Assembly (NCBI GenBank): GCA_964472085.1
Contig: CAYYIW010000003.1
Span: 2,893 to 66,892 of the forward strand
Reading direction: 5' to 3'
Length of the DNA: 64,000 bases
Origin: an uncultured Rikenellaceae bacterium
GTDB taxonomy: Bacteria; Bacteroidota; Bacteroidia; Bacteroidales; VadinHA17
Below are positions 1-64,000 of this stretch, one piece after another. A program made the translations under genes and the position numbers. The notes under the pieces are model-generated. The model made no database searches. It saw only the letters and a list, made by a program, of their open reading frames with translations, and was not told the origin of the DNA. The stretch's first letter is position 1; each line of letters opens with the position of its first letter.

Positions 1-114
<114 letters not shown>

Positions 115-131
115 CCATACAAGTTGTGCTT

Positions 132-518
132 ATGAAGACATTTAAAAAAATATTCACGATTGATGCGGAACCTTCCGATGTTTATGCTGCACTGACCAAT
201 CCATTCACGATTGAGCTGTGGTCAGGTTATACCGCCCAGATGACCGCAGAGCCGGGTACTGAGTTCTCCCTGTGGGAAGGTGATATCACCGGGAGGAATA
301 TTGAATTTATAAAGGATAGAAAAATAGTGCAGGAATGGTATTTCGGTGATCAGGAAGAACAGTCCCTGGTATCCATTACAATTGCTGCAAATGGAAGTAA
401 ATCGGAGGTCACAGTTGAACATTCCAACATTCCCGATGATGAGTTTGAGAATATAGCTGAAGGATGGCGGGAATACTATATGGGAGCCATAAACAGGTTT
501 TTCAATCCTAATTTTTGA
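132..518 (+). CDS. SRPBCC / AHSA1-like START-domain protein
   Basis: Motifs VYAALTNP, GTEFSLWEG, KIVQEW and EGWREYY match the AHSA1-like pattern. ATG at 132 preferred over GTG at 126. Confidence 0.8.
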   Translation: MKTFKKIFTIDAEPSDVYAALTNPFTIELWSGYTAQMTAEPGTEFSLWEGDITGRNIEFIKDRKIVQEWYFGDQEEQSLVSITIAANGSKSEVTVEHSNIPDDEFENIAEGWREYYMGAINRFFNPNF

Positions 519-1188
519 GGTTACCGCTGGATGAGAATTTTTCGTTGCTGCCATGACTGAAGACCGAACGCAGATCCTCGGAAACTGCCAGTATTAATGT
601 CCCTATACCCTTATAACACAGAGTCTCCGAAACATCCTGCATCTTCCTGTTCCAGTATGGAAGCCATGACAGAAGATGGTAATCTATGAACCGTACAATG
701 TCACCGCGCATCTCTTTCCTGCTTGTAGCGTCATCAAGATATGTATATTTCTCTATAAGCCAGGTGAGGAACAGCAGTTCAACTCCCAGGTGATCTTCTT
801 CAGTGATGTTTCTGAATTGATGATCCCATCCATATGATTTGTAAATATCCGAGATATCCTGGTATTTGTTGTCTCCGGCGGTGTTATTTTTACCGGAATA
901 AACAGATTCATAGACAGGTGCCAGTCCCTTTGATGCAAAAAGCCTCCTGTAGTCATCCCTGAGTAATATCCAGCATGTTTCGGTATTTTTACACGACTCC
1001 CTCAACTGGGATGCTGCCATGATGAATGTTGGATTAGAGCTTTTTATCGGAAGGTTCTTTATCATGCCATTTTCCCAGAAGTCAGAAATACATTCTTCAG
1101 AAGGCTCATACATTATCATGCTTCCTGCAAAATACAGGAGCATTGTATATGCTTTGAGAATATTATTTTCATGACTATCAGTTTCCAT
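508..1188 (-). CDS. TorD/DmsD-family redox enzyme maturation chaperone
   Basis: DYRRLF, PVYESVY, EDHLGVELLFL and HLLSWLP match TorD/DmsD family motifs. Confidence 0.8.
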   Translation of the reverse strand: METDSHENNILKAYTMLLYFAGSMIMYEPSEECISDFWENGMIKNLPIKSSNPTFIMAASQLRESCKNTETCWILLRDDYRRLFASKGLAPVYESVYSGKNNTAGDNKYQDISDIYKSYGWDHQFRNITEEDHLGVELLFLTWLIEKYTYLDDATSRKEMRGDIVRFIDYHLLSWLPYWNRKMQDVSETLCYKGIGTLILAVSEDLRSVFSHGSNEKFSSSGNLKN

Positions 1189-1322
1189 AGCTTGGATAAT
1201 TATTTAGGAATTTCGGGCTGAGAGCAATTTAGACTAACAGATTTTACAAATATATAAACCTGATAAATCCCAATTTGTTCGATGAAATAAAAGAGGAGGT
1301 TGTTTCAAAAAGAAAAATCCTT

Positions 1323-1425
1323 TAACCGCAGAGAACGGAAAGGCACAACACCAGGATCGCAAAGATTTGAATATTAATATTGTATCTTTGTGTTCTTTGC
1401 GCCTGACTGGTGGACTTAGCGGTTA
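1323..1425. repeat. ~100-bp inverted-repeat (REP/MITE-like) element, copy 1
   Basis: Terminal IR TAACCGC/GCGGTTA, internal IR CGCAAAGA/TCTTTGCG, central palindrome AATATTAATATT. Confidence 0.6.
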
Positions 1426-1469
1426 CAAGCACTTTGTAACACAGTCTTCTATAATCTGTATTTTTATGA

Positions 1470-2714
1470 TTATTTTGAGAAATCAGCCATCTTATTCGGA
1501 TAGGCATTGGTATCGAGTTTTTCCTTTATTTCCCTGAAGGCCTTAACTGTATATTCGACATCTTCAAGAGTATGGGAAGCTGTCGGTATGATTCGTAACA
1601 TTACAACATCTTTTGGTACTACAGGATAAATTACTACAGAGCAGAATATGGCATAGTTTTCACGCAGATCATATATCAGCTGGGTTACCTGGGCGAGAGG
1701 ACATTTCATAAACACCGGTGTTACAGGAGATTCTGTGTTGCCCAGATCCAGTCCTGCTTCCCTGAAACCTTTCTGGAGTGCTCTTACTATAGTCCATAAT
1801 TTTTCCCTGTATTCAGGATGTGTCTTCAGAAGCTCAAGCCTTTTAATAGCACCTATTGTCATAGCCATCGGAAGTGATTTGGCATATATCTGGGAACGAA
1901 GATTGAAACGAAGATAAGTAACAACATCTTTGGTGCTTGCCACAAATCCTCCGATACCCGCCATCGATTTGGCGAACGTGGCAAAATAGACATCTATTTT
2001 ATCCTGAACACCAAAATGTTCTCCTGTTCCGGCACCTGTTTTTCCCATGGTACCAAATCCGTGAGCATCATCCACCAGCAGCCTGAAATTATACTTATCC
2101 TTTAAAGCAGCTATCTTATCCAGTTTTCCTAGGTCCCCGGCCATACCAAAAACTCCTTCGGTGATAACAAGGATGCCTCCGCATGTTTTTTCGACAAGCT
2201 TGGTAGCTCTCTGTAATTGTTTCTCAAAGTTCTCGATATCATTATGGGGGTAGACAAATCTTTTTCCCATGTGCAAACGGAGTCCGTCCATTATACAGGC
2301 ATGCGATTCAGAGTCGTAGACAATAACATCTCGTCTGTCAACGAGTGAATCAATTATTGAAACCATACCCTGGTAACCGTAATTAAGAAGGTATGCTGCT
2401 TCTTTACCCGTAAATTCAGCTGCCATACTTTCAAATTTTTCATGCATAGAGGTCTGTCCCGATAACATCCTGGCTCCCATGGGATATGCCAGACCATACT
2501 GTGCAGTAGCATCAGCATCAGCCTGTTTTACCTCCGGGAGGTTAGCCAGTCCAAGATAATTATTAAGACTCCAGTTCAGTACTTCTTTTCCTCTGAATTT
2601 CATTCTTGGTGAGATATCTCCTTCAAGTTTCGGAAACATGAAATATCCGTCTGCCAGACCAGAATACTGACCCAATGCTCCTTTATTGGTTTTGATTTTT
2701 TCGAAAATATCCAT
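1470..2714 (-). CDS. sulA: PLP-dependent alpha-oxoamine synthase, most likely cysteate-C-fatty acyltransferase (SulA/CapB type, sulfonolipid synthesis)
   Basis: AOS motifs NYLGLA, DDAHGFG and TFAKS. Subfamily features GYFxFPKLEG, PMGARM and RSQIYAKS match the SulA/CapB sequence as I recall it. Start moved to MDIFEK (ATG 2714). Confidence 0.72.
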   Translation of the reverse strand: MDIFEKIKTNKGALGQYSGLADGYFMFPKLEGDISPRMKFRGKEVLNWSLNNYLGLANLPEVKQADADATAQYGLAYPMGARMLSGQTSMHEKFESMAAEFTGKEAAYLLNYGYQGMVSIIDSLVDRRDVIVYDSESHACIMDGLRLHMGKRFVYPHNDIENFEKQLQRATKLVEKTCGGILVITEGVFGMAGDLGKLDKIAALKDKYNFRLLVDDAHGFGTMGKTGAGTGEHFGVQDKIDVYFATFAKSMAGIGGFVASTKDVVTYLRFNLRSQIYAKSLPMAMTIGAIKRLELLKTHPEYREKLWTIVRALQKGFREAGLDLGNTESPVTPVFMKCPLAQVTQLIYDLRENYAIFCSVVIYPVVPKDVVMLRIIPTASHTLEDVEYTVKAFREIKEKLDTNAYPNKMADFSK

Positions 2715-2847
2715 AACAATGTGCCTGTTTGTTAAAATTTTCACAAATCTAGGAATAATGAGCAACTCAGTCATACCTATTTATACCTAATTTGTTGTGG
2801 GGTATTAACTGCATTTTTTAGAGGTTATCTGACAAGCATGACAACCT

Positions 2848-2948
2848 TGACCACAGAGCCCTTAAAGACATAGCGCTCAGATCGCAGGAAGCAGAAATTT
2901 AAGGTTATACCTCCGCATTCTTGGTTTTTTTTGTGTATATAACGGTTA
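2848..2948. repeat. Degenerate second copy of the ~100-bp element
   Basis: Collinear with 1323-1425: TGACCACAGAG start, GATCGCA at offset 32, TTCTT at offset 70, CGGTTA end. Confidence 0.5.
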
Positions 2949-3042
2949 ATTTGCCTTTCAAGACCACCTCATAACGGCTTCTGGTGGTCAATAATAAAAG
3001 CATAATTGTTACGTTTTTATCACTGATATTAATTTTTTTCAG

Positions 3043-3050
3043 TAATTTTG
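3043..3050 (+). promoter_or_regulatory. Bacteroidota -7 promoter element (TAnnTTTG) for the bamD operon
   Basis: TAATTTTG ends 16 nt before the bamD ATG. Confidence 0.55.
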
Positions 3051-3066
3051 CGCAACAATTTTTAGT

Positions 3067-3885
3067 ATGAGGTTCAGATTATATATAGTGCTGATAATTT
3101 CGCTGTTGGTGAGTTCGTGCGGGGAGTATTCCAAAGTTCTCAAGAGTACGGACTATGATTTGAAAAAAGCAAAAGCCAAGGAATATTTTGATGAAGGTCA
3201 GTATGTAAAGACAACGGAACTTTTGAACCAGATACTTCCTCGATTCAGGGCTACTGATGAAGCAGAGGAATTAAGCTGGATGAATGCCCAGTCATATTTT
3301 GGGATGAAGGACTATTATGTTGCCGGGAGCTATTTTAAAACCTTTGTCGATATGTATCCTTTCGGCAATCATGCAGAAGAAGCAAATTTTATGGCAGCTT
3401 ACTGTGACTACAAAATATCCCCCCGTCCGGAACTTGACCAGGAAAATACCAGGAATGCTATTGAAGGATTTACAATCTTCATGACCAAATATCCAAACAG
3501 TACAAGGATTGATGAGTGTAAGAAATATGTGGTAGAACTGCAGGATAAGCTTGTTAAAAAATCATACCTGAGTGCCAAGCTTTATTATGATATGAAACAA
3601 TATAAGGCTGCGGTTGTTGCTCTTAACAACAGTCTGAAAACCTTTGCTAATTCAAAATACAGGGAAGAAATGATGTTTCTCAAACTCAATTCACTGTTCC
3701 TGTATGCTGAGAACAGTTTTGCAAACAAACAAAGGGAACGTTACCAGGATACAATGGATGACTATTATTCATTTATGGAAGAGTTCCCTAATTCCTCTTA
3801 TGCGAAAGAGGTGAAAAATATCTACGAAAAGACAAATAAATATCTTAAACCAGGATCAGCTAATACTGAAAGCAAAGAAAAATAA
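3067..3885 (+). CDS. bamD: Outer membrane protein assembly factor BamD (lipoprotein, TPR-like)
   Basis: Lipobox-like LLVSSC, then YSKVLKS, SPRPELDQ and KYPNS; position upstream of rpoZ. Confidence 0.92.
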   Translation: MRFRLYIVLIISLLVSSCGEYSKVLKSTDYDLKKAKAKEYFDEGQYVKTTELLNQILPRFRATDEAEELSWMNAQSYFGMKDYYVAGSYFKTFVDMYPFGNHAEEANFMAAYCDYKISPRPELDQENTRNAIEGFTIFMTKYPNSTRIDECKKYVVELQDKLVKKSYLSAKLYYDMKQYKAAVVALNNSLKTFANSKYREEMMFLKLNSLFLYAENSFANKQRERYQDTMDDYYSFMEEFPNSSYAKEVKNIYEKTNKYLKPGSANTESKEK

Positions 3886-3895
3886 TCAATATAAT

Positions 3896-4234
3896 ATGGA
3901 TTACAGAAAATCAAATGCACCGGTAACAACAGTTACACGCAACCTGGATCTGATGACAAGGGGAACCGGGAACATCTATGAAACAGTGATCATTGTGTCC
4001 AGGAGGGCAAACCAGATTGCAGTTGAAATGAAACAGGAGCTTAATAAGAAGCTTGAGGAATTCGCTTCATACAGTGATAACCTGGAGGAAGTATTCGAAA
4101 ACAGGGAGCAGATCGAGATTTCAAAATTCTATGAAAGACTTCCAAAACCTACACTTATAGCACTACAGGAACTTGAAGAGAATAAGATCTTTTTCAGAAA
4201 CCCGGAATTGAATCCCAAGCAGAGGGAAAAATAA
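3896..4234 (+). CDS. rpoZ: RNA polymerase subunit omega (Bacteroidota type)
   Basis: TGNIYE, RRANQI, VFENREQIEISKFYERLPKPT. Confidence 0.93.
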   Translation: MDYRKSNAPVTTVTRNLDLMTRGTGNIYETVIIVSRRANQIAVEMKQELNKKLEEFASYSDNLEEVFENREQIEISKFYERLPKPTLIALQELEENKIFFRNPELNPKQREK

Positions 4235-4240
4235 TATATA

Positions 4241-5448
4241 ATGCTGGAAGGCAAACATATACTTATCGGTATAACCGGAGGTATTGCAGCATATAAAACT
4301 GCAACTATCATCCGGTTGCTTGTTAAGGAAGGCGCCGAGGTAAAGGTGATTATGACAGATCATGCAAAGGAGTTCATTACTCCTCTTACCCTGGCCACAC
4401 TTTCAGGAAATCAGGTACTTAATGAATCCTTTAACCCGGAAAGCGGTCAGTGGAACAGTCATGTTGACCTGGGTTTATGGGCCGATCTGTATCTTATTGC
4501 ACCGGCAACTGCCAACTCGATTGCAAAAATGGCTAACGGGATAGCCGATAACCTTATGCTGACTGCGTACCTTTCTGCCCGTTGTCCTGTTATGATAGCC
4601 CCTTCCATGGACGTGGATATGCTTGGACATCCCTCAACCATCGTAAATCTTGAGACACTGAAGGCATTCGGAAATATTGTTATTGACCCTGCAACCGGCG
4701 AACTCGCAAGCGGACTTACCGGAAAGGGACGAATGGCAGAACCTCAGGAGATTGTGGAAGTGATAAAAGATATGTTCACGAAAAAAAAAACAATAAGCCT
4801 CTGAATGGCAAAAAGATCCTTGTTAACGCAGGACCTACACGGGAACCAATCGATCCGGTACGCTTTATAAGCAACTTTTCATCAGGGAAAATGGGAATAG
4901 CACTGGCTGATGCAGCAGCAGGGTATGGTGCTGAAGTTATCCTTGTACTGGGACCCACAGATATTTCACCTGTTTCGAAGAAGGTTAGGGTCATAAATGT
5001 GACAACGGCTGAATCTATGGCAAAGGAGTGTATTGAATTGTTCCCTGATTGTGACATTGCAATCCTGTCCGCTGCTGTTGCCGATTTTACACCCTCAGAA
5101 GTTCATGATGCAAAAATCAAAAAGAAAGGCAACGAGTTACTTGTCAGGCTCAGGCCGACTACTGACATCGCAAAGGCACTCGGGCAATTGAAGAGGCAGG
5201 ACCAGCTAATTGCCGGATTTGCCCTTGAGACTGATAATGAACTGGAAAATGCATCAGGAAAGCTGAAGAGGAAAAGCCTCGATTTGATTGTCCTTAATTC
5301 GCTTAAAGAAAAAGGTGCCGGATTCGGACACGATACAAACAAGATCACAATAATTGACCGTAACAATATTATTGATAAATTTGAGTTGAAATCTAAAGAA
5401 GAAGCTGCAAGAGATATTCTTGACAAGATAATTTCAATGCTAAAATAG
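4241..5448 (+). CDS. coaBC: Bifunctional CoaBC, split into two frames at an A10 run (4781-4790)
   Basis: 4241-4804 encodes the CoaC flavoprotein (ITGGIAAYK, APATAN, APSMD, GELASGLTGKGRM). The -1 frame from 4789 encodes GKKILVNAGPTREPIDPVRFISNFSSGKMG through GFALET to the stop at 5448 (CoaB). Confidence 0.9.
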
Positions 5449-5457
5449 GCCGTGAGA

Positions 5458-6390
5458 ATGAGGTTATTCCGTAGTTCAAAATATTACATGCTGATCTTAC
5501 TGGTTTTTGTGTCCCTGGCGTCGGCCGCACAGGAGATGAACTGTAATGTGCAGATATCAGCACAGAGAATTCAGGGATCAAACCGTGAGGTCTTTCAGTC
5601 GATGCAACGTGATATTTATGAATTCATGAATAACACGGTTTGGACAAATTATGTCTACAGCTATGCTGAGAGGATAGACTGTAACATCCTTATAAACCTG
5701 ACGGACCAGATGTCGGCTGATGAGTTTAAAGGAACGATACAAATACAGCTTAGCCGGCCTGTATATAATACAACATATAATTCCACGCTTCTAAATTTCA
5801 TTGATAATAACTTCCAGTTCAGGTACGTGGAGTTCCAGCCCCTTGAATTTGATCCTACCACACACAGGTCAAACCTGGTATCGGTCCTGGCTTATTATGC
5901 TTACATAATAATAGGCTTTGATGCCGATTCATTTGCTCCCCTGGGAGGAACTGAGGCCTTTCAGATGGCTGAGAAGATTGTTGCAAATGCACAGAATGCA
6001 CCTGAAGCGGGCTGGAAGGCTTATGACGGTTCCAGGAACAGGAACCGCTACTGGCTGGTAAAGAACCTGCTTGATAAGGAATATGAGGGCGTAAGAAAGT
6101 TCATTTATGAATATTATATCAACGGGATGGATCTGATGGAATCGAAAAATTCAGAGGCAAGGGTCAATATTGTTGAAAGCCTTAAACTGGTACAGGATGT
6201 TTATCGCAGAAAGCCGGATCCGTTTATGTATCTTCTTCAGGTGGTGATGGATGCCAAATCAAATGAGATAATTAACATCTTCTCAGAGGCATTCCCGGAG
6301 GAAAAGAGTCGTGTCGTTCAGATAATGACCGAGATCGATCCTGCCAATAAAGCCAAGTACGAGCAGATAAATTCCACTGAAGCACCTTAA
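5458..6390 (+). CDS. DUF4835 family secreted protein
   Basis: Signal peptide, then QEMNCNVQI, FQFRYVEFQPL and AYYAYIIIGFD; conserved position between coaBC and recN. Confidence 0.8.
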   Translation: MRLFRSSKYYMLILLVFVSLASAAQEMNCNVQISAQRIQGSNREVFQSMQRDIYEFMNNTVWTNYVYSYAERIDCNILINLTDQMSADEFKGTIQIQLSRPVYNTTYNSTLLNFIDNNFQFRYVEFQPLEFDPTTHRSNLVSVLAYYAYIIIGFDADSFAPLGGTEAFQMAEKIVANAQNAPEAGWKAYDGSRNRNRYWLVKNLLDKEYEGVRKFIYEYYINGMDLMESKNSEARVNIVESLKLVQDVYRRKPDPFMYLLQVVMDAKSNEIINIFSEAFPEEKSRVVQIMTEIDPANKAKYEQINSTEAP

Positions 6391-6399
6391 CAACTGATT

Positions 6400-8064
6400 A
6401 TGCTGTTAAAACTTTTTGTTCAAAATTACGCCCTGATCAGGGAACTGGACGTTGAACTGGAAAAAGGACTTACCATTGTTACCGGGGAAACAGGTGCCGG
6501 AAAGTCAATCCTTCTCGGTGCCCTGTCACTTATCCTCGGAACCAGGGCTGACACTTCGGTGCTTCTTGACAAAAGTGAAAAATGTATAGTGGAAGGCACT
6601 TTCAGGATTGATGATTATGACCTGGATGATTTCTTTTCTGCCAATGAACTGGATTACGAGCCTGTAACAACAATGAGAAGAGAGATAGCCCAGACAGGCA
6701 AATCAAGAGCTTTTATCAACGATACACCGGTAACTGTTAACCAGATGAGGGAGCTGGGGGATAAACTGATAGATATTCATTCGCAGCATCAGACCCTGAT
6801 GCTAAATGATAATTCTTTCCAGCTTAATGTTATTGATTCTTTTGCCGGAACATCAAAACTCGGAAATTCCTATCAATCGGCATACCATAACTGGCGGAGG
6901 TTGAAAAAAGAGTATGAAACACTGAAGGAAAAAGCAGATAAGAACAAGGCCGACCTTGAATATTACCAGTATCAGCTGACCCAGCTTGATAATGCCAGTC
7001 TTACTGAAGGAGAACAGGAGGACCTTGAATCCGAACAGGAACGGCTTGAACATTCGGAAGAGATAAAACTTGCTCTGACCGGCTCTTCATCACTCTTCTA
7101 TAATGATGAGTTTTCGATACTGTCTATGCTCAGGGAAGTGAAGAATCATCTGTCAAAGATTGAGCCCTTTCTTCCCGAAGGAGGTAGCCTCCTGTCCCGT
7201 ACCGGATCAGTTCTTATCGAACTGGACGATATTGCAACAGAAATTGAACGTCTTTCTGCATCAGTGGAAGCTGATCCTCAGAGGCTCAGTTTTATTAATG
7301 ACAGGCTTGACACATTATATTCTCTCATACAGAAACACAGGGTTAATAACCTTTATGAGCTTATCGCCCGGAAAGATGAAATAAAGGAAATGATCAGGTC
7401 TGTTGAATCAGGAGGTGAAAGGCTGGAGCTGCTTGAAAAACTGATAACCGAAGAAGTAGGCAGGCTGGGGTTTCTTTCAACAGAGATATCGAAAATGAGA
7501 AATGCTGTGATTCCGCAGATTGAATCCAGGATCACCGGCCTTTTAAAACAGCTGGGTATGCCAAATGCAAGATTCAGAATATCTCTCAGGAAGCTGGATC
7601 AGTTTACGGCAAGAGGTGTCGACCAGGCAGATTTCCTGTTTTCGGCTAACAAACAGGTTGCGCCTGAGAATCTTGCCAGGATAGCTTCGGGTGGTGAATT
7701 ATCCAGGGTAATGCTGAGCCTCAAATCGCTGCTGACAATGAATAATAACCTGCCAACAATAATTTTTGATGAGATTGACTCAGGAGTGTCCGGTGAGGTA
7801 GCTGATAAAGTTGGTCAGATACTCTCCTCTATGGGAAATTACATGCAGGTAATCAACATAACCCACCTGCCGCAGGTGGCTTCACGCGGGACAAAACACT
7901 ATCATGTTTATAAAGATGACACAGAAGATTCAACAATTACCCGGGTTAAATTGTTATCCCCTGATGAACGTATCCTGGAAGTAGCCAGGTTGCTTAGTGG
8001 CAGTGAGATCACCGAAGCAGCACTCAGTAATGCACGTGAACTGTTACAGGCTGCCATAAACTAA
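6400..8064 (+). CDS. recN: DNA repair protein RecN
   Basis: TGETGAGKS Walker A, ASGGELSR, IFDEID, ITHLPQVA. Confidence 0.97.
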   Translation: MLLKLFVQNYALIRELDVELEKGLTIVTGETGAGKSILLGALSLILGTRADTSVLLDKSEKCIVEGTFRIDDYDLDDFFSANELDYEPVTTMRREIAQTGKSRAFINDTPVTVNQMRELGDKLIDIHSQHQTLMLNDNSFQLNVIDSFAGTSKLGNSYQSAYHNWRRLKKEYETLKEKADKNKADLEYYQYQLTQLDNASLTEGEQEDLESEQERLEHSEEIKLALTGSSSLFYNDEFSILSMLREVKNHLSKIEPFLPEGGSLLSRTGSVLIELDDIATEIERLSASVEADPQRLSFINDRLDTLYSLIQKHRVNNLYELIARKDEIKEMIRSVESGGERLELLEKLITEEVGRLGFLSTEISKMRNAVIPQIESRITGLLKQLGMPNARFRISLRKLDQFTARGVDQADFLFSANKQVAPENLARIASGGELSRVMLSLKSLLTMNNNLPTIIFDEIDSGVSGEVADKVGQILSSMGNYMQVINITHLPQVASRGTKHYHVYKDDTEDSTITRVKLLSPDERILEVARLLSGSEITEAALSNARELLQAAIN

Positions 8065-8085
8065 TTATTAATTTATTTTTTTCTA

Positions 8086-8916
8086 ATGAGAGAAGGACTA
8101 TTAAAAGGGAAAAAAGGTATCATTTTTGGTGCCCTCAATGAAAAGTCGATAGCCTGGCAGGTTGCCCTGAAGGCATGGGAGAATGGGGCGGAACTTGTTC
8201 TGACCAATGCTCCTGTTGCTCTCAGACTGGGTAATATAAGTGATCTTGCTGAGACGACCGGTAGTAAGGTCATACCTGCCGATGCTACGAAGATGGATGA
8301 TATTGAAAACCTGATCAGTGAAACAATGAAACTGTTCGGTGGCAAATTCGACTTCATCCTTCACTCGATAGGTATGTCGCCTAACGTCAGGAAGGATATT
8401 CCTTATGAACAGACAAGCTATGAGAATATGCTCAAAACATTTGATATTTCAGCTCTCAGCTTTCACCGTGTGCTTCAGACAGCTTACAAGCTGGATGCAC
8501 TTAAGGAATGGGGGTCAGTTGTGGCATTATCCTATGTGGCGGCCCAGAGAACTCTTGTCGGTTATAATGATATGGGAGATGCCAAAGCCCTTCTGGAGTC
8601 TATTGCCCGTAGTTTCGGCTATATTTATGGCCGAGACAGAAAAGTGAGGATAAACACAGTATCTCAGTCACCAACAGCTACCACAGCCGGTAGCGGGATC
8701 CACGGTTTTGATTCACTTGTCGATTTCTCCGAGAGAATGTCTCCCCTGGGAAATGCAACAGCCGAAGAATGTGCTGAATACTGTGTTGCATTATTCTCCG
8801 ACCTTACAAGGAAAGTCACCATGCAGAACCTTTTTCACGACGGAGGTTTCTCAAGCATGGGAATGAGCCTGAAAGCTATTGAACAGTACCAAAAGAGCTT
8901 TGAAGAATGTGACTGA
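8086..8916 (+). CDS. fabI: Enoyl-ACP reductase FabI
   Basis: GALNEKSIAW, HSIGMS, YNDMGDAKA, RVNT-like VRINTVSQSP, HDGGFS. Confidence 0.92.
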   Translation: MREGLLKGKKGIIFGALNEKSIAWQVALKAWENGAELVLTNAPVALRLGNISDLAETTGSKVIPADATKMDDIENLISETMKLFGGKFDFILHSIGMSPNVRKDIPYEQTSYENMLKTFDISALSFHRVLQTAYKLDALKEWGSVVALSYVAAQRTLVGYNDMGDAKALLESIARSFGYIYGRDRKVRINTVSQSPTATTAGSGIHGFDSLVDFSERMSPLGNATAEECAEYCVALFSDLTRKVTMQNLFHDGGFSSMGMSLKAIEQYQKSFEECD

Positions 8917-8960
8917 TACACGGATTTTAAATTGACTAAGTATAAAAGCTTATTTTTCAG

Positions 8961-8989
8961 GCGGCTTATCACTAGATGAGCCGCTTTTT
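8961..8989 (+). terminator. Intrinsic terminator after the bamD-fabI operon
   Basis: Stem GCGGCTTATC / GATGAGCCGC (one G-U pair), 4-nt loop ACTA, followed by TTTTT. Confidence 0.75.
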
Positions 8990-8990
8990 C

Positions 8991-8998
8991 TATATTTG
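8991..8998 (+). promoter_or_regulatory. -7 promoter element for the DUF819 gene
   Basis: TATATTTG directly after the terminator and 19 nt before ATG 9018. Confidence 0.45.
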
Positions 8999-9017
8999 GT
9001 TACCTAAATCTCCATCC

Positions 9018-10289
9018 ATGATTAAACTTGTAATTCTGGTCATTATCTATTTCGCTTTTCCTTTTGTAATAATCCGGATGTGTAAGCGCTGGTCCATCCT
9101 GAAAAAAATAGGTTCCATTACACTCGCATACGCCTTCGGGCTTCTGTTGGGATCAACGGGTATATTACCCCATGGGAGTGATGCATTCAAAATGACTCTG
9201 CAGGGCCGTGAATCCATACCCAAGCCGGAGATGGAAACATTGCTTGCTTCTGGCACCTTAACACAGAAGGATGTATTTGTAAATGAATTATCCGCAATAC
9301 AGAATATGCTGATAGATATAATTGTTCCTCTTGCATTTCCTCTTTTACTGTTTTCTCTGAATATAAGGAAGTGGATCAGGTTTGCAAAAGACGGATTTCT
9401 GTCCATGTTACTGGCACTGGTATCTGTCCTTGTCATTCTAATAACAGGTTATTTTCTTTTCAGGAATCTTGTCCCCGATTCGTGGAAGGTGGCGGGGATG
9501 CTTGTAGGTATCTATACAGGCGGGTCGCCAAACCTTGCCTCAATTAAGGTCGCTTTGGGTGTTGATCCAAACCTTTTTATTATGACCAGCACATATGATA
9601 TTTTGATGGGAGCTGTAACACTGATCTTCTTTCTTACATCAGGTCCCCGGATTTTCAGAGCTATTCTTCCTCCTTTTAATCATAATGGCGGAAGCAAGGA
9701 TGTTGATGAAGCCCTGGCTGAAACTGAGAGCTTTGAAGATTATTCCGGAATGTTAAGGAGAGGAAGACTGGTCCCTCTCCTCAAAGCCCTGGGGCTGTCA
9801 ATACTGATGTTCATTGCCTCATATGGAATAAGCCTGCTTATTCCCGGCATATCACTAACGGTTGTAGTAATATTATCAATATCAACATTTGCTATCATAG
9901 CTTCGCTTGTTAAATGGGTAAACAGGATTGAAAAGACTTTTCAGCTTGGAATGTACTTCATACTGGTCTTTTCATTCGTCATGGCTTCAATGGCTGACCT
10001 GAGTATCATTTTCAATATAAAATTCCTTGGGCTCTTTGCATATGTTTTCTATGCATATTTCGGATCACTTCTCCTTCATCTGCTGCTTTCGAAGATATTC
10101 AGGGTCAATGCAGACGATTACCTTATAACCACTACGGCATTTGTATTCTCACCTCCCTTCGTTCCTGTCATAGCCGGCGCACTGAAGAACAAGGACGTTA
10201 TAATAACCGGTATAACCGTTGGAATCATCGGATATGTGATCGGAAATTACCTTGGAGTAGCCCTGGGCTTTTTCTTAAAGGGAATGTAA
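9018..10289 (+). CDS. DUF819 family multi-pass membrane protein (putative transporter)
   Basis: Many hydrophobic segments, GMLVGIYTGGSPNLA and GYVIGNYLG motifs. The predicted start at 8976 lies inside the terminator, so ATG 9018 is used. Confidence 0.8.
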   Translation: MIKLVILVIIYFAFPFVIIRMCKRWSILKKIGSITLAYAFGLLLGSTGILPHGSDAFKMTLQGRESIPKPEMETLLASGTLTQKDVFVNELSAIQNMLIDIIVPLAFPLLLFSLNIRKWIRFAKDGFLSMLLALVSVLVILITGYFLFRNLVPDSWKVAGMLVGIYTGGSPNLASIKVALGVDPNLFIMTSTYDILMGAVTLIFFLTSGPRIFRAILPPFNHNGGSKDVDEALAETESFEDYSGMLRRGRLVPLLKALGLSILMFIASYGISLLIPGISLTVVVILSISTFAIIASLVKWVNRIEKTFQLGMYFILVFSFVMASMADLSIIFNIKFLGLFAYVFYAYFGSLLLHLLLSKIFRVNADDYLITTTAFVFSPPFVPVIAGALKNKDVIITGITVGIIGYVIGNYLGVALGFFLKGM

Positions 10290-10290
10290 A

Positions 10291-11652
10291 CTAAAACAGG
10301 TAGTTCAGCCCGATAGAAACTCCTATATTACCATCCTGGGCATTAAAAGCTTTACCAAGATCAAATGCAATGACAAAGTTGCGGTTCATAGCAAACATGA
10401 TGCTTATCCCGGCATCCTGGTGCAACTTATCATTCTCAAGCTTGAAGTAATCGGAGAAATTATCGGCAGGAAACAATTGTGAAAAGTTTGCCTGTAAGTT
10501 AGATGGCATCTTTATCTCCCTGGTTATCACTCCAAAATCGTAAAAAGCATCAAGACCCATATACCAGTCCTGTTTTAGGAAAGTGAAATACCAGGGTTTC
10601 CATCTTAATTCGAAGTTACCATACAGGAACCCGTCACCTACTACCCTGTTCCTTAAAACCCCTCTTAAAGTGCTTACACCTCCCAAACCTTCATTGGTTG
10701 CTCCTGTAAGCCTGGAAGTGATGACCTGTGACTGGTAAAAGAAAGGAGTGTGTCCCGATAAAGTAGTCTGATAACCCAACCTGTATGCAAAGGAAAGATC
10801 GTCTTTTATCAAGGTAAAATATTGCCTGTGTGTTATAAATAGTTTTGAGAAGGACCAGTCGTTTCCGAGAAATCCGGGAGCAACATCGATGCCTATTTCG
10901 GTCCATATACCCTTCATCGGGTTGGGCTTGTTATCGCGGCTGTCATACACAAGACCTATTTTTACAGTATTGACCCATCCACCCTTGACTTCATCAGGGC
11001 TAATTATACCGAGATCCTGGTAATATTCAAAAAGGCCTGGCTGATCTGCAACAAAAGGAAGTTTGTCTTTCTTACCTTTATTAAGCTTCGGGATGTCTAC
11101 CGAATCTATATCAAATTTCTCAAAAGCAAAACCCGCACTCCACTGTATCCTGTTACCCGAAAGATTACCCTGGAAATCGTTCTTGAACCTGAACTGGTTC
11201 CTCTGGTAGCTATAGAACATTGCTGACTTGTACTGATCACTCGACTTGTCTATCCAGTCTTTATTGTAAACCGATTCATAACCATTAAACCCGTAAAAGG
11301 AATTAGCCTGGTCAGGAAGGTAGCTAAGATCGCTTGACAGGTTTACGCCCGGGATTAAATGGTTAGACTCATACATAAACCTGTAAATACCACTTCCCTT
11401 TGTGAAATGAGATACTTCAGTATAGGTATGGTCGTAGAAATCAGGATACTTGCTGCCATCTCCGTAGTTAAAGAATTCAATGAGTGCTCCATACTGGAAG
11501 CCGAGGTTTGAGTCAAAGGAAATAGCAGGAAGAGCTCCTCCGAATTTCCATCCGGTTTTGACCTTTTTCTGTTGAGGTGCGCCGGTATTTTCCTGTGCAA
11601 GTACAGGGATAGCAAGACAAGCGATAAGAATTAAGCTGAAGATCCTTTTCAT
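10291..11652 (-). CDS. Omp85/BamA-superfamily outer-membrane beta-barrel without evident POTRA domains
   Basis: Signal peptide, YDSRDN, lid-loop GLGGVSTLRG, C-terminal LNYLF. Confidence 0.75.
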   Translation of the reverse strand: MKRIFSLILIACLAIPVLAQENTGAPQQKKVKTGWKFGGALPAISFDSNLGFQYGALIEFFNYGDGSKYPDFYDHTYTEVSHFTKGSGIYRFMYESNHLIPGVNLSSDLSYLPDQANSFYGFNGYESVYNKDWIDKSSDQYKSAMFYSYQRNQFRFKNDFQGNLSGNRIQWSAGFAFEKFDIDSVDIPKLNKGKKDKLPFVADQPGLFEYYQDLGIISPDEVKGGWVNTVKIGLVYDSRDNKPNPMKGIWTEIGIDVAPGFLGNDWSFSKLFITHRQYFTLIKDDLSFAYRLGYQTTLSGHTPFFYQSQVITSRLTGATNEGLGGVSTLRGVLRNRVVGDGFLYGNFELRWKPWYFTFLKQDWYMGLDAFYDFGVITREIKMPSNLQANFSQLFPADNFSDYFKLENDKLHQDAGISIMFAMNRNFVIAFDLGKAFNAQDGNIGVSIGLNYLF

Positions 11653-11684
11653 ATGTAAGTAATTTTGAATTTATAGGTCATATG

Positions 11685-11704
11685 CCTGCCTGCTGTCAGG
11701 CAGG
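11685..11704. repeat. Short REP-like palindrome CCTGCCTG-N4-CAGGCAGG
   Basis: Perfect 8-bp inverted repeat, flanked on both sides by CATATG (11679 and 11710). Confidence 0.55.
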
Positions 11705-11865
11705 GAACCCATATGTATTAGCTGTTTTAATACTTCTCTATGATTATTCAATCATGTGGGTTTCACGGGTCAGAGGTTTGGTTCACTGTGATAAAGATAA
11801 AGAAAATTGCAAATATCAGACTCTTTTTTTATTATTTGCTACCTTAGAACCCTAATAATTGCAGA

Positions 11866-13140
11866 ATGGGCAAAGGGATACTGATAAAGAACATTAAGTG
11901 TCTTGTTCAGGCCGGCGACAGAGACAGGATAGTCGTTTCAGGTGCCGCAATGTCTGAACTGGATACTATAAACGATGCTTTTCTCCTGATGTCGGATGGT
12001 ATGATAAAGGATTTCGGCAAAATGGCTGAACTTGGAAAGGATGATCATACCGGTGAAGAAGAATATGAAATAATAGATGCAAGCGGCAGGATGGTTTTTC
12101 CGGCATTCTGTGATCCTCATACCCATCTTGTATATGCAGGCAGCCGCGAAAAAGAATATATCGATAAAATACGGGGTCTGTCTTATTCAGAAATAGCAGC
12201 CGCGGGAGGAGGCATTCTCAACTCGGCAAAGCTGCTTCACGATACTTCTGAGGATGAACTGTACGATCAATCGGCTGTAAGGGTCAGGGAAATAATGTCT
12301 ATGGGCACAGGTGCCGTAGAAATAAAAAGTGGTTATGGCCTGAATACCGAAGATGAACTAAAGATACTGAGGGTAATACGACGTATCAGGGATAACTTTC
12401 CGCTGGAAGTAAAAGCGACATTTTTGGGCGCTCATTCCATACCAGCGGAATACAGGAATAACAGGACTGCTTATGTTGATCTTGTAATCACCGAGATGAT
12501 ACCCGTGGTAGCTGCGGAAGAACTGGCTGATTATATCGATGTCTTTTGCGATGAAGGTTTTTTTACGGAAGAAGACACTGAAAGAATACTTATGGCAGGA
12601 ATGAAATATGGTCTGCGAGCAAAGCTCCACGCCAATGAACTTGGATACTCAGGAGGAATCCAGGCAGGTGTAAGGTATAATGCATTATCGGTTGACCACC
12701 TTGAATGTACCGGGAATGAAGAGATAAGGGTGCTCCTTGACTCGGATACAATGCCGACATTACTTCCTGGTTCCGCATTTTTCCTGGGGATGCCGTATCC
12801 GCCTGCAAGAAAAATGATCTCGGCGGGTCTGCCTGTGGCCCTTGCATCCGATTTTAATCCGGGTTCATCACCGTCAGGAAATATGAAGCTTATAATGTCG
12901 CTGGGCTGTATCAAACTGGGAATGCTTCCGGAAGAGGTTATAAATGCGGTTACGGTTAATTCGGCCTATGCTATGGGAATATCAGACACGCATGGTTATA
13001 TCGGGAAAGGAAAGACAGCCAGTGTTTTCATAACAGGAAAGATACCTTCTTATGAATACCTGCCATATGCTTTTGGGAGTGATCTTATCGATACCGTAAT
13101 TCTTAAAGGGAAGATCATTAAAAAGTGTGAAACATACTGA
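11866..13140 (+). CDS. hutI: Imidazolonepropionase
   Basis: DPHTHLV, EIKSGYGL, FLGAH, KLHANE, ALASDFNPGSSP. Confidence 0.96.
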   Translation: MGKGILIKNIKCLVQAGDRDRIVVSGAAMSELDTINDAFLLMSDGMIKDFGKMAELGKDDHTGEEEYEIIDASGRMVFPAFCDPHTHLVYAGSREKEYIDKIRGLSYSEIAAAGGGILNSAKLLHDTSEDELYDQSAVRVREIMSMGTGAVEIKSGYGLNTEDELKILRVIRRIRDNFPLEVKATFLGAHSIPAEYRNNRTAYVDLVITEMIPVVAAEELADYIDVFCDEGFFTEEDTERILMAGMKYGLRAKLHANELGYSGGIQAGVRYNALSVDHLECTGNEEIRVLLDSDTMPTLLPGSAFFLGMPYPPARKMISAGLPVALASDFNPGSSPSGNMKLIMSLGCIKLGMLPEEVINAVTVNSAYAMGISDTHGYIGKGKTASVFITGKIPSYEYLPYAFGSDLIDTVILKGKIIKKCETY

Positions 13141-13182
13141 TCATATGATGCTGAACACAGCTGGAAACAAAAAATATATAAT

Positions 13183-14838
13183 ATGGAGAGGAAAATTATA
13201 GAATGTGTTCCCAATTTCAGTGAGGGTAGGGACATGTCTGTCATTAAGCAAATAATCGATGCTATAGAATCAGTCGATGGAATCAAGCTCCTGAATGTTG
13301 ATCCTGGCGAGGATACCAACAGGACAGTTGTGACTTTCGTAGGCAGCCCTGATGCTGTTTCAGAAGCTGCTTTTCTGGCTGTAAGCAAGGCATCGGAACT
13401 GATAGATATGACGAAGCATCATGGCAAACATCCCCGTATGGGTGCAACGGATGTATGTCCGTTTGTACCTGTGGCAGGAGTGACAATGGAGGAAACTGTG
13501 GAATATGCACGCAAAGTTGCGGAGAAGATAGGTAATGAGCTGGGTATCCCTGTATATTGTTATGAAAATGCAGCCTATAAACCTGAAAGACAAAACCTTG
13601 CTTATTGCCGCTCAGGTGAATACGAGGGACTTAAAGACAGGTTCGGCAACAGTGAGTGGACACCTGATTTCGGGCCTGCAAGGCTCAATGAGCGGTCGGG
13701 TGCTACTGCTGTGGGTGCCAGGGATTTTCTGGTTGCATTTAATGTTAACCTGAATACAACCTCTACAAGGAGAGCGAATGCCATAGCTTTTGATGTCAGG
13801 GAGAAAGGCAGGAATATTGTGAATGAAAAAGGTGAAAAAATAAATCAGCCCGGAACACTGAAGAGCGTGAAAGCTATAGGATGGTATATCAGGGAATACG
13901 GGATAGCTCAGATTTCGATGAACCTGACAAATATTTCGGTAACTCCTGTACATGTGGCATTTGACGAAGTATGCAAAAAAGCAGATGCAAGGGGAGTGAG
14001 AGTTACCGGGTCCGAACTGGTTGGGCTCATCCCTTTAAAATCATTACTGGATGCAGGAAGATATTTCCTTGTTAAACAACAAAGATCACTTGGTGTGTCG
14101 GATGATGAGCTGATTAAAATCGCAGTCAGATCTATGGGGCTCAGTGATATTCATGAGTTCGTGCCTGAAGAAAAGATAATTGAATTTGTCATGGCTGACA
14201 AAGACAGGCCTTTGCTTGTCGGTATGACCCTAAAGGATTTCATGAATGAGACAGCTTCAGAATCACCTGCCCCGGGAGGAGGGTCTGTGGCTGCTTACAC
14301 CGGCGCCCTTGGCGTGGCACTGGGTACTATGGTGGCAAACCTGTCGGGACATAAAAGAGGATGGGATGAACGCTGGAAAGAGTTTTCTGACTGGGCTGTG
14401 AAAGGAAAAAATATACAGGATACTCTTCTTGGCCTTGTCGATGAGGATACTAATTCATTTAACAGTATAATGACGGCTTTTTCCCTTCCTAAGAATACAG
14501 AGGAGGAAAAAAAGGTTAGAAACATTGCAGTTCAGGAAGCGACAAAAAATGCTGCCATGGTACCTTACAGGGTGATGGAAACAGCATATATGGCTTTCGA
14601 TCTTGTTAAGGAAATGGTTAAAGTCGGAAACCCTAATTCTGTTACCGATGCGGGTGTCGGAGCTCTTGCCATCAGGACATGCATCAGGGGTGCCTACCTC
14701 AATGTCAGGATAAATGTCGCCGGTCTCGATGACAGGAAATTTGCCGGTTCACTTATTGCTTCCGGTCTTGAGATTGTAACCAGAGCTGAAGCAGAGGAGG
14801 CTGAGATACTTGCGTTGGTTGATCAGAAGATCAGTTGA
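13183..14838 (+). CDS. ftcD: Glutamate formimidoyltransferase / formiminotetrahydrofolate cyclodeaminase
   Basis: ECVPNFSEGRD, NRTVVT, HPRMGATDVCPF; C-terminal cyclodeaminase domain SPAPGGGSVAA. Confidence 0.96.
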   Translation: MERKIIECVPNFSEGRDMSVIKQIIDAIESVDGIKLLNVDPGEDTNRTVVTFVGSPDAVSEAAFLAVSKASELIDMTKHHGKHPRMGATDVCPFVPVAGVTMEETVEYARKVAEKIGNELGIPVYCYENAAYKPERQNLAYCRSGEYEGLKDRFGNSEWTPDFGPARLNERSGATAVGARDFLVAFNVNLNTTSTRRANAIAFDVREKGRNIVNEKGEKINQPGTLKSVKAIGWYIREYGIAQISMNLTNISVTPVHVAFDEVCKKADARGVRVTGSELVGLIPLKSLLDAGRYFLVKQQRSLGVSDDELIKIAVRSMGLSDIHEFVPEEKIIEFVMADKDRPLLVGMTLKDFMNETASESPAPGGGSVAAYTGALGVALGTMVANLSGHKRGWDERWKEFSDWAVKGKNIQDTLLGLVDEDTNSFNSIMTAFSLPKNTEEEKKVRNIAVQEATKNAAMVPYRVMETAYMAFDLVKEMVKVGNPNSVTDAGVGALAIRTCIRGAYLNVRINVAGLDDRKFAGSLIASGLEIVTRAEAEEAEILALVDQKIS

Positions 14839-14847
14839 AAACACGGG

Positions 14848-15621
14848 TCATGATTGCTGAGCTATCCTCCTGATCATTCTTAGCCTGTGGGAATATCCAC
14901 CTTTCTCAGCTTTAAAGATGCCCTGGTGATCTATTGTATCAATCCTTACCCGTCCGGAAGCATGAATTACAAGGCCCCTGGAAAAGATCATGCCAACATG
15001 TGATATCTTGCCTCTTTCATTATCAAAGAAGACAAGATCACCCGGTTTAGATTCATCAATGAAATCAATGACTTCCCCTGCTTCTGCCTGGTCGAGGCTG
15101 TCACGTGGTATTGCAATACCATGGATCTTATAAACCAGCTGTACCAGTCCTGAGCAGTCTATCCCGGATGGTATCCTTCCTCCCCAGATATAAGGACTGT
15201 TTATGAATTTCACAGCGGTTTCCGGAAGGTTCTCCCTAACATTGATGTAGTGCTCATTAAATCCTTGCCCGGTAGTGTATTGCCTGTCACCCAGTATGAA
15301 CATCCCTGATTTAAAATCAGGACTGTAAATTTCACATCCTGCTTCCAGGACCATCCTGGTCCTATCCTCCTTAAAGCAGGGAAGGGCCCGGTTAAGTACT
15401 GCGCCACTGCTACCGTCAGAAGCGGGTCTGTGCTGAAGATGGTCGGTATCGAGCCAACCGCTGTAGTTGTCAAAGAGTGTGGTTATCCTGATCCAGCTTC
15501 CTGCTTTGTCTGTGACGGTATACTTCTCTCCAAACAGGACCTGGCTCAGCATCTCCGACTTATGTGTCGGACCTGAGCGTAACGGTACAAAGACATTCTC
15601 GCAAACGAATATTTCCATCAA
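14848..15621 (-). CDS. NlpC/P60 (C40) peptidase with N-terminal SH3-like domain
   Basis: PYIWGG, GIDCSGL, GDLVFF, HVG; N-terminal SQVLFGE...YSGW. Confidence 0.9.
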   Translation of the reverse strand: MMEIFVCENVFVPLRSGPTHKSEMLSQVLFGEKYTVTDKAGSWIRITTLFDNYSGWLDTDHLQHRPASDGSSGAVLNRALPCFKEDRTRMVLEAGCEIYSPDFKSGMFILGDRQYTTGQGFNEHYINVRENLPETAVKFINSPYIWGGRIPSGIDCSGLVQLVYKIHGIAIPRDSLDQAEAGEVIDFIDESKPGDLVFFDNERGKISHVGMIFSRGLVIHASGRVRIDTIDHQGIFKAEKGGYSHRLRMIRRIAQQS

Positions 15622-15635
15622 TGAGTATTTTGTCT

Positions 15636-15643
15636 CAAAATTA
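15636..15643 (-). promoter_or_regulatory. -7 promoter element for the NlpC/P60 gene
   Basis: TAATTTTG on the minus strand, 14 nt upstream of the start. Confidence 0.45.
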
Positions 15644-15831
15644 ACAAATAAACCTGTAAAAATATCTATTCCACCGTTAGTGCAATGATACGGGTATCTT
15701 TTAAGACATCATGAACAAAAATCATGACCCTGTGTTCAATGAATAAATTTAAAAGATATTTCTGCCTGATATTTGATGACCCGGCATTGCGATCACTCAT
15801 CAGCAAAGAATTTGTTATTGGGATTTTAGCT

Positions 15832-15839
15832 TATTTTTG
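15832..15839 (+). promoter_or_regulatory. -7 promoter element for the HD phosphohydrolase gene
   Basis: TATTTTTG upstream of ATG 15874; supports the later start. Confidence 0.4.
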
Positions 15840-15873
15840 TTTAACTTTTAAAGTGTTTATTTTTATAGGAGGG

Positions 15874-17265
15874 ATGTCTGATATAAAGAATACGCAGGAA
15901 TCAGCCCGCAAGTCAATTGTCAATACTATGCTATTCATAGCAAGTATTGTTATTGTTGTTGCGATGTGGCCACGCGGGGGGGAATATAATATCTTTACCC
16001 TGCTGGGTACACTTATTATGGTTACTTCATGTTATCTTGTCCTTTATCTCTTCCTCTCACATTTTCGTCCCGAAATACTGCAGGTTAACAGGAAGATGTT
16101 CTTTATCATTTTCATCATACTGGCTTTTGTCGGTATGACCAGGATCGTTATTGATCTTGGTAATGACAACATTCTATATCTAATCCCATTTGCACTTATT
16201 CCTATTGTGATAAGGACATTTTACGATGCAAGGCTTGCACTGTTTATACTTCTTGTCACAATTATGCTTGCCGGACTGATAGTACCTGATAAGTTTAGTT
16301 TTGTTTTTTCCAGCTTTATTGCCGGGGTAGTTGCCATATTCACTCTGACCAATATTTACCGGAGAGGAAAAATGGTCTTTGCAGCATTGATGGTCTTTGT
16401 CTGTTATTCTGTGCTTTATACCGGAATAAGTCTTATGCGGGAAGGAACGTTTATTGATTTTAACTGGTCAGAATATAAGTGGTTCCTGGGAAATGGTATT
16501 CTTGTTCTTCTCAGTTATCCCCTGATATTTCTTTTTGAGAAAAATTTCTATTTCCTTTCAGATACCACATTGCTGGAATTATCAGATTATAACCAGCCTC
16601 TTTTACGGAGGCTTGCAGAGGAAGCTCCCGGTTCGTTTCAGCACTCACGACTGGTAGCTAACCTGGCAGAGGAGGCCGCCCGTGTAATAGGTGCCAACCT
16701 GCTGCTGGTGAGGACCGGTGCTCTATATCATGATATTGGTAAAATAGCGTATCCTGATTATTTTATTGAGAATCAGCTTGATGGTAGTAGCCCTCATGAT
16801 AAGCTGGATCCACTGGCAAGCACTAAGGTTATTATTAATCATGTCAGGAATGGCGTTGTGCTTGCTAAAAACTTCAAGGTGCCGGAACAGATAATTGATT
16901 TCATACAAACACACCATGGTACAACGGTAGCATATTATTTCTACAAGAAATATGTTGATCAGCATCCTGAAGATAAAGAGAAGAAAAAGGATTTTACCTA
17001 CCCTGGTCCGAGGCCATCAACCAGGGAAACAGCCATAGTTATGATGGCTGATGCGGTGGAAGCGGCTTCAAGAACTCTTGATAAATATACAGAAGAAGCG
17101 ATAAATGAGCTGGTTGAACGGGTGGTGTATTTGCAGGAGCAGGATGATCAACTCTCAAATGCCCCGCTTACATTCAGGGATATTACAGACATAAAATCTA
17201 CTTTTAAGAAAAGGCTTCTTAACATTTATCATTCGAGAATAGCATATCCGGAAAGAGAAGCCTGA
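15874..17265 (+). CDS. 7TM-HDIG (PgpH-like) membrane HD phosphohydrolase lacking the extracellular domain
   Basis: TM bundle followed by APGSFQHS, ALYHDIGK, YFIENQ, THHGT, YPGPRP and ADAVEAASR. Confidence 0.88.
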   Translation: MSDIKNTQESARKSIVNTMLFIASIVIVVAMWPRGGEYNIFTLLGTLIMVTSCYLVLYLFLSHFRPEILQVNRKMFFIIFIILAFVGMTRIVIDLGNDNILYLIPFALIPIVIRTFYDARLALFILLVTIMLAGLIVPDKFSFVFSSFIAGVVAIFTLTNIYRRGKMVFAALMVFVCYSVLYTGISLMREGTFIDFNWSEYKWFLGNGILVLLSYPLIFLFEKNFYFLSDTTLLELSDYNQPLLRRLAEEAPGSFQHSRLVANLAEEAARVIGANLLLVRTGALYHDIGKIAYPDYFIENQLDGSSPHDKLDPLASTKVIINHVRNGVVLAKNFKVPEQIIDFIQTHHGTTVAYYFYKKYVDQHPEDKEKKKDFTYPGPRPSTRETAIVMMADAVEAASRTLDKYTEEAINELVERVVYLQEQDDQLSNAPLTFRDITDIKSTFKKRLLNIYHSRIAYPEREA

Positions 17266-17269
17266 CAGG

Positions 17270-17908
17270 CTATCGGATATCGTTTATTTCCACATCCTTG
17301 TATCTGGAAGGCTGGAATACAAAAGCGTCCTCTCCCGGTTGTTGGTCCAGGTTATATTTCTTGACATACAGGGTACTGGTGATTCCGTCCTTCTTCTTGT
17401 ATTCAAGACTTACAAGGTTATATTTCAGTTTATCTATCGTCAACCTTATCCTTACCAGGTCACTTTTGATATCTTCCGGGTAGAGGTCTATGATAAAATT
17501 CCTGGTTGTCTCATCAACAAGCTTGATTTTATAATCTTTCTTGTACATTGAGAAGATAGCAGAAGGTTTACTTTGAAATGAATTGTCCTTCCTCCCGGGT
17601 TTGGTTATTGTTACTTCATTCTCTGCAGGCAGGTAACTCCATGAGGTAACCCCGTCGAACCATACGGTGTTATCGGGTAATTCTAGCCTGTACCGGTCAC
17701 CGCTAAGAATAACACTTCCGTTTAGCGTGTCGGTTGTTTTTTCCATCTGGTTAACAGTAACAATGGAGAATTCCATTGAAACAGATGGAGCCTTTCGTGC
17801 TGTTTCAGAGAACCTGTCAAGTATCTTCATCGCCTCAGGATCCTTCTGGGCAAAGACTGACATTGAAAAGCTGCAAAGGAAAATAATATTAACTATTTTG
17901 TTCTTCAT
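17270..17908 (-). CDS. lolA: Outer-membrane lipoprotein carrier LolA family protein
   Basis: Signal peptide, WFDGVTSWSY, NEVTIT, C-terminal FVFQPSRYKDVEINDIR; directly downstream of ftsK. Confidence 0.85.
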   Translation of the reverse strand: MKNKIVNIIFLCSFSMSVFAQKDPEAMKILDRFSETARKAPSVSMEFSIVTVNQMEKTTDTLNGSVILSGDRYRLELPDNTVWFDGVTSWSYLPAENEVTITKPGRKDNSFQSKPSAIFSMYKKDYKIKLVDETTRNFIIDLYPEDIKSDLVRIRLTIDKLKYNLVSLEYKKKDGITSTLYVKKYNLDQQPGEDAFVFQPSRYKDVEINDIR

Positions 17909-17918
17909 GATAAGCTCT

Positions 17919-20366
17919 TTACTCAAGGCTCTTCAAAATCTGTTCCAAAGCTATAAAATCTGAGCAAAGTACTTCCCTGGCCTTACTCCCTTCAAATGGT
18001 CCTACAATACCTGCTGCTTCAAGCTGGTCGATAATTCTGCCTGCACGGTTATAGCCTATTGACAGTTTACGCTGGATAAGCGATGTTGATCCCTGCTGGT
18101 GTTGCACAACGAGCCTGGCTGCTTCATCAAACATAGGATCCCTTTTACGAAGATCAATATCTGTAACCCCGGAGTCAGCATCATCAATATATTCCGGCAG
18201 ATGCATTGCATCAGCATATCCCGTCTGGGAGCCTATAAATTCAGTAAGTTCCTCTATTTCCGGGGTGTCGATGAAAGCACATTGTACCCTTACCGGCTCA
18301 CTGCCTGAAGAGACCAGCATATCTCCGCGGCCGACAAGCCTGTCAGCGCCTGTGGCGTCGAGAATAGTCCTTGAATCAATTGAAGAAAAGACACGGAATG
18401 CTATCCTGGTCGGGAAATTTGCCTTTATAAAGCCTGTTATGATATTTGTTGATGGCCGCTGTGTAGAAATGATAAGATGAATACCTATGGCCCTGGCCAG
18501 TTGTGCCAGCCTGCCAATCGGGCCTTCAATTTCCCTGCCAGCGGTCATAATGAGGTCGGCGAATTCATCAATAATAAGTATTATATAGGGTAGATATTTA
18601 TGCCCTTTTTCAGGATTTAGTTTCCTGGAAATGAATTTTTCATTGTATTCCTTAATATTCCTGGACTGTGCAAGTTTAAGGAGCTCCAGCCTGCTGTCCA
18701 TCTCGATGCAAAGAGAATTAAGAGTATTAATAACCTTCTGTGTGTCAGTTATTATTGCATCATCTTCGCCAGGCAGCTTGGCAAGGAAGTGCCTTTCTAT
18801 CTTCTCATAAAGAGGTAATTCAACACGTTTGGGATCTATCAGTACAAATTTAACTTCCGCAGGATGTTTCTTGTACAGGATGGAGGTAATGATGGCATTG
18901 ATGCCCACTGATTTTCCCTGTCCTGTAGCACCGGCAACCAGTAGGTGAGGCATCCTTGTCAGGTCCACAATATATGGTTCATTGGTTATTGTCCGTCCAA
19001 GGGCAAGGGCTATCTCTGCCTTGGTTTCCTGAAATGATTTGGATGTTATCAATGATCGCATCGAAACCATTTCAGGATTTTTATTCGGGACTTCAATACC
19101 CACTGTTCCCCTTCCGGGTATAGGTGCAATTATCCTGATACCCAGGGCCGAAAGGTTCAATGCAATATCATCCTCAAGTGATTTAATGCGAGCAAGTCTG
19201 ACACCTCTTTCGGGTACTATCTCGTATAATGTTACAGTAGGACCTACAGTTGCTGCTATACTCTTGATCGCTATCTTGTGGTCACCAAGTGTCTTTATGA
19301 TGTTTTCCTTGTTTTCAAGAACCTCAGTATTATCAAATGCACTCTCCGATTTGTGCTCCTTAAGGATAGACACCGGAGGAAACCTGTAATGTGAAAGATC
19401 AAGACGCGGATCGTAATTACCCATCATCCTTTCCACTTCCTTATCCGAAAGGTTATCATCCGTAAAAGGCCTCGAGATATTGATAGGTATTTCTTCTTCA
19501 TTACCCTTTTCCGGTCCTTCCTTATTAGCAAAATCACGGATTATTGATCCGCCCCTGAATGGATCCCCGGTATATTCATCACCCTTATCATCTGTATCAG
19601 TTGAGGTCCTGACAACAAAGTCTATATCTTTTTCATTTTTAAGATCGTTATCCGAAGTAACCACGTTTTGGGTCCCAGTTTCCCCCGTACCCGTCAGGTC
19701 GGTGGCATATGTAACATTTATACCGGCTTTTTGCCTTCCCTGTTGCATAAAGGATGGCATCTTTATTCCAAGGGAACCAGGTCGTAGATGCAGTGCCAGG
19801 ACCAGGTAGGTAATAGTCACGAAGACGAGAAAGATACCAGTTCCTATCATGCCCATAAAAGCATCAAGCCATCTTGTAATGAGATAGCCCTGGGCCCCGC
19901 CGGGACCGCTTATCAGGTAACCGTCAGCTTCACCAAAGATAAATCCGAGAAGAAGTGAAATAATGATTGCTGCAAAAGCAAATTTTGCAACAAGTCTCAC
20001 GGGTCTGATCTTTGGAAAATTAAGAAGGTAAAGTCCCAGAGCACCAAAAATAAGTGGTACAAAGAATGCACCGAATCCGAATCCGTACCCGATAAGAAGC
20101 TTTGCAAGGTAATGCCCGCTTTTACCCGCCCAGTTCTTTACAGCGACATTGGCACCGGAGATGATATCAGCATCGGGGAGACTCTGATCCGTTTTCCACC
20201 AGAAAAGGTATGCCACACATGCCAGCAGAAGGTACAGGGCAAAACCTGTAATCAGTATCCCGAAAATAAATTTTACTCTTTCATCAGTGAAAAAAGATCT
20301 GGATTTACCGCTAGTCTTTGAAGCTTTAGTAACCTTTTTGCCTCCATCTTCCTTCACTTTACTCAT
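17919..20366 (-). CDS. ftsK: DNA translocase FtsK
   Basis: N-terminal TM region, PHLLVAGATGQGKS, IIDEFADL, TQRPS, gamma domain LIQRKLSIGYNRAGRIIDQLE. Confidence 0.97.
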   Translation of the reverse strand: MSKVKEDGGKKVTKASKTSGKSRSFFTDERVKFIFGILITGFALYLLLACVAYLFWWKTDQSLPDADIISGANVAVKNWAGKSGHYLAKLLIGYGFGFGAFFVPLIFGALGLYLLNFPKIRPVRLVAKFAFAAIIISLLLGFIFGEADGYLISGPGGAQGYLITRWLDAFMGMIGTGIFLVFVTITYLVLALHLRPGSLGIKMPSFMQQGRQKAGINVTYATDLTGTGETGTQNVVTSDNDLKNEKDIDFVVRTSTDTDDKGDEYTGDPFRGGSIIRDFANKEGPEKGNEEEIPINISRPFTDDNLSDKEVERMMGNYDPRLDLSHYRFPPVSILKEHKSESAFDNTEVLENKENIIKTLGDHKIAIKSIAATVGPTVTLYEIVPERGVRLARIKSLEDDIALNLSALGIRIIAPIPGRGTVGIEVPNKNPEMVSMRSLITSKSFQETKAEIALALGRTITNEPYIVDLTRMPHLLVAGATGQGKSVGINAIITSILYKKHPAEVKFVLIDPKRVELPLYEKIERHFLAKLPGEDDAIITDTQKVINTLNSLCIEMDSRLELLKLAQSRNIKEYNEKFISRKLNPEKGHKYLPYIILIIDEFADLIMTAGREIEGPIGRLAQLARAIGIHLIISTQRPSTNIITGFIKANFPTRIAFRVFSSIDSRTILDATGADRLVGRGDMLVSSGSEPVRVQCAFIDTPEIEELTEFIGSQTGYADAMHLPEYIDDADSGVTDIDLRKRDPMFDEAARLVVQHQQGSTSLIQRKLSIGYNRAGRIIDQLEAAGIVGPFEGSKAREVLCSDFIALEQILKSLE

Positions 20367-20424
20367 CTTGTTTTAAATTTATTTTAACCGGTCTTACAGC
20401 CTGACCATGGACTTAAAAGCAACC

Positions 20425-20432
20425 CAAAGGTA
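20425..20432 (-). promoter_or_regulatory. -7 promoter element for ftsK-lolA
   Basis: TACCTTTG on the minus strand, about 58 nt upstream of the ftsK start. Confidence 0.45.
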
Positions 20433-20558
20433 TATAAATTTGATTCTTTCACAAAAAGGAAACATCTGAATTTATTGACTCCTGTAAGGATGGATTGACC
20501 GATATTTTCAGCCTTTAAAAAGATTTGCTTATCTCTGTCAGTGGTGGTATTTACCGTT

Positions 20559-21245
20559 TTATATATTCACCATTTTTTTGATGAATTTGTTTATGTTCTC
20601 CCTGGAGACTTTCATATATTTCTGTCTGCGTTGAAACATGGAATCGGGAATATCCTTTCTGTAGACTGTCTCTGCATCAAAGTGCAACACTGCATCTCCA
20701 ATTATAAAATAAAAACTCATAAGAACACCATCGATGCTCTGGTAAGGAGTCGCCGTATTTGGATTTTTTAAATTTATTTCATCTGTATACCATATGTTAT
20801 AAACCTTCTTCTCGTTCGAAGGAAAAGTTATTTCAGCATTTTTGCAGTCATATCCGCATATGACAGATGTTTTTGACGTTTTAGTGATAACCATGCTGTC
20901 CATAGTCTCAAAACCTGGAAAGATCTCGCCAGGCCTGGCTTCATAAAGCAGTCTTATTGTAAAGAGACTCAGGTAGGTATCATAAATATCCTCATCCGGA
21001 TTGGAAAGATTCATAATCCCTGAATTACCGAAGGGAGTGGACATTTCATATAATATTTTGTCCTTCTTGAATGATACTACAAGTGTCTTGGGCAGGATAT
21101 CCTTGGGCATAACACCAAAACTCCCTGTATAATCAATATTATAATGGATTTCCCCCTCATCAATATGTCTTCCTCCCCTTGAATTACAAGAGTAACATAT
21201 CAACGCGGCGATTAGTGCGATGATAAGTACATGGTTAACTCTCAC
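20559..21245 (-). CDS. Hypothetical lipoprotein (GLPGLI/DUF4412-like C-terminal region)
   Basis: Lipobox-like ICYSC; KTSKTSVICGYDCKNAEI...WYTDEI...IDGVLM resembles this Bacteroidota family. Confidence 0.6.
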   Translation of the reverse strand: MRVNHVLIIALIAALICYSCNSRGGRHIDEGEIHYNIDYTGSFGVMPKDILPKTLVVSFKKDKILYEMSTPFGNSGIMNLSNPDEDIYDTYLSLFTIRLLYEARPGEIFPGFETMDSMVITKTSKTSVICGYDCKNAEITFPSNEKKVYNIWYTDEINLKNPNTATPYQSIDGVLMSFYFIIGDAVLHFDAETVYRKDIPDSMFQRRQKYMKVSRENINKFIKKMVNI

Positions 21246-21440
21246 CTATCTGGTTGTATTTTGAAAGTTGTAAAAGTAATATTTTTTTTTAACTTCAACT
21301 CTTTCAGTTGATAATTATGTTCATTCTCTTTGAGTAATGTTGTGATGATGATCCGGGACATGTTTAAATTCCGGGTTGATGATAGTTGATCTTGTATTCG
21401 TACAGGTGCCGGAATACTAATAAATGATAATAAAAATAAA

Positions 21441-22409
21441 ATGAGTAGAAAGTTAGCTGTTGTTGCCCTTGGAGGTAATGCTTTGTTAAGAGATAACCAG
21501 GTCGGAACGATTGAAGAGCAGGAACAGAATACCACAGAGACACTTGAGAACCTTATATTTCTTATAAATGAAGGATATGACCTTGTTATAACACATGGCA
21601 ACGGTCCGCAGGTAGGAAATATTCTTATGCGAAATGATGCCGGTGAGCAGTTGTACAACATTTCACATATGCCTATCGATATATGTGTGGCAGATTCACA
21701 GGGCGGTATAGGTTACATGATTGAACGAATGTTCCGTAATGTGCTTAATAAACATGGCATTGATAAAAATGTTATAAGTCTTATTACGGAAGTGGTTGTT
21801 GATATCAACGATCCGGCATTCAGAGATCCCCAGAAACGTGTGGGACGAATTTACTCCAGGGAACAGGCTGATGATCTTACAGCCCGTAAGGGATGGATCT
21901 TCAGGGAAGAGGTAAAGGAAGAACGCGGATACAGAAGGGTCGTCCCATCTCCTAAGCCGGTTGGAATAATAAATGCACCGGTGATAAACGATCTGGTGAG
22001 AAAGGGTAACATTGTAATTGCAGCAGGTGGGGGAGGTGTCCCGGTCTATATAGATGAGCATAAAAATGTGAGACCGGCTGAGGCTGTGATCGACAAGGAC
22101 AAAGCATCCTCACTCCTGGCTACACGGATAGGTGCAGATGAGTTTTACATACTGACAGATGTGCCTTATATTTATTTAAATTACAGGAAACCTGACCAGC
22201 AGATCAGGGAGTTCCTGGACTATGCAGATACACTCAGGTACCTGGAGGAAGGCCAGTTTGCAAAAGGGAGCATGTTACCGAAGATTGAAGCCTGCCTGGA
22301 TTTTATTAAGCATGGCGGTAAAATGAGTGTTATCACCGAAGCTTTTAAACTGGCAGATAAGAAATATGGATCCAAGATAACGATGGAGTATGAGGATGAC
22401 AGGAGGTAA
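21441..22409 (+). CDS. arcC: Carbamate kinase
   Basis: VALGGNAL, THGNGPQVG, RRVVPSPKP, GGGGVPV, AVIDKD, GSMLPK. Confidence 0.96.
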   Translation: MSRKLAVVALGGNALLRDNQVGTIEEQEQNTTETLENLIFLINEGYDLVITHGNGPQVGNILMRNDAGEQLYNISHMPIDICVADSQGGIGYMIERMFRNVLNKHGIDKNVISLITEVVVDINDPAFRDPQKRVGRIYSREQADDLTARKGWIFREEVKEERGYRRVVPSPKPVGIINAPVINDLVRKGNIVIAAGGGGVPVYIDEHKNVRPAEAVIDKDKASSLLATRIGADEFYILTDVPYIYLNYRKPDQQIREFLDYADTLRYLEEGQFAKGSMLPKIEACLDFIKHGGKMSVITEAFKLADKKYGSKITMEYEDDRR

Positions 22410-22561
22410 ATACTGACCTGCTTTATGATCCTGTCTCACCTGTTAGATAAAAAAATAATCCCGTTAAGCATCTAATCGGTGTTTGGAAAGTCCCCGCTGT
22501 TTATTTTATTTATTAATTTTAACGATTCTTTTATAACGGGAAGCATAAACATCATAATGAA

Positions 22562-23563
22562 ATGAAGACAGTACTTAAAAACCGCAGCTTTCTCAAACTG
22601 CTTGATTACACTCAGGAGGAAATAGCATATCTCCTTGACCTCGCCGGAATTCTTAAAAAGGAGAAAAATGAAGGTGTTCAAATACAATATCTTAAGGGTA
22701 AGAATATTGCTTTGATCTTTGAAAAGGCATCTACAAGGACAAGGTGTGCCTTTGAGGTGGCGGCATATGACCAGGGAGCACATGTTACGTATCTGGGACC
22801 GACGGGATCACAGATAGGACAGAAGGAATCGATGAAAGATACGGCAAGAGTCCTGGGAGGGATGTATGATGGAATTGAGTACAGGGGATTCGGGCAGTCT
22901 ATTGTTGAAGAGTTGGCCAAGTACGCAGGTGTCCCGGTATGGAATGGACTGACTAACGAGTTTCATCCGACACAAATACTGGCAGATTTTCTCACCATGA
23001 AAGAACATTCGCCGAAACATCTGAACGAAATGGTTTTATGTTATCTTGGAGATGCCAGATTCAATATGGGTAATTCTCTTATGGTAGGATCAGCCAGGAT
23101 GGGCTTGGATTTCCGCATTGCCGCTCCGGAAGCTTACCAGCCTGAGGCCGGACTGGTGAAGCAATGCAGGGAGATCGCTACAGCAAGCGGAGCTGAGATT
23201 ACCATAACTGATGATGTCGAAACTGCCGTTAAGGGAGCTGATTTTCTGTATACTGATGTATGGGTATCGATGGGAGAACCTGATTCAGTATGGGAAGAAC
23301 GCATTAAGCTGCTGAAACCGTTCCAGGTTAATATGGATGTGGTACGGATGACAGGTAATCCCAATGTCAGGTTCCTTCACTGCCTTCCTGCCTTTCATAA
23401 CAGGGGGACCAGGGTGGGAGAGGAAATATATCTAAAATTCGGACTGAATGGGATGGAGGTTACCGAGGATGTCTTTGAATCTGAGCATTCGATAGTATTC
23501 GCCGAAGCCGAGAACAGGCTTCACACTATTAAGGCTGTTATGGTGGCTACACTTGGTTCCTGA
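22562..23563 (+). CDS. arcB: Ornithine carbamoyltransferase (catabolic by context)
   Basis: [31 protein letters not shown]; adjacent to arcC. Confidence 0.9.
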
Positions 23564-23579
23564 TGCCCTGACAGGAAGT

Positions 23580-24059
23580 TCAGGATATCCATTCCTTTAC
23601 AAAATAGAAGGTGATAACAAAAGATGCAGCCAGTTTAAGGCCGATACCGGTCATGAATCCAAGGAGACTGCCGAAACCGGCTTTAACAGCATAGGCGACA
23701 TCGTCTTTAAACAGCATCTCTCCGACAAAAGCCCCTATAAGAGGACCTAAAATTATACCCATCGGACCCAGGAAAAAACCGATGATCAGACCTACTGTGG
23801 CTCCTCTTGTCCCGTATTTGGATCCGCCAAAACGTCTTGTTCCCCACACAGGAACAATATAGTCGAGTATTGTTACAATTGCAGCAATGCTGCCAAGGGT
23901 GATGAGTGTGGATGCTGAAAACTGGCCGAATCTGCTGAGGTGGAGTAAAATAAGTCCGAGGAAACTAATAGGAGGACCGGGTAACACGGGAACCAGGCAA
24001 CCTATTATTCCCATTATAATAAAAATTATCCCTAATATAAGGAGTAGATAATCCGACAT
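23580..24059 (-). CDS. DUF456 family membrane protein
   Basis: PVLPGPP, FGGSKYG and GPLIGAFVGE motifs. Confidence 0.88.
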   Translation of the reverse strand: MSDYLLLILGIIFIIMGIIGCLVPVLPGPPISFLGLILLHLSRFGQFSASTLITLGSIAAIVTILDYIVPVWGTRRFGGSKYGTRGATVGLIIGFFLGPMGIILGPLIGAFVGEMLFKDDVAYAVKAGFGSLLGFMTGIGLKLAASFVITFYFVKEWIS

Positions 24060-24095
24060 TAAGAAATTTTCTTAGAAAAAAAACGCTGGCAACAC

Positions 24096-24497
24096 TTACT
24101 TTTTTCCAAGATCATCAAATTCAACATTTGTAAATTCCTCAGTTGTGAGAGAGTCCTTTGGTTCTATGGGTTCTACTGCAGTGTTTTCAACATGAACATG
24201 TGGTTCATGAGTTCCGTTTCCTATAAATTCAACAGCATCTCTCAGACCATCTGTGAACTTCTCAAAATCTTCCTTGTACAGGAAAATCTTGTGTTTTTCA
24301 TAAAATACTTTGCCTTCTTTGCCTAAACGTTTTTTGCTCTCTGTGATTGTAAGATAATAATCTTCCTTGCGTGTGGCCTTTACATCAAAAAAGTAAGTCC
24401 TTTTTCCTGCCCGCACGATCTTGGTGAATATCTCTTCTTTTACGAGCCTGTCATCGTTCCCGTTTATGACTTCCTTGGTTCCTGCTTCGTCTTCCAT
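24096..24497 (-). CDS. DUF3276 / PUR-like DNA/RNA-binding protein
   Basis: RAGKRTYFFDVK, YYLTITESKK, YEKHKIFLYKEDF. ATG at 24497 preferred. Confidence 0.9.
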   Translation of the reverse strand: MEDEAGTKEVINGNDDRLVKEEIFTKIVRAGKRTYFFDVKATRKEDYYLTITESKKRLGKEGKVFYEKHKIFLYKEDFEKFTDGLRDAVEFIGNGTHEPHVHVENTAVEPIEPKDSLTTEEFTNVEFDDLGKK

Positions 24498-24730
24498 TTC
24501 TAAGTCAGTTAGTGTTAGGGTTTTGTTTTGTATTGTCAAATGTAACAAATATTTTTTCAAATCAAAATTGATGGTAATAATTGTAAATGATTAATTATTT
24601 TCCCTGTTATTGTTTATAATGATAAATTTTTTCATGGATTACTGAAAATTTATAGTGCTCAGATCGTGGTAATGAGCTAACGAAAGGGTCTAATTTTTAC
24701 AAAGTTGTTTTGACGATAAGGGAAAAAGAG

Positions 24731-24738
24731 TATTTTTG
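24731..24738 (+). promoter_or_regulatory. -7 promoter element for the nusB operon
   Basis: TATTTTTG(CA) 26 nt upstream of the nusB ATG. Confidence 0.55.
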
Positions 24739-24764
24739 CAGCGAAAATTTGAGGTTCTTTACAA

Positions 24765-25721
24765 ATGATAAGCAGGAGATTACTACGTATAAAAGCCCTT
24801 ATGGCTCTTTATGCTATTAACCGCAGGGATGACAATGATCTGGAAAAGGCGGAAGCAGAACTTATGTTCAGTATTAACAAGACCTATGAGCTTTATCATT
24901 ATCTGATTCTGCTTGTTCTTGAAATAGCGGATATAGCGCTTGAGAAAATAGATCAGGCCCTTCAGAAGTATATGCCTTCACTGGATGATCTTAATCCGAA
25001 AAGAAGGTTTGTCGACAACCAGCTGATCGCACAACTCAGAAAAAATACCTCTCTGATTAAATATATAAGTTCCAGTAAATTATCTTGGATCAATAATTCC
25101 CATATTCCCAGAATCCTTTATAACAAAATGATTACCTGGGATGCCTATGAGGAATATATCTCTTCTGAAATAAATAATTATCAGACAGATAAAAAATTTA
25201 TAATACGTATTATAACTGAATTATTCGCAGGATCTGAAGATTTGCAGTCAAGCCTTGAGGAACAGAGCATATTCTGGAATGATGATATGGAATATATTAC
25301 AGCAATGCTTGAAAAGACATTCAAGAAATTCAGGACTGATTCCGGAGAAGATGTACCGCTTATGCCGTTATTTAAAAATGATGAGGACAGGGAATTTGTG
25401 AAAATTCTTTTTAGAAAGGCTGTTCTTAACAGCGAAAAATATTCAGCTATTATTGACAAGAATACCACTAACTGGGAAGTAGAGCGCATAGCCCTGATGG
25501 ATATACTTGTTATGCAACTGGCCATCGCCGAGATACTGGAATTCCCGGAAATACCTGTTAAGGTTACACTGAACGAGTATATTGAGATCGCAAAATACTA
25601 TTGTACTTCTAAAAGCAGTACCTTTGTGAACGGGATACTGGATAAAATAGTAAAGGAGATAAGGGAAGAAGGACTGTTTAATAAACACGGCAGAGGACTC
25701 GTAGGAGAAACTTTAACATAG
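24765..25721 (+). CDS. nusB: Transcription antitermination factor NusB (long Bacteroidota form)
   Basis: MISRRLLRIK start; NWEVERIALMD, VTLNEYIEIAK, FVNGILD. Confidence 0.95.
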   Translation: MISRRLLRIKALMALYAINRRDDNDLEKAEAELMFSINKTYELYHYLILLVLEIADIALEKIDQALQKYMPSLDDLNPKRRFVDNQLIAQLRKNTSLIKYISSSKLSWINNSHIPRILYNKMITWDAYEEYISSEINNYQTDKKFIIRIITELFAGSEDLQSSLEEQSIFWNDDMEYITAMLEKTFKKFRTDSGEDVPLMPLFKNDEDREFVKILFRKAVLNSEKYSAIIDKNTTNWEVERIALMDILVMQLAIAEILEFPEIPVKVTLNEYIEIAKYYCTSKSSTFVNGILDKIVKEIREEGLFNKHGRGLVGETLT

Positions 25722-25833
25722 GAAGAAAATTTATCCGGGAGGATGCCCTGTCTTTATTACAGACACTGCCGGATTGAAAGATGTTTTAACTTTGAGGATT
25801 ATGCATAATTAATAAACTCAGAATTATTTATAC

Positions 25834-26268
25834 ATGAAAAAGTTATTGATTATATTACCTTTGGTCTTTTCCCTGATGATACAGGGTTGCAGGAGTGGTT
25901 CAGGCCAATCCGGGCAGGTAAAAACGGACCAGGTTGAGCCTGGCAAGGGGGCTCTTGTTTTTCGGGAGTATGAGCATGACTTTGGTAAGGTTGTCCAGGG
26001 TGAGAAAGTGGCATATACCTTTACTTTTACAAATGAGGGAAGTGAAAATGTGGTACTGGAATCAGTTACTACGAGCTGTGGCTGCACTGTTCCAAAGTAT
26101 GATAAAAAACCTGTAGTGCCGGGGGGAGAAGGAAGCCTTGAAGTAGTTTTTGATACATCGGGACGACAGGGAAAACAGACAAAGACAATTACTGTAAAAT
26201 CAAATGCATCAAAACCTGTAGTTCTTTTAAGAATTACTGCTGAAGTTGAAGATAATAATTTAAATTAG
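25834..26268 (+). CDS. DUF1573 domain lipoprotein
   Basis: Lipobox-like IQGC, HDFGKV, TSCGCT, QTKTITV. Confidence 0.9.
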   Translation: MKKLLIILPLVFSLMIQGCRSGSGQSGQVKTDQVEPGKGALVFREYEHDFGKVVQGEKVAYTFTFTNEGSENVVLESVTTSCGCTVPKYDKKPVVPGGEGSLEVVFDTSGRQGKQTKTITVKSNASKPVVLLRITAEVEDNNLN

Positions 26269-26293
26269 TAACACTTAATAAATAAATCAGACA

Positions 26294-26614
26294 ATGACCA
26301 ATTTTGCTTATTTGTTTTTAATGGCTCAGCCTTCCGGTTCTACCGGACAGAGTAATCCACTGGTGACTTTCCTTCCGCTTATTCTGGTGTTTGTGGTATT
26401 TTATTTCTTTATGATCAGACCCCAGATGAGAAAACAGAAAGAGATGACCAATTACAGGAACTCACTTAAAAAGGGAGACAAAGTCATTACTACAGGCGGA
26501 ATTCACGGAAGAATCATAGAAGTTAAAGATAGCCATGTAATGATGGATGCAGGCGGTGATGTCAAGCTTAAGGTTGATAAAAACGCTCTTCTCAAAGATC
26601 CTTCAGCGGATTGA
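26294..26614 (+). CDS. yajC: Preprotein translocase subunit YajC
   Basis: FYFFMIRPQ, LKKGDKVITTGGIHG. Confidence 0.95.
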   Translation: MTNFAYLFLMAQPSGSTGQSNPLVTFLPLILVFVVFYFFMIRPQMRKQKEMTNYRNSLKKGDKVITTGGIHGRIIEVKDSHVMMDAGGDVKLKVDKNALLKDPSAD

Positions 26615-26643
26615 GAAACCTGTAAAAATCAATTTGTATTACT

Positions 26644-27159
26644 GTGAACGGATTAGATGAAACAAGAACAGAACCTTCAAAGAAGAAGATTTGGGGGATT
26701 AACAGAAATTTGGTCACTTTTTCCTTCTTCCTTTTTCTGTCATTCATCTTCTGGTACCTGAATGCACTTGGGAAGGTTGTCGAGGCAGAGATAACCTATC
26801 CTGTGAATCTGACCAGCCTTCCAAAGGGTCAAACTGTGGAAGCGGAACATCCGTTAAAGCTCAATTTTTATCTGAAGGGTCAGGGTTATTCTCTCTTTTC
26901 ACTAAAAGTGCTTAAAAGAAAGACCCCGATGGATATTGATATTTCCAGTGTCAACTGTGTTAAGGTACCTGGCAGCAGGGGAGCAGATTATTATATTCTG
27001 ACCTCAGGGATCACCCGTTTGCTGTCACAACAGTTGCGATCAGAATGCGACATAATATCCATTAAGCCCGATACCCTGTTTTTTACTATGGGCAAGACAG
27101 CTCCTGCCAAAGGATCTCCGGGTACCGGATCTGAACCGGGGGAGAAGGGCAGAAAATAA
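26644..27159 (+). CDS. YbbR/CdaR-like membrane-anchored protein (short form)
   Basis: FLFLSFIFWYLNAL anchor and IKPDTL motif; conserved position between yajC and coaE. Confidence 0.65.
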   Translation: MNGLDETRTEPSKKKIWGINRNLVTFSFFLFLSFIFWYLNALGKVVEAEITYPVNLTSLPKGQTVEAEHPLKLNFYLKGQGYSLFSLKVLKRKTPMDIDISSVNCVKVPGSRGADYYILTSGITRLLSQQLRSECDIISIKPDTLFFTMGKTAPAKGSPGTGSEPGEKGRK

Positions 27160-27178
27160 TCTCCTGTTCAACTTGTAT

Positions 27179-27799
27179 ATGATGAAAAGAGAAGCGAGAT
27201 CCGGACTTAAACTTGGAATTACCGGGGGTATCGGCAGCGGTAAAACATCTGTATGCAGGGTGTTCAGCATACTTGGTATACCTGTTTTTTCCGCAGATCC
27301 TGTTGCCAGGGAAATAATGGATAATGACGATCAGGTAATAAAACAGATCAATATCATTACCGGCAGGGATATGTATGAAAAGGGAGAACTTGACCGGCAG
27401 GCACTTGCAGCACTTATTTTCAATGATACCAGTCTTTTAGAAAAAGTAAATACTCTCGTTCATCCTGTTGTGTTTGACTATTTCAAGAAGTGGAGACTGG
27501 AACAGGAAGCCCCATATGTGATTATGGAGGCAGCAATTCTTTTTGAGAGCGGTGCCTCGAAACTTGTTGACAGGATTGCCTCTGTCGTTGCTCCGGTGGA
27601 AGAAAGAGTAGCCAGGGTTATTAAAAGGAACAGGCTAACCAGGGAGCAGGTTCTGGAAAGGATCAGGAACCAGATGGATGATGAAGAGAGGATAAAACTC
27701 TCAGATTATGTAATCTATAATTCGGAAAGTGATATGATAATTCCAGCTGTTCTTAAGATACACGAAGATCTGGCGGCAGTGGCAAATAAAACAGAATAA
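27179..27799 (+). CDS. coaE: Dephospho-CoA kinase
   Basis: GITGGIGSGKT, LVHPVV, EAAILFE, RIRNQ. Confidence 0.95.
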   Translation: MMKREARSGLKLGITGGIGSGKTSVCRVFSILGIPVFSADPVAREIMDNDDQVIKQINIITGRDMYEKGELDRQALAALIFNDTSLLEKVNTLVHPVVFDYFKKWRLEQEAPYVIMEAAILFESGASKLVDRIASVVAPVEERVARVIKRNRLTREQVLERIRNQMDDEERIKLSDYVIYNSESDMIIPAVLKIHEDLAAVANKTE

Positions 27800-27802
27800 A
27801 TT

Positions 27803-28528
27803 ATGGGAATTTTTGGAAAATGGCTGGGAGGAGGTCTTGGTTTCGTAATGGGAGGGCCAATAGGAGGACTTCTGGGTTTTCTTGTAGGATCGATGATTGA
27901 CAGCACAACCGGACAGGTAACCTATACAACAGGATCCCCTTCAACACGCCAGGGGGACTTTGGAATGAGTCTGCTCGTTCTTGTTGCTGCCGTTATGAAA
28001 GCCGACGGAAAGGTAGTCAGGTCTGAGCTTGATTATGTGAAAAAGTTTTTTGTAGGACAGTTTGGAACTGAATCTGCCAGACAGGCCACCTTGCTTCTTA
28101 AGGATATTCTGAAAAAGGATATACCTCTTAGAGATGTATGCCTGCAGATAAGAAACCATATGGATTATTCCTCAAGACTTCAACTGTTACACCTCCTGTT
28201 CAATATCTCGGTAGCAGACAGTGCAATACATCCTTCCGAGGTGGAAGTGGTTGAAAAAATATCCTCATACCTTGGTGTCTCTTCAAATGATTTCCGCTCG
28301 ATTAAAAATATGTTTATACCGGAAACGGACTCTGCTTACAAAATTCTGGAAATAGAACGTTCCGCCACAAATGACGAGGTCAAAAAGGCTTACAGGAGAA
28401 TGGCTATGAAATATCACCCCGACAAAGTAAGTACCCTGGGTGAAGATATCAGGAAAGCAGCCGATGAGAAATTCAGGAAGGTAAACGAAGCCTATAACAA
28501 AATTAAAGAGGAAAGAAAGCTTTCATGA
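27803..28528 (+). CDS. DjlA-like TerB + DnaJ domain co-chaperone
   Basis: Gly-rich N-terminal anchor, VMKADG, C-terminal J domain with KYHPD. Confidence 0.88.
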
Positions 28529-28631
28529 ACAGAATATTAAGGACAATTTAACAAATATGACATCAAAAAAATCACTAATATGCCGATTGTAATATTTCAA
28601 GAGTTAAATTTACAGGCAAAATTTATTAAAG

Positions 28632-29174
28632 ATGGTATTAAAAGATATTCTGGCTATTTCTGGTGAATCGGGGCTTTTTAAATTCATTGCCCAGGGTAAG
28701 AATGCAATCATTGTGGAACATCTCGAGACAAAAAAGCGCAGCAGTGCCTATGGATCGGCCAAGGTAAGTTCACTTGAAGATATTGCAATATTCACAGATA
28801 AGGAAGATCTCCCCTTGGGAAAAGTATTTGATCTTATCTATGACATGAAGGAAGAAGGGACGGCCATTGATCCCAAATCGGATCCGCAAGCCCTCAAAGA
28901 ATGGTTTGAGGAGATATTACCCGACTATTCAAGAGACAAGGTTTATGTTAGTGATATAAGGAAGGTTGCTCAGTGGTACAATATTCTGTATAAGCTTGAT
29001 ATGCTTGTAAAAGAAGAGCCCGAAGAAGAAAAAACTAAAGAAGAAAAAACTGAAGAAGAAAAGGAACCGGTTGCTGAGAGCACTGAAATTAAGGAACAGG
29101 ACAATAAGGTGAAACCTGAAAAAAAACCGGCTGCCGGGGCTAAAAAGGCCGCACCAAAGAAAAAATCTGAATAA
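28632..29174 (+). CDS. DUF5606 family protein with Glu/Lys-rich tail
   Basis: ILAISGESGLFK, VSSLEDIAI, VYVSDIRKV..WYN. Confidence 0.85.
   Translation: MVLKDILAISGESGLFKFIAQGKNAIIVEHLETKKRSSAYGSAKVSSLEDIAIFTDKEDLPLGKVFDLIYDMKEEGTAIDPKSDPQALKEWFEEILPDYSRDKVYVSDIRKVAQWYNILYKLDMLVKEEPEEEKTKEEKTEEEKEPVAESTEIKEQDNKVKPEKKPAAGAKKAAPKKKSE
29022..29066 (+). repeat. Three imperfect 15-bp tandem units encoding EEEKT/KEEKT/EEEKE
   Basis: GAAGAAGAAAAAACT, AAAGAAGAAAAAACT, GAAGAAGAAAAGGAA. Confidence 0.6.
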
Positions 29175-29198
29175 TCACCCGGAAAAACTCCGCATATT

Positions 29199-30035
29199 AT
29201 GAATTTCGGTGGAGAGGAGGTAGTATACGGATACCAGGAATCGGAAATAATAATTCTGCCGGTCCCATACGATGAGACCAGCACCTGGATCAGGGGTGCT
29301 GATAAAGGTCCCGGGGCTATCCTTGAAGCATCTGTCAACCTTGAGTTTTACGATGTTGAAACAGGTACCGAAGTTCATCTTAAAGGGATCCATACCGTAG
29401 ATCCCATCCAGGCGAGGGAGACACCTGAGAAGCTTGTAGATGCTGTATACGAACGGATACTGTCACTTCTTGAAGATGACAAGTTTCCTGTGACAATAGG
29501 AGGTAATCATACAGTCCCCATAGGAGCAATGAAGGCATTTGCCGGATCATATAACGATCTGACAATACTTCAGATGGATGCTCATTCGGACCTGCGGCAG
29601 GAATATGAGGGTTCTCCTTATAATCATGCCTGTGCAATGGCAAGAGCCCGTGAATATGCTCCTGTAGTCCAGGTCGGTATAAGGAGTATGTCAAAAGAGG
29701 AGCTGCCCTTTGTGGATGCTGAAAGAATATTTTACGCTCACCGGCTATATTATGATAAAAGCCTGTACAGAAAAGCTATTGAGAAGCTGTCAGGTAATGT
29801 CTACATTACAATAGACATGGATGTTTTCGATCCATCGGTGATGCCTTCTACCGGAACGCCTGAACCCGGTGGTCCGGATTATTACGAGATCATGCATTTT
29901 CTACGTGATGTGATAAGGGAAAGGAATGTAGTTGGTTTTGATATTGTGGAACTTTGCCCGTCGGATGCTGATAAATCTCCGGATTTCATAGCAGCAAAAA
30001 TTATATACCAGCTGCTAAGTTACAGGTTCGCCTGA
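29199..30035 (+). CDS. speB: Agmatinase (ureohydrolase family)
   Basis: GGNH, DAHSD, IDMDVFDPS, TGTPEPGG, DIVE. Confidence 0.88.
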   Translation: MNFGGEEVVYGYQESEIIILPVPYDETSTWIRGADKGPGAILEASVNLEFYDVETGTEVHLKGIHTVDPIQARETPEKLVDAVYERILSLLEDDKFPVTIGGNHTVPIGAMKAFAGSYNDLTILQMDAHSDLRQEYEGSPYNHACAMARAREYAPVVQVGIRSMSKEELPFVDAERIFYAHRLYYDKSLYRKAIEKLSGNVYITIDMDVFDPSVMPSTGTPEPGGPDYYEIMHFLRDVIRERNVVGFDIVELCPSDADKSPDFIAAKIIYQLLSYRFA

Positions 30036-30041
30036 ATATGC

Positions 30042-30824
30042 TTAGTCGTCTTTTTTTGCCTCCTCCCATATCACGTTCATCTCGTCAAGACTCATATCAT
30101 GCAGGGAGATGCCGTTTTTCAAGGTTTGGCTTTCAAGATAGTTGAATCGCCTGATGAACTTCCTGTTTGTCTTTTCAAGAGCTGCCTCGGGATCAATCCC
30201 ATATAACCTCGATGCATTTATTATGGAAAACATAACATCACCGAGCTCTGATTCGATGGATTCAGTATTATGATTGGTTATCTCATTACTTAATTCGGAT
30301 ATCTCTTCCTGTACCTTATCCCAAATCTGTTCGCGCTTTTCCCAGTCAAATCCCACACCTCTTACTTTTTCCTGTATCCTGTTAGCTTTCACTATGGCAG
30401 GTAATGAGGCAGGAACACCCGACAGAACAGGTTTATAACCGTTTTCTTCCTTTATCTTCAGATGTTCCCAGTTTTTCTCAACCTCTGAAGCATTATCTGC
30501 TTTTACATCACCAAAAACATGCGGATGCCTGTAAACCAGTTTGTTGTTTATTCCTTCCAGCACATCTGCCATGGTAAAGGATCCCCTTTCAGACCCTATC
30601 CTGGCATAAAATACTATATGGAGCATCAGGTCGCCCAGTTCATTTCTTATTCCTTCATCACTGCCTGAGAAGATAGATTCACTGAGCTCATATGTCTCTT
30701 CAATTGTAAGCTTCCTCAGACTTTCGTTTGTCTGCTTCTTATCCCAAGGACACTTTTCTCTCAGTTCGTTGATTATATCAAGTAACCTGTTGAATTCTTT
30801 AAGACTTTTTTCTCTGTCTGTCAT
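30042..30824 (-). CDS. mazG: Nucleoside triphosphate pyrophosphohydrolase MazG
   Basis: CPWDKKQT, IEETYEL, ELGDL, RHPHVF, VGFDW. Confidence 0.96.
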   Translation of the reverse strand: MTDREKSLKEFNRLLDIINELREKCPWDKKQTNESLRKLTIEETYELSESIFSGSDEGIRNELGDLMLHIVFYARIGSERGSFTMADVLEGINNKLVYRHPHVFGDVKADNASEVEKNWEHLKIKEENGYKPVLSGVPASLPAIVKANRIQEKVRGVGFDWEKREQIWDKVQEEISELSNEITNHNTESIESELGDVMFSIINASRLYGIDPEAALEKTNRKFIRRFNYLESQTLKNGISLHDMSLDEMNVIWEEAKKDD

Positions 30825-30836
30825 TAAAATTATATG

Positions 30837-31631
30837 TTAAAATAAACGGTTCGGAGGTGCATCCCTGCCTGCAAGGTCCACACGGACAACAGATCCGACT
30901 GATAGACTAAGCAGCTCGGAAACATCTGCTCCGTTAATGGATATCTCAAGAAGATCCAGCTGATTAAATCGGGCAAGTAGTTCGCCAACAGGAACATCAT
31001 TGTATTTGTCGGAAATCATTTCAGTATAATTCTTGTTGCTCTGGACCAGGATGCGGAATGCTTTTTTCTCAAATACCCTGTTAAAGATCTCACGTGTAAT
31101 ATTGGAAATTGCATTTCCATATGAGTCTATAAATATTATGCTTCCGATTATAACTTCCTTTTCGATTGTTGCCCTCAGCGGTAATCGTTCCCGTACATTT
31201 TTAAGACGTCTTCCCATGTCACCAGTGCTTTTCCCGGACAGTATATCGGCAGCAGCTTTTGCAAAGATATCCAGCTCGTCAGCTTTATTGTCATGGTCGA
31301 GTTTTGTTACTTCATCAGGGTCAGCATTTAGGATGAGATTGAATATACCGTTGTCAGTTCCGATGAAATAGTGACCTTTTGCCTTGACAACCAGGTAGTC
31401 CTGATCCTTACCGGCTTCTGAATGTACACAGATAATATGTACTGTTCCCTCAGGGTAATTGCCGTATGTGTTCCTGATAATGAAAGAAGCATGGGCGATA
31501 TTAAAGGCCGGTATATCACCTGCATTATCTATTATGGTCACACCGGGACACATAGAGATAAGTTTCCCTTTTATGATCCCGTTATAGATATCATCCGATC
31601 TCCATTCTGTTGTTAATGTAATTACAGGCAT
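30837..31631 (-). CDS. DUF62 / SAM hydroxide adenosyltransferase-like protein (divergent active site)
   Basis: ITLTT, YPEGTVHI, FIGTDNG, IDSYGNAISNI and LEISIN match the family scaffold. Confidence 0.82.
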   Translation of the reverse strand: MPVITLTTEWRSDDIYNGIIKGKLISMCPGVTIIDNAGDIPAFNIAHASFIIRNTYGNYPEGTVHIICVHSEAGKDQDYLVVKAKGHYFIGTDNGIFNLILNADPDEVTKLDHDNKADELDIFAKAAADILSGKSTGDMGRRLKNVRERLPLRATIEKEVIIGSIIFIDSYGNAISNITREIFNRVFEKKAFRILVQSNKNYTEMISDKYNDVPVGELLARFNQLDLLEISINGADVSELLSLSVGSVVRVDLAGRDAPPNRLF

Positions 31632-31647
31632 ACGAAAAAACTTGTAA

Positions 31648-31655
31648 CAAAGATA
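31648..31655 (-). promoter_or_regulatory. -7 promoter element for the DUF62-mazG operon
   Basis: TATCTTTG on the minus strand, 16 nt upstream of the start. Confidence 0.5.
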
Positions 31656-31777
31656 ATCTTCTAAAGAAAAATAACCTTACTTTGTAGTTTACAATGATTA
31701 ATTTTATCGACTTTTCAGATTATTACCCGGAATTTCCGATTAGGGAATGAGGAGATTACTAATTTGTTTGAAGTTTA

Positions 31778-32761
31778 ATGACAGAGATAATAATATTTCT
31801 TGAGGATATAGACCCTGTAATCTTCTTTGGCACAAACAATTCACTGCTTGATAAAATCCGTGGTTTTTTTCCTAAGATCAAAATACTTGCACGAGGAAAT
31901 GAGATAAAGTGCATGGGAGAGGAGAGCGAGATAACCTTTTTCGCTGAAAAATTCAATGAGCTTATAGATTATTACCAGAAATATCACAGGCTTGATGAGC
32001 AGGATATTGAAAAATATTTCTTCGATGCCGAGCATATGAAGTCGGCTTCAAACGGTGATTTTGAGCAGGTGCTCATATTCGGTACCAGTGGAAAGCCTGT
32101 AAGGGCACGCACCGTTAATCAGCTGCTGCTTGTAAATGATTACAGGATAAATGACCTCATCATAGCTGAAGGTCCGGCCGGAACAGGTAAGACTTATACA
32201 TCCATTGCACTGGCTGTCAAAGCCCTGAAGGAGCGTGAGGTAAAAAAGATCATTCTCACACGACCTGCTGTTGAGGCGGGGGAGCGGCTTGGATTTCTTC
32301 CCGGTGATATGAAAGAAAAGCTCGATCCGTATCTGCAGCCCCTTTATGATGCACTGCATGATATGCTGCCATATAAGCGGCTTGAAACATGGCTTGAAGA
32401 CGGCACTGTTCAGATTGCTCCTCTTGCTTTTATGAGAGGGAGAACCCTGGAAAATGCATTCGTTATCCTGGATGAAGCGCAGAATGCCACAATCAGCCAG
32501 CTTAAGATGTTCCTGACCAGGATGGGGGTTAATTCTAAATTCATCCTTACAGGCGATACAACCCAGATAGACCTTCCAAAAAAGAATGATTCGGGCTTGC
32601 TGCAGGCTATCAGAATCCTTTCAGGTATTGAAGGAATATCTGTGATAAAATTTGATGAGAGGGATATTGTTCGGCATAAGCTGGTACGAAAGATAGTTAA
32701 GGCATACGAAAATGAAGAAAATGAGACAGATAAGCTAAAAAACAATAATTCAGTATGGTAA
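31778..32761 (+). CDS. phoH: PhoH family ATPase
   Basis: [46 protein letters not shown]. Confidence 0.94.
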
Positions 32762-33705
32762 AGACAATTTTAAGTTCTAATTACAGTTTCCCCGGCCAGA
32801 AAAGTATTTATAAGGGCAAAGTAAGGGATGTTTACAATATAAATGATGATTTTTTGCTGATGGTTGTATCAGACAGGATTTCAGCTTTTGATGTAGTCCT
32901 TCCCAAAGGAATACCATATAAGGGACAGGTGCTTAATCAGATTGCTGCAAAATTTCTCGATGCTACCAGCGATATTGTACCTAACTGGAAGATCGCAACC
33001 CCGGATCCGACTGTAACATTCGGACATAAATGTGAGCCTTACCCTGTTGAAATGATCGTCAGGGCTTACCTGACCGGCAGTTCATGGAGAACATACAAGG
33101 CAGGGGCCAGGGAGATATGCGGAATAAGGATTCCTGATGGCATGAAGGAACATCAACGGTTCCCGCAACCGGTAATAACTCCAACGACTAAGGCCGAACA
33201 GGGCCGGCATGATGAAGATATATCGCGGGAAGAGATTATCAAAAGTGGGCTGGTCCCGGAAAATGAATACATGATGATGGAGAAATATACCATGGAAATC
33301 TTTAATCGCGGATCAGAAATAGCTGCACAACATGGCCTGATACTTGTAGACACAAAATATGAATTCGGAAAGAAAGACGGCAAGATATACCTTATCGATG
33401 AGGTCCATACGCCCGACTCATCAAGGTACTTTTATGCCGACGAATATCAGGAACGGTTTGATGCCGGACTTCCGCAGAAGCAATTATCAAAGGAATTCGT
33501 AAGGGAATGGCTGATGGCTAATGGATTCCAGGGAAAGGAAGATCAGGAAGTACCTGAGATGCACGATGAATTTGTGAACGAGGTATCGGAACGGTATATT
33601 GAATTGTATGAAAATATTACAGGTGAGAAATTTGTTAAAGCTGATATTTCCAATGTGCCGGAGAGAATTGAGAAGAACTGCCGAAGCTTTCTTGTATCAT
33701 TGTGA
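32755..33705 (+). CDS. purC: SAICAR synthase
   Basis: [35 protein letters not shown]. Confidence 0.96.
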
Positions 33706-33776
33706 CCTTTTGTAAATGAAGCGATTTTAATTATTTTATTGTTGAATTTTAGTCAGGCTGAAATTCAAAATGTTCT

Positions 33777-33784
33777 TACTTTTG
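33777..33784 (+). promoter_or_regulatory. -7 promoter element for the LysM gene
   Basis: TACTTTTG(CA) upstream of ATG 33806. Confidence 0.45.
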
Positions 33785-33805
33785 CAAAAAAATTATTCCT
33801 TTAGA

Positions 33806-35785
33806 ATGAAAATATCAAATTCCCTCAAGGCTTTTCTGACGGTGCTGATACTGTTAATGCCATCATACGGTTATTCACAGGTAGTAGTTGAGAGGTCGAA
33901 GAATAAAGTCATAATATCAGGAGTTCCTTATTATTTACATATTGTTAAGAAAGGGGAAACAGCCTATTCCATTGCACGTGCATACGGAATAACGGTGGAG
34001 GATCTGACAAGGGAGAATCCTCCTGCTGTTTATGGCCTGCAGGAGGGACAAACACTCAGGATACCTTTGTCTATGGTTGATGAGGTGAAAAAAACAAAAC
34101 CCGTTCCCACGGTCAGGCAACAACATGATGACTCAAAGTATATATATCATGTGATGAAAGCCGGGGATACCATCTTTTCTCTTTCAAAATATTATGGAGT
34201 GTCTGAAAATGAGATTCTTCAAAGCAATCCGGGAATAGATATATACGATCTGTCTGTGGGTACTGAGATAGCTATTCCCAGGGTCAAATTTATGAATGAC
34301 AGGCAGAATTTCAATGATCAGCAGCAGGAGAAATATTTTTATCATAAAGTACTTGAAGGAGAAACGCTTGCATCAATTGCCAGGTTGTATGGACTTCCGG
34401 TGAGAGTTCTGAGAAGGTTAAACAGAAATATGAGATTTCCTCATGCGGGTGATTATATTAAAATTCCAGGAGTTCAGGCTGAGATTCAGAACATTGAACC
34501 TGTTGAGCTAGATACAACACTGGCTGTTATTGCAGATTCCCTTGCAAAATATAAACGACCAGAGGGATTCACTCCGGTTGCAGATCTTCACGGATCACTC
34601 AATGTAGCCGTGCTGCTCCCTTTCTTCCTCAGGGAAAATGCCGACAGGATTGTAATCGACTCTTCGAAAATCGTCAAGGGTAAAAGGATTTATAAAGAGA
34701 TAAAGAAACCCAACGACTGGATTTATCCTCCCAGCCTGGGTTATGTAGAAATGTATAACGGAATATTGCTGGCGGCTGATACCCTTCGAACACTGGGGGT
34801 TAATATAAACCTGTATACATACGATATTAATGATGATACAGTTGCAGTTACCAGCCTTATAGACCAGGGTAAGCTGGATAATATGGATCTGATTATCGGA
34901 CCTGTGTATTCCTATAACCTGGCCAAAGTGGCAGCATGGGCAAAGTACTGGGATATTCCTGTCGTTTCACCGGTTACTCTTATGAATAATAAAATACTTA
35001 CGGGAAATCCGACTGTCTTTATGCCAAACTCATCACTTGAGGTGGCTCAAAAGGTACTGGCAAGAAAAGTAAGTCAATATCCCAATGATAATATTATTTT
35101 CATACATACAGATTCAACCGGCAGGGATCCCGATGAAAGCAGGTTTAAAAATATGATCTTTAATGAGCTAAGTTACAAGATCCCGTATAATGATATCAAA
35201 TTCAAGGAATTCCTGTTTTTCAGCCGTTCCATGTTCGATACTGATTCAATTAACAGGTTGAGCCATGCAATGTCTGAAGAAACAGAGAACCTGGCAATTA
35301 TTGCATCAGAGGAGCCGCCTGTTATAAGCGAAACCCTCGATGATCTGTATGCACTGTCAAAAAAATATAAGATCAGGCCTTTGGGGTATCCCGTGATAAG
35401 GGATCTCGATAATATCGATCAGAAAGAACTGTTTGATATGAATATGCTGGTATATTCACCTTACTGGATAGATTATGCAAGGAAGGATGTTATCAGGTTC
35501 AACACCGAATACAGAAAGAAATTCCTTACAGAACCAACTGAAATGAGTTATGCCTGGCAGGGTTATGATATAGCATATTACTTTATAAGTGGACTGGCAA
35601 TATATGGTAAGGATCTGCTTATACATCCGGAGATGCATAACCCGGATCTTTTGCAAACGGAATACGACTTTGAAAGAAATTCCCCTGAAGATGGTTTTGA
35701 GAATCAAAAACTATTTCCAGTAAGATTTGCGAAAGACTATGAATTAGAACTGGTTAATGAAGGTGATCCTTTTGATCTGAGGTAA
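33806..35785 (+). CDS. Multi-LysM peptidoglycan-binding protein with type-1 periplasmic-binding-protein-like C-terminal domain
   Basis: Three LysM repeats (HIVKKGETAYSIA, HVMKAGDTIFSLS, HKVLEGETLASIA), then VAVLLPF and DLIIGP. Confidence 0.88.
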   Translation: MKISNSLKAFLTVLILLMPSYGYSQVVVERSKNKVIISGVPYYLHIVKKGETAYSIARAYGITVEDLTRENPPAVYGLQEGQTLRIPLSMVDEVKKTKPVPTVRQQHDDSKYIYHVMKAGDTIFSLSKYYGVSENEILQSNPGIDIYDLSVGTEIAIPRVKFMNDRQNFNDQQQEKYFYHKVLEGETLASIARLYGLPVRVLRRLNRNMRFPHAGDYIKIPGVQAEIQNIEPVELDTTLAVIADSLAKYKRPEGFTPVADLHGSLNVAVLLPFFLRENADRIVIDSSKIVKGKRIYKEIKKPNDWIYPPSLGYVEMYNGILLAADTLRTLGVNINLYTYDINDDTVAVTSLIDQGKLDNMDLIIGPVYSYNLAKVAAWAKYWDIPVVSPVTLMNNKILTGNPTVFMPNSSLEVAQKVLARKVSQYPNDNIIFIHTDSTGRDPDESRFKNMIFNELSYKIPYNDIKFKEFLFFSRSMFDTDSINRLSHAMSEETENLAIIASEEPPVISETLDDLYALSKKYKIRPLGYPVIRDLDNIDQKELFDMNMLVYSPYWIDYARKDVIRFNTEYRKKFLTEPTEMSYAWQGYDIAYYFISGLAIYGKDLLIHPEMHNPDLLQTEYDFERNSPEDGFENQKLFPVRFAKDYELELVNEGDPFDLR

Positions 35786-35843
35786 AGAATACCTTTTCAC
35801 AATACGGTTGTTGTCATTTTATGTTAATAAAACTTAACAATCG

Positions 35844-35871
35844 GGAATATATACATCGTTTAAATTGTCTA
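35844..35871 (+). promoter_or_regulatory. Possible ECF-type autoregulatory promoter
   Basis: GGAATAT-N16-GTCTA ends 11 nt before the sigma ATG; resembles sigmaE-class spacing. Confidence 0.3.
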
Positions 35872-35882
35872 TTTTCTGAAGT

Positions 35883-36443
35883 ATGATTAAGGAATCGTAC
35901 AAGTCATCCGAAGATTCTGATCTCGTCAGAGCCACTCTGGAAGGAGATAAGGAGGCTTTCGGAACCATTGTTCTGCGTTACCAGGCAATGGTGGCTCGTA
36001 CGGTAAAAAGTATGTTGGGTGATTCTGTCTACGCTGAAGATATCGGACAGGAAGTTTTTATTAAACTGTATAACTCATTAGCTGATTTCAGGGGAGATTC
36101 AAAGCTTTCAACCTATATTCAGAGGATTGCGGTCAATCTTACACTGAATGAAATGAAAAGAAGAAAAAGGTTCTTTTCTATGTTTTCGCAGACGGGAAAT
36201 AATGAAATGATTGAATTTGATGTACGTGAACCCAGTGGTGAAGAAAGGATTGAAGCGTCGGAAATTGTTCATAAGGCATTACAGGCTCTTGAACCTAAGT
36301 TTCGCATAATAGTTACAATGAGGATGCTTCAGGGCTATTCCACCAGGGAAACTGCTGAAATACTAAAGCTGCCCCTGGGAACTGTACTTAGCAGATTATC
36401 ACGTGCCCAGGAACAGCTGAAACAAATTTTGAAAAACTATTAG
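35883..36443 (+). CDS. ECF RNA polymerase sigma factor
   Basis: AEDIGQEVFIK, STYIQRIAVN, LPLGTVLSRLSRA. Confidence 0.93.
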   Translation: MIKESYKSSEDSDLVRATLEGDKEAFGTIVLRYQAMVARTVKSMLGDSVYAEDIGQEVFIKLYNSLADFRGDSKLSTYIQRIAVNLTLNEMKRRKRFFSMFSQTGNNEMIEFDVREPSGEERIEASEIVHKALQALEPKFRIIVTMRMLQGYSTRETAEILKLPLGTVLSRLSRAQEQLKQILKNY

Positions 36444-36445
36444 TT

Positions 36446-36799
36446 ATGAAATCATCGGAGATAAAGGATTTAATGATTGATTCACTGGATGCTGAAGCAA
36501 ACACTACCAATGTGTGCAGACAGATGGAGGAACATGGAGTAGTCTTTGGATTCAGGGAAGGCTTTGCTGAGAAGGTCCTCGACAGGATATATGCCACAGG
36601 AATGAAGGTTAGCAGGGAGTTTGATTATTTGAGATCATTGAATTTCGTCTTTTATCGTATTGCTCTGACAGGTCTGGCGGCTATAATAATATTGCTTATA
36701 TCAATATATCTCAAGGAAGGCTCACTCTCCTTTAACTCTTTCCTTGGAATAAATGACCCCAGTGCGGAGAGCATAGTTTGTCTTTTAACAGGTAATTAA
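36446..36799 (+). CDS. Small single-pass membrane protein, putative anti-sigma factor
   Basis: Starts 2 nt after the sigma stop; one TM segment (IALTGLAAIIILLISIYL); FAEKVLDRI helix. Confidence 0.55.
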   Translation: MKSSEIKDLMIDSLDAEANTTNVCRQMEEHGVVFGFREGFAEKVLDRIYATGMKVSREFDYLRSLNFVFYRIALTGLAAIIILLISIYLKEGSLSFNSFLGINDPSAESIVCLLTGN

Positions 36800-36803
36800 T
36801 AAA

Positions 36804-37277
36804 ATGAAAGCAAAACCCATATTGATTATTATTGTAACTCTTGTGATCGGTTTTATGCTTGGTATGCTTACTTCTGCACAGCTAAGATACCAGAAGCTCA
36901 AGCCCGTCAGGGTCTTTTTCTCGGAAGAGAGGTTCAGGGATGGTTTCTACCAGGCCATCCAGCCCGATGAGCAGCAGAAAGCCAGGATTGACCAGGTTCT
37001 TGATAAATATGCCAGGATCAACAGCGATCTTCAGAACAACTTCAGAAGACAGCTTGAAGCAAATATGAAAGCTTTCAGGAAGGAGATTGATTCAAACCTG
37101 ACAAAAGAGCAGATATCACGTCTTAAGGAGATGGACGAAAGACGTGAACAGATGATACGTCATAACAGGAGAATACATGATTATGATACTGTTGAGAGAA
37201 GAGGGGGCAGGCCGTATAATCAACGTGGTCAGCGGCGAACTGCTAATGATTCAGTCCGCTCAGTCAATAGTAAATAA
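36804..37277 (+). CDS. Membrane-anchored helical periplasmic protein (Spy/CpxP/heavy-metal-sensor-like)
   Basis: N-terminal TM, helical body, LTKEQ (LTxxQ-like) motif. Confidence 0.55.
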   Translation: MKAKPILIIIVTLVIGFMLGMLTSAQLRYQKLKPVRVFFSEERFRDGFYQAIQPDEQQKARIDQVLDKYARINSDLQNNFRRQLEANMKAFRKEIDSNLTKEQISRLKEMDERREQMIRHNRRIHDYDTVERRGGRPYNQRGQRRTANDSVRSVNSK

Positions 37278-39491
37278 CAGGTAGTCAAGCAGGATCGGGA
37301 GATCATCGGGATTAACGCCGAGTGAAAGTAATAACTGCCTGTCATCCATATAAATCGATATAAACTTATTTTTCTTAAGCTTACCGCTTATAATACTTTG
37401 TCTGTAGTAATCAACTGCCTGCAATTGCTTACCTTTGCACAGCGCTATATGGCCCATGTTTATAAGGTCATGGGCATTTAATTTTCCCTTGGAAAGCCTG
37501 TCGTAATATTTTTCAGACTCATCCAGCCTTCCAAGAGCGAGGTAACAGAAAGCTATGGGCCTTAATATCCTAAGATTACCTGGTTCCTTGTATTCCACCC
37601 GGAAATAGTATTTAAGTGCCTTCTCATAATCTTTCAGATCAAGGTAACAGTGCCCCGTCATTATAACAGTATGGATATTATCTGGCTCCAGGTCACCTGC
37701 CTGCAGATAATACTCAAGGGCTTCTTCTATCCTGCCAAGCTTCCTGAGGCAGAAACCTATTTTCTTTATTGTCCATGCTTTTCTGTCGATCAGTTCGGCA
37801 AGCCTGTAATACTTTAATGCTTCATCATAATTTAGAGTTTGCTGGTAACAATACCCTGTCTTCTCGTACAACTGGACATCTGATGGTCTCTCATCTATCT
37901 GCCGGAGGAAAAGAGGGAGGGCATCTTCATAAAAGTTCTTGCTGAAGAAATAGTCAGCGAGCCCTGCTTCTGCATCCATGTTGCTGCACGTCATCCTGAA
38001 GAATTCAGAATTATAGATGTCCAGCTTGCCGGTGAACAGGTCCTCAAATTCTTTTTTGTAAGGCGATAACTTGAAAAACCGGTATATGTCCTGGAGATAC
38101 TGTGTAACATTGATTCTGAAATTCCTGTATATATCAATGGCTGTTTCTTCTTCGTCCAGTTGCTGTAGTCCTTCCAGTTCCATTCGGAATACTTTGAGCA
38201 TCATTGTTTTCTGAGATGTTGGAAGATATTTTAGGTTAAGCAGTAATGAATACTTATCTGAATTACAGATAAATGGAGTCTTATATAAAGCTTCTGCCAG
38301 CTCATTAGTACCCGGTCCCAGTATTTCATCCCTGTATATCTCATCAACAACTTCATGTTCAGGATAGAAAGGGATGAACCAGTTCTGGAAATCCTTAAAA
38401 AAATCAAAATGCTTCATGTTGGCAAAAGCCGACATATAAATATCTGCACCTTCCATCTGGAGCTTGGTAAGCTCCTCCATCGTCTTGAATATTTCCTCAG
38501 AGTCGCTGAACATATCAGACCAGTCTGGATTCTTCTCCTCAATTTTATCGTCCGGGAGTATATTATCAAGATCCAGCTTTTCTTCTATCCGCGGTTTAAG
38601 TTTGGCTACCTGCGGGAGTATTTCATCATGCAATTTACGACTGAGGTTCTCGGTCTCCCTGGATCTGATGGTCTGAAGAACGATTATCCTGCAGTGTTCC
38701 CTGAAATTTGAGTCATTGCTCAGGTTTGAAATGCGTTTGATTATTTCTGGATAAAGGGTGAACCTGTCATTATAATAATGGAGGTTAAGTATAAGTCCGG
38801 TCAGAGCCCTCTCCATCACCTGTTCCTGGCCGGCTTCATATATACGTATTAGGTGGTATAACTTTTCAGTCTGCCATGTCCTGAGTGAACTGAGGGTGAT
38901 GGCAGATGTAAACAGGCTGGCCTCATACCATCTGAATTTACCTGAAGAGAGAATTATACCGATCAGGCTGTTTTCAGCTTCACCATAATAATCGGTAATC
39001 CATAAATGATTGAATATGTTACTGATCAATTGACCATGCTTTTTAGAGATCTCCGATTCAGGATCCGGGATAATTTCTGTACTGAGTTGCAGCCATTCAT
39101 CAAGCTCAGATTTGAATATAAGGTCATCAACGCTCTCTACAATGGTCTTACCGCTCAGTTTCTGCTCTTTCTCTGCCTGTTCTTTTACCCAGTAGGTATG
39201 CCATCCGGAATAGTGTGACAATATGTCCTGTCGTGCCCTGTCTGCTAATCCAAGTATTGACTGGATCAGTTTGGTATATATCATATCCCTTTCAGGATCC
39301 TTAACGCCATCAATAGTGTAGGTAAGCATATTCCTGTAGGTCATGACCATGTTGTCAAACTCATCACGCAAATCGCTAAGAGATACATTTTTAAGCATAT
39401 CTGACAGTATGTCAAGACTATGCTTGATCCTTTTCTCTGAAACAAGGTTGCATATATTTTTATGTTGTTTTATTATTTTTCCTACATCCAT
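37260..39491 (-). CDS. Tetratricopeptide-repeat protein
   Basis: C-terminal TPRs (YEKTGYCYQQ, KIGFCLRKLG, GHCYLDL); WFIPF and CNSDKYS motifs. Confidence 0.85.
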   Translation of the reverse strand: MDVGKIIKQHKNICNLVSEKRIKHSLDILSDMLKNVSLSDLRDEFDNMVMTYRNMLTYTIDGVKDPERDMIYTKLIQSILGLADRARQDILSHYSGWHTYWVKEQAEKEQKLSGKTIVESVDDLIFKSELDEWLQLSTEIIPDPESEISKKHGQLISNIFNHLWITDYYGEAENSLIGIILSSGKFRWYEASLFTSAITLSSLRTWQTEKLYHLIRIYEAGQEQVMERALTGLILNLHYYNDRFTLYPEIIKRISNLSNDSNFREHCRIIVLQTIRSRETENLSRKLHDEILPQVAKLKPRIEEKLDLDNILPDDKIEEKNPDWSDMFSDSEEIFKTMEELTKLQMEGADIYMSAFANMKHFDFFKDFQNWFIPFYPEHEVVDEIYRDEILGPGTNELAEALYKTPFICNSDKYSLLLNLKYLPTSQKTMMLKVFRMELEGLQQLDEEETAIDIYRNFRINVTQYLQDIYRFFKLSPYKKEFEDLFTGKLDIYNSEFFRMTCSNMDAEAGLADYFFSKNFYEDALPLFLRQIDERPSDVQLYEKTGYCYQQTLNYDEALKYYRLAELIDRKAWTIKKIGFCLRKLGRIEEALEYYLQAGDLEPDNIHTVIMTGHCYLDLKDYEKALKYYFRVEYKEPGNLRILRPIAFCYLALGRLDESEKYYDRLSKGKLNAHDLINMGHIALCKGKQLQAVDYYRQSIISGKLKKNKFISIYMDDRQLLLSLGVNPDDLPILLDYLLFTID

Positions 39492-39506
39492 ATCATTTCT
39501 TCTTTA

Positions 39507-39514
39507 CAAAAATA
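39507..39514 (-). promoter_or_regulatory. -7 promoter element for the TPR gene
   Basis: TATTTTTG on the minus strand, 15 nt upstream of the start. Confidence 0.45.
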
Positions 39515-39650
39515 TCCTGCCAAAAGATCATGTGTTCTATCCGGAGCAAGTATCTGCAAGAATCAGACCGTAAATAAAGAACATGAAAAAACATCAGCTT
39601 TTAAATTGGTATCTGACCATGTATTACTATTGATAATTTTGAATCCATGG

Positions 39651-41960
39651 TCAGAAGTTATACCCCAGGCTGATAAAGGCTTTTATGGCACTGAAATATT
39701 TTTCGTGATCGTATAAACCATGCATGATACCTGCCCGTAAGGGTCCGAAAATGGAGGAATAGCCAACACTGAAACCATATCCTGCCAGGAAAGGATAACC
39801 TTTATCCGCAAAGGCTTCTTTTATCAGCGCAAAATTGGCCAGGATCCCCAAATGAAAAGAGGGGAACAATTCATAATCCGCCTGTGCCGATACTTCAGCC
39901 AGCCTGTTTATCCTGATCTCCCCGGGATGAAATCCGGCCATTGGTACAGAGCGTATTGTCAGGGGAGTCATGCCGCCAAGGAAATAAAAGTTATTCTGTT
40001 GCGATACCGTGTCGGTGTGTGTCAAATAAAGAAAATCGGCACCAAGACCGAATGTCAGCTTCTTTGACGTGGAAAAATAATGTCTGTAATGGCCTGAAAA
40101 TGTATAGAATTTTTCGAATGCAGGCATCCCGTCCCTGTTTTCAGTATAGCTGGTTGATGAGAAGCTGGTTTTCGTCGAATAAGAAAGCAGCTTTGAAATA
40201 CCTCCTGATAAGTTAAGAACTGCACCGTAGTTGGGAAAGTATTTGATATCAAGAGTATTTAGATTATACTCCATGTTGAGATTCATATAGTTATATGATA
40301 TATACTTTAGTTCTTCAGGTGAAAGGAACTGAGGAAGGTAACTCAATGACTGGTATGTTCCTGAAATCTCAAGCATGTGGTTCAGACCAAATCTCTTAAA
40401 CAGTGATACTCCCGGATAGAAATTTCTGGTTATAGTATTTCCGGTCTCCCCCCTTAACTCAAGCATTGGCATAAGCGAATTCTCAACGTAAAAATTAAGT
40501 GACAATCCATATTTCTGATTATGGTCGATGAATTGAAAATACTTTGACCTGGCCCTGAAATACTGTCCGATAGAGGCATCTGTCTCAAATTTGGATTTTT
40601 GTATGAGAGGATTTTTGACAGAAAACCTCAGGATGACACCGGACCTAAGACCATTGTCGTAATGCACCGAGGCATATAACATAGTTTTGGATAATTCTGT
40701 GCAGTCTATCATAAGGAGCAGCGAATCGTTTCGAGGGACTATCCTGTATTTTACCTTATCAAACCAGTTCTTGCCATAAAGGAGATCGATCCTTTCGGTT
40801 ATCATCTCCTTATCCACTCTCTGGTACGGGTGTATATTAAGAACACCAAGGATCTGTTTCTTGGAGATCTTCTTGTTCCCATTTATCTGTATCCTGTCGA
40901 AGGAATAGAATTGTCTTCCAAGTATTTTATCAATAGGTGGCTGGGATTCAATCCTGTTAAGTGAATCAGCAATTCTTCTGAACTTTTCCTTGAAGGGGAG
41001 TGCTGCCCTGTATCCACGTTGTATGATCGTATCAATATTATCGAAAGATGTTGAGGAAAGGTCTTCTGTTTTTGGCTCAATCAGAATGTCTGCATATTTC
41101 TTTTGTTTTTCAAAATCATCCACTCCTATAAAAAACAGCAGCTGAGAAAGTATGTCCGTTACAGACTGAAGTTCCTCCTCGTTGCTCATATAACTACCTG
41201 TATAAGAAGCAATAACAATAGAAGCACCCATGTCGCGTGTTTCACTGACCGCCAGGTTGCGGACCATTCCTCCGTCGATGAGTAAGAGGCTGTCTATTTT
41301 CAACGGGGTAAAAATTGTTGGTACTGCAGAACTGGCTCTCATGGCATCAGAAAGATAACCACCGGTAAGCTCTGTCTTGGTGATGGTGACCAGATTGGTA
41401 GCCAGGCACATAAAAGGGATCGGCAGCTTTGAAAAGTCATCAATCCTCGCAGCTGGCCATGTATAATAACTTAACATTTTTTCCATCTGCTGACCATTGA
41501 TAAGACCTGATGGTATGATGGATTTCTTTAATGCAAGGGGTATTGCGATAATATTATTATTGAAATATTTCTTTTCAGGGTAGATGATCTTGTTTTCAGG
41601 TATCTGGTTTGTCAGGATTAGATTCCAGTCAATGGCTTTAGACAGCTTTTCAATGCTGTCGGCAGAATATCCCATTGCATATAGACCTCCAATGATGCTT
41701 CCCATGCTTACCCCGGTGATGACATCAGGTCTTAGCCCCGCTTCCTCCATCACTTTAAGGACCCCAATGTGTGCCAGTCCGCAGGAGCCTCCGCCACTTA
41801 AGGCAAGACCGACTTTAGGACGAATGGTGCTGACCTGGGAATATGTATAATCCTGGGGATATATGAAAAGGATGAGCGACGAAATAATAATCACACGCAG
41901 GATGATATGTAATATACTTAACCGAAACTGTTTTAACCTGGTAATGATAAGGCTTATCAT
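39651..41960 (-). CDS. Patatin-like phospholipase fused to POTRA and an Omp85-type barrel (PlpD-like)
   Basis: LSGGGSCG, GVSMG nucleophile elbow, IDGG; POTRA-like FDRIQINGN...LYGKNWFDKV; C-terminal ISLGYNF. Confidence 0.85.
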   Translation of the reverse strand: MISLIITRLKQFRLSILHIILRVIIISSLILFIYPQDYTYSQVSTIRPKVGLALSGGGSCGLAHIGVLKVMEEAGLRPDVITGVSMGSIIGGLYAMGYSADSIEKLSKAIDWNLILTNQIPENKIIYPEKKYFNNNIIAIPLALKKSIIPSGLINGQQMEKMLSYYTWPAARIDDFSKLPIPFMCLATNLVTITKTELTGGYLSDAMRASSAVPTIFTPLKIDSLLLIDGGMVRNLAVSETRDMGASIVIASYTGSYMSNEEELQSVTDILSQLLFFIGVDDFEKQKKYADILIEPKTEDLSSTSFDNIDTIIQRGYRAALPFKEKFRRIADSLNRIESQPPIDKILGRQFYSFDRIQINGNKKISKKQILGVLNIHPYQRVDKEMITERIDLLYGKNWFDKVKYRIVPRNDSLLLMIDCTELSKTMLYASVHYDNGLRSGVILRFSVKNPLIQKSKFETDASIGQYFRARSKYFQFIDHNQKYGLSLNFYVENSLMPMLELRGETGNTITRNFYPGVSLFKRFGLNHMLEISGTYQSLSYLPQFLSPEELKYISYNYMNLNMEYNLNTLDIKYFPNYGAVLNLSGGISKLLSYSTKTSFSSTSYTENRDGMPAFEKFYTFSGHYRHYFSTSKKLTFGLGADFLYLTHTDTVSQQNNFYFLGGMTPLTIRSVPMAGFHPGEIRINRLAEVSAQADYELFPSFHLGILANFALIKEAFADKGYPFLAGYGFSVGYSSIFGPLRAGIMHGLYDHEKYFSAIKAFISLGYNF

Positions 41961-42023
41961 ATGCAGCTTTCATTTCTTGTAATCAAAGATAATCAAGATA
42001 TTACTTTTAAGTACATTTGCAGA

Positions 42024-43826
42024 ATGAAAAATGGGATGATACGGGCAGGGGAGTGGCTGCCAGTAACAGGGAAAGAGATTGAAGCAAGAGGATGGGATGT
42101 GCCTGATGTGATTATTTTCAGCGGTGATGCATATGTTGATCACCCTTCTTTCGGTCCGGCTGTTATTGGAAGAGTAATAGAAGCCGCAGGAATGCGTGTT
42201 GCCATAGTACCACAGCCAAACTGGAAGGATGATCTGCGCGACTTCAGGAAAATGGGCAAACCCAGGTATTTTTTTGGTGTTACGGCAGGTAACATGGATT
42301 CAATGGTTAACCATTATACCGCAGCCAAAAGACTAAGATCGGATGATGCGTATACCCCGGGAGGTAAGGCCGGCTTCCGCCCTGATTATCCTACAATCGT
42401 TTATTCCCGCATTCTTAAGAAATTATATCCGGATGTCCCGGTAGTGATAGGAGGTATAGAAGCTTCCATGAGGCGACTTACACATTATGACTACTGGAAA
42501 GATACCCTTGAACCATCTGTCCTGGTCAGCAGTGGTGCTGACTTGTTGATATACGGAATGGGGGAGCAGCCTGTAAAAGAGCTCGTCAGGCTTTTACTCA
42601 AAGGGATACCTTTCTATTCCCTCAAGACTATACCTCAGACGGGGCTTGTACTTGACAGGGACGACTCATTACCGGTTCAGTCGGGCTGGAAGGATATACT
42701 CCTGCATTCTTTTGAAGAATGTGTATCTGACAGGAAAGTTTTCGCTGATAATTTTGTGAAATTTGAGAAGGAATCACACAAGATAGTTCAGGCCCGCCTG
42801 ACAGAGCCTTGTGGTAGTTCCATGGTGGTTATTAATCCTCCATTTATGCCCGCAAATGAAGAGGAAGCTGACAGTACCTATGATCTTCCCTATACCTATA
42901 TGCCACATCCAAAATACATGAAAAAAGGCATTATCCAGGCATGGGAGATGATCAGATTCTCAGTCAATATTCATCGTGGCTGTTTCGGCGGATGCAGCTT
43001 CTGTGCGATTGCTGCTCACCAGGGAAAACAAATAGTAAGCCGTTCGGAAAAGTCGATAATGAAGGAGGTACGGAAAATTACGTCATTACCTGGATTTAAA
43101 GGTCACCTAACTGACCTTGGGGGACCATCAGCAAATATGTACAGGATGAAAGGGTTAAAACAGGAATTGTGCATGACCTGTACCAGGCCGTCATGTATAT
43201 GGCCAGATGTTTGCAGGAACCTTGATACTAATCACAGTCCTCTCACAGAGCTATACAGAAAAGTTGACAGTGTGGAAGGCGTGAAGAAATCATTTATAGG
43301 CAGCGGACTCAGGTATGACATGTTATTTGCGGATTGGAATCCTAAAGCAGGCAGGGCAGAGAGGGAATACCTCGGGGAACTGGTAGCTAAGCACGTGTCA
43401 GGAAGACTTAAGGTGGCTCCTGAACATACATCGGAAAGTGTATTGTTCTGGATGAGAAAGATGCCCTTCAGTCTTTTCGTGAAGTTGAAGAAGAAATTTT
43501 ATGAACTGACGGGTAGCCTTGGTCTTCCCTACGAAATAATACCATATTTCATCTCGTCACACCCTGGATGCACAGAAAATGATATGAAAAAGTTAGCGGA
43601 AGAGATGAAACGCACCGGTATCCGTCCGGAGCAGGTTCAGGATTTTACGCCTACCCCGATGACACTTTCGACACTGATGTATTATACAGGATTTGATCCT
43701 TATACAGGAAGGAAAGTGTATGTGGCGAGGAATATTGATGAGAAGAAAAGGCAAAAGGAATATTTTTTCTGGTACAGGAAAAAACATTTCCCCGGGAAGA
43801 AGGAGTCAGTGGAAAAGCGAAAATAA
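42024..43826 (+). CDS. ygiQ: YgiQ family radical SAM protein
   Basis: GDAYVDHPSFG, HRGCFGGCSFC (CxxxCxxC), DLGGPSANMY, APEH, QVQDFTPTPMT. Confidence 0.92.
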   Translation: MKNGMIRAGEWLPVTGKEIEARGWDVPDVIIFSGDAYVDHPSFGPAVIGRVIEAAGMRVAIVPQPNWKDDLRDFRKMGKPRYFFGVTAGNMDSMVNHYTAAKRLRSDDAYTPGGKAGFRPDYPTIVYSRILKKLYPDVPVVIGGIEASMRRLTHYDYWKDTLEPSVLVSSGADLLIYGMGEQPVKELVRLLLKGIPFYSLKTIPQTGLVLDRDDSLPVQSGWKDILLHSFEECVSDRKVFADNFVKFEKESHKIVQARLTEPCGSSMVVINPPFMPANEEEADSTYDLPYTYMPHPKYMKKGIIQAWEMIRFSVNIHRGCFGGCSFCAIAAHQGKQIVSRSEKSIMKEVRKITSLPGFKGHLTDLGGPSANMYRMKGLKQELCMTCTRPSCIWPDVCRNLDTNHSPLTELYRKVDSVEGVKKSFIGSGLRYDMLFADWNPKAGRAEREYLGELVAKHVSGRLKVAPEHTSESVLFWMRKMPFSLFVKLKKKFYELTGSLGLPYEIIPYFISSHPGCTENDMKKLAEEMKRTGIRPEQVQDFTPTPMTLSTLMYYTGFDPYTGRKVYVARNIDEKKRQKEYFFWYRKKHFPGKKESVEKRK

Positions 43827-43870
43827 AGATCCGGCCGTGTTAACAGGATCAATATCTGCGCGCGTTCAGA

Positions 43871-44200
43871 TTATACGGGATCCTGAGCGGGAGGCTCAAG
43901 GTATCGCACAGGTTTGCTGTTCTTTTTGGCATACTCGATCTCACTCATTGTGGAAGATCCTATATACCCGCCAACATTAACAACAAATATCTCGTCTGCC
44001 AGATCAATCTTACGCTTGTGCATTTCATCCAGCATCTCCTTTGTATTGTCTGACCATACTTCATTATCTCCGGAGTGTCCGAACAGGCCAACACTTATTA
44101 CTATATACCCTTCAAGCGTGAGTTTTTTCTGTACAGCCAGGAATTCATCCTTGAATTTAGTACTGCCACACAGTGTGATTATCCTGAATTTTTCTACCAT
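43871..44200 (-). CDS. Small nucleoside 2-deoxyribosyltransferase-like (DUF4406-like) protein
   Basis: ITLCGSTKF, KIDLADEIFVVNVGGYIGSST..EIEYA. Confidence 0.65.
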   Translation of the reverse strand: MVEKFRIITLCGSTKFKDEFLAVQKKLTLEGYIVISVGLFGHSGDNEVWSDNTKEMLDEMHKRKIDLADEIFVVNVGGYIGSSTMSEIEYAKKNSKPVRYLEPPAQDPV

Positions 44201-44238
44201 AGTCAGCAGGATTCATGTTTACCTGTGAAGATAGTCTT

Positions 44239-46770
44239 TTATCTGAGAAACATATTCCCTAAAAGGGTTCTTCCGCTTTTCCAGAAGGCCCTGAAGAACG
44301 GATCATCAGTTACATAAACCACCTCGCCTGTCCCGATACTTTCGGATCCTATAACCAGGGTGTTCTTTACCTTGTCTTTGTATTTGAAACCGGCAAATCC
44401 TGAAACAGGTTCTTTATCGAGGACATACCCTATATTATTACCTTTTTCAAGAAACGGGTAACCTGGTGATCGCTTCAGGATAAACCATTCACTGCCCATG
44501 CCGAAAGCATAGGGATGTGTATCATCTAGATGGACCCTGTAAATGCTGCCTTCAGACCTGTTCGCAAGTGAGTACCTCCTGTCAGTTTCGTACTCATACT
44601 TCTTGAGGAGTGTCGTATCATCACTCCTGGTCTTTTTATCGGTGGTCTTAATTTCTGATGCTCGTTTTTTAATGCCACTGGCGAGGGAAGTTGATGGAAA
44701 TCCGGCAAATATTGAAACAGCCCGTTCAAAAGCTACCACTTTACCCCCTCTTTTTATAAAGTCCATTATAGTGTCTTTTTGCTGTTTTGAATATGTACCG
44801 GAAGTGATTATCAGTATTTTATATTTGCTGAGATCTGCATTTGGTGACCTGTCAATATTAATTAATGAAACAGGGTAATTAAGTTCTCTTTCAAAGTAAA
44901 ACCATAGTTCTCCAACTGAGGATGAAGATGTCTTCTCACCACACAGGAGGGCTATATTTCGTTTCTTCATGAGAGGAGAATAACCCGAACCGAAATCCCT
45001 TCCGCTCTGAACAAGTCCTGTATTGCTGGTGATAAGTTCGACCTGGCATTCGTTGGCAGCATTCGTGACTGTGCTGTCAAATCCCGTTTTGAGATGTTTA
45101 TTATCACCACGCGCGACTATTATACTTCCCCTGTTGAATTGCCTGTTTCCTATTCTGAATGGCTTCAGGGCATATCTCAGTCTCACATCCTTACGGTAAA
45201 GTGCAGCCATAAACTTTAACTCATCAAACCCGGTAAAGTCGACTATATAGGCATAAGGTGTATCTTTTTCAACTTTGTTGGCTATCTTCCTGGTCTCAAC
45301 TTTTCCTGAATCAGCCGCGATCCTGTCTTTTAAGGCATAGGCTTTGAGGTTATATACGAATGGAAGTGCCCAAGCTGTCAGGTCATAGCTGATTGAATCG
45401 GACATTCTGCTATGGGGTTCAAAGAGTACCTCAAGCAAATGTGATTCGGGCTGATAAGCACTTACCAGTATATCGCCCCTTTCTATCGTGACTTCCCCTT
45501 CCTTGTTCCTGGAATAGTCAAATGCTGAGTATTTTTTACCAGTATTTCCTGCATAGCTGTATCTTATCTGATTATTATCAAGCAGCTGTAACAGGGCCTT
45601 TACATTTGATTTTTCGTTTGTACCTTTTATGATAAATGATTTATACCTGTAGGACGGATTATTCCCTGAACTTTCAAAATATTTATTGAACTCGGAAACC
45701 AGGCTGTCGCGGTTTTCACAGGCCACCTTGATGGTAGCCATTGAAGATGTAAAGTGGCCATCTATTCTTTCTTTTAGCGTAAGTGTATCCCCCGATTCCT
45801 GTTTATATGCCAGTCCTGATGCTCCTCCGCCGCCCTGTTCGTAAGTAAAACCCATGGCTCCGTTGAACAGTGGCCAGGTATCTCCGTAACTGGGGTAAAA
45901 AAGGTCGAAATTCTCCTTTGTGAAATAGAGTCTGAATTTACGATCGAAGAGGGCAGCATTGCCTTTGCCCATCAGTTTATGGAACTCATGCTGCCAGGGA
46001 GTTAGTATATCATGCCAGGGATTGGCACCAGGAGCAAAAAAGTAGGTGGATTCCGGTCCCATTTCATGAAAATCGGCATGTACCTGTGGCATTACCTGCC
46101 TGTAAAGCCTTATCTTCTGTTGCGATTCAGCCTGTGTCTGCCAGGTCCAGTCGCGGTTAAGGTCGAACAGGTAGTGGTTGGTTCTTGATCCGGGCCAACC
46201 TTCGTGATGCTCCCATGCATTAGGATCGGGATTCATAAAACTGCTCATGGCTGTCCTGTATCTTTCTGTGTACAGGTCATGTCCGTCTGGATTCTGACAG
46301 GGATCAATTACCACTATACATTCCTTCAGATATTCCGATATACCCGGGAAGGAGCCTGTTACAAGGGTGTACAGTGTTTTCATGGCAGCTTCAGTTCCTA
46401 CAGCCTCATTACCGTGTATATTATAACTCAGCCATATGAACGGTATCTGTTTTCCTTTGACTTCTCCCTGCAGCAACCCTGTTTTTATCAGGTTGTTCTT
46501 CCTGTATCTCTCCAGATCTGCTATGTTTTCAGGAGCTGAAACAAAGCATACCCCAAGTGTGCGACCTTCATAAGTCTTTCCATACTCCCTGAACTCTGCC
46601 ATGGGGGATTGCTTTGCAACATACCTGAAGTATTCTATCGCTTTGTACTGCCATGTGAATTGTGATCCCAGTTCGTATCCGAGGAACTCATCAGGGGTAC
46701 TGATACCCTGAGATTTTAATGTTACTGATAGTAATGTAAGTGTGATGGCGCAAAGAAGAAGTCTTTTCAT
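44239..46770 (-). CDS. Secreted M14 zinc carboxypeptidase with C-terminal accessory domain
   Basis: Signal peptide, IHGNE, NPDG, DLNRDW, DFHEMG, YDLTAWALP. Confidence 0.9.
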   Translation of the reverse strand: MKRLLLCAITLTLLSVTLKSQGISTPDEFLGYELGSQFTWQYKAIEYFRYVAKQSPMAEFREYGKTYEGRTLGVCFVSAPENIADLERYRKNNLIKTGLLQGEVKGKQIPFIWLSYNIHGNEAVGTEAAMKTLYTLVTGSFPGISEYLKECIVVIDPCQNPDGHDLYTERYRTAMSSFMNPDPNAWEHHEGWPGSRTNHYLFDLNRDWTWQTQAESQQKIRLYRQVMPQVHADFHEMGPESTYFFAPGANPWHDILTPWQHEFHKLMGKGNAALFDRKFRLYFTKENFDLFYPSYGDTWPLFNGAMGFTYEQGGGGASGLAYKQESGDTLTLKERIDGHFTSSMATIKVACENRDSLVSEFNKYFESSGNNPSYRYKSFIIKGTNEKSNVKALLQLLDNNQIRYSYAGNTGKKYSAFDYSRNKEGEVTIERGDILVSAYQPESHLLEVLFEPHSRMSDSISYDLTAWALPFVYNLKAYALKDRIAADSGKVETRKIANKVEKDTPYAYIVDFTGFDELKFMAALYRKDVRLRYALKPFRIGNRQFNRGSIIVARGDNKHLKTGFDSTVTNAANECQVELITSNTGLVQSGRDFGSGYSPLMKKRNIALLCGEKTSSSSVGELWFYFERELNYPVSLINIDRSPNADLSKYKILIITSGTYSKQQKDTIMDFIKRGGKVVAFERAVSIFAGFPSTSLASGIKKRASEIKTTDKKTRSDDTTLLKKYEYETDRRYSLANRSEGSIYRVHLDDTHPYAFGMGSEWFILKRSPGYPFLEKGNNIGYVLDKEPVSGFAGFKYKDKVKNTLVIGSESIGTGEVVYVTDDPFFRAFWKSGRTLLGNMFLR

Positions 46771-46969
46771 TTATTAGGTTTTTAACATTGAATGGTTAAA
46801 TATAATCTTTTTTCATATCACCTGAATATGATTTCAATCTGCTTTTAAACAGTGATGTAAGCTTAATAATATCTTGAAAAAGTTAAAATAGTTAATTGGT
46901 ATTATCCGGTCTTTATGGAAACAGATTAGTGATGTTAAGCATAAGAGTTGAATAAGTATTTAAAATTCT

Positions 46970-46977
46970 TATTTTTG
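46970..46977 (+). promoter_or_regulatory. -7 promoter element for the S9 peptidase gene
   Basis: TATTTTTG(CTA) 40 nt upstream of the ATG. Confidence 0.45.
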
Positions 46978-47017
46978 CTATCCTGTTAAATTAGTTCAAT
47001 TATTAATTAAATATCAG

Positions 47018-49183
47018 ATGTTAAGGATCAGGTTTTTGCAGATACTGACATGTTCTTTGTTTTTAATTTCATTTGTCGGTCAGGCTGATGCACAGATGAG
47101 ACGAAGGAGAGGAAACAGGATTGAGGTAACGGGGTGGTCGGATGATTCTCATTTCATGTTAAGGACTTTTGATATTAATAATAATCCAGTAATAAAGAAG
47201 GTTGATGCTAGGACCGGCAAGTCGGTTGTAATACAGTCCGAAAAAACGGCAAGAGAGCTTTTGGCGGCTTCCATGCGTGAAGGAACATCACTGGCATACG
47301 GAGATATTATATCTCCCGACGGAAAATGCGTTGTTAAAAGCAGGAATAATGACCTGTTCTATTTCAGGCTTGGTGACAAGGAGTGGTCGAGACTTACTCA
47401 TGATGATATTCCTGAGGTTAATGTACGTTTCTCACCCGACGGCATAAAGCTGGCTTATACAAAGAACAAGGATCTGTATGCTTACGATCTTACTCGCAGG
47501 AAGGAGATAAGGCTTACAAGAGATGCCTCTGACAAGATTTACAACGCCTACGCTTCATGGGTTTATATGGAAGAGATACTTGAAAGATCGAGCCATTATG
47601 CAGCTTTCTGGTGGTCACCGGACAGTAAAAAAATAGCATACCTCAGAACAGATGAGAAAGATGTTCCGGTTTTTACCCTTAACAGGCTGGATGAGCCGGA
47701 TGGTATTCATGGAAGAATTGAAGCTACGCCTTATCCTAATCCAGGTGACCCAAACCCGAAAGTCCGGATGGGGATAGTTGATGTTGAAACAGCAAAAACT
47801 TACTGGGTGAAAACGGATTATAATGTAGACCAGTACCTGGCATGGCCGTTTTGGACTCCCGACAGTAAAAAACTTGCAGTCCAGGTTCTTAACCGCGACC
47901 AGAATGATCTTAAAATACTGCTTGCTGATCCTGCTGCGGATAAGACCAGGCAGATTTATGAGGAATCACGAAAAAGCTGGGTTGAGATCCATGAGGATAT
48001 CTATGTTATGAAAAACGGATCCGGTTTTATTGTAAGAAGCGACAGGAACAACTGGCAAAACCTTTATTATTATGACTGGGATGGAAATCTTATCAGCCAG
48101 CTTACAAACCTTAATTTCAGGGTAACAGGTATAGAAAGGGTAGATGAAGCCGGCAAGGAGGTATATTTCACAGCTACTGGCCCTGAATCAACAGATAGTC
48201 ATGCTTTCAGGGTTGGACTGGACGGTAAGAATCTTGTTCAGCTTACTTCAGGGGGAGGTACTCATAACATATCCATATCTCCTCAGGGATCTTATTATAT
48301 TGACACATGGAATTCTCTGGACAGTGCTGGTTCAATGATAGCATACAACAGGAAAGGGGAAAAGCTGAGAACTGTATACACTTTCGAACAACCGGTTTTC
48401 GATCCGTTGCGGAACTCCAGTTCCAAAATGATTAAGATAATGACATCTGACGGGCAATTTAACATGCCGGCAATAATTACGTATCCTGTCAATTTTGATC
48501 CATCAAAGAAATACCCGGTAGTCTTTACTATTTATGGAGGTCCAGATTCCAAAAATGTATATAACCGCTGGCGGGGCAGCACTCCTTCATGGTATTCAGA
48601 GAACGATATTATAACTTTTACTGTGGATCATCGTGGTTCGGGCCAGTTTGGGAGGAGGGGTCTGGATTATCTTTACCGTAATCTTGGTAAATGGGAGATA
48701 CTCGATTATGAAGACGCTGTTAAATGGTTAAGAACCAAGCCTTTTGTTGATTCAACTAAGATCGGTATCTCCGGCAGTTCTTATGGCGGTTACATGACAT
48801 GCATGGCACTTACTCGCGGTGCAGGTTACTGGACACATGGTTTTGCAGGTTCTTCTGTTACTGACTGGAGGTTGTATGACGACGTGTATACTGAGAGATA
48901 TATGGATACTCCTGTGGACAATCCGGAGGGATACAGGGAAAGTTCAACCCTCACATATGTCAGTAACTATAAAGGAAACTTATATATGACTCACGGGGAC
49001 ATGGATGATAATGTCCATTACCAGAACTCTATTTATCTGATATCAAGACTGGAGGACAACAACAAGGTATTCGGGTTTATGCTTTATCCTGGCGGACGTC
49101 ATGGCTGGGGCGGCGAAAAAGCAGTACATTCAGGGAATGAGGCCCATCGTTTCTGGTTAAGAAATTTTTTCGGAAAAGAATAA
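47018..49183 (+). CDS. S9B dipeptidyl-peptidase IV family protein
   Basis: WVYMEE, FWWSPD, GSSYGG (Ser), DDNV (Asp), GRHGW (His). Confidence 0.93.
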   Translation: MLRIRFLQILTCSLFLISFVGQADAQMRRRRGNRIEVTGWSDDSHFMLRTFDINNNPVIKKVDARTGKSVVIQSEKTARELLAASMREGTSLAYGDIISPDGKCVVKSRNNDLFYFRLGDKEWSRLTHDDIPEVNVRFSPDGIKLAYTKNKDLYAYDLTRRKEIRLTRDASDKIYNAYASWVYMEEILERSSHYAAFWWSPDSKKIAYLRTDEKDVPVFTLNRLDEPDGIHGRIEATPYPNPGDPNPKVRMGIVDVETAKTYWVKTDYNVDQYLAWPFWTPDSKKLAVQVLNRDQNDLKILLADPAADKTRQIYEESRKSWVEIHEDIYVMKNGSGFIVRSDRNNWQNLYYYDWDGNLISQLTNLNFRVTGIERVDEAGKEVYFTATGPESTDSHAFRVGLDGKNLVQLTSGGGTHNISISPQGSYYIDTWNSLDSAGSMIAYNRKGEKLRTVYTFEQPVFDPLRNSSSKMIKIMTSDGQFNMPAIITYPVNFDPSKKYPVVFTIYGGPDSKNVYNRWRGSTPSWYSENDIITFTVDHRGSGQFGRRGLDYLYRNLGKWEILDYEDAVKWLRTKPFVDSTKIGISGSSYGGYMTCMALTRGAGYWTHGFAGSSVTDWRLYDDVYTERYMDTPVDNPEGYRESSTLTYVSNYKGNLYMTHGDMDDNVHYQNSIYLISRLEDNNKVFGFMLYPGGRHGWGGEKAVHSGNEAHRFWLRNFFGKE

Positions 49184-49231
49184 GGATATTTAACTTAATA
49201 CTCTAAATTTCAAAATCCAAACACAACTTTT

Positions 49232-50362
49232 ATGATAATAGGTATTCTCAAAGAACAAGGATCTGAAAACAGGGTGGCAATACTACCCGGGGAGGTTTCA
49301 GTCCTTAAAAAAATGGGTATTGAAGTATTAACGGAGCACGGAGCCGGAGCCCGGGCTTACGCTACCGATGATGAATATTCCGGGGCAGGAGCAACTCTGA
49401 AATCAAGGAAAGAGGTTATTTCTGAGGCTGCAATGCTGCTATCGGTAAACCCTCCGGTTGATGACAAAATTGATTCCTTCAGTGAGGACCAGATCCTCTG
49501 CTCAGTACTCAATCCCGTTGAGAACAGGGAATGGCTTGAGAAAGCCAGGATCAGGGGACTGACGGTATTGGCGCTTGATCTGATACCCAGGACAACAAGG
49601 GCACAGTCGATGGACATCCTCTCTTCTATGGCCACTGTTTCCGGTTACAAGGCAGTATTGGATGCTGCAGCACTGTTGCCAAGGTTCTTCCCTATGTTTA
49701 TGTCTGCAGCAGGAACGATTAAGCCAGCCCGTGTACTTGTACTTGGTGCAGGTGTGGCAGGACTTCAGGCAATTGCCATATCCCGTAAGCTTGGTGCTGT
49801 AGTTGAAGTCTTTGATGTTCGTTCAGCTGTTAAAGAAGAGGTAAAAAGCCTGGGAGGAAAATTTATAGAGGTTGAAGGTGCCAAAGAGGATGCCTCTGCT
49901 GGTGGTTATGCTGTTGAGCAGACAGAGGAGTTTAAAAAGAAACAGCAGGAACTTATTCAGCAAAGAGCCATCGCATCTGATGTTGTAATAGCCACGGCAC
50001 AGATCCCGGGGAAAATAGCACCTGTACTGCTATTAAAAGATACAGTGAACAAGATGCGACCCGGTTCGGTAATCGTTGATCTCGCTGCATCGACAGGAGG
50101 AAACTGCGAATTGACAGAAAATAGTAAAACCATAATAGTAAATGGCGTAAATATTATAGGTAAATCCGATTATCCTTCAGCGATGCCAACTGATGCAAGT
50201 AAAATGTTTGGTAATAACCTGATCAACCTCCTTAAAATAATGGTAGACGGAGAGGGAGAACTTGCTCTTAATATGGAGGATGAAATAATTAACGGAACAA
50301 CCGCGGTTCATTCAAAAGAATATATTAGTCAGCGGGTAAAACAATTGCTAAATATTAAATAA
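49232..50362 (+). CDS. pntA: NAD(P) transhydrogenase alpha subunit part 1 (dI)
   Basis: RAQSMDILSS, GYKAV, GAGVAGLQA, TAQIPG, GGNCE. Confidence 0.95.
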   Translation: MIIGILKEQGSENRVAILPGEVSVLKKMGIEVLTEHGAGARAYATDDEYSGAGATLKSRKEVISEAAMLLSVNPPVDDKIDSFSEDQILCSVLNPVENREWLEKARIRGLTVLALDLIPRTTRAQSMDILSSMATVSGYKAVLDAAALLPRFFPMFMSAAGTIKPARVLVLGAGVAGLQAIAISRKLGAVVEVFDVRSAVKEEVKSLGGKFIEVEGAKEDASAGGYAVEQTEEFKKKQQELIQQRAIASDVVIATAQIPGKIAPVLLLKDTVNKMRPGSVIVDLAASTGGNCELTENSKTIIVNGVNIIGKSDYPSAMPTDASKMFGNNLINLLKIMVDGEGELALNMEDEIINGTTAVHSKEYISQRVKQLLNIK

Positions 50363-50370
50363 TATATATC

Positions 50371-50673
50371 ATGGAAGACTTTTTAAAATTTTTCTTACTG
50401 CACAGGGAAGCTATTTTTATAGTAATACTTTCAATATTTCTTGGAATTGAAGTGATCAGTCATGTCCCGGCTATTCTTCACACTCCGCTTATGTCGGGCG
50501 CCAATGCTATCCATGGTGTGGTAATAATTGGGGCTATAATCGTTATGGGCCATGCAGAAACCACAGGAAGTCTTATTCTCGGTTTTCTTGCAGTAGTACT
50601 GGGGACTCTGAATGTTGTCGGAGGTTTTGTCGTTACTGACAGGATGCTGGAAATGTTCAAGAAGAAGAAATAG
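50371..50673 (+). CDS. pntA: NAD(P) transhydrogenase alpha subunit part 2 (membrane)
   Basis: LHTPLMSGANAIHG, NVVGGFVVTDRMLEMF. Confidence 0.94.
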   Translation: MEDFLKFFLLHREAIFIVILSIFLGIEVISHVPAILHTPLMSGANAIHGVVIIGAIIVMGHAETTGSLILGFLAVVLGTLNVVGGFVVTDRMLEMFKKKK

Positions 50674-50709
50674 TTAAACCTGATCACAAAAAATTAAAAA
50701 TTCGGATCT

Positions 50710-52146
50710 ATGAACCAGTTACCTCAACTATATACAGGAGACGCAATCTTAGAGATCACATACATAATTACTTCGGTACTTTTTATTATCGGACTGAAGA
50801 TGTTAAGCCATCCCCTTACCGCACGCCGTGGAAACTTCCTTGCTGCAATCGGCATGGTGATGGCAATAATAGCGACATTTCTTTTTCATCATAAAGATGG
50901 TAAGCCAATTGGCAATATAGGTTTAATTCTTGTTGCAATGGTTATAGGGACCATTATCGGATGGGTGATAGCCAAAAGGGTTAAAATGACTGCGATGCCA
51001 CAACTTGTTTCTTTCTTTAACGGGATGGGGGGGGCTGCTGCGGCTCTCATTTCAATGATGGAATTCCCGCATATAAGACCCGAACTTATTGCAAAGAGCG
51101 GTATGGCCAATGGTGAAGTACTCGCTATTCTGCTCGGACTTATGATTGGTACAGTATCCTGGGCAGGAAGTATGATAGCCTTCGGCAAGCTGGACGGGAA
51201 AATAGGCGATTTGCGAATAAAAGCCATGCGTTATGTAAACCTGACCCTGTTGGTCTTCCTCATTGGTTTTATTGTGTTTATCATGACACGACATGTACAG
51301 GCTAGCAGCGAGCTTACACCTCTTATATATGTAATGTTTGCTGTTTCTGTACTATATGGTGTACTGTTTGTTATGCCTATCGGAGGTGCGGATATGCCTG
51401 TCGTGATATCACTCCTGAACTCTTTTACAGGTGTGGCAGCAGCTATGGGTGGATTCCTTTATAATAACCAGGCCATGCTGACAGGAGGTATACTTGTCGG
51501 ATCAGCAGGTACCATCCTTACTGTACTGATGTGTAAGGCCATGAACCGTTCACTGTTCAACGTTATTATTGGTGTATTCGGTGGGACAGGCGAAGCACAC
51601 GCAGATGGAGGAGGAACGGTTAAAGAGATCTCCATATCTGATGCTGCCGTTCTTCTGAGTTATTCAAAAAAAGTGGTCATCGTACCCGGTTACGGACTTG
51701 CTGTAGCACAGGCACAGCATATATGCCACGAGATGGATAAGCTCCTTGATGAAAAGGGAGTGGAAGTTAAATATGCTATTCATCCGGTTGCCGGACGTAT
51801 GCCCGGTCACATGAACGTGTTGCTGGCTGAAGCGGATGTGCCTTATGAAGAGCTTGTTGAGAGTGATGAAATAAATCCGGATCTTCCAAATACTGATGTT
51901 GTTGTGGTTATAGGAGCCAACGATGTTGTTAACCCTGCTGCTGAGGATGATCCGTCAAGCCCTATATATGGTATGCCCATCATAAAAGCAAGAGACGCAA
52001 AGAATATTATAGTAATGAAGCGTGGAATGGGGAAAGGATATGCTGCCATAGAGAACATGCTTTTCTTCAATGATAAGACAAGGATGCTTTTCGGTGATGC
52101 TAAAGCTTCATTGCAGAATCTTGTCAACGAAATAAAAGACCTGTAG
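50710..52146 (+). CDS. pntB: NAD(P) transhydrogenase beta subunit
   Basis: MTAMPQLV, GGADMPVVISLLNS, VPGYGLAVAQ, HPVAGRMPGH, GANDVVNP. Confidence 0.97.
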   Translation: MNQLPQLYTGDAILEITYIITSVLFIIGLKMLSHPLTARRGNFLAAIGMVMAIIATFLFHHKDGKPIGNIGLILVAMVIGTIIGWVIAKRVKMTAMPQLVSFFNGMGGAAAALISMMEFPHIRPELIAKSGMANGEVLAILLGLMIGTVSWAGSMIAFGKLDGKIGDLRIKAMRYVNLTLLVFLIGFIVFIMTRHVQASSELTPLIYVMFAVSVLYGVLFVMPIGGADMPVVISLLNSFTGVAAAMGGFLYNNQAMLTGGILVGSAGTILTVLMCKAMNRSLFNVIIGVFGGTGEAHADGGGTVKEISISDAAVLLSYSKKVVIVPGYGLAVAQAQHICHEMDKLLDEKGVEVKYAIHPVAGRMPGHMNVLLAEADVPYEELVESDEINPDLPNTDVVVVIGANDVVNPAAEDDPSSPIYGMPIIKARDAKNIIVMKRGMGKGYAAIENMLFFNDKTRMLFGDAKASLQNLVNEIKDL

Positions 52147-52177
52147 CTCATTAAGCAGGTAATAAAAATGTTTTAAT

Positions 52178-53968
52178 ATGAATGTTTACGCAGAGAGGCT
52201 CGCTGCTCTTAGGGGATCATTAGAGGAAAGGAACATTGATTACCTTCTTATTCCTTCTTCAGATCCTCATATGGGTGAGTATATCCCTGAACACTGGAGA
52301 ATTATAGCGTGGCTTACCGGTTTTACCGGATCAGCAGGTACCGTTGTAGTATCACAGTCTTTCGCAGGCCTGTGGACCGATTCACGTTATCATATACAGG
52401 CTGAATACCAGTTGAAAGGTAGCGGCTTCATGCTTGTAAAGCAGATATACAGTGGGAGCACCGATTATGTTGAATGGCTTTCAGAAAATATTTCATCCGG
52501 TCAGCGTCTGTGTTTTGACGGCCGGATTGTACCGGTAGGACTATTAAGAAAACTGGAGAATGCTCTTGATGGCGGGAAAGGGATGATCGATATCGAATGT
52601 GATACTGTAACGGCATTATGGACCGATCGCCCGGCAATGTCTGCTGATCAGGCATTTGATCTTTCGGTGGAATTTGCCGGAAAGGACAGAAAAACGAAAA
52701 TAGCCGAGGTAAGGGCGGAAATGAATAAAGCCGGTGTAACACATCATCTTCTGACTTCTCCTGATGATGTAATGTGGTTGCTTAATATTCGTGGTAATGA
52801 TGTCAGGTATACTCCTCTTTTAATGTCATTTGCCCTGGTGGGGCAGAGCCATATACTGTTATTTGTTGATGAGAGCAAGGTGCCTTATAAGCTTGCTTCC
52901 GAATTGGATAAATTGTCTGTTGTGATGCTCCCCTATGAGGAGACAGCAGGAATGCTGACAACCCTGGAGGAGGGATCCGTTATATTGCTTAATCCCGCTA
53001 CTGTTTCTGCTTCTCTCTACAATTCAATTCCTAGGTATGTTAAAATCGTTGAGGATGTCACTGTGCCCACGAAGATGAAATCGATAAAGAATAAGGTGGA
53101 AATAGCAAATCTGGAGAAGGTGATGATTTCTGATGGTGTGGCCCTGACGCGGTTTTTCCACTGGATTGAATCCAATTTAGGATCAATACCTATGTCAGAG
53201 CTTTCCCTGACAGACAGGCTTAATCACATCAGGCTTGAACAGGAAAATTGCCTGGGCCCAAGTTTCTGCCCTATCATAGCTTATAATGAACATGCCGCAC
53301 TCCCTCATTATTCAGCTACTTCCGATACCGATTATGTTTTAGGTACTGATGGTATTTTACTGGTCGATTCAGGTGGTCAGTACCTCGGAGGAACAACCGA
53401 TATAACAAGGACAATTACACTAGGTCAGCCTTTTGAAAAGCAGAAGAAAGATTTTACACTTGTCCTTAAAGGTACTATTGACCTTTCCATGCTGAAATTC
53501 CCGTATGGTACAAGGGGAGTTCAGATAGATATGATGGCACGCAGGGCGCTGTGGGACAGCGGTTTGAATTATGGCCATGGTACAGGTCACGGAGTAGGAT
53601 TCTGCCTGAGTGTTCATGAAGGACCGATGGGGATCGCTCCCGGAGTAACAGCTACTTCAAAGACAGTACTCGAACCGGGAATTCTGATATCCGATGAACC
53701 AGGCATTTACCGTGAGGGTGAGTATGGTATCAGGACGGAGAACCTGTTGTTGTGTTATGAAGATGAGATGACCGATTTCGGCAGGTTTCTAAGGTTCCAT
53801 ACCGCATCACTCTGTTATATTGACAGGTCTCTTATCGATGATACACTGCTGAATCAGGAAGAAAAGGACTGGCTAAATACCTATCATGAAGAGGTGTTTG
53901 ACAGGCTTTCTCCTTTCCTCTCAGGTGAAGAAAAGACATGGTTGCGGACAAAGACCTCCCGGCTGTAA
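52178..53968 (+). CDS. Aminopeptidase P family (M24B, long form)
   Basis: SDPHMGEY, GFTGSAG, DSGGQYLGGTTD, HGTGHGVG, VHEGP, DEPG, GIRTE. Confidence 0.93.
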   Translation: MNVYAERLAALRGSLEERNIDYLLIPSSDPHMGEYIPEHWRIIAWLTGFTGSAGTVVVSQSFAGLWTDSRYHIQAEYQLKGSGFMLVKQIYSGSTDYVEWLSENISSGQRLCFDGRIVPVGLLRKLENALDGGKGMIDIECDTVTALWTDRPAMSADQAFDLSVEFAGKDRKTKIAEVRAEMNKAGVTHHLLTSPDDVMWLLNIRGNDVRYTPLLMSFALVGQSHILLFVDESKVPYKLASELDKLSVVMLPYEETAGMLTTLEEGSVILLNPATVSASLYNSIPRYVKIVEDVTVPTKMKSIKNKVEIANLEKVMISDGVALTRFFHWIESNLGSIPMSELSLTDRLNHIRLEQENCLGPSFCPIIAYNEHAALPHYSATSDTDYVLGTDGILLVDSGGQYLGGTTDITRTITLGQPFEKQKKDFTLVLKGTIDLSMLKFPYGTRGVQIDMMARRALWDSGLNYGHGTGHGVGFCLSVHEGPMGIAPGVTATSKTVLEPGILISDEPGIYREGEYGIRTENLLLCYEDEMTDFGRFLRFHTASLCYIDRSLIDDTLLNQEEKDWLNTYHEEVFDRLSPFLSGEEKTWLRTKTSRL

Positions 53969-53985
53969 AATGAGCGGGATAAATT

Positions 53986-56055
53986 CTATCTCGCAGGTTT
54001 CATCACATCTTCCATTAGCGTAACATCCATAACAGGGAACTCTGTTATTCTTAGTTTTGCGCATCCGTAGGGTACCAGCTTTATTATTTCCGGATCTCCT
54101 TCCGGCTTAACAGGACTTAACGGTGGAATATCGGCAGAATTATCCTTCATGGTCCATTCCGGGATCCTTATGCCACGTGTGGTTATTACCAGGGGAGCAT
54201 CCTGTGTTACTTTTACATACCTTCCTGAATCAGAGGACCATACCATATCGCCTTTATCCGCAAACGGATACTTACCCACAGGATTCTCTGCCAGTTTCAT
54301 GTTGCGCATGACATTATTCCTGTCGATAAGGAGACCGTAATTCCAGGGACTGAGGGGAGATATCTGCCAGTCGACACTTCCCCTGTAGCCGAAGTTATCA
54401 TAGTTGATCTTAACACTCTTATAGTCTTTATCAATGCGAAGGGAAAAATAGAGAGGTCCCCTTTGGACAGACAAGGCCCTGTTATACCTTTGTTCAACCC
54501 TTATTTTCATTGGTATTTCAACTGATACCAGGTCGCCGTCTTTCCATCTTCTGTCCACCATGAATTCTGAACCACCTTTGACAGTCTTGCTCTGATTCTT
54601 ATATTTTATTATTACAGAATCCGCCCATCCCGGTGCCCTAAGGTAAAGAGGAAACCTGACCGGGTGTTCCATTTTCATTGTCAGCCTGACCGATCCGTTA
54701 AACGGATAATCAGTATCTTCTGTTATTTTAACCTTTTTACCATTGGCTACCTTTGCAGTTACAGATGAAGGGCCATATGTAACTAGTGCCAGGCCATTGT
54801 CATTGGTAGCCATCCACATACTTTCAACAAATTTGGGCCAGCCCTGGTGCATATTGGCAAGACAACAAGCGAAATTGGGCATCAGGCCGTAGATATTAGA
54901 GTAATCTCCATTGCTGCTCCAGTCGCGTTTTGCACCTGAAACAAGTACCTGGTTCGATTGCTGATCATATTGGTGTGACCACATATCAGGCATCGTGGTC
55001 CCGGGCAGCGAATTATAGGTCAGTAATTCAATCCTGTCAGCCAGACTGTTTTCACCAAGAATCTCATACAACTCTTCGAGTGAAAACATGTATTCAACAA
55101 CCGAGCATAGTTCTGTTCCCCTGTTTGGAGTATTGCCTGAAAGGTGCTCATCGCCCGAGAACCTGCCTCCTGCCTGACCATGATTGATGTCATACTTCCT
55201 GATGCCGGCAAGAACAGCATCTTTGTACCTGTCATCCTTTGACTGCTGATACCATAAGCCCGGATATTTTATTGCCATGGCATTGTTGACCACATGGGCT
55301 GTAAGACCGACAGAACCCCAGTTAAGAGGGATCTTTTTATCTACAACAGCAGCTGAATCCCACGGGAATTTTTCATAGTATGAAGTCCAGTCAAAGCTGT
55401 TATTCTGTATCGATTTGACCGTTTCAAGCAACCATGGTTCTCCCGTCTGCCTGTAGAGCCAGTACCCGGTGACTGCATTTTCCATAGCCCTTACCCCCCT
55501 CCATTCCTTATCGGGCCAGTCAGGAGGTGTATCATGCAGGTATCTGAAATATTTCATAAGTACATCCAGTGCTCTTTTGTCACCGCTTCCCTCGTAATAT
55601 TGCATAAGTACTTTATTGGCTACTGCAAGGGGCCATCTGTCCTTATTTTTAGACGGACCATACCAGCCGCTGTCAGTACTGCTGGCTATTATCGGTTCAA
55701 TCCATCTTTTCACTTTCTGAATGAGAGTATCATTATTCAGCTCGTAGGCAAGGGGTACAAGACCATCGAGATAATAGGGCCCTCTTTCCCATGCTTCACC
55801 ATCCTTGCCTCTCCATGATGAATTAACAAGGTCGGGCCAGAAATCATCGAGGTTTCCGGTAAGTCCTGATGCCTGATCCTCAAGCTGTGACAGCAACCAT
55901 CCTTCAGGCCTGACAGCACCAAGGGGTAGCTTAATATATGCATTCTTGTGCAACTCGGGAGGGTTGCCTTTATAGTTAACATTAATGTTTCCTTCATTAC
56001 ATGATGCGAATAATAAGAGCAAAGAGGCCAGAACGGGTAAAAGGTATTTTTTCAT
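53986..56055 (-). CDS. GH127-family glycoside hydrolase (beta-L-arabinofuranosidase-like), lipoprotein
   Basis: Lipobox-like FASC, WERGPYYLDG, HVVN, GDEHL, TELCSVVE, FACCLANMHQGWPK. Confidence 0.88.
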   Translation of the reverse strand: MKKYLLPVLASLLLLFASCNEGNINVNYKGNPPELHKNAYIKLPLGAVRPEGWLLSQLEDQASGLTGNLDDFWPDLVNSSWRGKDGEAWERGPYYLDGLVPLAYELNNDTLIQKVKRWIEPIIASSTDSGWYGPSKNKDRWPLAVANKVLMQYYEGSGDKRALDVLMKYFRYLHDTPPDWPDKEWRGVRAMENAVTGYWLYRQTGEPWLLETVKSIQNNSFDWTSYYEKFPWDSAAVVDKKIPLNWGSVGLTAHVVNNAMAIKYPGLWYQQSKDDRYKDAVLAGIRKYDINHGQAGGRFSGDEHLSGNTPNRGTELCSVVEYMFSLEELYEILGENSLADRIELLTYNSLPGTTMPDMWSHQYDQQSNQVLVSGAKRDWSSNGDYSNIYGLMPNFACCLANMHQGWPKFVESMWMATNDNGLALVTYGPSSVTAKVANGKKVKITEDTDYPFNGSVRLTMKMEHPVRFPLYLRAPGWADSVIIKYKNQSKTVKGGSEFMVDRRWKDGDLVSVEIPMKIRVEQRYNRALSVQRGPLYFSLRIDKDYKSVKINYDNFGYRGSVDWQISPLSPWNYGLLIDRNNVMRNMKLAENPVGKYPFADKGDMVWSSDSGRYVKVTQDAPLVITTRGIRIPEWTMKDNSADIPPLSPVKPEGDPEIIKLVPYGCAKLRITEFPVMDVTLMEDVMKPAR

Positions 56056-56183
56056 TGTAAAAGTATTTATACAGGCGATGATCCCGATTTCAGGTAAATG
56101 TATAAAACTTTAACCGGATGTTGCATCTGGAGCCGAAATTATAACAAAGAATCAATGATGATGAAAGCCTGATTCTGAAAGCT

Positions 56184-56212
56184 GTCATTCGGTAGTCATT
56201 CACTAGTCATTC
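56184..56212. repeat. Three GTCATTC direct repeats at 11-bp period
   Basis: GTCATTC at 56184, 56195 and 56206. Confidence 0.6.
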
Positions 56213-56254
56213 AATGGTTAATCAACTGGCATTGATGGCCTGACACTCAGCAAT

Positions 56255-56282
56255 CCCCTCCTGGGAGGGGCGGGAGTGGGTT
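56255..56282. repeat. REP-like hairpin CCCCTCC-TG-GGAGGGG with a G-rich tail
   Basis: Perfect 7-bp inverted repeat followed by CGGGAGTGGGTT. Confidence 0.55.
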
Positions 56283-56345
56283 GATTTTGGTTCACGGAGT
56301 AACAAACCAATGACAATGTATCACGATCCGCAGGACCCAAATCCT

Positions 56346-58718
56346 CTATTCTGTCCTTACTGAACTGGCAGGATTGGTTATGGCTGCCTGGTATGCTTTA
56401 TAACTGATCGTAATGAAAGTTATAAGTATGGTCAGCAGCGATGATACTATAAGCAGGGTAATGCTTATATTGGTCCTGTAAACATAGTTCTCGAGCCAGT
56501 TGCTCATGAAATAATATGACACCGGAACCGCAATGATAATACCAATTATAATAAGAACCAGGAAATCCATGGAGATAAGTCCCAGGATAGTACCTTCACT
56601 GGCTCCGAATACTTTTCGTATACCTATCTCCTTTGTCCGTTGTTCTACCATATAGGAAGCAAGCCCGAACAGTCCAAGGCAGGCTATCAGGATAGCAAGG
56701 ATAGTAAATATTGTAAAGATCAGTCCACGTTTCTCATCAGCTTCAAACTGCCTGTTAAACCTTTCGGTAAGATAAGTATAGGTGAAAGGCTGGTCGGGGA
56801 AAACCTCGTTCCATTTTGATTCGATGAAGGAAATGGTTGATTTTGTGTCTTTGCCGCTAAGCTTTATATAGATAATATTGTTCAGAGGACGCCATATAAG
56901 AAGTAGTGATTCAATCCCATTGTACATCCCGGTCTGATGATAATCCTTCATGACTCCAATTACCCTTGCACGTATTGTATTGGCATCTCCAAGTTCAACT
57001 TTTTTACCAATTGGCTCCTGCCATGCCATACGGTTTACAAATGTCTGGTTAACAATTACACCTGTCAGAGTATCTGAAGGCATATCTTTCTGGAAATTAC
57101 GGCCTTCATCCATTTTGATGCCTAAAGCATCAATAAAATCATAATCAACGACTGCGAAATTGACCCCTTTCTGTACCATCCCCTGGTCGGTCTCTACATT
57201 AAATATAACTTTTCCGGATCCTTCTCCAATAGGGGTGTTTGTGGATGTAACATACTTGATATTAGGGTTTTCAAGCAGCGTCTCTTTTAAGACAGGGTAT
57301 TTTCTTGCCATCCTCTGGTCATTAAGCTGAAGACCAATAACATTAGTCTGGTCAAATCCCTGGTCCATATTTTTCATATAATTTATCTGCTTATATACTA
57401 CCAGGGTGCAGATAATCATGATAACAGAAACAGCGAACTGGGTTACAACAAGGATTTTACGGAACAGGCTTCCGGCCGACCCCTGTGTTATTTCCCCTTT
57501 CAGTACTGTTACCGGACTAAACCTTGACAGAAAGAATGCCGGGTAACTGCCACCTATTATTCCTACTATTATGATAATGCCCAGGATAGTGAGCAGAAAC
57601 ACGGGACTATAAAGGATATGCAGATCGAATGATTTACCTGCAAGCAGGTTGAACTTTGGCAGAAGTACAATAAGGAGGATGGTACTGAGAATAAGTGACA
57701 AAATTGTAAAAAACGATGATTCTGAGAGGAACTGCAGGATAAGGGGACCTCTTCTCGATCCTACAACTTTGCGCAGTCCGACTTCCCTGGCTCTTCTGGT
57801 TGACCTTGCTGTTGCCAGGTTCATATAATTCATTGCCGCAATAAGTACAAGGAACAAGGCCACTATAGCAAATATATATACATAGGTGATGCTTCCTGTC
57901 GGTTCTGGTTCATTGGCGTTTGTTGAATAGAGATGTATCCTTGTAAGTGGTTCGAGGATATATTCTATCTTGATATTCATAGGACCGAAAATAGGCTTCA
58001 TGTATTGCTCATACATTCCCTGTATCTTTGTTTCAAAAGGTTTAATATCGAAATCCGGAGGGAAAAGCAGGTAAGTGAACACACCGAAATTGCCCCAGTT
58101 TCCAAGTTGTTTCGGGAGATTATTCCTGGCTGCCAGGGCGTCGTACCTGAAATGTGAGTTTGTGGGAATATCCTGGATGACACCGGTTACCTCATATGTG
58201 TTTGAACCGGCTGTAAGAGTTTTGCCGATAGGATCCTCTTTACCAAAGTACTTGTTGGCAACCTTTTCGGTAAGGATTATTTTATTTGGTTCGCGAAGAG
58301 CCGATTTCACCTCTCCTTTGAGGACCTTAATGGTAAAAATGTCAAATAAGGTGGAATCAACAAAAAAGAAATTATCCTCATTGAATTCTTTATCTTCATA
58401 TTTGTAAAGAGCCCTGGGCATATTAATAAACCTCACGAATGATTCGACCTCCGGGTAGTCTTTAACAACCTGGGGCCCGAAAGGGATTTGTGCAACATTC
58501 CAGGTAAACTGGTCATCCGGTTCAGTAATTTTTGATGATACCCTGTATATTCTGTCGGCATTAGTGTTATAACGATCGTAACTTATCTCATCAGCAACAT
58601 AAATTATAAGGAAAAGGGCGCTTGTTATTCCCAGGGTAAGACCCAGTATATTGAGCAGGCTGTATCCGATATGCTTTGTGATATGCCTGAGGGCGGTTTT
58701 GAGGAGGTTTTTCAGCAT
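56346..58718 (-). CDS. MacB/FtsX-like ABC transporter permease (duplicated, ~790 aa)
   Basis: MLKNLLKTA start, NILGLTLG, NYMNLATARS..RAREVGLRKVVG, RTKEIGIRKVFGA. Confidence 0.92.
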   Translation of the reverse strand: MLKNLLKTALRHITKHIGYSLLNILGLTLGITSALFLIIYVADEISYDRYNTNADRIYRVSSKITEPDDQFTWNVAQIPFGPQVVKDYPEVESFVRFINMPRALYKYEDKEFNEDNFFFVDSTLFDIFTIKVLKGEVKSALREPNKIILTEKVANKYFGKEDPIGKTLTAGSNTYEVTGVIQDIPTNSHFRYDALAARNNLPKQLGNWGNFGVFTYLLFPPDFDIKPFETKIQGMYEQYMKPIFGPMNIKIEYILEPLTRIHLYSTNANEPEPTGSITYVYIFAIVALFLVLIAAMNYMNLATARSTRRAREVGLRKVVGSRRGPLILQFLSESSFFTILSLILSTILLIVLLPKFNLLAGKSFDLHILYSPVFLLTILGIIIIVGIIGGSYPAFFLSRFSPVTVLKGEITQGSAGSLFRKILVVTQFAVSVIMIICTLVVYKQINYMKNMDQGFDQTNVIGLQLNDQRMARKYPVLKETLLENPNIKYVTSTNTPIGEGSGKVIFNVETDQGMVQKGVNFAVVDYDFIDALGIKMDEGRNFQKDMPSDTLTGVIVNQTFVNRMAWQEPIGKKVELGDANTIRARVIGVMKDYHQTGMYNGIESLLLIWRPLNNIIYIKLSGKDTKSTISFIESKWNEVFPDQPFTYTYLTERFNRQFEADEKRGLIFTIFTILAILIACLGLFGLASYMVEQRTKEIGIRKVFGASEGTILGLISMDFLVLIIIGIIIAVPVSYYFMSNWLENYVYRTNISITLLIVSSLLTILITFITISYKAYQAAITNPASSVRTE

Positions 58719-58804
58719 GATGATTGGGTTTGTTTTATTCAAATTTATTATTTATTGTCTTTACAAAATAATAGTCATCACAAATTAACAATGCATTAAC
58801 AGTG

Positions 58805-60814
58805 TTATTTTTCTTCAAGTACCTTTATGTCATCAAACCAGGCAACACCCTGGCCCGGCATGGTTAAGACCATGTTTGTCCTGAATCCGGCAATACTGTC
58901 ATCAGGAACAGTCACAAAAGTCATGTACTGCTTCCAGGTTTTTCCCGGAACAAACCGGGCCTTTCCGAAGTTTCCCAGGCTTATTTCGACATACTGCGGT
59001 TCATCTTTTTTATGTAATAGACGATCATTTTTCTTTTTAGTTACAACGGAAAACCTTTGTTCCGGGTCCGATTTGGCCCATAACGATATCACATATGTTG
59101 TCCCGGATCTGACTTTGAATGGAAAGAACCTGACCGTTACTCCCTTGTCCTGTTCGGGTGTAACCAGTCTTAAGGAATGATTGCCTGAATGATGCTCCCT
59201 TGTGTCCAGGAAAAAGGTGGCACCCCTGTCTCCTCCGGGTCTGGCATAACATGCTGAAGGGACTCCCGGGGTGGAAAGATCTTCAAATCCCGGATCCTGC
59301 AGAAGGTTTTCCTTACCTGCAGCATCAGATGTTATGTTATTGCTGGTACTGATTATATATACTTTTGACCCGTAAGGGGATATCTGATCAGAGATGATAC
59401 CACCACTGATGGCTATTTCCCTGTTCTCAAATAGTACGGTGGCTTTTCCAAACCGGAAGCCTTTGATCCTTATAGAAGCATTTACCGGGGAGTTGGACCT
59501 GTTGACAGCCATAACCGCCAACTGCCCATTATGCGTTCTTGATGTCACAATGATGTTGGGGGAGTATGAAAAAACAGGATATGAATCTTCATCTGACAGA
59601 AGCCATGGGGTCAGCTCAGCAACCTCAGTGGCAATCCGGCTACATTCATCCCACGATGAAACGGATTTTGGAAAATAATTAGGTCCCTGCCTGACAAAGT
59701 ATTCAATCCCTGTGGCTCCTCTGATTATTGATTGCCATGTCATTGATCGTATTTCCTGCGGAGTGGGTTCCCTTTCCCATATCTCACCTCCTCCGAATGT
59801 CTGTGGTACGATCCATACAGGATTCTTTCCAATGAATTCATCCTTAAGCTGATTTGTTACATTACCAACAAGAGAAACAGGAAGTCGTGGAACAGGATAT
59901 GGATCAGCCATTACTATATCGAGTGCATCAGCATAATCCTGTGCCGTGATGAAAGGAGCCATGAATACGATTGAGACAGGATGGTAAGGATCCGTCTTCT
60001 TTACCGTTTCATAGATCTCTTTCAGCTTTTCAGGGGGGGTATCGTATCCGTTAGGCTCGTCTGATATGTACCATCCAAGAAGAGCTGGATGATCACGGAA
60101 AGCCTCAATCTCTTTTATAAGACGTTTACGTTTTTCCTGTTCTGTGATACCATCGATCTTCGATCCCACGCCACCTCCACCTGATACCGACAGCAGGTTG
60201 TAATTAACCTTAAGTCCCAGCTGTGCACACCTGTCCATATAAGCTTTCCGTTCGACAAAAGTCTCCGGAAGTATCTTCTGGTAGGGTGAGATGAAATTAA
60301 ATCCTCTTACAACCTCCTGTTCAGGTAAGGCAGGATCAATAGGAGTGTAGCAATAAAAGCCAAAAGGGAAAAACTGTTTCCTGTTAACGATCAAACCTCC
60401 GGTTAGCCTGTCAGTCTTTACCTCATTGGATTTATAGGCAAGTACCGGGAGATCCGTTCTGGCCTCATAAATTATACCGGAGCGCCATGGTACGGTTATA
60501 CGTGCTTCCACAGCATGTACGTCCCTTGAAAGATCTATCTTAAACGGAACTCTGAGGATGGTTTTTCCTGAGCTGATCCTGAGCGAATCATGCAGTTCAT
60601 CATCAATATATATCTTAATGGTCATATTACTTCCCCTGAAACCTGCAGGGATATGAAGCAAAAACTCACCCTCTGTCTCGAATGTATAGAAACTTAACCT
60701 TGGATATATGCTGAATCGCGTGGAATCTATCACCTGCCCGGTTAAAACCTGGCCCTGGAATAAAATTATAATAAGCAATAATAGGTGATGTAGTTTCTTG
60801 CACATTTTCAACAT
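58805..60814 (-). CDS. Uncharacterised secreted glycoside-hydrolase-like TIM barrel with C-terminal CBM-like jelly roll
   Basis: Signal peptide, FFPFGFY, HPALLGWYISDEP, DPYP, PVWIVPQTFG, RGATGI; C-terminal NLLQDPGFE...HSGNHSL...AWFDDIKV. Confidence 0.7.
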   Translation of the reverse strand: MLKMCKKLHHLLLLIIILFQGQVLTGQVIDSTRFSIYPRLSFYTFETEGEFLLHIPAGFRGSNMTIKIYIDDELHDSLRISSGKTILRVPFKIDLSRDVHAVEARITVPWRSGIIYEARTDLPVLAYKSNEVKTDRLTGGLIVNRKQFFPFGFYCYTPIDPALPEQEVVRGFNFISPYQKILPETFVERKAYMDRCAQLGLKVNYNLLSVSGGGGVGSKIDGITEQEKRKRLIKEIEAFRDHPALLGWYISDEPNGYDTPPEKLKEIYETVKKTDPYHPVSIVFMAPFITAQDYADALDIVMADPYPVPRLPVSLVGNVTNQLKDEFIGKNPVWIVPQTFGGGEIWEREPTPQEIRSMTWQSIIRGATGIEYFVRQGPNYFPKSVSSWDECSRIATEVAELTPWLLSDEDSYPVFSYSPNIIVTSRTHNGQLAVMAVNRSNSPVNASIRIKGFRFGKATVLFENREIAISGGIISDQISPYGSKVYIISTSNNITSDAAGKENLLQDPGFEDLSTPGVPSACYARPGGDRGATFFLDTREHHSGNHSLRLVTPEQDKGVTVRFFPFKVRSGTTYVISLWAKSDPEQRFSVVTKKKNDRLLHKKDEPQYVEISLGNFGKARFVPGKTWKQYMTFVTVPDDSIAGFRTNMVLTMPGQGVAWFDDIKVLEEK

Positions 60815-60995
60815 CCTGGTTACAGATTATAAGAGTTGTTTATAAATGACCCTGATGAATTCCATTACCCGGCTGGCTGCAGGGTGGGAGTATTTAATTT
60901 CCGGGAGTTAAAAGTAATTACTTTCTGTACCAAAAAAAACATTACTGCCATTGATTTTGCAATTATTAGTTGGAACCGGTTATTGAGGAAAGATA

Positions 60996-61050
60996 ATTAC
61001 CCGGCCATGATCCTGTATTCCCGGGAATTCGGGATCAGGTGCCGGGTAAC
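60996..61050. other. Nested inverted repeat / long hairpin, possible terminator for the GH2 gene
   Basis: TTACCCGGC/GCCGGGTAA outer stem, TGATCC/GGATCA inner stem, ATTCCCGGGAAT central palindrome. Confidence 0.5.
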
Positions 61051-61107
61051 TTATTCTTTGGATGTCTGATATTTGGCAGGTATTATTATTTAAATTCAGG
61101 TATAAAA

Positions 61108-62983
61108 TTAGTAGCTGTTAACAAGTGAGATTATTTTCAGTTCTTTTTCGAAATCAGCCGGCGTCTCACTTGTTGTACATGTAATTACCTTTGTTTCCCC
61201 TGGAAGAAGATCAAAATAGTTATCGGAGAAGAATCCTTCATGGTCTGTCCTCATGAATACACTTTTAGCGAAACTGTCACTGTTTAGTTCTATTTTATAA
61301 CCTGTGGCTGTGGGAGTTATTTTCCGGTTAATAACAGCTTTGGGAAGATCAAGGTATTTGTAGGCAGTAAAAAAGAAATTGTTGGAAGCGAGTACTTTTT
61401 TACCTTTGATGAGTCTTACATTGCCCATAACTTTTGATGTATCGTTCCCAGCCAGGAATTCCTTTCCCTCTTTGCTGTACAGGAGCTTTGAGGTATTAGC
61501 TCCAATCTTTGCAGGGATGGTCAGTTTCTTTAAAATTTTACCGTTGAAGTCCATAATCCTGAGTTCGGCGCGGGCTGACAGGCTTTTAAGGGAGTCTGAT
61601 ACCATATACAGATTGAGAGTATCCTTATAGTACTGGGGTACCAGTATAACATTGCTGAATGATCTTTTTACCTGGTAGTGCAGGGCTTTCCAGTGATTAA
61701 GATAATCTATGCCGGACCAGGATGCCACGGGCCATACGTCATTCAGCTGCCAGTATAGGGTTACCATTGTGAAAGGCCTGCTTCTCCTGTGTGTTTCGAA
61801 AGCGATCTTCATAACTTCAGCCTGCATTACCTGGCTGACATACAGGTAAGTCTCAAAATCCTTTGGATAATGATAATACATCTTCATATATTTGTCCATA
61901 ACCTGGTTGCCGTTCGAGGCCCGCTGGTGGTACTGCATTATAGGAGACAGATAATTCCAGTCACCCGGTTCGCAGACCGGTTTTAGTTGAGAGCTCGTCG
62001 AGTTTATTATTGCCTTCAGCCAGGGTAGCAGTGAATTCATATACCGGGTGTGCACCCATGCCATTTGGCCACCATAGTGAAGGATGTTCAATTGTTAAAT
62101 TTACCGGAATACTGTTTGACCCTTCACTGAGATTTACCGGGACAGACACTTTATGGGGCGTCTCACTGCCAGTTTTATAGCTCACAGATAATACAGCATC
62201 ATGACCTGCATTTGACTTGATTGCAGCTATTACAGTAAGCCTGGCTTTATTTGCACTTATCTCATTCTGTACTACCTCAATATTGTTTATTGTAGCATCA
62301 TCCCAGGCGCTTATATAAACAGGCCGCCATATGCCGCTTGTTGGAAGTGTCGGGGACCAGTCCCATCCGTACATGTAGGCGGCTTTCCTGGTGTCAGGTC
62401 CGATTGGAGGACAATCAGACGGTGGTCCGGCCATTATCTTTATTCCGGGTCCGAAATCGAAATTATATCCAATGGGAGCTTCAATATTCCATTTGTCCTT
62501 GTGAACAAGACCCATCACAATGGGAGAGTGGAACAGGATACGCAGGTTGTTCTCACCTTCTCTTGCATTATTTTTAATACTTACATTCCAGTCGATAAAC
62601 ATGTTATCTGTTTTGAGGATGAGCTTGTCGTTAAGATATACATCCGCATAGGTGTCAAGACCCTTGAAGTCAAGCTCAATGTTCTGTTTTTCAAGAACAT
62701 CTTTTACGAGTGTAAATGTGTTGGCATATTCCCAGGAATATTTGTCTATCCACTGTACGTTTTTTTCATTATCCCGGTAAAAGGGATCGGGAATAAGCCT
62801 GTTGGCCATAAGATCAGTATGGACGCACCCGGGGACGGTGGCATTATACCATTGATTCGTACCGAATTTATGCATCTTCCAGTTGTCCTTGATCTCAATT
62901 GTGAGATGACTGTTGTTCTGTGCTGTCATTACGGCAGGTGCCAGGAGCAGGAACAGTATTATCAGGGCCGGGTATTTTCTCAT
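61108..62983 (-). pseudogene. GH2 beta-mannosidase with internal deletion and frameshift
   Basis: N-part (62983-61961): signal peptide, VPGCVHTDL, GLDTYA, YGWDW, LWWPNG, KTGLRT, then stop. C-part in another frame: EPGDW, LYWQLNDVWPVASWS, SDNYFDLLPGE. The NNE and SEYG motifs are absent. Confidence 0.85.
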
Positions 62984-63055
62984 ACTTATACGATTAGATT
63001 GTTAATGATGGTTTTTAAGTCAAAAATATTGTTAATCACTATTTTACATGAATAT

Positions 63056-63667
63056 CTATGCTTTCAGACTCTCATAGAATGCGTCCCACAGGGTAATGAA
63101 AGAACCGGTTATTTCGGTTATTTGTCCTCTGTTCATGATGGTATCAAGGCTTATTCCATTACCGGAAAAAATGAACATTTTTGCCAGTTGTTCCCCTGTC
63201 ATCGATGATTTTATCTCACCCGACTCAAATGCTCTTTCAACCGCCCTGGTCCACTGCTCTAATTCGTATTGTCGTGCCTCCTGTATCTTTTTACGGTATT
63301 CAGGGATCATCCTCAGAGCATCAAAAAGGGGATACAGGTAATTGAAGTCAGGAATACTCTCTTCATCCATACCGGTTTTGCTGTCGGATAATTTCAGCAT
63401 AACCTTTTCCAGGTCAGCTATATGGTCGTGATAAAAACTGTATAACGATTCTTTGGAATAACTGCCGTAATCGAATACAAGCATACGAGTGAAGAATTTA
63501 TCAATAACCTCGAGGAAGAGTGTTTCCTTGGTATTAAAATAATGATAGAATGCTCCCTTGGATAATCCTGTGGTTTCTACTATCTCTTTTAATGTCACAT
63601 CCTTGAAGCTCTTTCCGAGAAACAGTTTCAGGCATTCTACCAGTATAAATTCTTTGGTTGTGATCAT
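63056..63667 (-). CDS. TetR/AcrR family transcriptional regulator
   Basis: HTH KSFKDVTLKEIVETTGLSKGAFYHYFNTKE. ATG at 63667 preferred. Confidence 0.92.
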   Translation of the reverse strand: MITTKEFILVECLKLFLGKSFKDVTLKEIVETTGLSKGAFYHYFNTKETLFLEVIDKFFTRMLVFDYGSYSKESLYSFYHDHIADLEKVMLKLSDSKTGMDEESIPDFNYLYPLFDALRMIPEYRKKIQEARQYELEQWTRAVERAFESGEIKSSMTGEQLAKMFIFSGNGISLDTIMNRGQITEITGSFITLWDAFYESLKA

Positions 63668-63685
63668 AAACCGACCGTTTGGTTT
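63668..63685. promoter_or_regulatory. Putative TetR autoregulatory operator
   Basis: Near-palindrome AAACCGACC|GTTTGGTTT (7 of 9 arm positions match) directly upstream of the ATG. Confidence 0.5.
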
Positions 63686-63851
63686 GTAAATATATATCAA
63701 ATGACAACAAAATACAATGAAACAGCAAAAAAATAACAGCTGCAGAGAGTATGTCTGTTTTTTCTGTGTATCCGGCAACTACTGACGGTACCTTCAAAAC
63801 TCAATCCCTGCAGCTGTTATTATGATATGATTAACTTCCCGCTTAAAATAT

Positions 63852-64000
63852 TTATTTGGCAGGAGTAATGACAATATTCCTGTACTCTATAGGACCATGG
63901 TCGCCCTGGAGCAGGATTGGACCGGGTTCTCCCTCATTGCTGTCGAGTGCGCCACCGGTGATTCCGGGGATCAAAGCTTCACAGATGATTGTCTTTCCGT
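63852..64000 (-). CDS. DUF1080 (3-keto-glycoside hydrolase-like) protein, C-terminal end (truncated by window edge)
   Basis: Minus frame reads GKTIICEALIPGITGGALDSNEGEPGPILLQGDHGPIEYRNIVITPAK*; LQGDHGP..YRNI is typical of DUF1080. Confidence 0.85.
   Translation of the reverse strand, partial: GKTIICEALIPGITGGALDSNEGEPGPILLQGDHGPIEYRNIVITPAK

Follow-up and report, generated by a model that had tools for sequence, protein, structure and literature searches.

A secreted glycosidase-like protein whose clan GH-A-type barrel lacks the strand-7 nucleophile carboxylate, a candidate substrate-assisted N-acetylhexosaminidase

The β-mannosidases of family GH164 use the classical retaining machinery of two glutamates, and in GH42 the strand-6 tyrosine contacts the nucleophile. 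The asparagine of the clan GH-A motif N-E-P hydrogen-bonds the 2-OH of the substrate, while D-E pairs without an enzyme nucleophile define GH20 and GH123; substrate-assisted catalysis has been inferred for GH123 and the DUF4091-containing sister groups, the whole assemblage being defined by DUF4091 (PF13320) (PMC11087588). GH99 and the GH99-like GH195 are (β/α)8 enzymes that have no protein nucleophile and act on N-glycans and mannans by neighbouring-group participation (PMC13063451). Here we describe a protein of 669 amino acids (P0001) encoded in a window of 64,000 nucleotides, the whole stretch of DNA that was analysed. Its sequence and structure model indicate that it is probably a glycoside hydrolase, secreted from the cell and belonging to a family that has yet to be classified.

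Domain layout and spread of the family

The interval under study corresponds to exactly one ORF on the minus strand (Table 1). The ORF is real and not a product of chance, because one search returned more than 1,320 relatives of P0001 at E ≤ 1e-3, 245 clusters (50% identity) matched it with E < 1e-30, and near-identical copies of the gene were present in at least eight salt-marsh metagenome runs. A scan with sigma-70 promoter and terminator models gave counts equal to those in shuffled sequences; Bacteroidota promoters lie outside such models. Members of the family occur in bacteria of sediment, peat, digesters and the gut.

A preliminary description, made from the sequence alone, had proposed a signal peptide, an Ig-like N-domain, TIM-barrel motifs and a C-terminal CBM4/9-like jelly roll, and the AlphaFold2 model (mean pLDDT 91.9, pTM 0.90) bore out this layout and showed a second β-sandwich after the barrel. 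The motifs quoted there were all found at the residues given, namely FFPFGFY (148-154), WYISDEP (248-254, containing D252 and E253), DPYP (304-307) and WIVPQTFG (334-341, containing Q338). When the sequence of P0001 was inspected, a lipobox cysteine was absent after the hydrophobic core of the signal peptide. The C-terminal jelly roll is a CBM4/CBM9-like module: the Pfam CBM_4_9 match of P0001 itself was below threshold (E = 0.0015, 19.3 vs 25.9 bits), and the family profile matched the CBM4 structures 1gui (E = 7e-9) and 1k42 (E = 5e-8) in this domain. In addition, 17 of the 50 representatives end in a CHB_HEX_C/Fn3_assoc/F5-8C module, for which the C-terminal part of 6q63, a GH20 hexosaminidase, gave a match at E = 2e-41.

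Table 1. Positions in the window of the gene, its parts and its downstream neighbours
Feature	Position	Strand	Basis
Whole ORF, secreted multidomain glycosidase-like protein, unclassified family	58805..60814	-	>1,320 homologs; AF2 pLDDT 91.9
Signal peptide region, residues 1-26 (MLKMCKKLHHLLLLIIILFQGQVLTG)	60737..60814	-	Read from sequence; AF2 helix 3-24, low pLDDT
N-terminal β-sandwich (Ig-like), residues 35-124	60443..60712	-	AF2 strands
Clan GH-A-like (β/α)8 barrel, residues about 125-412	59579..60442	-	VIA-align and Foldseek
D252-E253-P254, C-terminal end of strand 4	60053..60061	-	Alignments; D 48/50, E 49/50, P 48/50
D304-P305-Y306, end of strand 6, equivalent of GH42 'D-N-Y'	59897..59905	-	D 48/50, Y 48/50
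Strand 7 and loop, W334-I-V-P337-Q338-T-F-G-G-G-E344-I-W346-E-R348-E349	59768..59815	-	GH42 alignments, family alignment
Post-barrel β-sandwich, residues 414-489	59348..59575	-	AF2 strands; weak Pfam Malt_amylase_C / GH30C-like matches
C-terminal CBM4/9-like jelly roll, residues 505-669	58808..59302	-	Pfam and family profile
MacB/FtsX-type permease gene, 62 nt downstream, same strand	56346..58742	-	Pfam, locus comparison
GH127-like cysteine-glycosidase gene, downstream partner conserved in clade	53986..56055	-	Pfam, PDB match

Nearly all close relatives are annotated as hypothetical, and the look-alikes in the ESM Atlas are without exception named 'hypothetical protein'. A literature search for a characterised member yielded only the unrelated GH185, GH148, emNagII (GH20), an M60-like protease, GH189/192-194, GH191 and GH195; among the newly described GH families up to GH195 covered by this search none fitted.

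Barrel relationships and active-site residues

The model contains a clear eight-stranded TIM barrel of clan GH-A type, with strand 4 formed by residues 245-252 and strand 7 by residues 333-335. Foldseek matches were GH-A-type throughout, and VIA-align gave Z scores of 20-30 to barrels of GH164, GH42, GH35, GH5, GH2 and GH140, headed by GH164 6t5o (30.3), GH42 4ucf (28.2) and 3tts (27.7), GH35 3w5f (27.6) and GH140 8t9w (26.8). Sequence identity of the barrel to clan GH-A structures was 10-19% (Z 26-28 for GH42). A PDB search with the single sequence gave matches only at E ≥ 0.01. The Pfam GH42 model (PF02449) scored 25.5 bits (gathering score 21), with residues 265-373 matched to profile positions 218-335, i.e., 118 of 376 positions, and was matched by 16 of 50 relatives (best E 2.3e-7). 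Judged by sequence, the nearest family to the barrel is GH42; judged by fold, GH164, GH42 and GH35 come nearest. No strong match to an established GH family with a canonical nucleophile emerged from Pfam or the PDB, and with the marginal and partial GH42 hit as the sole family match, the 'otherwise unclassified CAZyme' of the preliminary description is supported. When CAZy families were compared via the literature, Pfam and the PDB, no established family appeared to claim the barrel.

Since genuine GH42 genes were absent from 80 genomes of the same class at E ≤ 1e-40, the mapping of GH42 residues rests on sequence alignments to PDB entries. A phmmer search of the PDB with residues 262-420 alone gave no match and proved insufficient for the mapping, for which a sub-profile of the family was used; it matched GH42 3tts (6.7e-4) and 9ta3 (7.3e-4). 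On strand 4, the DEP motif aligns with W..NEP of GH2 glucuronidases, W..NE of GH158 and WHVSNE of GH42, so that E253 is predicted to be the acid/base, matching that of GH2, GH42 and GH158. The asparagine that precedes the acid/base in clan GH-A is replaced by aspartate (D252) in 48 of the 50 representatives. On strand 6, MDIVMADPYP of P0001 aligns with MDVVSWDNYP of GH42 3tts.

The situation at strand 7 was different from that first proposed. Gln338 had been placed at the nucleophile position, which is off by one: in three GH42 structures (3tts, 9ta3 and 1kwg) the nucleophile glutamate (E312 of 1kwg) aligns with Pro337, and Gln338 corresponds to the glutamine that follows it (M-E-Q in GH42, V-P-Q in P0001). 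The absence of a carboxylate from the strand-7 site was nevertheless confirmed, the site being occupied by Pro337. Proline was found here in 46 of the 50 representatives, and in about 130 representatives the position was P, L, A, G or C, never D or E. The model shows a clan GH-A-like (β/α)8 barrel with a putative acid/base on strand 4, whereas the nucleophile carboxylate that the clan carries on strand 7 is missing from the sequence V-W-I-V-P-Q. Residues D252, E253, Y306, D304, Q338, W346, R348 and R375 are near-invariant even among members that share only about 30% identity, and the loci sampled show them retained in two phyla or more (Bacteroidota and Cloacimonadota among them).

Gene neighbourhoods, candidate mechanism and alternatives

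The clade to which the window's gene belongs stands outside N-glycan loci and is paired with a GH127-like gene instead. In the latter, Pfam recognises both the catalytic and the middle domain of GH127 (E 1e-14 to 1e-16), its product matches PDB 4qjy (E = 1e-12) with the E-x-C and A-C-C-x-x-N motifs retained, and it lies downstream in 39 of the 44 clade loci with enough flank; in 15 related loci the MacB/FtsX-type permease gene stands between the two. Characterised GH127 enzymes act on β-L-arabinofuranosides. Members at 36-46% identity are found in same-strand runs with GH18, GH20, GH92, GH38, GH29, GH2 β-galactosidase, GH2 β-mannosidase-like, Asparaginase_2 (the glycosylasparaginase family), S37 peptidase and sulfatase genes, and with a trio of MFS, nucleotidyltransferase and APH-kinase genes (HexNAc-type salvage). 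Such N-glycan-type contexts occur in at least five separate lineages, and the conserved barrel residues are identical between the window's clade and the members in N-glycan loci. By guilt by association with these neighbourhoods of distant members, we infer that the substrates are N-glycan or glycoprotein-derived, HexNAc-containing glycans. The adjacent GH2 β-mannosidase-like gene is a pseudogene. A role as HexNAc-ase could be redundant, given that some of these loci also contain GH20 genes and that the PF00728 model recognises four further genes in this genome.

A substrate-assisted, N-acetylhexosaminidase-like reading is plausible. It gains indirect support from the conserved D-E pair together with a position 337 that is never acidic, from the dispensability of E344 (see below), from the N-glycan/HexNAc-type neighbourhoods of distant members, and from the C-terminal module that the longer relatives share with a GH20 hexosaminidase. 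In such an enzyme no protein nucleophile would be needed, catalysis on a β-linked 2-acetamido sugar proceeding through the neighbouring group. D252 would polarise the N-acetyl group of the substrate, which would attack C1 to give an oxazoline/oxazolinium intermediate; E253 would act as acid first and then as base, Y306, the strand-6 tyrosine, may steady the acetamido oxygen, and the CBM4/9-like domain may tether the enzyme to the glycan. This would amount to the GH20/GH84/GH123 solution on a GH-A scaffold. A literature search found no report of a substrate-assisted mechanism in clan GH-A. We tentatively put forward P0001 as a β-HexNAc-ase-like enzyme of this kind and a candidate for a new GH family, the leading one among the readings that sequence and model allow.

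P0001 might instead be a classical Koshland retaining glycosidase in which the nucleophile has moved to the loop between strand 7 and helix 7, as E344 (F-G-G-x-E-x-W) or E349 (R-E-P), with D252 serving specificity only. E344 is mostly conserved (47 of 50 representatives, compared with 44 of 50 for E349), in alignments the loop falls opposite the 'V-N-W' loop of GH42, which lines the -1 subsite in 1kwg, and the glycine-rich turn could fold a glutamate back over strand 7. However, in the full-length members P0155, P0212, P0241 and P0251, one of these substituted proteins being found on two independent contigs, E344 is replaced by S, H, G or Q with DEP, D..Y, P-Q and all other motifs kept. E344 thus appears to be replaceable, whereas a nucleophile would normally be expected to vary no more than the acid/base does, and the case for a relocated nucleophile is weakened accordingly; E349 varies too, and the change from N to D at position 252 would be left unexplained. 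We therefore consider this explanation unlikely, if still one to be reckoned with. The same weakness is shared by an exo-glycosidase for 2-amino sugars (GlcN/GalN). Such an enzyme would use D252 to bind the protonated amine and a loop glutamate as its nucleophile, and it would act after a deacetylase. The archaeal chitin pathway combines a deacetylase with a GH35-type glucosaminidase, one of the fold matches is 5gsm, a GH35 exo-glucosaminidase (Z 23.3), and the locus of P0125 (46% identical) contains PIG-L-family deacetylase, SIS and ROK genes. An acidic residue at position 252 would suit an ammonium group, and binding of a 2-amino group would be an equally possible role for an aspartate ahead of the acid/base. 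At the same time, known glucosaminidases retain the strand-7 nucleophile and PIG-L was seen in that one locus only, which leaves this explanation with a slim chance.

Participation of the 2-OH, by way of a 1,2-anhydro sugar such as the GH99 endo-α-mannosidases form, or another non-classical route would also be compatible with a barrel that has no nucleophile. D252, located where the clan asparagine contacts O2, would then be the base on O2 and E253 the acid, with mannose-type residues of N-glycans or mannans as the target; the mannosidase-rich neighbourhoods (GH92, GH38, GH2 β-mannosidase-like), a β-mannosidase (GH164) as the top fold match and a weak GH99 Pfam match in 1 of 50 relatives are in line with this. 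Yet homology to GH99 was not detectable, GH195 has been described as GH99-like, the D-E geometry is that of HexNAc-ases, and clan GH-A is not known to use such chemistry, so we regard it as improbable. Inactive GH-like proteins that serve in binding are encoded by some loci of Bacteroidota, and the lost canonical nucleophile and the CBM could suggest that P0001 is a catalytically dead, glycan-binding protein. This is very improbable given the near-invariance of the eight barrel residues listed above, population variants of the gene that are conservative only, and operon positions among enzyme genes. Finally, an ordinary GH42 β-galactosidase would account for the Pfam score above the gathering threshold in P0001, for the matches among its relatives and for the public name 'beta-galactosidase' of the relative P0047. 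It is hardly credible, since the match is confined to less than a third of the profile, identity to GH42 structures is 13-19%, a trimerisation or C-terminal domain is absent, and the residue mapping already contradicts it, with Pro for the nucleophile Glu and Asp for the Asn of N-E.

In its widest form, the substrate-assisted reading would make the family of P0001 the first GH-A-type (GH42-like) barrel known to be without a strand-7 nucleophile, changed from Asn-Glu to Asp-Glu and converging on GH20/GH84/GH123, and the founder of a new CAZy family of β-N-acetylhexosaminidases or endo-HexNAc-ases that dismantle N-glycans and glycoproteins in Bacteroidota, Cloacimonadota and others. We hold this wider claim to be possible, with somewhat more reserve than the narrower one. 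If true, a large family of hundreds of 50%-identity clusters would have an unrecognised activity in glycoprotein and N-glycan turnover, a new CAZy family would be defined and the 'hypothetical protein' or wrong 'beta-galactosidase' labels corrected. Moreover, it would represent a natural mechanism switch within one clan, in which the residue reading the C2 substituent changed from Asn to Asp and the nucleophile was lost, and linkage-specific HexNAc-ases for glycan analysis could follow. In this genome, the enzyme would pair with the GH127-like cysteine glycosidase in a conserved unit of two enzymes in salt-marsh sediment.

Comparison with described glycoside hydrolase families

Closest by sequence is GH42 (3tts, 9ta3, 1kwg/1kwk, 4ucf and 5xb7; β-galactosidases and α-L-arabinopyranosidases), with which P0001 has in common the barrel and the motifs W-x-x-x-[ND]-E on strand 4, D-x-Y-P on strand 6 and the Q after the strand-7 catalytic position. 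The two differ in the catalytic residues at Pro337 and D252. Pfam matches to Glyco_hydro_42M and to the GH42 C-terminal domain were absent from P0001 and 50 relatives, and in the model a β-sandwich follows directly after the barrel; relative to GH42, P0001 adds the N-terminal β-sandwich and the C-terminal CBM4/9-like domain. In contrast to the characterised GH42 enzymes, which are mostly cytoplasmic, P0001 is predicted to be secreted. The best fold match, over the barrel and the following domain (345 residues, rmsd 3.6), was to the GH164 β-mannosidase Bs164 (6t5o) from Bacteroides. However, identity is 13%, the strand-7 glutamate of GH164 is absent from P0001, and PDB searches with P0001 or the family profile gave no sequence match to GH164.

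GH20 (BT0459, 6q63; emNagII) resembles P0001 in having a (β/α)8 barrel with adjacent Asp and Glu where strand 4 ends and, as it appears for P0001, no enzyme nucleophile, and it co-occurs with the P0001 family in N-glycan-type loci. Its catalytic barrel belongs to clan GH-K, whereas that of P0001 is GH-A-like and comes without the GH20b N-domain. Membership in GH20 was rejected, as neither PF00728 nor PF02838 matched P0001 (E ≤ 0.1) or 50 relatives (E ≤ 1e-3). The GH123 β-N-acetylgalactosaminidases and the DUF4091 sister groups share with P0001 an N-terminal β-sandwich, a (β/α)8 barrel and a D-E motif; DUF4091 (PF13320) was not present in P0001 or 50 relatives, there was no sequence match and none among the top 50 fold matches, and this assignment was rejected as well. 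The same applied to GH99/GH195, for which hhalign gave a probability of 8% against the genuine GH99 protein P0272 (PF16317) and the N-E-W-H-E motif was absent from P0001. The participating group in GH99 and GH195 is the 2-OH, whereas in the scheme proposed for P0001 it would be the acetamido group.

Architecture and active-site residues of the glycosidase-like protein

The glycosidase-like gene, described preliminarily from the sequence, corresponds to a single 669-aa ORF that lies on the minus strand, and all motifs quoted for its product, P0001, were recovered at the residue numbers given for them (FFPFGFY 148-154, WYISDEP 248-254, DPYP 304-307 and WIVPQTFG 334-341). The AlphaFold2 model of P0001, for which 50 sequences of diverse relatives served as the input alignment, was confident (mean pLDDT 91.9, pTM 0.90). 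It bore out the domain layout of the preliminary description: the TIM barrel is present, with E253 directly after strand 4 (245-252), and the family profile of the jelly roll matched CBM4-type structures (1gui, 7e-9; 1k42, 5e-8).

Features in the window and predicted structural elements of P0001
Feature	Position	Strand	Remarks
GH127-like protein	window 53986-56055	-	689 aa; distant to characterised GH127/GH146 (4qjy, E=1e-12)
MacB/FtsX-type permease	window 56346-58742	-	798 aa; TTG start; stand-alone, no ATPase gene adjoining
Glycosidase-like protein P0001	window 58805-60814	-	
Broken GH2 beta-mannosidase-like gene	window 61108-62983	-	just upstream of the glycosidase
TetR-family gene	window 63056-63778	-	
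Hydrophobic helix, taken as signal peptide	N-terminus of P0001		AlphaFold2
First beta-sandwich	P0001 residues 35-124		AlphaFold2
Eight-stranded beta/alpha barrel	P0001 strands 151-155, 174-177, 202-206, 245-252, 280-284, 300-303, 333-335, 369-373		AlphaFold2
Second beta-sandwich	P0001 residues 414-489		AlphaFold2
C-terminal jelly roll	P0001 residues 505-669		AlphaFold2

None of the libraries searched (Pfam, NCBIfam and PDB sequences) assigned P0001 to a family. Pfam gave a partial GH42 match (25.5 bits, residues 265-373 against profile positions 218-335 of 376) besides fragments below threshold, NCBIfam gave a glucuronidase fragment far below threshold, and the PDB sequence matches had E values of at least 0.01. 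By fold, the predicted barrel is plainly clan GH-A-like: it matched GH164 beta-mannosidase (Z 30.3), GH42 (Z 26-28), GH35 (27.6), GH140 (26.8) and many GH5 and GH2 barrels, all at 10-19% identity, and Foldseek was concordant with such a barrel. GH20 and GH123 were absent from the top 50 fold matches.

The WYISDEP motif has its aligned counterparts in W-x-x-x-N-E-P of GH2 glucuronidases and, in GH158 and GH42, in W-x-x-x-N-E, which implies that E253 is the homologue of the clan GH-A acid/base and that D252 stands in place of the clan Asn. For strand 7, a sub-profile of residues 286-412 built from 50 relatives was compared with the PDB and matched GH42 enzymes only (3tts, 6.7e-4; 9ta3, 7.3e-4; 1kwg, 1.3), in which P-F-M-L-M-E-Q, P-F-L-L-M-E-Q or F-W-V-M-E-Q lies opposite P-V-W-I-V-P-Q of the family. 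Since all three alignments agree, the position of the GH42 nucleophile (E312 in 1kwg) is occupied by Pro337. The earlier placement of Gln338 there was thus one residue off, but the strand-7 site indeed lacks a carboxylate. Gln338 corresponds instead to the Gln that follows the nucleophile in GH42, and the strand-6 D-x-Y-P is also common to GH42 and the P0001 family.

Among 50 representatives with identities down to about 27%, E253 and Q338 are each retained in 49, D252, P254, D304, Y306 and R348 in 48, W346 in 47 and P337 in 46. In none of about 130 representatives is position 337 acidic; the residues found there are P, L, A, G and C. The obvious alternative is a relocated nucleophile, E344 in the F-G-G-x-E-x-W loop, which is retained in 47/50. 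However, this explanation is weakened by several full-length relatives that carry all the other motifs and have Ser, His, Gly or Gln at this position (P0155, P0212, P0241 and P0251), the first of them being present on two independent contigs; E349 is variable too.

Size, naming and spread of the family

Of the candidates tested, more than 1,320 were relatives of P0001 at E≤1e-3. The top 120 share 61-91% identity with P0001; most have a length of about 657-718 aa, and wherever named they are called 'hypothetical protein', except for one 'beta-galactosidase'. When the 50%-identity representatives were searched exhaustively, 245 clusters scored E<1e-30. Relatives of about 890 aa are numerous; these longer proteins end in an additional CHB_HEX_C/Fn3_assoc/F5-8C module (17/50), which is similar at E=2e-41 to the C-terminal part of the GH20 hexosaminidase 6q63. 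Bacteroidota, Lentisphaerota, Planctomycetota and Actinomycetota contribute most of the ESM Atlas look-alikes, none of which is named. P0047, a relative 63% identical to P0001, is a 'beta-galactosidase' in the public record; this name evidently derives from a marginal partial Pfam GH42 match and is probably a mis-annotation, because the nucleophile is missing.

The source genome (3.97-Mb assembly, 98% complete) holds the glycosidase gene in single copy. At another locus of this genome (L001, G000 contig C11:74469-77879), a 611-aa open frame has a match to Pfam GH42 that is confined to the N-terminal third of the model (positions 3-140, 35.7 bits) and may encode a second atypical GH42-like protein. 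The nearest relative of P0001 is from a Bacteroidales MAG (81% identity). The window is almost completely present in several salt-marsh metagenome runs, and contigs of non-source samples cover at least 99% of the gene, differing only by K272R, A101T and two synonymous changes.

Gene neighbourhoods

We called ORFs at 80 loci taken from species-representative genomes, grouped the neighbouring genes into clusters and annotated those that recurred. In relatives at least 50% identical (Bacteroidales/Rikenellaceae MAGs), a same-strand GH127-like gene follows downstream in 39 of the 44 loci that have sufficient flanking sequence. A MacB/FtsX permease gene stands between the two in 15 loci, exactly the arrangement of the window; in other clade members they adjoin directly. 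The partner retains the E-x-C and A-C-C-x-x-N motifs of the GH127 Zn/Cys catalytic site. All relatives at least 50% identical fall into one clade of the maximum-likelihood tree (46 rows, SH-aLRT 100), so the pairing represents essentially one inherited event, and the surrounding region is otherwise housekeeping synteny.

In many clade members (L039, L038, L040, L041, L051, L053 and L077), genes for an ECF sigma factor and a TonB_C-domain protein are the next ones upstream, in the same orientation as the glycosidase and GH127-like genes, which suggests ECF/anti-sigma control there. The window has the TetR-family gene and the GH2 remnant at this position instead, and the closest relatives have divergent Reg_prop/Y_Y_Y sensor kinases. 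Loci L049 and L050 lack the GH127-like gene and have a convergent GH78 alpha-L-rhamnosidase gene downstream, hinting at plant-type glycans for the window's clade. Compared with its ortholog at locus L010, the GH2 remnant lacks residues 212-467 (the catalytic barrel core), and its parts, two overlapping ORFs (340 and 327 aa), are in different frames. Contigs of three salt-marsh samples not flagged as source bridge the junction gap-free; thus, the break is a real deletion and not a MAG assembly error.

Relatives at 36-46% identity have the GH127-like gene in 0/17. Their same-strand runs contain GH18, GH20, GH92, GH38, GH29, GH3 and GH97 genes, GH2 beta-galactosidase and beta-mannosidase-like genes, Asparaginase_2 (glycosylasparaginase family), S37 peptidase and sulfatase genes, and a trio of MFS, nucleotidyltransferase and APH-fold kinase. 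This gene set is a toolkit for N-glycan/glycoprotein breakdown and amino-sugar salvage, and the tree spreads these arrangements over at least five separate lineages, among them Cloacimonadota, Chitinophagaceae and the sister group of the window's clade. The same-strand neighbours at L063, L067, L071 and L056-L058 are compact MFS, NTP-transferase and APH-fold kinase sets or cytidylyltransferase/GHMP-kinase fusions, and these sets resemble anomeric-kinase/nucleotidyltransferase amino-sugar salvage modules. Both groups have the same conserved barrel residues and differ systematically only at 131, 134, 277 and 288; therefore, the chemistry of the catalytic centre should carry over to P0001.

Family membership and candidate mechanism

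GH42 membership is contradicted by the nucleophile, the Asn, the profile coverage and the accessory domains, and GH20 membership by the catalytic-domain model. GH99 is an N-glycan enzyme without a nucleophile. GH195 is GH99-like (PMC13063451), and neither family accommodates P0001, which gave an hhalign probability of 8% against a genuine GH99 from a related genome and has no NEWHE motif. DUF4091 together with D-E is what defines GH123 and the sister groups recently described for it (PMC11087588), and DUF4091 was found neither in P0001 nor in 50 relatives. No fitting family was found in the literature among the recent family numbers up to GH195. As modelled, P0001 folds well and is a genuine secreted enzyme whose active site is non-canonical; the large family to which it belongs is unclassified.

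Clan GH-A enzymes recognise the 2-OH of the sugar through the Asn of N-E-P. In P0001 this residue is Asp, the strand-7 nucleophile is missing and the strand-6 Tyr is retained, which recreates the Asp-Glu-Tyr constellation of GH20, GH84 and GH123 on a GH-A scaffold. The preliminary description had proposed a HexNAc-ase-like enzyme or an unclassified CAZyme, and substrate-assisted catalysis on a beta-linked 2-acetamido sugar is the best-supported reading. The fold, the residue mapping, the conservation and the neighbourhoods are direct results of the analysis, and the oxazoline mechanism and the HexNAc substrate are inferred. Against a HexNAc-ase stand the GH20 genes in some of the same loci, the four GH20 genes in this genome and the position of the window's clade outside the N-glycan context. 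Both a new GH family and a mechanism switch within clan GH-A are credible proposals for the P0001 family.
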